Positions 1 to 24,305 of a stretch of 24,305 nucleotides of DNA are shown piece by piece; the first letter of the stretch is position 1, and the number at the start of each line of letters is the position of its first letter. The notes under the pieces are model-generated. The model was not told the origin of the DNA. It did not search any database and was given only the letters and a program-made list of their open reading frames with translations. The stretch is taken from the NCBI GenBank assembly GCA_003144275.1, contig NJBF01000046.1:1-24305 (forward strand). Reading direction: 5' to 3'. The translations under genes were made by a program, and so were the position numbers. The stretch comes from Candidatus Heimdallarchaeota archaeon B3_Heim. Its GTDB lineage: Archaea > Asgardarchaeota > Heimdallarchaeia > Hodarchaeales > Hodarchaeaceae.

Positions 1-96
1 ACTAGCTTTTTATCTCGTGATTATTCTGCTTTTACCATAATTTTGTGCGACTTTTTGACTTTTCATCAGATGTCTTTTCTTGGATGATAAATTTTC

Positions 97-918
97 TCAT
101 TTAGGAGGACCTTCTTCAAGTCTTTTCATAACTGGATCTAAAGTATCTACCTCCCACATCGATTCGATCCACCAAGTGCCTCCTGCCTCTTCAAAAGGTC
201 TGACAATATCTTTTGCTTTAGAAAGATCATTAGAGGGGGTAGTGCCTTCAATGACGATATCGAATCCATTGGTTGTTGGACGTTCCTTTTCGATAAAATT
301 GCTTATTTGTTGAATATATTCAGGAGTTATTTCCTCAAACTTCCCTTTTTTACTCATAATTACTGGCAGGATACCATCATATTTTAGTGATCTTGCCATT
401 GATTTCTTCCACGGCCAAGCAGCTACTACCCATATTGGAATCCGTGGGTGCTGTACGAGTGATGGTGGAGGATGTCGTTCGAAGAATGCTGATTTTCGAG
501 TTTGATAATGCTTCCCATTGTATTCAAAATTTCCTTCCCATAAGTTCGTTATGATCTCTAAGCCTTCATCCAGTAATTCTGCTCGAATTTTTCGCTCAAT
601 TTCTTCTCCAAACTCGGCAAATCCTGTATCTATTGCACCTAATGCGACTGAAAGAGTGACCCGTCCATTCGATATCGTATCAAGTGTAACTAGCTCACTG
701 GCTACTTTCCATGGTCTCATTCGTGATAGTGGTGTGATCATCGTGCCAATACGTATTCTTTCTGTTTTACATGCGATAGCTGTGAGAGTAATCCAGGCAT
801 CAACTCCGTAAAGTGATTCCCATACAAAAAACCCATCCCATCCACTTTTTTCGGCTACTTGAGCATATTCTATTCCTTTTTTCACATCACTTTTTGGAAA
901 AACAAATCCATACTTCAT
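97..918 (-). CDS. LLM-class (luciferase-like) flavin/F420-dependent oxidoreductase
   Basis: N-terminal MKYGFVFP...AEKSGWDGFFVWE; DAWITLTAIACKTERIRIGTMITPLSRMRPWKVASELVTLDTISNGRVTLSVALG is the typical LLM pattern; PRIPIWVVA; GGTGA RBS upstream of the ATG. Confidence 0.9.
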   Translation of the reverse strand: MKYGFVFPKSDVKKGIEYAQVAEKSGWDGFFVWESLYGVDAWITLTAIACKTERIRIGTMITPLSRMRPWKVASELVTLDTISNGRVTLSVALGAIDTGFAEFGEEIERKIRAELLDEGLEIITNLWEGNFEYNGKHYQTRKSAFFERHPPPSLVQHPRIPIWVVAAWPWKKSMARSLKYDGILPVIMSKKGKFEEITPEYIQQISNFIEKERPTTNGFDIVIEGTTPSNDLSKAKDIVRPFEEAGGTWWIESMWEVDTLDPVMKRLEEGPPK

Positions 919-939
919 TTTATAAATTTCACCTTAGCA

Positions 940-1317
940 TCATACCAGATGAGGAAAATTCCAGTTATTAGGAAGAATCGTTTCTGTTTTGCTGGTTATT
1001 CTACTACCTGGGGTTAAATTATAGTATTCTTTTCTAACATGCCCAGGAAACCAACCACTTATTTCTAAACTAATGGATTCAGTGTTTGTCTCATTAGCGA
1101 TTATTACTAGCTCATCTAATCTTGGACATTCATCAATTGAATAATCTGTTTCCCCTTGAATTGTTAACGAGGTTTGAAAACTCAGAGATGCACCATCTAT
1201 TGAGAATGAAATCATCAGTACAATGATATTGACACATACTGCGACAAGTACCAGTCTGATATTCTGTTGCATTAATCTATTCCCATTATGTTTATTCGAT
1301 CCATCCACCGTATCCAC
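940..1317 (-). CDS. Hypothetical small membrane-anchored/secreted protein
   Basis: 125-aa ORF with one hydrophobic segment (LVLVAVCVNIIVLMISFSI) followed by a beta-rich polar region; same strand as both neighbours; start could be the later Met (MQQNIR). No family recognised. Confidence 0.55.
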   Translation of the reverse strand: MDTVDGSNKHNGNRLMQQNIRLVLVAVCVNIIVLMISFSIDGASLSFQTSLTIQGETDYSIDECPRLDELVIIANETNTESISLEISGWFPGHVRKEYYNLTPGSRITSKTETILPNNWNFPHLV

Positions 1318-1465
1318 TTCTTTTCTATTTTCTATCTTACCATATTAGTGCTAGACCTACGTAAAAAGTTTCCTTCTATATAGAAAGATTCTCATTTTCT
1401 TTTGATATGTTTTTAAAGCCCTTAAATTGAATTCACCTAAAATAGCATAACCTACGCTAAAAAGT

Positions 1466-3916
1466 TCATTTTACAATCGAATGTAATTTGACTTGACATG
1501 TGGGACACACTTGTATCTTTGACGTGACCTGATATACTATCCCACAAGATGGACACACGGCTAAGAATTGAAGCACAGGAGTTGTTCTGGTGGGTTGAAA
1601 GGAATATCCATACTGATCCCCTTTTTTATATACGGAACTCGTTCTTTTTCGCATAAACCAATATCCAACTCCGCCTACTAGTACTAAGGCAAGTAGGCCA
1701 ATGATGATTATTTCAAAGTAGTTATCTGTGGGTTTTGAAGAGGGGGTTGAAGGGGGATTAAGAGGTTCTACATTAATTATTTGTCCTGGGGTTACAGCTA
1801 CACTTGCAGTAACTACGTGATCTAAGTCCGAAAGCTTAATTAGATAGATCAATGGATTAGATCTGAATGTGTGTTGCCACTTGGTTGGTTCAATAATAGA
1901 AAGCTCATAAAAGCATTCCCACCTTTGTGAGGGGAGGAGTGTCTCAATTTGTTTGTATAATTCCTCAAAAGGAAGATCCAAGACTGTTATTTCTGTCCCT
2001 TCATTGAATGTTTGATTCCATTCTAAAATAAAGGAGTCAGCATGATCTACCACCTTTAAATGAAATTTCACCGTGTTCGAGGCAGGACTATCAAAAGCTA
2101 GGACAATTTGGATGTCATCGATTTTTGAGTTATTATCTGAATCGGTAACAAACATCCCTACGCACCCTATGAATTCAACAAGGGCATTGGATGTAGAATA
2201 AGTTGCATCAAGATCAAAATTTCCGCTACCCTCATATGCGTGAATCAGAAGAATAAGTGATTCTGATTCATCGTGAGCGGTATATGAAACAGTTTCGGGA
2301 TAATCCTCTTCGTAAGATTCATCTAATAGATTGAATTCAAAATCAAACAGATACATATCAAAATCGGTCTGGGACGGACCAGTTAATTTAAGGGTAATTT
2401 TCTCTTTCCAGTGGAGGGAGAGAAATATTATCGCTACTTCATTTTGTTTGATTCGATTTGTTATACTTGGATTGTCATGTGAAAGAATAAAATCTGAGAC
2501 ATCGAGTGCTGCACCCTCTTTATACAGCTTGGATACAGCCTCGGACCAGCCAGTTTCCTCTCCAAACGATGAAACCTCAGAATAGTCTGAAATCCATAAT
2601 TCTGGACACCAAGGGGCATAAACCGTCAATCCTGAGGGTGAAGTGATAATTGAATTATTATATCTCTGATATACACAAGTTTGCTGCATCTGAAGTAGAA
2701 TATCTGCTTTTAATGCTGATATAGCCTCATCACTAACTCGATTGATAACATCTACAACTTTAACTAAATCAATTTGTTCAGAAAGTCCGAACTCGGTCAA
2801 AAATGATAGTTCTGCACATACTGTAGACAATTGAGCACTTTCCATCACATTAATGAATTCTGCTAATTCGGATAGATCATTACTTAACCCTTGTATTTTT
2901 GATAGATCAATCACTCCCAGTTGTATTATGTCCATTGACAGTTCCCGATGGTTAAACAGATTGTCATATGTTTCTTGAACGATAAATTGAGCGCACCTTT
3001 CTGGACCATAATTTACTGGATCAATACCGGAATCTGAAGTAAAATCGCTTAGCTTGTTCAAAAAACCAGTATAGTAAAAACCTGATAATCCTATTGAATC
3101 CTCAGAGGCTACCATAAACTTAGCATCATTTCTAATAGCGTATGCTACTTCAATACAACCCATTAGACAGGCATCAAATGCGATAACATCTAACGTATCG
3201 GGAAGATCTGAAAGAGCTGATGTTAATTCACTTTCCGTTAAAGTATCTCCAAATGAACGATCATCCCAGCAAACACCTTTTTGACGTGTAAGGAATGATC
3301 TGTCTACATTTTGTAGTATATTTGGAGGGCCTCTTAGATTAGTTGTGGATGTGTAATCTGTCCACTCTTCGACTCCTGTTTCCCAGCCTAATCCATGGTT
3401 CCATATGACTAAACAATAATGCTCTGCGGGAAATTTATTTATTGAGAATTCGATAAAATTCCTCAGCGTTCGAGGATCTCCCATATTCCTCTCCTCACTG
3501 GTGTTATCTAAATTAATAAATGCTCCACCTGCTCCAAGAATTCGAAACCGCTGACTTGCATTGTATTCTGAATTATCGGTATCTTGTACCAGACACGAAT
3601 CCCACCCATCAAATTCAACAACGACACATATTTCGGATCCAAAATTCGCATCTCTCATTTCCCATAAATCATTCACTCCTGCTTCTTCTAAATCGTTATC
3701 TGCAGCCATATAGACCATAATTGTCCATTTAAAAAGAGCATTGATATCTTCATTGCTATATACATGTTTAATTGATTTTAAATCTGAATTTGAATAGTTT
3801 TCCTCAACTTCATGACCTGGTACACTTCCATCACCTGCAGTAATGGCGAATAACAGAAAAATCCAAATGAATATGCAAATAAACAAACAACCCTTTCTCA
3901 TTATATAATTTTTCAA
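1466..3916 (-). CDS. Clostripain-family (C11) cysteine peptidase with signal peptide, PPC domain, C-terminal TM helix and cytoplasmic Zn ribbon
   Basis: WTIMVYMAADNDLE, HYCLVIWNHGLGW (catalytic His), VCWDD, IAFDACLMGCIEVAY (catalytic Cys), MVASED; PPC-like LTGPSQTDFDMYLFD...YEGSGNFDL; Pro-rich linker PLNPPSTPSSKP; TM IIIIGLLALVLVGGVGYWFM followed by RKR; CPSC...CPTC tail. Confidence 0.9.
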   Translation of the reverse strand: MKNYIMRKGCLFICIFIWIFLLFAITAGDGSVPGHEVEENYSNSDLKSIKHVYSNEDINALFKWTIMVYMAADNDLEEAGVNDLWEMRDANFGSEICVVVEFDGWDSCLVQDTDNSEYNASQRFRILGAGGAFINLDNTSEERNMGDPRTLRNFIEFSINKFPAEHYCLVIWNHGLGWETGVEEWTDYTSTTNLRGPPNILQNVDRSFLTRQKGVCWDDRSFGDTLTESELTSALSDLPDTLDVIAFDACLMGCIEVAYAIRNDAKFMVASEDSIGLSGFYYTGFLNKLSDFTSDSGIDPVNYGPERCAQFIVQETYDNLFNHRELSMDIIQLGVIDLSKIQGLSNDLSELAEFINVMESAQLSTVCAELSFLTEFGLSEQIDLVKVVDVINRVSDEAISALKADILLQMQQTCVYQRYNNSIITSPSGLTVYAPWCPELWISDYSEVSSFGEETGWSEAVSKLYKEGAALDVSDFILSHDNPSITNRIKQNEVAIIFLSLHWKEKITLKLTGPSQTDFDMYLFDFEFNLLDESYEEDYPETVSYTAHDESESLILLIHAYEGSGNFDLDATYSTSNALVEFIGCVGMFVTDSDNNSKIDDIQIVLAFDSPASNTVKFHLKVVDHADSFILEWNQTFNEGTEITVLDLPFEELYKQIETLLPSQRWECFYELSIIEPTKWQHTFRSNPLIYLIKLSDLDHVVTASVAVTPGQIINVEPLNPPSTPSSKPTDNYFEIIIIGLLALVLVGGVGYWFMRKRTSSVYKKGDQYGYSFQPTRTTPVLQFLAVCPSCGIVYQVTSKIQVCPTCQVKLHSIVK

Positions 3917-4391
3917 TTCTCTACCGCCTCTTTGTTGAAAATTGTACAGTTCCGAAAATTATCTTATTTTATCTTTCTTTTTCCCCACAAAATTTTATGA
4001 GAGTATATATTTGTCGGACAAATTTGAAAATGGGTTATTTTATGGCCCATATGCCCTCTCACTTAGCCATCCTTCTTAAAAATACTGATATTTCTTGGTA
4101 CATAGCTATAGTACTCACACATATATTGTAGTTACAGTCTACAAGGGCTTGATACGTGAATCTTGATATTACTTTATCCCTTATATTCTCCTTTTTACTA
4201 CATTACTATTTATTTCGTCGTTTCTTCCATGCGATCAACTTAGTATTTCTTGCTTCCCCAATCTAGGTGTTAATGCCTTGGCTCTATTGATGACTTTTTA
4301 TAGCAAACCACTCTGCGACCTGATCACATGTTTTTTTGTGTAAAATTTCTATTTTCCCTCAGGAACCTGCCTCCTACAAATTGATGTACAA

Positions 4392-7300
4392 ATGCACCTC
4401 AGAAAAATCCTAGCGTCTCAATATTTCGCTTATGCTGTTTTCATTTCATTTTTTATTGGACTAACAGTGGCTTTGGTCATTAAATCTCCAGATTATGCTA
4501 CTACAGAGACAGTAACTAGTGATAAAAGTACCATTTCAAGTGTGGAGAACGTAAAAACCGTTATACAAGAATTAATTGATTATGAATACTATAGTGATCA
4601 AATTACCACTCATTATTTTCAGAATATTAGAAATCATATTGGTAATTTCTCTAGTTTCGGCAGTCGGGTAACTGGTTATCCTGGATATGAACTTTCAATC
4701 GACTATATTACAGATTTCTTTCAGAGTCAGAATTTGACGGAGGTTCAAACTCTTTCCTATCCTCATCTTGTCCCTCTTGATCGTGGTACGCGTTTCACCT
4801 TGGGAGGAAAAAATTATTCCGCTCATGCTCTTGCTCCCAATTCTGTTCATACCTCCAAAATTCCCTCCGGTGGTTTATCAGGTATGTTGGTATATGGAGG
4901 TTCGGGCAAATATAGCGATTTAGATGGTAAAAAAATTGATGGAGCTATTGTTGTTCTTGAATTTAATTCTCAGCATAATTGGATTAATGTAGCAAGTCTT
5001 GGAGCCAAAGGAGTCATTTATTTAACTCCAGATAAAACTAACCGATATGAAGCCGAAACTAAATCCATAGATATTCCTCTTGAATTCCCCCGTATCTATA
5101 TTGATAACAAGACATTGTCAGGAACTATGAGAACATTAAGTACCCAAGTAAATCAGACTGTTACTATTTATTCAGATATTGAATGGGAAAGGATCGATGC
5201 TAAGAATGTTATGGGAATACTACCTGGATTAGATGATGATATTATCGTTTTGTCAGCTTATTTTGACTCCTCTTCCTGTGTACCAGCGCTATCCCCTGGT
5301 GCAGATGAGGCTTGTGGGATTGCCACTTTGTTAGAGCTCATACGAATCATGAAAGATAATAAAGTCGTCCCCAAAAAAACTTTGATGTTTTTAGCCCTTT
5401 CTGGTCATAATCAGGCTGCAGCAGGAGCAAGAGAATTTGTTTCTAGCAACTATGATAGGTTGAATAGGCAAGGGGGAATCAAACTGTTTTTATCCCTTGA
5501 TCTTTCTAGTTCAACCAAAATTATCGGACTTAATCCTTATGGATATCTGTACAAATTTAAACTAAGATATACAACAGGTAATAATTTGTTCTACCGTTTA
5601 AAGAGCATCGGGGATATTTTTCTTCAATATGCCTCTGAGATACGAATGACTACTGATCATTCATTTAGTGTCGATTCTTATGTCAATATTCAGGATATTT
5701 TTGAGGATATCGCTCCTTTTACTTTTGTAGGGGATCAGGAGCCATTTATTGCCTCTAATGTTCTCGGATTGTCACTGTTTTCTGCCCAATCTCCTCGTAA
5801 TCTCTATAATACACCTTTTGATTTACCCAGCTACCTACAATTTAATCAACTTGAAGCTCAAGTCATTTACTCTATTTGTGCTTTAGTCCAATTAGTAAAT
5901 GATACCGATCTGGACAATTACCTTGATTTACAACCTAAGGGTTTCTCAGTTAAACCTAATATGCATGTTGGTTTTGGAGTTATCACAGGCTCTTGTAAAA
6001 TTTATAATGAATCATCCTTATGGACAGATAATGTAGCAAACGCACTTATCCGTATAACATCCCGAGATCCGAATACCAATAGTCCTGGAGTGTATTCTTA
6101 TTATACACAGACTGATGAAGAGGGGGGTTTTACTGTGAATGGAGTTTCTTCTTCTCAACCTGATAATCCCCTCGAATTTGATGTAGAAGCCTATACTTTC
6201 AATTCTGAGGGTAAATTAGTTCAAGCTAACAATTTAGGCCCATTTAGAGTGTTTTTTGACCAATCAAATAAATTAGTGACTCAAAAAATAACTATTAACC
6301 CAACGGTGTTCAATTGTGGAACTCTCGGCCTTTTTGACATTTCTCATCCCTACTCTCGGTATATCTCATCTCAAAGTTTGACCTACCAAGTACTAAATCC
6401 AGAATCTAGAGCTTCTCTACAATATTACGGTTACAAAAATTTGGACTCGGTCAGTTTAGTCTTCCTTCCCCCTCATACTCGATCAAGTATTATTGGTACA
6501 TTTCCCAATAATGTCTTGGGCATTTACGCTACAAACTCAAGTGCAGATTTATTACGGGGCTATGGTTTTCAAGTAGAAAAGGGTGAATTTAAAAACCTGG
6601 GTATTTCGACTTTCATAACTTCAAAAGATCTTCAATCAAAAACACAAACGTTCATTTCTTGGTACACTTCCCACAATATCTATGATCAAAGGGTTAATGA
6701 GACATTTCAAGAACTCTCCCTTCAAATCGAGATTATCAATTCGTTATTACAAAATTATGACTATTCAGAAGCGCTTCAGGAGATGAACCAAGCACGTCTT
6801 ATGTCCTTTACTGCCCTTCGTCAGGCTCGGAATATTATTACCGACGGAAGTAACACTGCCCTTCTGTTCGCTTTTTTCCTCATTCCTTTCTCACTCACCT
6901 TGTCAAACTTTCTCTTTGACTTAAATTCTGAGAAAAGATGGCTTATAGTATCCTGTATAATTTACTTCGTCGCTTTTGGATTTTTTTATCTCATTCATCC
7001 AGGATTTAAGATTGCTCCTCAGCTTGGATTGACTCTTATTGGATTTATAAACGTAATTTCGGTATTAATAATTTTTTATATGTTATTTCATGAATCCACC
7101 GGCTTTCTTGTACAAATACGTAAGAATACGTTAGGAGCTCATTTTATTAAATCCAATCAGACATCGGTTGTGCTTATAGCAATTAAAACAGGGATTCAAA
7201 GGATGAAAAAGCATAAACCACGTACAATTTTAAATTTATCAGCAGTTGCTCTTTTATCATTTTCATTAACTCTCCTTACCTCCACTAGCTCTCAGACTGG

Positions 7301-8162
7301 GTTTAATTTCTTAGAATTAGCTCTTCCGGTAGCTATTGCAATTCTTCTGATGAGTAACACTTCCATAAGTACTGTGTATGACTCCAAGAAAGAAATTTCA
7401 ATATTTACATCCTTAGGCGTGTCTCCTTCTAGTATTCTTGGACTGTTCATTGCTGAATTTCTTCTACATGCCATAATCGGATCTATGGTAGGTTATTCAG
7501 GAGGGATAATAGTTATTAGATTTCTTTCATCTATCGACTTAATTTCTGAATCTTTTTCTGTAAATTATTCTTCTCGAGCTGTTATAATTACATTAATCTT
7601 TAGTGGACTAGGGATGCTTGTGGGACTTGTTCTTCCCCTTCGAGAATCAAGTTTGAATTCATTACCTTCCCAGAAGCGATCATGGGAGATCTCTACCTTA
7701 CCTGAAGGTGATGGATCCCAGTGGAACATCTCTTTACCATTTGTAGCCTCGAGTGAGGATGAAGTAGAAGGAATTCTCGCATTTTTGAACGAATTTCTCT
7801 TGATTTTTGAATCAGAAAATGTTGGAGGCCCTTTTTTCGTGAGTAGTCCTATAATCTTCAAGAATCAACCTGGAATAGAAAAACATCTCACTACAACAGT
7901 TTATCTCGCCCCCTTTGATATGGGGATAATTCAAACCGTAGATGTATACTCTTATTTAGACACGGTAAAGAATCATTGGAAATTCGTTATTAAATTAAAT
8001 CGAGTAGAGGGGGTACTGCAGGCTTGGCAGGCCTTAGTCAAGCGATATATCGGAATTATGAGGCAACAATTTCTTCTCTGGAAGGGATTATCCAGAGAGG
8101 ATAAAATGGCTAGTACAGAACAGTTTAAGAATCTTATTTTTTCATTATCGCCGGATACTTAG
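4392..8162 (+). CDS. Multidomain membrane protein: N-terminal anchor, PA + M28-like (degenerate) peptidase domain, beta-sandwich region, FtsX-like permease TM module, C-terminal soluble domain
   Basis: SRVTGYPG; PA-like LVYGGSG...GAKGVIY; M28-like SAYFDS..PGADEACGIATLLELIR..FLALSGH; FtsX signature TVYDSKKEISIFTSLGVSPSSILGLFIAE; about 8 hydrophobic helices in total. Confidence 0.8.
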   Translation: MHLRKILASQYFAYAVFISFFIGLTVALVIKSPDYATTETVTSDKSTISSVENVKTVIQELIDYEYYSDQITTHYFQNIRNHIGNFSSFGSRVTGYPGYELSIDYITDFFQSQNLTEVQTLSYPHLVPLDRGTRFTLGGKNYSAHALAPNSVHTSKIPSGGLSGMLVYGGSGKYSDLDGKKIDGAIVVLEFNSQHNWINVASLGAKGVIYLTPDKTNRYEAETKSIDIPLEFPRIYIDNKTLSGTMRTLSTQVNQTVTIYSDIEWERIDAKNVMGILPGLDDDIIVLSAYFDSSSCVPALSPGADEACGIATLLELIRIMKDNKVVPKKTLMFLALSGHNQAAAGAREFVSSNYDRLNRQGGIKLFLSLDLSSSTKIIGLNPYGYLYKFKLRYTTGNNLFYRLKSIGDIFLQYASEIRMTTDHSFSVDSYVNIQDIFEDIAPFTFVGDQEPFIASNVLGLSLFSAQSPRNLYNTPFDLPSYLQFNQLEAQVIYSICALVQLVNDTDLDNYLDLQPKGFSVKPNMHVGFGVITGSCKIYNESSLWTDNVANALIRITSRDPNTNSPGVYSYYTQTDEEGGFTVNGVSSSQPDNPLEFDVEAYTFNSEGKLVQANNLGPFRVFFDQSNKLVTQKITINPTVFNCGTLGLFDISHPYSRYISSQSLTYQVLNPESRASLQYYGYKNLDSVSLVFLPPHTRSSIIGTFPNNVLGIYATNSSADLLRGYGFQVEKGEFKNLGISTFITSKDLQSKTQTFISWYTSHNIYDQRVNETFQELSLQIEIINSLLQNYDYSEALQEMNQARLMSFTALRQARNIITDGSNTALLFAFFLIPFSLTLSNFLFDLNSEKRWLIVSCIIYFVAFGFFYLIHPGFKIAPQLGLTLIGFINVISVLIIFYMLFHESTGFLVQIRKNTLGAHFIKSNQTSVVLIAIKTGIQRMKKHKPRTILNLSAVALLSFSLTLLTSTSSQTGFNFLELALPVAIAILLMSNTSISTVYDSKKEISIFTSLGVSPSSILGLFIAEFLLHAIIGSMVGYSGGIIVIRFLSSIDLISESFSVNYSSRAVIITLIFSGLGMLVGLVLPLRESSLNSLPSQKRSWEISTLPEGDGSQWNISLPFVASSEDEVEGILAFLNEFLLIFESENVGGPFFVSSPIIFKNQPGIEKHLTTTVYLAPFDMGIIQTVDVYSYLDTVKNHWKFVIKLNRVEGVLQAWQALVKRYIGIMRQQFLLWKGLSREDKMASTEQFKNLIFSLSPDT

Positions 8163-8178
8163 TTCTTATGTTTAAACA

Positions 8179-8204
8179 GGAACAGAAATTATAGATTTTG
8201 TTCC
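8179..8204 (+). terminator. Possible terminator hairpin downstream of the M28/FtsX gene
   Basis: GGAACAGAAAT-TATAG-ATTTTGTTCC forms a ~10-bp stem with one G.U pair and one bulge, 17 nt after the stop codon. Confidence 0.3.
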
Positions 8205-8355
8205 CTATTCCCCTTAAATATTACTGATATTTGTGTTCAGAATTCAAAGTATCAATTCTAGCAATTTGTAGATAAGTTAGGAAATATTTAATTATGATGC
8301 AGTGTTAACTCTAGCTACTCCTACTAGAAAATCTAGATTCTTTTGTGATGGTCTT

Positions 8356-9105
8356 ATGATAGGCATTGAAATTACGAGTAAAAACAGTGGAATTCCTCTT
8401 TTTACCCTTGAATTTCGGCCTGATACTCTTTTCAATAGTGAAATCAGAGGAGGGTTAATTACTGCGATCATGCAAGTTATGGGGGAAACGTTTGGTCCAC
8501 AGGAGACTAAAATTGTCAATTACGGTCATTATAATGCCATCCTAGTTGAGGGGAAATATGTCTATGGGATGCTCTTCACTTTTCAATCGGGTCCAATCTT
8601 TGAGCGATTTATTTCTGACTTAATTGACGATTTTGAAGAAAAGTTTCAGTCAGAGTTAGAAGATACGATATCAGGTAAGACTTTAGTCCATCAAGAACAC
8701 TATGATTTCGCAGTGGAATGTGCTCAAGCCTATAAATCCTTTTCACATATCGACGTCACAAACTTAAGTAAATTATTGGACTCTATCCACAGCTATGGCG
8801 ATCAAATTTTTGAGAATGTGCTCATTTACACACGTCCAGAAATGAGTCAAATTTACACTCATTTAATTGATGAAAAATTTAGTGTGTTCAGTGATGAGGT
8901 TTCTAAAGCACTTAAAACAGTTCTGGATTTATCCAATCGTACTTCTTTCCCTGTTGAGAATTTTCAAATAGCTTTATCCCGAGATTTTCATTGCCTTATG
9001 TTCAATGCCTTCCCTTATTCCGTTATTGTTTTTGTAGGTGAAAAGGATTTAGAGCTGACTCACTGGAGAATTAGTGAGATTAAAAACGATTTTGCTGAAG
9101 GGTAG
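8356..9105 (+). CDS. Longin-like domain protein with a second longin/roadblock(profilin)-like domain
   Basis: MIGIEITSKNSGIPLF...GGLITAIMQVMGETFG...YNAILVEG..YGMLF...ISDLIDDFEEKF follows the bb-a-bbb-aa longin pattern typical of Asgard proteins; the second half (ENVLIY...VSKALKTVLDL...FHCLMF...VIVFV...EIKNDF) has a similar small alpha/beta topology. ATG 8356 is preferred over the ORF-track start at 8302. Confidence 0.6.
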   Translation: MIGIEITSKNSGIPLFTLEFRPDTLFNSEIRGGLITAIMQVMGETFGPQETKIVNYGHYNAILVEGKYVYGMLFTFQSGPIFERFISDLIDDFEEKFQSELEDTISGKTLVHQEHYDFAVECAQAYKSFSHIDVTNLSKLLDSIHSYGDQIFENVLIYTRPEMSQIYTHLIDEKFSVFSDEVSKALKTVLDLSNRTSFPVENFQIALSRDFHCLMFNAFPYSVIVFVGEKDLELTHWRISEIKNDFAEG

Positions 9106-9230
9106 AATCAGTCATATTGAGACTTTTTACGTCAAAAAAAGGGTAGACAATCCAGTTTGAAACTGACTAACTTTTTAAGTCTGGTTGTACCAGAGGAGCT
9201 CTCGACTTATCGAAAGTCAGAGGAATACTA

Positions 9231-10070
9231 ATGGCTGAAGTGGAAATAAAATCATCAACTCTTTCCGAAAATTACAGGTCTTTAGGTCTGATTATAGGAT
9301 TATTTTTATTTTTTCTGGTTTTTAAAATGCTCGATATCTTCTAGCTAACCCTAGATGAGGACTGGGGAGATATTCTTCTTTCTAAATCATTTTCTGTTAT
9401 TTAATTTTATTTCTACTTATCTTTATGGGAAAAACTCTTGCAGATATCGGTATAAAAAAGGAGTATTTCTTTTACAATATTTTATTTAGTTTGGGATTTG
9501 TAATCCTCTCCATTGTCTCTATGCGTCTTATGTATACCTTTATTGTCGGGGATTTCGCCGCCGCATGGGATTTTTCTGAGGTCACGGTTATGTTTCTCTA
9601 CTTCACTTTCGTGACCAATATTGTGAATGTCATGATGGAAGAAAGCTTATTTCGTGGAATCTTTCTCCGTATATCTTTGGATGTCACGCGAAAACACTTC
9701 TGGAAAGCGAATCTTCTTCAAGCGTTTTTCTTTGGCCTTTGGCATTTTCCTACCCCGCTAAAAGGATATGTATCAGGTGAACTTGCTTTTTCTGAAGCAA
9801 TTCTATATATTATTGTCTTGTGTTCCTTAACATTCGCTGTTGCTCTTCCCTGGGGTTATTATTATTTCAAAACTAGTTCTTTACTCCCTCCGTTGATTTT
9901 GGCACTTACTTTGGAATGCTACACTGGGAATTTTACCTCTACCCTCTGATAATATGGTTGCTTATTTGCTCGCGTTACTTGTGGGAACTCTTGTTGCTCT
10001 TGGATCGATTCCGTTATTCGATCGAATTATTTCCCCCAAAGTTCTTGATGAACTACCTCCATGGACCTAA
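9231..10070 (+). pseudogene. CPBP (CAAX/Abi) intramembrane glutamic metalloprotease pseudogene
   Basis: ATG 9231 after a GAGGA RBS; in-frame TAG at 9342-9344; frameshift near 9390; core ORF 9425-9949 carries MMEESLFRG and FFGLWH; second frameshift at ~9903 puts the HLLWN motif and C-terminus in another frame that ends at TAA 10068-10070. Confidence 0.85.
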
Positions 10071-10209
10071 ATTACTCTTTCTGTCATTATCTCTCGAATT
10101 AAGCGAGTCACCTTAGGTAATCCATAGCCTGTTTTCTGACTGGTAACTAGAATTAAAAAATCACTGGTCTTGGGAACTTCCAGTGCATCTTGAATCTTCG
10201 TTTCAATGT

Positions 10210-11028
10210 TTAAAGCTCTAGATCGTAACGAATGGCATCATGTGGGCATACTTCTATACAGCGATTGCAGAAATAGCATTCTCCTTTCTTACTATCTGCT
10301 GCTGCCTCCTGTGTCGGACAGACGATTTCACACTTCCCACAATCTGTGCAATCACTGGTTCGTCGATATTTTATGGTGGCAAATTGACCGCAGAAGGCTG
10401 AACCTGCACCAAATGGGCATAAAAATCGACACCATGGCCGATACAGAAAAAAACTTAGGAAACTTACTACGAGCATAATAAATAACGAGAACCTTATTAT
10501 AAACACGAATCCCGATAGAGGATTAACCTCTGAGAAAAAAGAAATCCCTAGAAAACTAGTAATGAACAAAATACCAAGAAAAACCCATCGAATCTTAGTA
10601 GATAACCGTAAATCTACGTTTATATGAGATGTATTTTTTTGGTAACTCGTAACATCTGATGGAAAATTCTTCTGTGATATTACTTCTTGTAATGCTCCTA
10701 AGGGGCACACAAAACCGCAAAAAATTCTTCCTACAACTAGTGAGGAGCCCATTATTACACCACATATTGCAAGGGGATGAAGAACTCCGATCAGATCTCC
10801 TTTACTTGCGATTACGTTTAGTGTATATTCTATTGGTAAAACAACATTGGGAATACCCCCTAAAAACACCCCCGCAAAGAAAATGGCAATTAAATAAAGA
10901 AAAATGCCTCGTCGTTTGCTCATCGAGTGTGAATTGATCAAAACGAGACTAAGTATAAAGAATATTATCCAAAAGAGGATCATTGGTACTGCAGAATCGG
11001 TAGTGAGGTCTTCAAATTGCATTAGCAT
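10210..11028 (-). CDS. NapH/MauN/NosR-like membrane polyferredoxin (4Fe-4S binding protein)
   Basis: About 5 TM helices; two CxxxCP motifs (GRIFCGFVCPLGALQE, RPWCRFLCPFGA); two ferredoxin motifs CTDCGKCEIVCP and CYFCNRCIEVCP. Confidence 0.9.
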   Translation of the reverse strand: MLMQFEDLTTDSAVPMILFWIIFFILSLVLINSHSMSKRRGIFLYLIAIFFAGVFLGGIPNVVLPIEYTLNVIASKGDLIGVLHPLAICGVIMGSSLVVGRIFCGFVCPLGALQEVISQKNFPSDVTSYQKNTSHINVDLRLSTKIRWVFLGILFITSFLGISFFSEVNPLSGFVFIIRFSLFIMLVVSFLSFFLYRPWCRFLCPFGAGSAFCGQFATIKYRRTSDCTDCGKCEIVCPTQEAAADSKKGECYFCNRCIEVCPHDAIRYDLEL

Positions 11029-11090
11029 AATATTGTCAGATCCTCTCGGTTCTCAACATAGAGGGAATTAGCTACGATGTGAGTTCTTGA

Positions 11091-11303
11091 TCATTTTTTG
11101 GGCTTTTTAAACCAAATTGCGATGGGACTTTGACAGTGCTCACAAATGGTTGCCATTCGTGTGCCATAGGAATTGCTCACTAAAGTATTCCAGAAAGATT
11201 TTTTCTTTATCTGGGTTATTTCTGTACCTGTAGGTGTGGCTATTTCTGTCATTTTTCCACAAATTGGACAGCTTAATTTTTCGACAACCATTTTTCTTAC
11301 CAT
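11091..11303 (-). CDS. Small Zn-ribbon protein
   Basis: 70 aa with CPIC and CEHC pairs and a basic tail; GGAG RBS directly upstream of the start. Confidence 0.7.
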   Translation of the reverse strand: MVRKMVVEKLSCPICGKMTEIATPTGTEITQIKKKSFWNTLVSNSYGTRMATICEHCQSPIAIWFKKPKK

Positions 11304-11451
11304 AGAGGGAGGAAGGGATGAAATGCATAAATGTTTTGGATAAAGTAGTCTGTTGATGTAATTTGTCTTGCTACAAAAAGTGGATTATACTTAAGTAAAT
11401 TCAAAAGAATTCATATACTCCTATGCCTAGTTTGTCTGGTGGATATTTTCA

Positions 11452-12063
11452 ATGAAGATTCTTCTCTGCGCTGATCTGGAGGGGGATTTTTCCCGATTAT
11501 TCCAGCTAGCTGAAAATATGGATTCCGAAACGATCTGTATTTGTTGTGGAGACATTTTTGATTATCATCATCCTCCTGAAAAACATTTCAAGTTTCCATT
11601 ACGTTTTTTCAGTGTGAGGGGGAATAAAGAACTGTGGGGAGGAGAAAAACTCCAGCAGACACTAAAAAGAGTACCAAACTTTTTTTGGCTCAATGAACAT
11701 CTTGACTTAATTTTTGGATTAACAGGTCTTCGTTTCTTTGGTATCGATCATATGCATGAACCCACAAGTATTCCAGAAACGACTGATGTTCTTATTTCCC
11801 ATCGACCTGCTTTCGGATTAGCTGATAAGTGTAAAAACCCACGAAGTACTGAAATGTTTAACCATTGTGGAAGTAAAGCGGTAAGATCCATAGTTGATAC
11901 CTTTAACCCTCGACTCTTTGTTGCGGGCCATATTCATTACTTCCAAACTCAAGAAACCCATAAGACTCTTGCTATCACCTTACCCCCAAGTCTTAGCACC
12001 CCTATCGTGATGATAGAAGAGAGAACAATTACAATTGATGACCAGAAACATTTTTCGCTTTAA
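11452..12063 (+). CDS. Calcineurin-like metallophosphoesterase (Icc/MPPED-like) with variant motifs
   Basis: MKILLCADLEG (motif I), CGDIFD (II), GNKE (III), LISHRP (IV), VAGHIH (V). Confidence 0.85.
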   Translation: MKILLCADLEGDFSRLFQLAENMDSETICICCGDIFDYHHPPEKHFKFPLRFFSVRGNKELWGGEKLQQTLKRVPNFFWLNEHLDLIFGLTGLRFFGIDHMHEPTSIPETTDVLISHRPAFGLADKCKNPRSTEMFNHCGSKAVRSIVDTFNPRLFVAGHIHYFQTQETHKTLAITLPPSLSTPIVMIEERTITIDDQKHFSL

Positions 12064-12362
12064 GAGCCTTGGATGATCCCTAACCACCTTTTGATACTAT
12101 CATCGAATTCCTGTACAAATTACTCCTACGGTATAGGAGTTAAGCCGACATTATTAACACTGCTCCCAGGGATGGACATAAACTCTTTTATTTCGATAGA
12201 ATTGTGATTGATATTTTCTGAGTGTTACCTGATTTTAAAACTATAAGCCTTCCTTTTTGCCTTAGATTGTCACCAAATTAAATCCGAGGACTTTCTTTAG
12301 TTCGATTTATTAACTTTCAACCCTTAATTTACGAGTAGTCGCAGAATTCTTGAGGAACTAAC

Positions 12363-12689
12363 ATGTTAGTAACAAATGATGAGGACAAATCGCTTTATCA
12401 GATATCTACTGATATATCTGGAGAGCTCGAACCGTATGAGGATCCTTCTCAGCAGTTAAAGAAGGAATCTGTTTATGTATTACTTGATAACGCATTGAAA
12501 AAAATATTCTTATGGATTGGTCAATCAGCAGGCGTTCGTTCACGATTTATTGCCAGTAATGCTGCTCAAAATTTACAAAGAATTAAAGGTTTAACTCATC
12601 GGGTTATTACCATTGACCAAGGTGATGAAACCTCAGAATTCATTAATTCTATTTCGTCAATGGTTATTCCTGATCAATTTTCAAAATAA
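12363..12689 (+). CDS. Single-domain gelsolin-like protein (Asgard 1DGel/ProGel type)
   Basis: Gelsolin-repeat pattern L..ESVYVLLD...KKIFLWIG..AG...RFIA...AQNL....VITIDQGDETSEFI; GAGGA RBS upstream. Confidence 0.85.
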   Translation: MLVTNDEDKSLYQISTDISGELEPYEDPSQQLKKESVYVLLDNALKKIFLWIGQSAGVRSRFIASNAAQNLQRIKGLTHRVITIDQGDETSEFINSISSMVIPDQFSK

Positions 12690-12809
12690 TAGCGAATTAC
12701 TGCCCTGTATACTGAAGCTTTTGACCTTTCTACCGAGTTAGGATATTTCAGAAGTCATTAATCTTGACTTTTTCAATTAAAAAAAAATAAGATCTTGGGC
12801 CAATAATAA

Positions 12810-13289
12810 TTAGTCTTCATCATTTGGACCAAAGATTCGTTCTTTCTCTCGTTCAAATTCTGATTCAGTGATAATTCCTCTTTCTCGAAGTGCTGCTAAT
12901 CTCTCCAATTTCGATATGCGATCAGTTCCTGAGAATGTGCGATCAACTGCGGAGGAAAGTTGTTTATCAATCTGGACAGCTCCTTTACCAATGAAATATG
13001 TGAACACGAGAAAAAGAAAACCTAATGCCATAAGTACGATTCCTATAACAAGTAATCCAGCTGTTGCAATTAAAGGACTTGTAGTACCTTGGCCTGCAAT
13101 ACCCAAGATATGGACTTCTGAAAGTATCTCTGGATATGCTAACGGAATCCAGCTAATTGCTATAATTATTCCACCAGCAAAAGATAGAGCAGTCCCTGTT
13201 ACTCCTACTACAAACATTAGAAGGAGAACCACGAATCCTGCTACCCCTCGATATGCTAATTTTATTAATCCGCTACCTACGTCACTCAT
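12810..13289 (-). CDS. Membrane protein with C-terminal SHOCT domain
   Basis: 2-3 hydrophobic helices, then ISKLERLAALRERGIITESEFEREKERIF, the SHOCT consensus. Confidence 0.85.
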   Translation of the reverse strand: MSDVGSGLIKLAYRGVAGFVVLLLMFVVGVTGTALSFAGGIIIAISWIPLAYPEILSEVHILGIAGQGTTSPLIATAGLLVIGIVLMALGFLFLVFTYFIGKGAVQIDKQLSSAVDRTFSGTDRISKLERLAALRERGIITESEFEREKERIFGPNDED

Positions 13290-13514
13290 GTTTAGTTCCT
13301 TCTATGATAGCTCTATAATAAGTCAATCGGGGGTTTTTTAGTTTACTATGTATTAAACGATACTGTTCCCATAAAGATGGAATTTCGACAGACATTTTGA
13401 TAACACCATTGCGTTTTACAAGAATATAGACTGGGCTGATTACTAGATTTACTCAATAACTATATATCCTTTAAAAATTAATTTACCAAAATTTGAAAAT
13501 ATACTTAGATTTAG

Positions 13515-13530
13515 TGTTGGATTTCCAACA
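13515..13530. promoter_or_regulatory. Palindromic putative operator
   Basis: TGTTGGA-TT-TCCAACA, a perfect 7-bp inverted repeat in the divergent intergenic region between 13289(-) and 13589(+). Confidence 0.3.
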
Positions 13531-13588
13531 GTTGCGGATGTTTAAAAGGAATCTTTATATTTATTGACTGTCTATTATATCAATATTA

Positions 13589-14335
13589 ATGATTAATGCG
13601 GTTGGAATATATATTATGGTTAGTAATGAGTTAATAGATTTCGAGTACTGGAAAGGAGATCTTAAAACAATGCTGCATTATCGAACAAAAAATCTCGATA
13701 ATGAAGTTAATTCGGCAGCGGTGATCGATAACTTTGATCCTGATTTAGATCCTGAACCCGAACCGATTACTATATCAGATTATTACACCGTCGATCTTCA
13801 GAATTTAAGGATATTTATCAGGAAACGTTTTAACTTTGATGTTATATTTTTACCTGATATAGACCATCATGTTCTCAATAGAAAATTATGCCCTGTGCGA
13901 CATCTCATGCCATTATCTAGTATAATGCATTTAATTAGTCCGCCATGGAAATGGTCTGCCCATCACGCGATTATGCTTGTAGATGAATTTGGTCGTTATA
14001 TGGACGTTTTTAGAGTCGATAACTATTTTTATCATGAAAAATGTTATATTCTATGTTTTTATAAGGGTAGAGATGACATTATAGGGTTCTTTGAGAAATT
14101 CTATAACTATGATGAATTTATAAATAGAAATAGAGAAAAAATAAGGATTTACTTACAGACACATCACAAGGAATGTCTAATTGATAGTGAAGTGCCTGAT
14201 TTATTATTAGATAATATTCTTAATGACATACGAGTAAGAATGGAGGGTTCGGAGGTGGGATTTGGGATCCATGTGATTGATGCAATAAAGGATTGGTTGC
14301 AAAATGGTGACGATTGGATATCCGAAATGGAATAA
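13589..14335 (+). CDS. Hypothetical protein (no family recognised)
   Basis: 248-aa open frame in AT-rich DNA, where long chance ORFs are unlikely; true start may be Met10 (MVSNELID). Confidence 0.7.
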   Translation: MINAVGIYIMVSNELIDFEYWKGDLKTMLHYRTKNLDNEVNSAAVIDNFDPDLDPEPEPITISDYYTVDLQNLRIFIRKRFNFDVIFLPDIDHHVLNRKLCPVRHLMPLSSIMHLISPPWKWSAHHAIMLVDEFGRYMDVFRVDNYFYHEKCYILCFYKGRDDIIGFFEKFYNYDEFINRNREKIRIYLQTHHKECLIDSEVPDLLLDNILNDIRVRMEGSEVGFGIHVIDAIKDWLQNGDDWISEME

Positions 14336-14617
14336 TTTTTAGGTATTTGTAAGTGAATTTATATTTAGAATAGATTGTGATGGGCTGTGATAGTATGTCT
14401 TTCTTACAAAATAGAAAAAGGATGATTCTGTTTGCATTATTCATTATTGTAATACCTCCGATAATGAATAACAATGTAATGAGTGTCCTTACGGCAGTTT
14501 GTAATTAAAAAATTCTTATCCGACTAATCACAATATTCAAATCTCGATACACAGAAGGATAAAGAAGTAGAAAATAACTCTACATCCCAGAGAAACTAGA
14601 AAAAAGAAATATTAACT

Positions 14618-17167
14618 TCAAGTGAGAAATAAGATTTCCCCTTTTCCACTCAACTCTAAAAATTTGCTTTTACCAGTTTGGTGTTCAACGAGATACCCTC
14701 TAGATACAAGATGTTTTATCCTTTTTCTAGCTGTTGGCCTACTTATCTTTAATTCCTCTCCAATATCCGAATATGAAGGTTTAACACCAACACCATTCTG
14801 CTGAAATACGTACTTTAAGATTTGAAGAAATTCTTCTGAAAAATTGGCTATAAAACGAGGTTCTAGAGCGTGAGTTTCTTTTTCTATAACTGCTATCTCT
14901 CGTTCTGTCAAAGTAGAAGTATCTACAGACAAAAGTACGACTAGATTATTGAAGTAAGTCATTTCGTTTAGTTTAAAAATAAATTTAGTGACAATTTCAA
15001 AACCCTCTTTCAAAAATAAATATTCCAAACGATCAAATAGGAATACTGACTTTCGAGGGGTTTCTTTCATTATATTCAAAAGAGTCTCAAAGTTATTTTT
15101 CTCAGTTAGTTGGAAAAATGCGATTTTTTCCTTAATATGATTAGTAAAATCCCTTTTTGGAGTACGAGAAACAATAAATCCATTATATCCGACTTTGGTG
15201 AGATCCTCGAAAACAGTTTGCGACAACCTGGGCAATTTTTCTTTTATGAAATACATTTTACCATCTTCAACCTTGAATTTAAGTAATTGAGATTTTAGTT
15301 CCTCTTCTTTTTCTTTTAGAGCCGAAATATCTTCGATCATCGCAAGAAGAAAGCTTGGTTCACCTTTCTCGTTTTTTAGTAATGTTACAGTAGTTTGAGC
15401 CCATAAAAAATCTGAATTTTTCTTAAGATACCGTTTTTCTGTCTGATAGATTGAATTTTTTCCTTCTATTAATCGCTCGACAAATTTGATATCCCTTTTC
15501 ACATGTTCAGGGTGAGTGATTTCTGGAAAAGTTAATTGAGTTAATTCTTGTTCAGAATATCCAAGCATATTACAAAATACTGCATTTACTTTACTAAATT
15601 GATAGTTTAAATCAGTTAATAACATTCCTATCGGTGCGTTTTCAAAAATGGATCTGAATTTTTCCTCACTTTCCCGTAGCTCCTCCTCCATCATTTTTTG
15701 TTCAGTTATATCTGTAGATATAAGCCCTAGTCCATCACCCACCTTGAAAGCTTTCAAAGAAAATCGTACATCCCCAAAACGTTTGCTAGGCACTGTTCTA
15801 TCTGTGGTCATTGGTTTACCAGTTTCTACGACCTGTTTATAATCTACAATATTTGTAGGATGAAGAAGAAACTTTTCAATATTCACCCCTAGTGGGAGGT
15901 TTTTGTCATAGGCTTTTTTAGTCAATTTATTCGAGGCTCTATTGGCGAGTACAAGGTTTAAATTTGAATCCCAAAGTGAATACGAGTCTGTGGCCGCATC
16001 CAAGAAACTCCTAAGCATTTCTTCATTTTTACGTATTTCTTCCTCCATTTTTTTACGTTCTGTAATATCTGTTGTTATTATTCCCAAACCTTCTCCCATC
16101 TTGAAAGCTTTCTGAGAAACGATTATTTCTCCGTATTGTTGCGGAGGTCCAATTCTATCTGCAATAAAAGATACTCCAGTTTCTAGTACCTTCTTGTAAA
16201 AATTTATGTCCTCAGGGTTGGGATGGAATTCTGCAATATGCTTACCCAGAATATTTTCCTTTTTTTCTTCTCTGGTGTATTTTTCTAATCCCGCTGGATT
16301 GACATCTAGTAACCTTAAATTTGAATCCCAGATAGAAAAGGAGTCAGTAGCGGCATCCATAAATCCTCTAAGTCTTTCTTCGCTTTTACGGATTTGTTGT
16401 TCCATTATCTTTCGGTCTGTAATATCTCGGATAATTGTAAGTATTTGAATAACCTTTTTCTGATCCTTATCGAAGATCGGAATTTTCTTCGTCTCGGTAA
16501 AATATACTACACCTCTAATTTCTGTTTGTTCTTCAGAGCCTATGATTTCGCCTCTTTTAAAAACAGATTGATACTCAATTTCAACTTGTTTCGGAAGAAA
16601 AGGAAAGGCCTCAGCCACTTTCTTTCCAATAATAACTGGATTCAGTTTTAAGCTTCTTAACCAGGGGTAAAAAGCGTGATTTGTAAGAATAATTTCATGG
16701 TCCTGATTTATGACGTGAATTGGATCTCCGATAGAATTGATAGCTGTTCGATATTGTTCTTCTGACGCCTGCATTGTCTTCTCCATCCCAATTCGCTCTG
16801 TAACATCCCGAGCGATTCCTAAATATCCAATAATTTTCCCTTGTGAGATTTGTGGAGTTGCTTTTGATTCAAGAATTACTAGAGACCCATTCTTTGTTGG
16901 AACACGCGCAGAATATGGAGGAGGAATTTCTCCACGAATTGTTGCGCGAAATCCTTCCTGTACTATCTCGGAATCCTCTGGATGTACTAATTCTAAGAAA
17001 TGCTTACCGATCCATTTTTCTCTGGACCATCCAGTTATTGTTTCAAATTCATGCGATATAGAGGTTATGAGACCTTCACCATCAAGAGTGAAAATGATGT
17101 CACGGATATTATCCCAAATATATTGGAATAATTCTTCAGAAAGTGGTTTATTTGTCAAATAGAACAA
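14618..17167 (-). CDS. One-component sensor/regulator: 5 PAS/PAC domains + DUF835 (degenerate KaiC/RecA-like) + C-terminal winged HTH
   Basis: Five PAS units, each ending in a DIT/DVT/DIS motif (RDVTER, RDITDRK, TDITERK, TDITEQK, EDISALK); DUF835-like GYNGFIVSRTP...VFLFDRLEYL...VLLSVDTSTLTEREIAVIEKE; wHTH PSYSDIGEELKISRPTARKRIKHLVSRGYL; TTG start with a GGAG RBS. Confidence 0.85.
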   Translation of the reverse strand: MFYLTNKPLSEELFQYIWDNIRDIIFTLDGEGLITSISHEFETITGWSREKWIGKHFLELVHPEDSEIVQEGFRATIRGEIPPPYSARVPTKNGSLVILESKATPQISQGKIIGYLGIARDVTERIGMEKTMQASEEQYRTAINSIGDPIHVINQDHEIILTNHAFYPWLRSLKLNPVIIGKKVAEAFPFLPKQVEIEYQSVFKRGEIIGSEEQTEIRGVVYFTETKKIPIFDKDQKKVIQILTIIRDITDRKIMEQQIRKSEERLRGFMDAATDSFSIWDSNLRLLDVNPAGLEKYTREEKKENILGKHIAEFHPNPEDINFYKKVLETGVSFIADRIGPPQQYGEIIVSQKAFKMGEGLGIITTDITERKKMEEEIRKNEEMLRSFLDAATDSYSLWDSNLNLVLANRASNKLTKKAYDKNLPLGVNIEKFLLHPTNIVDYKQVVETGKPMTTDRTVPSKRFGDVRFSLKAFKVGDGLGLISTDITEQKMMEEELRESEEKFRSIFENAPIGMLLTDLNYQFSKVNAVFCNMLGYSEQELTQLTFPEITHPEHVKRDIKFVERLIEGKNSIYQTEKRYLKKNSDFLWAQTTVTLLKNEKGEPSFLLAMIEDISALKEKEEELKSQLLKFKVEDGKMYFIKEKLPRLSQTVFEDLTKVGYNGFIVSRTPKRDFTNHIKEKIAFFQLTEKNNFETLLNIMKETPRKSVFLFDRLEYLFLKEGFEIVTKFIFKLNEMTYFNNLVVLLSVDTSTLTEREIAVIEKETHALEPRFIANFSEEFLQILKYVFQQNGVGVKPSYSDIGEELKISRPTARKRIKHLVSRGYLVEHQTGKSKFLELSGKGEILFLT

Positions 17168-17209
17168 TCTCTCCGATATTTCTATGAAACTTATTCCCTC
17201 GAAGGAGTG

Positions 17210-17217
17210 TTATAAAA
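17210..17217 (-). promoter_or_regulatory. Putative TATA box for the PAS regulator
   Basis: TTTTATAA on the minus strand ~43 nt upstream of the TTG start, consistent with a short leader containing the GGAG RBS. Confidence 0.45.
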
Positions 17218-17303
17218 TGATCGGCCTCCATTTTACAATAAATGGGGATCGTAGAGGAATTTGTTAAATGTAAAAGAGGAAAATGATAAGAGGGGGGAGG
17301 GAG

Positions 17304-17467
17304 GGAAAGTCAGCAATTTAAAAAAACTAAGTTTTTTGGTTCGCCGACTCTCCATCGTATACATATTTTTCTTTCAATCAGCCTTCGGATGAAATCCGAA
17401 TTACTGAATCGAATTTGTGGGTTTACCAGCGCTTCCAAAAATAAAAATTTTCGATCCGCTCTAACCC
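17304..17467 (-). ncRNA. Putative unclassified structured ncRNA (three long hairpins)
   Basis: Minus-strand stems: GGGUU/AACCC + AGCG/CGCU + UCGAAAAU/AUUUUUGG (17467-17419); UUCGAU-CAGU/GCUG-AUUGAA + UUCGGAU/AUCCGAA (17413-17373); GGAGAGUCGGCGA/UUGCUGACUUUCC + AAAAAAC/GUUUUUU (17353-17304). All non-Watson-Crick pairs within the stems are G.U on this strand. TATA box 24 nt upstream. Confidence 0.6.
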
Positions 17468-17490
17468 TATTTATGATATGACTTTCCATT

Positions 17491-17498
17491 TATATAAA
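17491..17498 (-). promoter_or_regulatory. Putative TATA box for the structured RNA
   Basis: TTTATATA on the minus strand ends 24 nt before the first G of hairpin 1 (17467), the expected archaeal TATA-to-TSS spacing; the element also reads TTTATATA on the plus strand (17488-17495). Confidence 0.5.
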
Positions 17499-17888
17499 TA
17501 TATAGCAACAGATGTAACAAAACAGGGAAAACAAAATCGCCTCTATGACGTTATTTCCCCTTTTGTTTAATTTCCCATATTAGTAATTCTAAGACTAAAA
17601 ATAATAAATCGAAATTAGAAAGTTATTAATTGTTTCTCTTGGAATCATGATTTTGAGCTTATATTACTGATTTGTAATTACCTAGATAGTATTAGGTTAC
17701 TGCATTATCGTTTCCTACGCTTTTTACATCCCAGTAATTCTACTTGTTAGAAAAACCTCTATTATCGGAATGTGAATGATTCTTAAAACCGTTGCTTAAA
17801 TGGTAATGGCGTGGTTGGCGTATAAATATTATTTTAACTAGTAACCTTAGCCAAAAATTACATAAATGCATGAAAATCACTCTAGCTT

Positions 17889-18578
17889 ATGTCATTTTTT
17901 ACTCCATCTTCACCAGAAGAAGCCATGGGAACACCAGAGCAGCGTGAGTCTCAAATAAGCAATATTATATCTTATCTTGGCGTATCAACCATTGGTGAAC
18001 TCATCTGGGTTCAACGTACTTTGGAACGGAATTTTCAAGACAAGCAACTTGAATCCGATGGTAAAGATACTAATATTTACGAGCAGAAGAAGCAGGAAGT
18101 TGAACAATTATTAACCGATCATCAATCGATGATTTCCAAGATTGCCAATTTGCAAGATCAAAAAACATCTGTTCAAACCCAAGTGGAGGGACTCAAAACA
18201 AATCTTTCTATGCTCTCATCTGAAAAAGAAGCAGTTGAAACAGAACGTGATTCCCTTTCCCAGGAATTGCAGAGAATAGGTACTCTTTATGAGGAATTAA
18301 CAGGAAAACAGGCAAATCAAGAAGAACTGAGAGGAATTTTGAGCATTTATATCACTCTCATGGAGGATGTTTTTTCGGGGAGAGCTCATTTCAAAGTGTT
18401 ATCTATTGTACACGGCGAAAAAGAAGTTTGGAAGCGTCAAGAACTTGTTAAAAGCACAGGAATTTCAGAGATCAAACTCAGATCGGTCCTTGGCGATTTA
18501 GTTAGAGCGAAAATGATTTTCTATAATGAGGAAGATGCTACTATAAGACTTATCAAACGCCTTTCTACTCTGGATTAA
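17889..18578 (+). CDS. Coiled-coil protein with C-terminal winged helix-turn-helix
   Basis: Heptad-rich region aa ~60-145 (EQKKQEVEQLL...LSQELQRIGTLYEEL); wHTH pattern FKVLSIVH..WKRQELVKSTGISEIKLRSVLGDLVRAKMIFYNEEDATIRL; TATAAATA at 17821 upstream. Confidence 0.75.
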   Translation: MSFFTPSSPEEAMGTPEQRESQISNIISYLGVSTIGELIWVQRTLERNFQDKQLESDGKDTNIYEQKKQEVEQLLTDHQSMISKIANLQDQKTSVQTQVEGLKTNLSMLSSEKEAVETERDSLSQELQRIGTLYEELTGKQANQEELRGILSIYITLMEDVFSGRAHFKVLSIVHGEKEVWKRQELVKSTGISEIKLRSVLGDLVRAKMIFYNEEDATIRLIKRLSTLD

Positions 18579-18590
18579 TGGATACTCGGT

Positions 18591-18803
18591 TCACGTTATA
18601 ATTGGCAGGAGAATTTTCTTATAATGGACTAATGACTCTTTAGAAATCGTTAATGTTAACCCACACTGTTGACAGCTGATATGTATTGCCTGTGGGGGAG
18701 TTTTAAACCATAAATTCCAGGATCGACACCGAGGACATTCAAGCGAGAAGCCTAGTATCTTTTCTAATTCACCTGAACTACGCTTCCAGTCAATGTCGTC
18801 CAT
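18591..18803 (-). CDS. Small Zn-ribbon protein
   Basis: 70 aa with CPRC and CQQC pairs; fills the gap downstream of the AKR gene on the same strand. Confidence 0.65.
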   Translation of the reverse strand: MDDIDWKRSSGELEKILGFSLECPRCRSWNLWFKTPPQAIHISCQQCGLTLTISKESLVHYKKILLPIIT

Positions 18804-18857
18804 TATGCTAGATTGTTTGTGATTCTGCTATTTTATCACCTAAGAATTATAGGATTC

Positions 18858-19847
18858 CTAACTGTGTCCGATGATGGAGTGAGGCGTATAAAATTCCTCA
18901 AGCCTTTTTATTTCATCAGTGGTCAATTTGACATCTAATGCTCCTACAATTTCTTCAACATAGGAAAGCTTTGTTATCCCCACGATTGGGGCTGTAATCA
19001 CTTCTTTTGAGAATAACCATGCCAAAGCAACTTGTGCTGGTGAAATATCTTTCTCTTGTGCGATTGTGACTACTCGTTCAACAATTTTGAAATCTTCAGG
19101 TTTGAAATAACGCGTTTTTAGATATTTATCATGTTGAAAACGGGCTGATGGCATAGGTTTTTTCGAAGAATATTTTCCTGTGAGGAAGCCTCGAGCGAGG
19201 GGGGACCATGGGATTACTCCTATTCCCTGATCTTTGCAGAGTGGTAACATTTCCCTTTCTTCTTCCCGGTAAAGTAAATTATAATGATTTTGCATTGTTT
19301 GGAAGGGTTCTAATCCATATTTGTCCGCAATCCACAAGCTTTTAGCGAATTGCCACGCAAACATCGAGCTTGCTCCAATATGTAATACTTTTCCTTGATC
19401 TATCAAGTGGTTTAATGTACGAAGGATGTTTTCAAGAGGAACATTGGGATCTAAACGATGAATTTGATATAAATCCACATATTTCAAATTTAATCGTTGC
19501 AAAGATTCATCTATTGCACGGTAGATATGGTACCGTGATAGTCCACTCTGATTGGGAAGAGAGGCTTCAGTAAATCCTCTCATTGGAAAGAAAACTTTTG
19601 TAGCTATAACTACTTCATCTCTATAGTCCCCTAACAATTGACCAGTGATTTCTTCTGATTTACCTTTTGAATACACATTCGCAGTATCAAAGAAATTAAT
19701 CCCTAGGTCAAGTGCTTTTTTAATTATAGGTCGTGCTTCATCTAAAGGTAAGGTCCACTTAGAAACTGTTGGATCACCATAGGACATCATTCCCAGACAT
19801 ATCCGTGAGACTTCTAAACCCGTTTGTCCCAATCTAATATATTTCAT
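18858..19847 (-). CDS. Aldo/keto reductase (aryl-alcohol dehydrogenase/YajO-like)
   Basis: MKYIRLGQTGLEVSRICLGMM, GINFFDTANVY, VIATK, YVDLYQIHRLD, QNHYNLLYREEE, PWSPLARG, APIVG; start at ATG 19847 (Met23 of the track ORF) matches the family N-terminus. Confidence 0.95.
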   Translation of the reverse strand: MKYIRLGQTGLEVSRICLGMMSYGDPTVSKWTLPLDEARPIIKKALDLGINFFDTANVYSKGKSEEITGQLLGDYRDEVVIATKVFFPMRGFTEASLPNQSGLSRYHIYRAIDESLQRLNLKYVDLYQIHRLDPNVPLENILRTLNHLIDQGKVLHIGASSMFAWQFAKSLWIADKYGLEPFQTMQNHYNLLYREEEREMLPLCKDQGIGVIPWSPLARGFLTGKYSSKKPMPSARFQHDKYLKTRYFKPEDFKIVERVVTIAQEKDISPAQVALAWLFSKEVITAPIVGITKLSYVEEIVGALDVKLTTDEIKRLEEFYTPHSIIGHS

Positions 19848-20041
19848 GATATTTGTTCTGTTGTTCTCTATGAATTTATCAAGGTTCGCGTTTAATCTTC
19901 CCGGTGTATCCATTCTTTTCAGATGTACACTAAAAATTGGGTTTTCTTAAATATTGTAGGAATTACCCTAACAGAAATTGCCTTCCTGAGTCTTTATCCT
20001 CGGTTACAGCTCTGTATTCTCTAAAACATGAGGTTTGAATT

Positions 20042-21118
20042 GTGACGATATTAATAACTGGTGCTACAGGGTTAATTGGACAAAATTTGGTCAAAACTCT
20101 CCTGAAACGTACCCCTCCTAATGTAAAACCTAATCAAATTCGGTTATTGATAAGGAAACGCAATGGTTCCCCTTCTAGAAATTCTTTCGTTCAATGGGTT
20201 GTTAAAATGGGTGTAGAGATTATTTGGGGAGACTTAAGAAGCACCTCCGATGTTCTTCGCTTTACAAACGTAATAGATCCTGATAAATCAGTATTAATTC
20301 ACTGTGGGGCAGTATTTAATTTCTACCAATCGTATCAGCTACTATACAATACGAATGTGATCGGAACTACCCGTGTTCTCCATGGTTTTCATTCGAATAG
20401 AATTAGAAAATTTGTATTTGTTTCTTCAATTGCAGTTTATGGAGCTCTGCGTAACTCCAACGGACAAGGAATAACAGAAGATCATCCAATAGATTGTAAA
20501 CAAAGAAAGAGCTATGAACTTACAAAGAGTTTAAGTGAGGAATGTGTATGGAAATATTCAAAGAAATACCCAAAACGGCTGATCACTCTAGTACGTCCCT
20601 CAGGCGTAGTGGGAGGGGGAGGAACTACCTCTGATATCTTTGCTCGAATGTTTTTCGGTCGGTATGTTCCCTTACCAGGAGGTGGATCAGAAAAAATTAG
20701 CCTGGTTGATGTTTATGATGTTGTAAGAGCCTTAATCCACTTTAGCAATTTTGATATTGGCAATGGTGAGGTTTTTAATGTTGTTAGTTTCACTCCGACC
20801 CTTCGAGAGTTTATAGATGAAATGGCGTATGTTCTAAACCGTCGAAATGTAAAAATATTATCAGTTCCTTTAGGATTATTCAAACCTCTCTTCTATTTAT
20901 CACGGCTTATCCGTACTTTCAAAAAGCCTAAAGAAAATTCCTTATTACTACCAGTTTTATTTAATAAGCTAGGACAAGAAATTTGGATTGATAATTCAAA
21001 AATTTTGGCTCATGGATTATCTCCAGAGAGCACATTATCCGAATCGATGAACAACTTTCATCACTTTTTGGCAGACAACCCTTGGTACGCGGAAGAGAAG
21101 TTTTCCATAGCTTTATAG
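20042..21118 (+). CDS. Extended SDR, NAD-dependent epimerase/dehydratase family
   Basis: ITGATGLIG Rossmann motif, GDL, HCGA, NVIGT, FVFVSSIAVYG, catalytic YELTK, VRPSGVVG; GTG start with a GAGGT RBS. Confidence 0.9.
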   Translation: MTILITGATGLIGQNLVKTLLKRTPPNVKPNQIRLLIRKRNGSPSRNSFVQWVVKMGVEIIWGDLRSTSDVLRFTNVIDPDKSVLIHCGAVFNFYQSYQLLYNTNVIGTTRVLHGFHSNRIRKFVFVSSIAVYGALRNSNGQGITEDHPIDCKQRKSYELTKSLSEECVWKYSKKYPKRLITLVRPSGVVGGGGTTSDIFARMFFGRYVPLPGGGSEKISLVDVYDVVRALIHFSNFDIGNGEVFNVVSFTPTLREFIDEMAYVLNRRNVKILSVPLGLFKPLFYLSRLIRTFKKPKENSLLLPVLFNKLGQEIWIDNSKILAHGLSPESTLSESMNNFHHFLADNPWYAEEKFSIAL

Positions 21119-21227
21119 ATTTACGATGATTCTAGAGTTGTAATTTTTTCCTCCTTTTGTCCCCCTTCGATATTCTCGTGATGTTCTTTATCTTTATTAG
21201 TTTATTATCAATTCCTGTGTGGGAATA

Positions 21228-21770
21228 ATGAAACTTCACGAGGGCCAAGCAGCCATTAATTTTGAGGTCGACGACATCGCTGGAAATCGACTCGTATTAA
21301 ACAATTTTTTTGATCGACCGATTCTAGTAAGTTTCTATAGATATGCCTCCTGCCCTTTGTGTAATATTCGATTAAACGAACTAATTGAACGATATCCAGT
21401 GTATAAAGATGCAGGATTAGTAGTTATTGCCTTTTTCCAGTCACCCCCTGAAAGTATTCAAAAGTATGTGACCTCTAAGCATCCTCTGCCATTTCCTATC
21501 ATCGCTGATCCATCTCATACTATTTATCAAAAATATGGAGTTACCTCCTCCCGTTGGGGATATATTAAAGGGCTATTTCTCTTACACCGTTTCATCAAAG
21601 CGTTTAGAAGAGGGTTTTGGCTAGGTAAAATGGAGAGTAAGTTTACATTGATACCTGCTGACTTCTTGATTCGTGATTCCAAAATTATTAAAGCGTATTA
21701 CGGAACAAATATAGGTGATCATCTCCCATTTGTTGAGATCGAGAAGTTTCTTAACCTTCAAGATGTGTGA
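21228..21770 (+). CDS. Peroxiredoxin-like AhpC/TSA redoxin (PRXL2/AAED1-like)
   Basis: FYRYASCPLCN CxxC motif, IIADPSHTIYQKYG, IPADFLI; ATG 21228 is preferred over GTG 21219. Confidence 0.85.
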   Translation: MKLHEGQAAINFEVDDIAGNRLVLNNFFDRPILVSFYRYASCPLCNIRLNELIERYPVYKDAGLVVIAFFQSPPESIQKYVTSKHPLPFPIIADPSHTIYQKYGVTSSRWGYIKGLFLLHRFIKAFRRGFWLGKMESKFTLIPADFLIRDSKIIKAYYGTNIGDHLPFVEIEKFLNLQDV

Positions 21771-21819
21771 TTGAAATATAGAGAAGAAGAAATTATTTTA
21801 ACTTGATCAGCTCTATATT

Positions 21820-22659
21820 ATGCAAATGATTTATCTCGGGTGTGCCGGTTGGGCTTATAATCACTGGCGTGGCCCCTTTTACCCCAGCAATCTTGCCAGT
21901 GAATTGGAATTCTATGCCCAATATTCTCCATTAAATGAAATAAATTCAACTTTCTACCGTATACCCACGGAAACCATGGTTAGAGGATGGTATTATTATA
22001 CCCCTGATAATTTTATCTTTTCTGCAAAATTAACCCGAGATATTACCCATGCTTCCAAACGTAAAATTAAACTAGAACTTATTAAGCAATTCTATGCCCG
22101 ATTGAAGATGGGTTTGGAGGAAAAATTCAAAATTACGCTTGTTCAATTCCCTCCATGGTTGAAGTATTCACCAGATTCTTTTAAGTTTTTAACTTCTATT
22201 CTTGATGAATGTATTTCGCAGTTTGATGGTCAAATAGCCGTTGAAATTCGGGATGAATCTTGGTTAATCCCTGAATTTAAAGATTACTTAGATTCCCAGA
22301 AGATTGCCCTTACACAAACTACGAGATTTCCTTTACCAAAGGAATTCCTCGTTTCGGATCGTGAATTTCATTATGTACGGCTCCTTGGAGATCGCAAGCT
22401 TATACCTAATGATAAACTTGGAAAAGTCTTCCTGGACAAGAAGACGGCTTTAAGCGAATGGGTAACAATGATCGTACAACTTTCGAACTCTTATGACACA
22501 ATTTTCGTATTAATCAACAACCGTTTCTCTGGGTATGCGATCAATGATGCTATAACATTAAATAAAGCTCTCACGGCGGAAAAACTCGATGTTCGTGGAT
22601 TTGAACGCTCTAATAAATATTTAAAACGTCAAATGACGCTTCAAGAATTTTTTTCCTAG
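21820..22659 (+). CDS. DUF72 (YecE-like TIM-barrel) protein with C-terminal PIP box
   Basis: IYLGCAGWAYNHWRGPFYP, EINSTFYRIP, FIFSAKLTRDITH, LVQFPP, AVEIRDESW, YVRLLG, VLINN; C-terminal QMTLQEFF. Confidence 0.92.
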   Translation: MQMIYLGCAGWAYNHWRGPFYPSNLASELEFYAQYSPLNEINSTFYRIPTETMVRGWYYYTPDNFIFSAKLTRDITHASKRKIKLELIKQFYARLKMGLEEKFKITLVQFPPWLKYSPDSFKFLTSILDECISQFDGQIAVEIRDESWLIPEFKDYLDSQKIALTQTTRFPLPKEFLVSDREFHYVRLLGDRKLIPNDKLGKVFLDKKTALSEWVTMIVQLSNSYDTIFVLINNRFSGYAINDAITLNKALTAEKLDVRGFERSNKYLKRQMTLQEFFS

Positions 22660-22666
22660 GTTTTTT

Positions 22667-23605
22667 TTAAGAATGCTCATTGGTCGAAGGCTTTGTTTGA
22701 GAGTCATTTGGTTTCTTATGGTTTACTAATATTATGTAGACCAAAAACGCCATTCCTGTTGAGAATAACACATCTGAGACATAATGGGCCCCAATTACTA
22801 TTCGGCCGAACGCAATGAAAATCCCCCAAGAAATGATCAATCCTTGGAAAACCCAACGGATTCGACCTGTCTTAGGTAATAAGAATAGCAATGGCAAAAC
22901 CATCCACCCCATTGCAGTGTGCCCAGATGGAAACGATTTGTGCCCTGTCATTCCCTGGGGAAATAACCAAGGTGTAAATTCTTGATAATCCCCTGTTAAG
23001 TCACGATACCTTGTTCGTCCCCATAATAATTTAGTCGTTTGTACAAATAATAATGGATTAATTATTGCCATAATAAGAGATATTTTTGCAAATCTCGTGT
23101 ATTTTTGATCTGAAAGCATTTCCACCTCCCTAAGTCGCATTATTATTATGAATTGGCCAATCACGACAAATCCAGTAAGAATGAGGCCATATTTCAACTC
23201 AACGTTATATTGCGGGAAAAATGTAAGAAGAATATTCGCCATAAAGACTGAATTTAGAATTAAACAAAACCAAAATACTGGGTTCTGAGACCAATTAGGA
23301 TCTGTTAGTCTGTCACGTAATAGGACAAAAATACTGATACTTATGACAATATGACCTGGAATTTCCCCGTACAACGCCACAAATTTGGCCCAAGAGGAAT
23401 TAGTGTTCACCAAAAAGATTGACAAAGGTAGATCCAGGAAAATTAAAACCACTGCTAATAGAATCCATATACCAAATAATAGGAGGAGAACTCTACGAAG
23501 TTTATGTGTAAATTGATTTATTTCTTGATAAAAAAGCATAATCCATAATCCTTTTTTCAAATTATGTCTCAGAAACCACCTATTAGAACAACAGGCCTCA
23601 TTCAT
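22667..23605 (-). CDS. PAP2-family membrane phosphatase
   Basis: Motifs KLLWGRTRY (KX6RP-like), SFPSGH and GRIVIGAHYVSD; multiple TM helices. Start could be a later Met (MLFYQE). Confidence 0.9.
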   Translation of the reverse strand: MNEACCSNRWFLRHNLKKGLWIMLFYQEINQFTHKLRRVLLLLFGIWILLAVVLIFLDLPLSIFLVNTNSSWAKFVALYGEIPGHIVISISIFVLLRDRLTDPNWSQNPVFWFCLILNSVFMANILLTFFPQYNVELKYGLILTGFVVIGQFIIIMRLREVEMLSDQKYTRFAKISLIMAIINPLLFVQTTKLLWGRTRYRDLTGDYQEFTPWLFPQGMTGHKSFPSGHTAMGWMVLPLLFLLPKTGRIRWVFQGLIISWGIFIAFGRIVIGAHYVSDVLFSTGMAFLVYIILVNHKKPNDSQTKPSTNEHS

Positions 23606-23689
23606 TTCCTAGATAGAGTATGAGGGGTCAAATAGTATTACTGAAAACGGAGCAAAATCCTTTACTTAACCCTTACTATAGTATCCTTC

Positions 23690-23749
23690 ATGGCATTATG
23701 GGAATTTGAAGGCAAAAAGCCAAAAATTGGTGCGGGAACATGGGTAGCC
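23690..23749 (+). pseudogene. 5' fragment of a gamma-carbonic anhydrase/acetyltransferase (hexapeptide-repeat) gene interrupted by the IS
   Basis: Translates to MALWEFEGKKPKIGAGTWVA, matching the family N-terminus (..Y/W-E-F-E-G-K-x-P-x-I..x-W/F-V/I-A-P); similarity stops abruptly at 23749 and the frame stops at TAG 23771-23773. Confidence 0.75.
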
Positions 23750-23900
23750 GTTCTGAAAGACTTATCCAAATAGGACAGCTAGGAACAATCAGTTCAACCT
23801 GCCTTTGGAGCTGTTCTTCCTGATTCCTCGTTGCGTGCCTGCTCAAATGCAGGTCTTACCGCCTCTCCACAGGCATTTAAGGTCTCCGCAGAACTTTCGG
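23728..23900 (-). ncRNA. Predicted TnpB omega-RNA (reRNA): scaffold in the tnpB 3' end/right end plus flank-derived guide
   Basis: Hairpins CCTGC-ATTTGA-GCAGG (23853-23838), GCCT-GTGGAG-AGGC (23874-23861) and CTGTCC-TATTT-GGATAAG near the end; the guide would be the flank CTACCCATGTTCCCGCACCA (23747-23728). The 5' boundary is approximate. Confidence 0.55.
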
Positions 23901-24305
23901 CGACCGGAAATAATAGGAACTGATAGATAATATAATAATTGGCCACATTGAGGGCAGCATTCTGATCACGATCTAATACCAGCCCACATAACGGACAATG
24001 AAAGACCTGATCCGCTAACGTTAGATTACGATGGTAATAAAGGCAATTCGAGCATAATTTCGAGGAAGGAAACCAGCGATCGATCTCAATCAACGTAGAA
24101 CCATATAAAGGCGCCTTGTATGTGAGGAAACGCTGAAATGTCCCATGTGAAAGATCGGCCCAATATTTACTCAGCTTTTTATTTTGCATTAATCCTTTGA
24201 CATGTAAATCCTCGGTAACTATCACGCTGTGGTTTTTAGCCAGATAAGTTGAGGTTTGATGTAAAAAATTATGCCGTTGGTTCGTAATTCGACGATAGAA
24301 TTGCG
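23748..24305 (-). mobile_element. Right end of a TnpB-encoding IS (IS607-like or IS200/IS605), truncated by the window edge
   Basis: tnpB followed by a short structured tail ending ...GGATAAGTCTTTCAGAACGG at the point where the host gamma-CA frame breaks. Confidence 0.8.
23794..24305 (-). CDS. tnpB: TnpB RNA-guided endonuclease, C-terminal part (5' end outside the window)
   Basis: The frame is open to the window edge (QFYRRITNQRHNFLHQTSTYLAKNHSVIVTEDL, RuvC-II Glu), then FPSSKLCSNC..FHCPLCG Zn finger, DRDQNAALN (RuvC-III Asp) and the low-complexity omega-RNA-overlapping tail ETLNACGEAVRP. Confidence 0.95.
   Translation of the reverse strand, partial: QFYRRITNQRHNFLHQTSTYLAKNHSVIVTEDLHVKGLMQNKKLSKYWADLSHGTFQRFLTYKAPLYGSTLIEIDRWFPSSKLCSNCLYYHRNLTLADQVFHCPLCGLVLDRDQNAALNVANYYIIYQFLLFPVAESSAETLNACGEAVRPAFEQARNEESGRTAPKAG

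Follow-up and report, generated by a model that had tools for sequence, protein, structure and literature searches.

Architecture of the M28-FtsX protein

On the forward strand of the window (i.e., the whole stretch of DNA analyzed, 24,305 nucleotides, which is the entire contig), positions 4392 to 8162 form a single real ORF of 1,256 aa with zero internal stops, based on the ORF list and its translation. The original prediction of this ORF and its domains was confirmed by Pfam matches above the cut-offs, i.e., Peptidase_M28 (PF04389) at aa 272-484 (49.1 bits; cut-off 21.3), which places the protein in the M28 fold/superfamily, and FtsX at aa 980-1084 (34.2 bits; cut-off 25.5). The FtsX match lies in a module with four hydrophobic segments (aa 944-1084), as in type VII permeases. 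Hydropathy analysis indicates approximately eight transmembrane (TM) segments in total, i.e., an N-terminal anchor and seven more. From the N-terminus, the parts are the anchor, an M28 domain interrupted by a PA insert, two beta-sandwiches, a three-helix stalk, three TM helices, the four-TM FtsX module, and a conserved cytoplasmic tail. Orthologs of the protein are 55-67% identical and 1,228-1,270 aa long. The features are as follows:

4392..8162, +, whole gene, short M28-FtsX form without the periplasmic core domain (PCD) (ORF list, translation)
4419..4484, +, N-terminal TM anchor, aa 10-31, with basic residues ahead of it (hydropathy peak 2.48)
4569..5921, +, extracytoplasmic PA-interrupted M28-fold head, ~aa 60-510
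4782..5177, +, PA insert, ~aa 131-262 (weak Pfam PA match, E 0.18; PA recorded in relatives)
5256..5822, +, remodelled metal-site motifs AYFDS, PGADE, SGHNQ, SLDLS, and YNTPFD (AAP alignment, family column counts)
5970..6317, +, beta-sandwich 1, aa 527-642, putatively transthyretin/CnaB-like
6318..6605, +, beta-sandwich 2, aa 643-738 (strands in the AlphaFold model)
6606..6854, +, three-helix stalk into the membrane, aa 739-821 (model helices 228-248, 255-276, and 280-310)
6855..7091, +, three TM helices outside the FtsX module, aa 822-900 (hydropathy; conserved as well in long-form proteins)
7092..7220, +, cytoplasmic linker that turns basic ahead of FtsX TM1, aa 901-943 (Lys/Arg count)
7221..7643, +, FtsX/MacB-type four-TM module including the TM2-TM3 cytoplasmic loop, aa 944-1084 (Pfam FtsX; partial NCBIfam LolCE/MacB matches)
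7284..7307, +, junction without the MacB periplasmic core domain, aa 965-972 (comparison with long paralogs)
7644..8159, +, C-terminal cytoplasmic domain specific to the family, aa 1085-1256 (profile matches across the family)

The PA stretch is covered by structural alignments to the PA-bearing proteins BSAP, 2ek8, and transferrin receptor 1 (TfR), and its residues N150, Y168, W197, K224, and R234 are conserved family-wide. For the stalk, a structure search returned generic helical-bundle matches only. The N-terminal anchor is likely oriented N-in, and the linker, in which 6 of the 15 residues preceding FtsX TM1 are Lys or Arg, would fit an N-in topology of the MacB type. The ectodomain contains 9 N-glycosylation sequons compared to 9.4 expected; because these are not enriched, they do not provide evidence on topology.

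The two-zinc site of the M28 head is remodelled family-wide

The motifs quoted in the original prediction are present, i.e., AYFDS at aa 289, PGADEAC at aa 302, and SGHNQ at aa 337. To define an active M28 enzyme, we used the Zn ligands of the Vibrio/Aeromonas aminopeptidase AAP (His97, Asp117, Glu152, Asp179, and His256) together with its general base Glu151. In the HMMER alignment, AAP His97 corresponds to Tyr290, Asp99 to Asp292, and the bridging Asp117 to Asp305, while Glu151/Glu152 correspond to His339/Asn340. The first four Zn-ligand positions of the window protein are Tyr290, Asp305, Asn340, and Asp370, and the general base is replaced by His. The final ligand, His256, presumably maps to Asn473 in YNTPFD, which we judge likelier, or to Gln449 in GDQEPF, both assigned from motif knowledge; as neither residue is His, the loss of the last His holds under both candidate alignments.

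The ligand set of active M28 enzymes is absent from the window protein and, likewise, from 113 relatives, in agreement with the degenerate Zn site that had been proposed. Among these relatives, position 339 is His in 111 of 113, position 292 is Asp in all 113, and position 305 is Asp or Glu in 112, based on column counts. Ser372, Arg469, Thr474-Pro475, and Asp477 are also conserved, while positions 290, 340, 370, and 473 are variable. The aligned residues show that the two-zinc ligand set has been lost throughout the family and that a near-invariant His occupies the position corresponding to the general base.

The head is most similar to PA-M28 aminopeptidases

Using a family profile, we obtained E-values of 6.4e-28 for 2ek8, 7e-22 for YwaD, and ~4e-15 for AAP, all of which are active enzymes, and of 4e-13 for TfR, 1.4e-11 for nicalin (profile positions 254-473), and 1.9e-5 for nicastrin; these values rank similarity and do not represent a tree. 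With the window protein as a single-sequence query, 2ek8 matched at 6e-7 and nicalin at 0.08. A narrower profile, limited to the C-terminal M28 half (aa 345-515), had zero matches in the PDB. Based on profile, Foldseek, and VIA searches, the nearest folds of the head are PA-M28 aminopeptidases, and TfR, a non-peptidase, inactive PA-M28 receptor, also matches strongly. The closest known aminopeptidases are BSAP/YwaD of Bacillus subtilis (6hc6), the Aneurinibacillus AM-1 enzyme (2ek8), PaAP of Pseudomonas (8acr), and AAP (1amp). Compared to these, the window head has lost the counterparts of His97, Glu152, and the last His and has His in place of Glu151; moreover, they are soluble or secreted, whereas the window head is joined to an eight-TM ABC-type permease. 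TfR, by contrast, has one N-terminal TM segment and no ABC module.

The original prediction had proposed a specific kinship or analogy with nicalin, nicastrin, and NOMO, which our comparisons do not support. In the structural searches with Foldseek, which it had suggested, and with VIA, neither nicalin nor nicastrin is listed among the 50 best entries. The Pfam Nicastrin family has no match at E<=1 in the window protein. Nicalin (7tm3) and nicastrin (5a63) are also M28-superfamily ectodomains without peptidase ligands on membrane complexes, and their profile scores are significant but lower than those of the active PA-M28 enzymes and TfR. Both are eukaryotic and of type I topology, and their one TMD sits against a 7-TM partner, TMEM147 or APH-1, respectively (PMC7505659). 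The archaeal window protein instead has an N-terminal anchor plus seven TM segments, and searches for APH-1/TMEM147 (PF06105, PF09767), run without a positive control, gave no match in the 94%-complete genome.

As proposed, an M28 domain without a canonical Zn site is fused to an FtsX module and to a beta-sandwich that is probably of the prealbumin class; the label "NOMO-like," however, does not stand. The protein has two sandwiches (aa 527-738) between the head and the stalk, rather than a long tandem array with a C-terminal TMD as in NOMO, and the prealbumin-type sandwich is a ubiquitous fold of surface proteins. Judged from these comparisons, ordinary peptidases are at least as close to human nicalin and nicastrin as the window protein is.

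The window gene is a short paralog that lacks the periplasmic core domain

The family profile matches MacB (5lil) at 8.6e-19. The window protein shares with MacB, LolC/E/F (7arh, 9w2w), FtsX, and YbbP the four-TM FtsX module, whose start is basic and presumably N-in, and the conservation of the TM2-TM3 loop. It differs from these type VII permeases in that it lacks the core domain between TM1 and TM2 as well as an adjacent ATPase gene and in that it carries a ~790-aa head, N-terminally attached via three extra TM helices, and a 170-aa family-specific cytoplasmic tail. TM1 and TM2 are separated by ~8-11 residues compared to ~240 aa in the long paralogs, in which this region is the large periplasmic core domain (Porter/Sabre, PF12704). 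The 18 short-form clusters each have 11 residues between the anchor columns, compared to at least 242 in the others. The missing PCD was not mentioned in the original prediction.

Most relatives have a length of ~1,450-1,650 aa. The suspicion that M28-FtsX fusions also occur in bacteria and other archaea was borne out by relatives found there; the family is common in bacteria and Thermoproteota and is present in 8 of the 201 sampled Asgard genomes, of which 7 belong to one genus. This near-confinement to one Asgard genus-level group argues against vertical descent to eukaryotes. The C-terminal domain is the hallmark of the family; it was detected in 1,027 representative clusters (50% identity) at E<=1e-3 and, in the full-length proteins listed, always at the C-terminal end of proteins of ~1,350-1,860 aa. 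It has no Pfam match, and the Atlas search returned no usable look-alike.

The long form, represented by a paralog in the same genome (contig C96; 51% identity to the window protein) and by Desulfatibacillum alkenivorans P0101, is homologous end to end and shares the head, stalk, TM set, and tail. The window protein differs by the absence of the ~240-aa MacB_PCD and by the location of its gene outside the cluster described below. The TM2-TM3 cytoplasmic loop is highly conserved relative to the long form, and the loop together with the C-terminal cytoplasmic domain is 51% identical to it, compared to 55% for the head. In the phylogenetic tree, all short forms group in one clade (SH-like support 100), which lies within the long forms. 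These analyses show the window gene to be a Hodarchaeales-specific paralog whose predicted product has lost exactly the periplasmic core domain. The two forms occur together in six of the eight genomes, and additionally in genome G199; the two genomes with the short form alone are either incomplete or truncated by a contig end. A dN/dS of 0.18 against an ortholog fragment (genome G013) over the TM and tail region indicates purifying selection. Literature searches for M28 with FtsX, for DUF6785, or for nicalin with Asgard archaea yielded nothing relevant.

The long form is encoded in a cluster with ATPase genes

In the seven loci examined (six Hodarchaeales genomes and D. alkenivorans), the long form is encoded in a cluster with a small FtsX protein lacking an ECD, one or more LolD/MacB-type ATPases, a DUF6785/DUF6784 membrane protein, and a second membrane protein of ~640 aa. 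The cluster ATPases score best against LolD, MacB, and FtsE, and the cluster on contig C96 has two such ATPase genes. A search for related loci with Desulfatibacillum P0101 returned only the Desulfatibacillum locus. PDB sequence searches with the 633-aa membrane protein and the DUF6785 protein of the cluster gave no matches; a likeness of the 633-aa protein to OPT was considered and rejected, as the Pfam match is faint (E 0.88).

By contrast, neither an ABC ATPase gene nor a small FtsX gene is present in the 24-kb window, and the neighborhood of the short form is conserved only among close relatives. Both ATPase genes are already present in genomes with only the long form, so neither ATPase belongs specifically to the short form. 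The window also contains a gelsolin-repeat gene.

Discussion

We favor, as more likely than not, the explanation that the window protein serves a type VII (MacB/FtsX/LolCE-like) ABC machine as its large membrane subunit and carries a non-canonical and probably non-proteolytic PA-M28 head. The head would bind, but not cleave, a putative ligand, i.e., a peptide or protein terminus or another envelope component. The short paralog may dock to the ATPases and the small FtsX protein of the distant long-form cluster, where it would replace or partner with the long subunit. ATP-driven movement would then be transmitted via the membrane helices and the stalk to the head, a route that we propose because the protein lacks the PCD, which is the part that usually moves. 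The lack of the PCD also argues against the explanation, as there is no canonical route of mechanotransmission; moreover, the ATPase and small FtsX genes are missing from the window, so that its coupling to the distant ATPases is an inference, the gene neighborhood of the short form is conserved only among close relatives, and the invariant His339, Asp292, and Asp/Glu305 could build a new catalytic or metal site. We consider it possible, though doubtful, that the PCD-less form represents a new working mode of type VII ABC-like machines, in which ATP-driven motion, or none, reaches a pseudo-peptidase receptor via the accessory TM helices and stalk instead of the MacB periplasmic core, and a specific envelope or peptide ligand captured in the invariant His-centred pocket would be passed to the DUF6785-type proteins of the parent system. 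In FtsEX-EnvC (PMC7668044), a comparable known system, a type VII ABC complex drives an adaptor with a catalytically dead peptidase fold; EnvC differs in that it has an M23/LytM fold and sits non-covalently on the periplasmic domain of FtsX, a domain that is missing here.

Two alternatives that we regard as unlikely concern the activity of the head and its coupling. If the head were still an enzyme acting on a peptide or envelope substrate, its site would have been rebuilt around His339 with Asp292, Asp/Glu305, and Asp370 and would hold one metal or none. The conservation of the first three of these residues, and of Ser372, Arg469, Thr474-Pro475, and Asp477, is consistent with this, some close relatives retain a His at position 290, and the second-best single-sequence match is the AAP mutant 2anp, in which Glu151 is changed to His and which is titled "functional." On the other hand, variable and often non-ligand residues occupy the two Zn1 positions (N/F/W/A for Glu152 and N/D/G/F for the last His), position 370 is Lys in 11 relatives, and Tyr/His at position 290 and Gln/His at position 449 interchange among close orthologs, as for unconstrained positions. 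Equally improbable in our view is an uncoupled short form, in which the FtsX module would be only a membrane scaffold and the protein would serve passively as a receptor at the surface, or would regulate the long-form machine or act as its decoy. The window without an ATPase gene, the deletion of the moving part of MacB-type proteins, and the ATPase gene pairs already present in long-form-only genomes all point in this direction, whereas a TM2-TM3 loop and C-terminal domain as conserved as the head and the low dN/dS across the TM and tail region argue against it.

Least likely, and in our opinion very improbable, is that the protein is a prokaryotic counterpart, by descent or by analogy, of the nicalin-NOMO-TMEM147 (BOS) or nicastrin complex and recognizes substrates in membrane-protein biogenesis or intramembrane proteolysis. 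The common M28 fold without canonical ligands, the significant profile matches (for nicalin over the whole catalytic-type domain), the prealbumin-class sandwich after the head, and an Asgard host with a gelsolin-repeat gene in the window are in line with such a relationship. It is opposed by the far higher scores of active PA-M28 aminopeptidases and TfR, the lack of a Pfam Nicastrin match, the TM topology, the two sandwiches, the APH-1/TMEM147 searches (again, without a positive control), and the distribution of the family. On present evidence, the protein tells nothing about how the eukaryotic BOS or gamma-secretase complexes arose.

The window gene is a trimmed copy of an unstudied machine that is common to many bacteria and archaea. 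The large family to which it belongs, which is present in archaea and several bacterial phyla, combines a zinc-less aminopeptidase fold with an ABC-type mechanotransducer, and the identity of its ligand would give type VII ABC systems another functional class beside efflux, lipoprotein release, and hydrolase activation. As a natural deletion of the presumed mechanotransmission domain that is kept under selection beside the full-length copy, the window gene provides a ready-made test of the need for the core domain.

Domain organization and metal site

The 1256-aa protein is encoded by an ORF without interruption at window:4392-8162 (+), as supported by the ORF list and translation. Using Pfam and hydropathy, we identified the following features:

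aa 10-31, N-terminal anchor (hydropathy)
aa 164-229, PA domain (weak Pfam match)
aa 272-484, Peptidase_M28 (Pfam, 49.1 bits; cut-off, 21.3)
aa 822-900, three TM segments (hydropathy)
aa 944-1084, four further TM segments (hydropathy)
aa 980-1084, FtsX (Pfam, 34.2 bits; cut-off, 25.5)

Because the number of helices after the head (the PA-interrupted M28-fold part) is odd, we infer that aa 32-821 are placed outside. Six basic residues just before the first FtsX helix would agree with an N-in topology as in MacB.

Based on a HMMER alignment to the Vibrio/Aeromonas aminopeptidase (AAP), AAP His97, Asp99, the bridging Asp117, and Glu151-Glu152 correspond to Tyr290, Asp292, Asp305, and His339-Asn340, respectively. 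From motif knowledge, we take Asp370 (SLDLS) to be the counterpart of AAP Asp179, while the last His ligand of AAP is presumably replaced by Asn473 (YNTPFD), with Gln449 as the less likely counterpart.

Residues at metal-site positions among 113 full-length relatives
Position 290: Y57, H25, F19, N10
Position 292: D in 113/113
Position 305: D81, E31
Position 339: H in 111/113
Position 340: N, F, W, A, or H
Position 370: D78, H19, K11
Position 473: N45, D25, G24, F12, His once

The AAP alignment and these columns bear out the original prediction that the canonical M28 zinc site is degenerate. Judged from the family-wide counts, the canonical two-zinc site is lost throughout the M28-FtsX family and not in the window protein alone. 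We note that His at the general-base position (339) is nearly invariant in the family. Because PDB entry 2anp, by its title a functional Glu151His mutant of AAP, suggests that His can serve there, the His339-bearing site may have residual or new chemistry.

Relationship of the head to nicalin and nicastrin

The protein had also been proposed as a possible relative or analogue of the nicalin and nicastrin complexes. In an AlphaFold model based on a 64-sequence alignment, aa 45-515 had a pLDDT of 93.9. Using Foldseek, the top PDB folds were the active PA-bearing M28 aminopeptidases 2ek8, PaAP (8acr), BSAP (YwaD; 6hc6), and 3iib, followed by the transferrin receptor (TfR) and GCPII; nicalin and nicastrin were absent from the best 50 structural entries using either Foldseek or a second method (VIA). 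The family profile searched against PDB sequences placed 2ek8 (6.4e-28), YwaD (7e-22), and AAP (about 4e-15) ahead of TfR (4e-13), nicalin (1.4e-11), and nicastrin (1.9e-5); the window protein as a single query matched 2ek8 with an E value of 6e-7 versus 0.08 for nicalin, and was unmatched by Pfam Nicastrin. Topology differs as well: nicalin and nicastrin each have a single TMD packed on the 7-TM protein TMEM147 or APH-1 (PMC7505659), whereas the window protein has about eight TM segments. Family searches for APH-1 and TMEM147, run without a positive control, gave no match in the same genome. A specific relationship was, therefore, not upheld, and the resemblance does not exceed what any two members of the M28 superfamily share.

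The long form and its gene cluster

Compared to the family protein P0022 (1475 aa), the window protein is collinear save for about 240 residues missing between FtsX TM1 and TM2, which in P0022 form the MacB periplasmic core domain (PCD). Anchor columns flanking this stretch are 11 residues apart in 18/18 short-form (PCD-less) clusters versus at least 242 elsewhere. In a tree from which the columns of the PCD stretch were left out, the short forms make up one clade (SH-like support, 100) inside the Hodarchaeales long forms. This single nested clade with its uniform gap indicates that the gene was duplicated once and then underwent a single, clean deletion. A long paralog is also present in the genome of the window gene (contig C96). 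In the genus sample, the long form accompanies the short form in 6/8 short-form genomes, the other two having either a completeness of 80% or a truncation by a contig end, and is found alone in four genomes. One genome (G199) has two short copies (C146:11452-15198 and C181:2033-5611) and one long form, and two (G003, contig C104; G007, contig C49) have a third, more remote paralog, the open frames of which are 1644-1652 aa long. For the window gene and a 96%-identical fragment in G013, dN/dS was 0.18 over 469 codons.

The gene cluster that includes the long form is constant across six Hodarchaeales genomes (L009, G000:C96:38600-58599 in the genome of the window gene; L022 and L026-L029 in the others), with the order orf126, small FtsX (200 aa, without ectodomain), ABC1, ABC2, an 808-aa gene on the other strand, DUF6785/DUF6784, long M28-FtsX, a 633-aa membrane protein, a 226-aa gene on the other strand, and a 759-aa protein. 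In Desulfatibacillum, the cluster (L025) comprises small FtsX, one ATPase, the M28-FtsX protein, and DUF6785/DUF6784, together with a protein homologous to the 633-aa one (E 2e-42). The 633-aa protein, one of these membrane proteins of roughly 640 aa, has only a faint OPT match (E 0.88). In one relative (P0083), the DUF6784/DUF6785 domains and FtsX are on a single chain. The best-scoring models for ABC1 and ABC2 were LolD, MacB, and FtsE. The Desulfatibacillum ATPase (L025:9171-9923) is 61% identical to ABC1 (L009:3301-4023) versus only about 26% for the large subunits, a difference that could stem from strong constraint on the ATPase or from the system having been transferred laterally. Both ATPases already occur in genomes that have the long form alone, so neither of the two is a short-form-specific partner.

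The window, i.e., the entire contig C25, contains neither an ATPase gene nor a small FtsX gene. Other genes in the window include:

1466-3916 (-), C11 (clostripain-family) protein, 816 aa, TM segment at the C terminus, Cys-rich tail, divergent to the M28-FtsX gene
8302-9105 (+), 267-aa protein without Pfam match (G003 ortholog, 88% identical)
9425-9949 (+), CPBP/Rce1-like intramembrane protease
12363-12689 (+), 108-aa protein with gelsolin repeat (PF00626, E 1.3e-5) and DUF7904
14618-17167 (-), 849-aa protein in which several PAS domains and DUF835 are combined with a winged-helix HTH at the C terminus

The C11 gene also lies beside the 65%-identical M28-FtsX ortholog in G003 (L024) and was not found beside the orthologs in G007 and G011. 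The 267-aa and CPBP/Rce1-like genes follow the M28-FtsX gene in this order on the same strand. The gelsolin-repeat protein, a cytoskeletal signature resembling those of eukaryotes, is in keeping with an Asgard (Hodarchaeales) host, and the 849-aa protein is probably a sensor-regulator.

Family distribution

A word-indexed search identified 310 relatives, confirming that M28-FtsX fusions also occur in bacteria and other archaea, as originally suggested. The nearest are Hodarchaeales/Heimdallarchaeota proteins of 1228-1270 aa, followed by Hodarchaeales proteins of 1375-1500 aa, most with PF12704 (MacB_PCD). Remote relatives (24-30% identity; 1434-2134 aa, the majority around 1450-1650) belong to Thermoproteota, Latescibacterota, Gemmatimonadota, and Desulfobacterales, among them Desulfatibacillum alkenivorans DSM 16219. 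On their own, the C-terminal 169 residues matched 1027 representative clusters, in the full-length hits listed always at the end of proteins of roughly 1350-1860 aa; neither a Pfam nor an Atlas relative of this domain was found. Within the genus-level group of the window's genome, the family was found in 11/18 further genomes; it was found in 0/12 sampled genomes from other families of the class, and in 8/201 genomes of a phylum-wide sample, of which seven are from the same genus and one is a partial match elsewhere. Because the family is patchy in Asgard archaea yet widespread in bacteria and Thermoproteota, its distribution fits lateral acquisition; the patchiness speaks against an Asgard-to-eukaryote descent of nicalin or nicastrin.

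Altogether, the reading that fits the window protein best is that of a paralog, devoid of the PCD, of the large subunit in an unstudied type VII ABC-like machine. The short paralog would be coupled to the distant ATPases of the C96 cluster, and its noncanonical M28 head, probably binding-only, would bind a putative ligand.

Follow-up and report, generated by a model that had tools for sequence, protein, structure and literature searches.

What is encoded in the gene-free gap between a PAS-DUF835-HTH gene and the next open reading frame in the window, the 24,305-nt stretch of DNA analysed here? The gap carries a stand-alone, promoter-driven, structured non-coding RNA of ~190 nt (~17468-17280, minus strand), and the last of its three hairpins, H3, defines together with the C-rich tail behind it an RNA family that had not been described before. 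The family occurs in the Heimdall group of Asgard archaea, among all known archaea the closest relatives of eukaryotes. The features of the locus are collected in Table 1.

Table 1. Features of the RNA locus and its surroundings, in window coordinates
Feature	Position	Strand	Remarks
Upstream promoter block	17499-17557	minus	three direct repeats TTTTCCCTG / TTTGTTACAT / TGTTGCTATA, 10-11 bp spacing
TATA box TTTATATA	17498-17491	minus	read directly
Transcription start, A/G of AGGGUUAG	17466-17468	minus	inferred, ~23-25 nt past the TATA box
Hairpin H1	17467-17419	minus	GGGUU/AACCC outer, GAGCG/CGCU inner, A-run/U-run apical stem; minimum-energy fold
Hairpin H2	17413-17373	minus	UCAG/CUGA plus UUCGGAU/AUCCGAA; minimum-energy fold
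Hairpin H3	17353-17304	minus	13-bp outer stem, three G.U pairs, small internal loop; family-defining
C-rich tail C-UCCC-UCCCCCC-UCUUAUCA	17284-17303	minus	single-stranded; unpaired in fold
T4 runs	17283-17280 and 17275-17272	minus	read directly
TATA-like box of PAS gene, TTTTATAA	17217-17210	minus	read directly
PAS x4-5 / DUF835 / HTH gene	14618-17167	minus	outside the RNA; syntenic partner across the genus
Gene-free gap	17168-17888 (721 bp)		between PAS gene (minus) and plus-strand ORF (17889-18578)

The RNA and its promoter

RNAfold of 17470-17290 on the minus strand returned exactly three hairpins, H1, H2 and H3, and the tail was left unpaired in both the minimum-energy and the centroid fold. 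The free energy of this fold was -56.8 kcal/mol; 200 shuffled sequences averaged -37.8 (z -4.73), and none of them folded as well. The plus strand gave -42.6 kcal/mol and z -1.02. The initial annotation had described a 720-bp gene-free gap with a TATA box for the RNA, a second TATA box for the PAS gene and, between them, a stand-alone minus-strand non-coding RNA of three hairpins, whose G.U pairs would turn into A.C mismatches on the other strand. All of this was borne out, including a folding energy beyond the range of shuffled sequence, and the conservation among orthologues adds to it.

H1 was recovered in four of five orthologues folded independently, with altered inner stems (AGUG/CACU, GUGC/GUAC). 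H2 also refolds in the orthologues, and two of its pairs are changed on both sides in the consensus fold of five orthologues. In four congeners identity has fallen to 78% over H1 and H2, while H3 and the tail, CCUCCCUCCCCCC, remain 100% identical. In the orthologue alignment the promoter, H3 and the tail are invariant against the variable H1 and H2, and divergence begins directly past the tail. The apical stem of H3 reads AAAAAAC-UUA-GUUUUUU; its T7 run (17327-17321) is in itself an archaeal stop signal, and some transcripts may stop there, short of the tail.

Consecutive hairpins, one to three in a short archaeal RNA, are also the build of archaeal H/ACA sRNAs, and the initial annotation had taken ACA directly after H1 and AGAAAA after H2 as a hint of an H/ACA-like pseudouridylation guide. 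The ACA is there in this genome but is not conserved, the four orthologues reading AUA, UAA, UGU and AAU in its place. Neither K-turn nor K-loop was found, H1-H3 being devoid of tandem G.A pairs by a 3-nt bulge or loop; the internal loops measure 3-6 nt per side instead of forming a large pocket ~14-16 nt from the ACA; past the conserved H3 comes C-rich CUCCCUCC with no ANA; and no Rfam H/ACA model matched even at E <= 10. With the defining box, kink and pocket absent or unconserved, the hint is rejected, and a guide function is scarcely credible.

Upstream, the TATA box and the adjoining AAATGGAAAGT are invariant in four congeners, and the promoter block is kept in all five orthologues, whereas the sequence farther upstream is not. 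Across the genus the PAS-linked locus has the same three-box layout, TTTCCAT / TTGCCAT / TTGCCATA. The three-repeat block is a candidate binding array for a transcription factor. The start was placed as in Table 1 because of the usual archaeal spacing between TATA box and start; AGGGU(U/C/A)AG at this point is conserved among orthologues, and the PAS-linked RNAs of genomes G006 and G002 open with GGGGUUAGG. TATA-like boxes were also seen upstream of the family copies inspected. The promoter elements of the siblings differ, with a three-repeat array at the PAS-linked locus and a TACGAA..TTCGTA palindrome at metG. At the other end, the T4 runs are the probable oligo-U terminator and RNA 3' end, and in most copies of the family a run of T4-T6 comes 5-15 nt past the core of the tail.

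Two open reading frames do exist here, one of 59 aa (17489-17310) and a 40-aa frame from an ATG at the base of H3 (17355). A small protein as the product is nevertheless barely conceivable, as the frames from the conserved ATG are 59, 24, 20, 12 and 12 aa long in five orthologues, the H3 frame is intact only where the nucleotides are invariant and ends after 12 codons in paralogues, and the first ATG comes after the TATA box but still ahead of the inferred start.

The RNA was also looked for in RNA libraries. Four metatranscriptome studies yielded contigs with 0 differences to the window over 17286-17360, that is H3 and the tail; the contigs differ upstream of this segment and therefore come from several species. 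Within the window the cover consists of 17286-17360 plus, in one contig, 17481-17508, which lies upstream of the inferred start and reflects either library DNA or a start farther upstream. Such contigs show neither strand, level nor true ends, and the sequencing runs contained just small shares of the sampled words; the lack of cover over H1 and H2 is uninformative, the contigs stemming from relatives in which this region differs. Three of the contigs stop 5-10 nt past 17286, a weak hint of the RNA 3' end.

In this clade, as in several further species of the genus, the RNA and the PAS gene share a strand, the RNA being 117-135 nt upstream. This arrangement would suit a leader, attenuator or switch that acts in cis at the 5' end of the PAS-DUF835-HTH mRNA, for which the T7 run in H3 and the T4 runs past the tail could be conditional stops; the initial annotation had kept such a switch in play, with GAUGGAGAG pairing to the downstream CUCUUAUC. 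This pairing amounts at best to 5 bp and shows no compensating change. The RNA and the PAS gene are divergent in three congeners (G009, G014 and G017), so that position and orientation upstream of the gene vary among the carriers. A T4 run follows directly on the tail, a TATA-like box of its own precedes the PAS gene, and the stretch from the tail to the gene is unconserved. Two RNA loci are syntenic across the genus, one adjoining the PAS gene and the other metG; at the latter, a convergent gene faces the RNA and no same-strand gene lies downstream, and the homologues of other genera likewise have unrelated or convergent genes behind them. A leader is thus very unlikely. In Pfam searches the PAS gene product matched PAS families, DUF835 at 1.7e-14 and HTH_24 at 1.6e-4, slightly below the cut-off. 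The gene is a candidate regulator of the adjoining RNA, and its protein would probably be the one that controls the copy in the window.

Spread and covariation of the 3' module

Whether the element is repeated in the genome had been posed as a check by the initial annotation, since many dispersed copies would point to a MITE-like repeat, and the answer is a divided one. The whole element is single-copy in the genome of the window, while its 3' module, H3 plus tail, recurs in at least four copies: C25, C10 and C80 were found by pattern and covariance model, and a weaker fourth lies on C43. The genus holds 41 distinct copies, with 2-6 siblings per genome. In most related genera the RNA is the 3' module alone, ~85 nt long and present once per genome; weaker homologues, mostly one per genome, extend to other families of the same class and to two further Asgard families. 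At E <= 0.01, homologues were found in 52 of the 83 Heimdall-class genomes searched. In the genus of the window the module has been duplicated into siblings and lineage-specific 5' hairpins, here H1 and H2, have been acquired.

Selection on RNA structure is indicated by the alignment of 54 distinct members, in which 96.7% of the cells of the H3 stem are paired against 51-61% in slid controls, 11 of the 12 outer pairs show compensatory change and the covariation score is 0.773 against 0.11-0.18. A MAFFT alignment of 13 sequences gave 94.4% paired cells (46-49% in controls) and 12 compensated pairs. In 33 of 40 copies the fold of the C-rich strand is more stable than that of its complement; G.U pairs total 74, and the C-rich strand scores 70-92 bits with the full-length covariance model against 22-26 bits for hairpin-only antisense matches. 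The polarity of the inner stem is constant across copies, with the A-run 5' and the U-run 3'. A further hairpin, AUGA-UGAAAC-GAGU, is conserved in most paralogues; it contains tandem G.A pairs, is K-loop-like and set apart from the tail hairpin, and is confined to paralogues and missing from the window RNA. Rfam 15 gave no match at the gathering threshold across the window, and at E <= 10 it returned chance miRNA and snoRNA matches only (9-16 bits). The heavy compensation and the blank in Rfam uphold what had been claimed from the single sequence, that this is a novel archaeal non-coding RNA of no recognised family.

Multiple copies of the 3' module, at least four per genome, could also mean a mobile or DNA-level element, such as a repeat of the MITE type, an attachment site for an integrase or, on the G-rich strand, a G-quadruplex or pause element. 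Siblings within one genome are closer to each other than to their own orthologues, conservation ends sharply past the tail, and some extra copies adjoin methylase or nuclease-like genes. A MITE would come as many near-identical copies with terminal inverted repeats and target-site duplications, but here the few copies of a genome differ in compensated stems and synteny at the two main loci is maintained throughout the genus. The compensatory changes with one-strand G.U pairs point to selection on RNA, and the copies carry promoters. Among viral contigs there were 84 exact matches to a 15-mer of the tail, none with a hairpin in front. Outward-facing pairs of copies 6.5-6.8 kb apart were considered as a mobile element and dismissed, the interval being metG and the PAS gene; the pair in G009 flanks these two, metG being a housekeeping gene, with no transposase. 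A DNA-level element is accordingly most improbable.

The C-rich tail and its candidate roles

The core of the tail is an invariant CCUCCCUCCCCC, made of two tandem UCCC motifs and including the anti-Shine-Dalgarno pentamer CCUCC. Columns 113-124 of the alignment are invariant in 54 sequences from several families, the sole exceptions being one to six single-C gaps in the C-run (columns 121-123), and a U-G at the 5' base of the stem is invariant as well. In a search with the exact 15-mer, 19 of the 22 genomes in the genus contained it and 0 of 378 other Asgard genomes did (one hit for the reversed control). When an exact 17-mer was searched in 185,579 species genomes, the hairpin-bearing matches all belonged to Hodarchaeota or Heimdallarchaeota records, and those with no hairpin were chance occurrences in GC-rich bacteria. 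The initial annotation had correctly seen a pyrimidine tail here but overlooked its role as the conserved part which, with H3, defines the family. The invariant 12-nt tail is the clear functional element of the family, and its UCCC/CCUCC is exposed, single-stranded and invariant, as in the class of sRNAs with a C-rich seed.

Our tentative preference, which may well turn out right or wrong, is for sRNAs that act in trans: the copies would be siblings and would pair with G-rich ribosome-binding sites through the exposed tail, whose double UCCC resembles an anti-Shine-Dalgarno sequence. The tail would act as a seed for GGAGG / GGGAG sites of target mRNAs and so block translation initiation, while H3 would shield the RNA 3' end and display the seed. 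The siblings would have this output in common but differ in promoter elements, and would therefore feed different signals into a single regulon, with the neighbouring PAS sensor as the likely regulator of the window copy. In a start-anchored test the genome does use Shine-Dalgarno sites, with G rising up to 24-38% at -14..-7 and GGAG, GAGG and GGTG peaking at -12..-11 before starts, and its 16S rRNA terminates in GAUCACCUCCU; a genome-wide test of ATG spacing past GGAGG gave no signal, coding-region matches swamping it.

The searches for targets were negative. No tail complement of >=13 nt was found in the genome except the RNA loci themselves, and complements of 9-10 nt were no commoner than with the reversed control. 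Exact and G.U-tolerant complement searches, like duplex-energy scans of the whole genome and of start regions, gave no convincing target, the best duplex sites lying away from credible start codons, and the metG start region adjoining the sibling has no G-rich ribosome-binding site. The sole 12-nt complement, at C43 ~42900, was considered as a partner RNA with a G-rich leader and dropped, being the antisense of the fourth family copy. Class-wide invariance over 12-13 nt exceeds the 5-6 nt that Shine-Dalgarno pairing needs, and a protein site or a fixed RNA partner fits it equally well.

The same invariance, with that of the U-G at the stem base, speaks for a somewhat unlikely but substantial alternative, in which a protein or RNP would use the RNA as a scaffold, or be titrated by it as a decoy, with the hairpin and its CCUCCCUCCCCC tail as a fixed binding site. 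The fixed polarity of the inner stem and the blank target searches agree with it, as does the K-loop-like hairpin of most paralogues, through which L7Ae could be the partner. The 3' end of 16S rRNA is likewise a hairpin followed by ..CCUCCU, and in one version the RNA would copy this end, with a helix-45-like hairpin and an anti-Shine-Dalgarno tail, and titrate a factor of the Nob1, Dim2/Pno1 or KsgA type that reads it; a KH-type poly(C) binder is another candidate partner. Against this, the likeness to helix 45 is topological only, the tail directly abuts the hairpin with the GGAUCA linker of 16S rRNA missing, the window RNA is devoid of the K-loop-like hairpin, and no gene for a partner protein adjoins consistently: in other genera the neighbours (BpsA-HTH, unknown proteins) differ from genus to genus and no common partner gene appears. 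That the RNA is a housekeeping, free-standing 16S 3'-end mimic of the Heimdall lineage, which competes globally for Shine-Dalgarno-led mRNAs or titrates a Nob1/Dim2/KsgA-type factor, is decidedly unlikely; if true, it would add a layer of translation or ribosome-biogenesis control in a lineage heading to Shine-Dalgarno loss.

Relation to known small RNAs

For the sibling sRNA reading, the closest parallels are bacterial. The cuckoo RNAs of Rhizobiales and Rhodobacterales (the family of alpha-r14 / CcsR / RSs0680 / NfeR1) occur in multiple copies, with CCUCCUCCC invariant and the stems free to compensate (PMC4615179). As in the Asgard family, the sole conserved sequence is a C-rich, anti-Shine-Dalgarno-like motif (CCUCCUCCC there, CCUCCCUCCCCC here), the stems vary through compensatory changes, one to several siblings occur per genome with a modular number of hairpins, and some copies keep a conserved genomic neighbourhood. 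The cuckoo motif, however, sits in the loop of each of two to four adjacent hairpins, which sets the membership of that family, whereas the Asgard RNA has its motif once, in the 3' tail, and its hairpin loops are A/U-rich. The cuckoo RNAs are alphaproteobacterial and have no sequence or covariance-model similarity to the Asgard family (no Rfam match); the likeness is an analogy with no shared membership.

In low-GC Gram-positives, LhrC, RsaE and RNAIII use their UCCC motifs to bind Shine-Dalgarno regions (PMC4132741). LhrC1-5, RsaE/RoxS and RNAIII resemble the Asgard RNA in exposing UCCC in a low-GC genome (PMC4132741, PMC2790875) and in the redundancy of the motif, of which the Asgard RNA has two tandem copies. 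LhrC further shares the existence of sibling copies and a dedicated sensor control, exerted by LisRK for LhrC and, by our inference, by the PAS sensor here. They differ in that their binding to Shine-Dalgarno regions is experimentally demonstrated while that of the Asgard RNA is inferred, in having bacterial intrinsic terminators, and in their unrelated sequence and domain of life. Within Archaea, sRNA41 of Methanosarcina mazei (Buddeweg et al. 2018, cited in PMC5867862) is also an intergenic sRNA, proposed to repress translation by masking ribosome-binding sites; it is genus-restricted and euryarchaeal, with identified targets in ACDS operons. It shares no sequence with the Asgard RNA and has neither sibling copies nor an invariant C-rich tail at its 3' end.

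Literature searches brought up no Asgard sRNA of this kind, and by these and Rfam 15 the family appears to be the first conserved small RNA family in Asgard archaea; its covariance model could seed an Rfam entry and better Asgard annotation. To our knowledge, post-transcriptional control of ribosome-binding sites by C-rich sibling sRNAs is so far described only for Firmicutes and alphaproteobacteria; it would have arisen independently in Archaea should the tail prove to be an anti-Shine-Dalgarno seed. The RNA would also be a first handle on regulatory RNA in the newly cultured Hodarchaeales. The sibling, the PAS-DUF835-HTH gene and the three-repeat promoter together offer a ready-made candidate circuit of sensor, promoter and sRNA. 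In this clade, an alternative fold is available in which the 5' AGGGUUAGAGCGGA could pair with the tail and mask the seed.

Fold and conservation of the window element

The gap between the PAS gene (14618-17167, minus) and the ORF at 17889-18578 (plus) was measured as 721 bp, in good agreement with the gene-free gap of ~720 bp reported initially, in a genome (G000) of 3.95 Mb and 36% GC. The TATA box is present on the minus strand as claimed, and the three proposed hairpins, H1, H2 and H3, were reproduced by RNAfold of 17470-17290 with the pyrimidine tail unpaired. The minus-strand fold of −56.8 kcal/mol compares with −37.8 ± 4.0 in dinucleotide shuffles (n = 200; z −4.73, 0/200 as good), whereas the plus strand gives z −1.02. 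Therefore, the G.U asymmetry claimed in the initial annotation is real. That annotation recognised no known RNA class, and the search of the window against Rfam 15 likewise returned 0 matches at gathering thresholds and chance matches only (9-16 bits) at E ≤ 10; the literature search gave no paper describing the RNA.

The whole element is present in four congeners (identity 96, 83, 78 and 78%). In the oriented alignment of the five species, a promoter block of ~75 nt, which takes in the TATA box and the subsequent AAATGGAAAGT, is nearly invariant. The 75 nt spanning AUACGAUGG, H3 and CCCUCCCUCCCCCCUCUUA vary in one species only, at a single loop position, and similarity is lost abruptly 3′ of the tail. 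The sequences of H1 and H2 drift and refold with altered stems in 4/5 species. The suggested H/ACA likeness was not borne out, as the ACA following H1 is replaced by AUA, UAA, UGU or AAU in the orthologues. The ORF from a conserved ATG spans 59, 24, 20, 12 and 12 aa across the five species, so a coding element was ruled out. Tests of defining features went against each of four readings: H/ACA, coding, MITE and leader.

Contigs of four metatranscriptome libraries (four studies), which carry no strand or level information and may stem from DNA carry-over, match 17286-17357/17360 with 0 differences; farther upstream they turn into H2-like sequence from other species. One library contig spans 17481-17508 as well, a stretch that precedes the inferred start. 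Three stop 5-10 nt past 17286, within or just beyond the T4 run, a weak hint of a 3′ end. Part of the transcripts could stop at the T7 run inside H3. A T4-T6 run lies 5-15 nt past the core in most copies of the family described below.

Coordinates of the window element, its promoter block and associated repeats
Feature	Position	Strand	Basis or remark
Three-repeat promoter block	17499-17557	minus	same position in stretches L137, L138, L140, L141, L145, L146, L149, L191, L179, L193, L197, L199
TATA box TTTATATA	17498-17491	minus	direct reading
Hairpin H1	17467-17419	minus	RNAfold of 17470-17290
Hairpin H2	17413-17373	minus	RNAfold of 17470-17290
Hairpin H3	17353-17304	minus	RNAfold of 17470-17290
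T4 runs after tail	17283-17280 and 17275-17272	minus	direct reading
Second hairpin of paralogues	L191:8575-8605		equivalents in L179, L193, L154, L188, L173, L162, L189, L161, L201
~365-nt repeat, G000	contig C8:18885-19245		L345:485-845
~365-nt repeat, G000	C44 ~7900-8270		L346
~365-nt repeat, G000	C34 ~60600-60930		
~365-nt repeat, G000	C45 ~150-480		
~365-nt repeat, G000	C47 ~51900-52330		
~365-nt repeat, G000	C88 ~109500-109750		

The 3′ module as an RNA family

H3 and the C-rich tail also occur in the same genome on contigs C10 and C80 and, more weakly, on C43. As a whole, the element is single copy; what recurs is the 3′ module. An exact search for the 15-mer CCTCCCTCCCCCCTC gave 43 occurrences, spread over 19 of the 22 genomes of the genus, and none in 378 other Asgard genomes (reversed-pattern control: one match in 400 genomes). 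Stem sequences vary highly among 41 distinct copies in the genus; common to all are a U-G at the 5′ hairpin base, an 11-13-bp outer stem, a small internal loop, an inner stem whose 5′ side holds an A-run and whose 3′ side a U-run, and the tail immediately 3′ of the closing C.

The stems covary, a check proposed in the initial annotation. A MAFFT alignment of 13 copies has 94.4% of cells paired vs 46-49% in slid controls, with both-side changes at 12 pairs. The covariance model built on 23 copies scored the window at 83.9 bits; homologues scoring 28-46 bits (E 1e-5 to 1e-10) turned up in two further Asgard families as well as in other families of the class. Matches at E ≤ 0.01 were obtained in 52/83 class genomes, outside the window's genus mostly one per genome; in other genera the RNA, ~85 nt in total, is essentially a promoter, ~10-15 nt and a hairpin, followed by CUCCCUCCCCC(C)U and a U-run. 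For 54 distinct sequences, in an alignment fitted to the model and hence leaning toward structure, 96.7% of cells are paired (slid controls 51-61%), the covariation score is 0.773 (0.11-0.18), and compensatory change is seen in 11 of the 12 outer pairs, which take up to six pair types. In these sequences, the only variation within columns 113-124 (CCUCCCUCCCCC) consists of one to six single-C gaps in the C-run (columns 121-123). G.U pairs, 74 in total, favour the C-rich strand, which is the more stable in 33/40 copies and scores 70-92 bits vs 22-26 for hairpin-only antisense matches.

The C43 copy, a fourth and divergent member (C43:42789-42949; L321:490-650) with tail ACUCCCUCCCCCCAUUAUU, lies directly past the stop codon of a neighbouring gene on the opposite strand, and its subfamily has a conserved UUCUUGGUCUUCUCUCAAG segment within a longer hairpin. 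It was considered as a G-rich partner RNA and rejected, being a divergent family member. Most paralogues in the genus bear a second conserved hairpin (core AUGA-UGAAAC-GAGU, tandem G.A pairs closing a hexaloop, covarying stems), which the window RNA lacks; this hairpin is K-loop-like and hence a candidate L7Ae site.

Syntenic loci and their promoters

Across the genus, two loci retain their synteny. At locus 1, the RNA and metG are divergent, and a ubiquitin-conjugating-enzyme-like gene follows downstream. At locus 2, that of the window RNA, the neighbour is a PAS-DUF835-HTH gene (Pfam), arranged in tandem with the RNA in the window's clade and divergently in the related genomes G009, G014 and G017. 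This orientation flip, together with the convergent gene faced by the metG-linked sibling, argues against a leader or attenuator. The switch for the PAS gene entertained initially thus loses ground, and the stand-alone RNA preferred there gains.

TATA-like boxes lie upstream of the family copies inspected. The TATA box of locus-2 promoters is abutted by three direct repeats of the TTTCCAT / TTGCCAT / TTGCCATA type at intervals of 10-11 bp; the array is a candidate binding site of the adjacent PAS-DUF835-HTH protein. Locus-1 promoters carry a TACGAA..TTCGTA palindrome in its place. The PAS gene of the window, which remains the neighbour of the RNA across the genus, encodes multiple PAS domains and DUF835 w/o a kinase domain; its C-terminal winged-helix match is weak (HTH_24, 21.6 bits vs a cut-off of 21.9).

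Siblings in one genome are more like each other than like their orthologues (e.g., 89% identity over 83 nt in G009), suggesting that gene conversion, or co-evolution with a common partner, has acted on them. Two outward-facing copies flank convergent metG and PAS-DUF835 genes at G009:C1:3983338-3990194 (L191:1823-1905 and 8629-8711), and similar pairs occur at G017:C324 and G014:C376; the paired copies are 87-89% complementary over 83-90 nt and 6.3-6.7 kb apart. The two syntenic loci are neighbours in this clade, with copies that appear homogenised.

The C-rich tail and its possible role

The tail, C-UCCC-UCCCCCC, has two tandem UCCC motifs and contains the anti-Shine-Dalgarno pentamer CCUCC. 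The 16S rRNA of G000 ends in GAUCACCUCCU, and across 1,451 well-delimited ORFs anchored at their starts, G content peaks clearly between −14 and −7, with GGAG, GAGG and GGTG most frequent at −12 to −11; therefore, Shine-Dalgarno-led initiation is used in this genome. The family combines an invariant C-rich motif with stems that compensate freely, sibling copies, a modular set of hairpins and partial synteny, an evolutionary signature described in like terms for the bacterial cuckoo RNAs with motif CCUCCUCCC (PMC4615179). LhrC, RsaE and RNAIII bind Shine-Dalgarno regions through exposed UCCC motifs (PMC4132741), and an archaeal precedent is M. mazei sRNA41, which masks ribosome-binding sites (PMC5867862).

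Taken together, these features lead us to favour, tentatively and at slightly below even chances, a trans-acting sibling sRNA. The tail would act as the seed, the hairpin would stabilise and present it, and the sibling promoters would provide different inputs, the adjacent PAS sensor being a candidate regulator of the window copy. An RNP that binds protein or mimics the 16S 3′ end, instead of pairing with mRNA, is less likely in our estimate, though it fits equally well the twelve nucleotides invariant over the whole class, the invariant U-G at the 5′ hairpin base and the fixed inner-stem polarity. Complement searches, duplex scans and start-region inspection yielded no target of the tail. If the seed model of the sRNA holds, a C-rich-seed sRNA is of a known kind, and what is new is the family, the 3′-tail architecture, the depth of conservation and the host lineage.

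In the window's clade, the 5′ AGGGUUAGAGCGGA could pair with the tail, and both partners are invariant. A non-coding repeat of ~365 nt, without an Rfam match, is present in at least six copies in G000, upstream of unrelated genes (one rpoB-like). Its G-containing strand folds better (−96 vs −75 kcal/mol). In the repeat, GGGAGGGAGG matches the sRNA tail CCUCCCUCCC as its perfect complement over 10 nt; in the fold of the repeat, this GGGAGGGAGG segment is paired to an internal pyrimidine tract. The repeat could be a target of the sRNA or an unrelated mobile or leader element.
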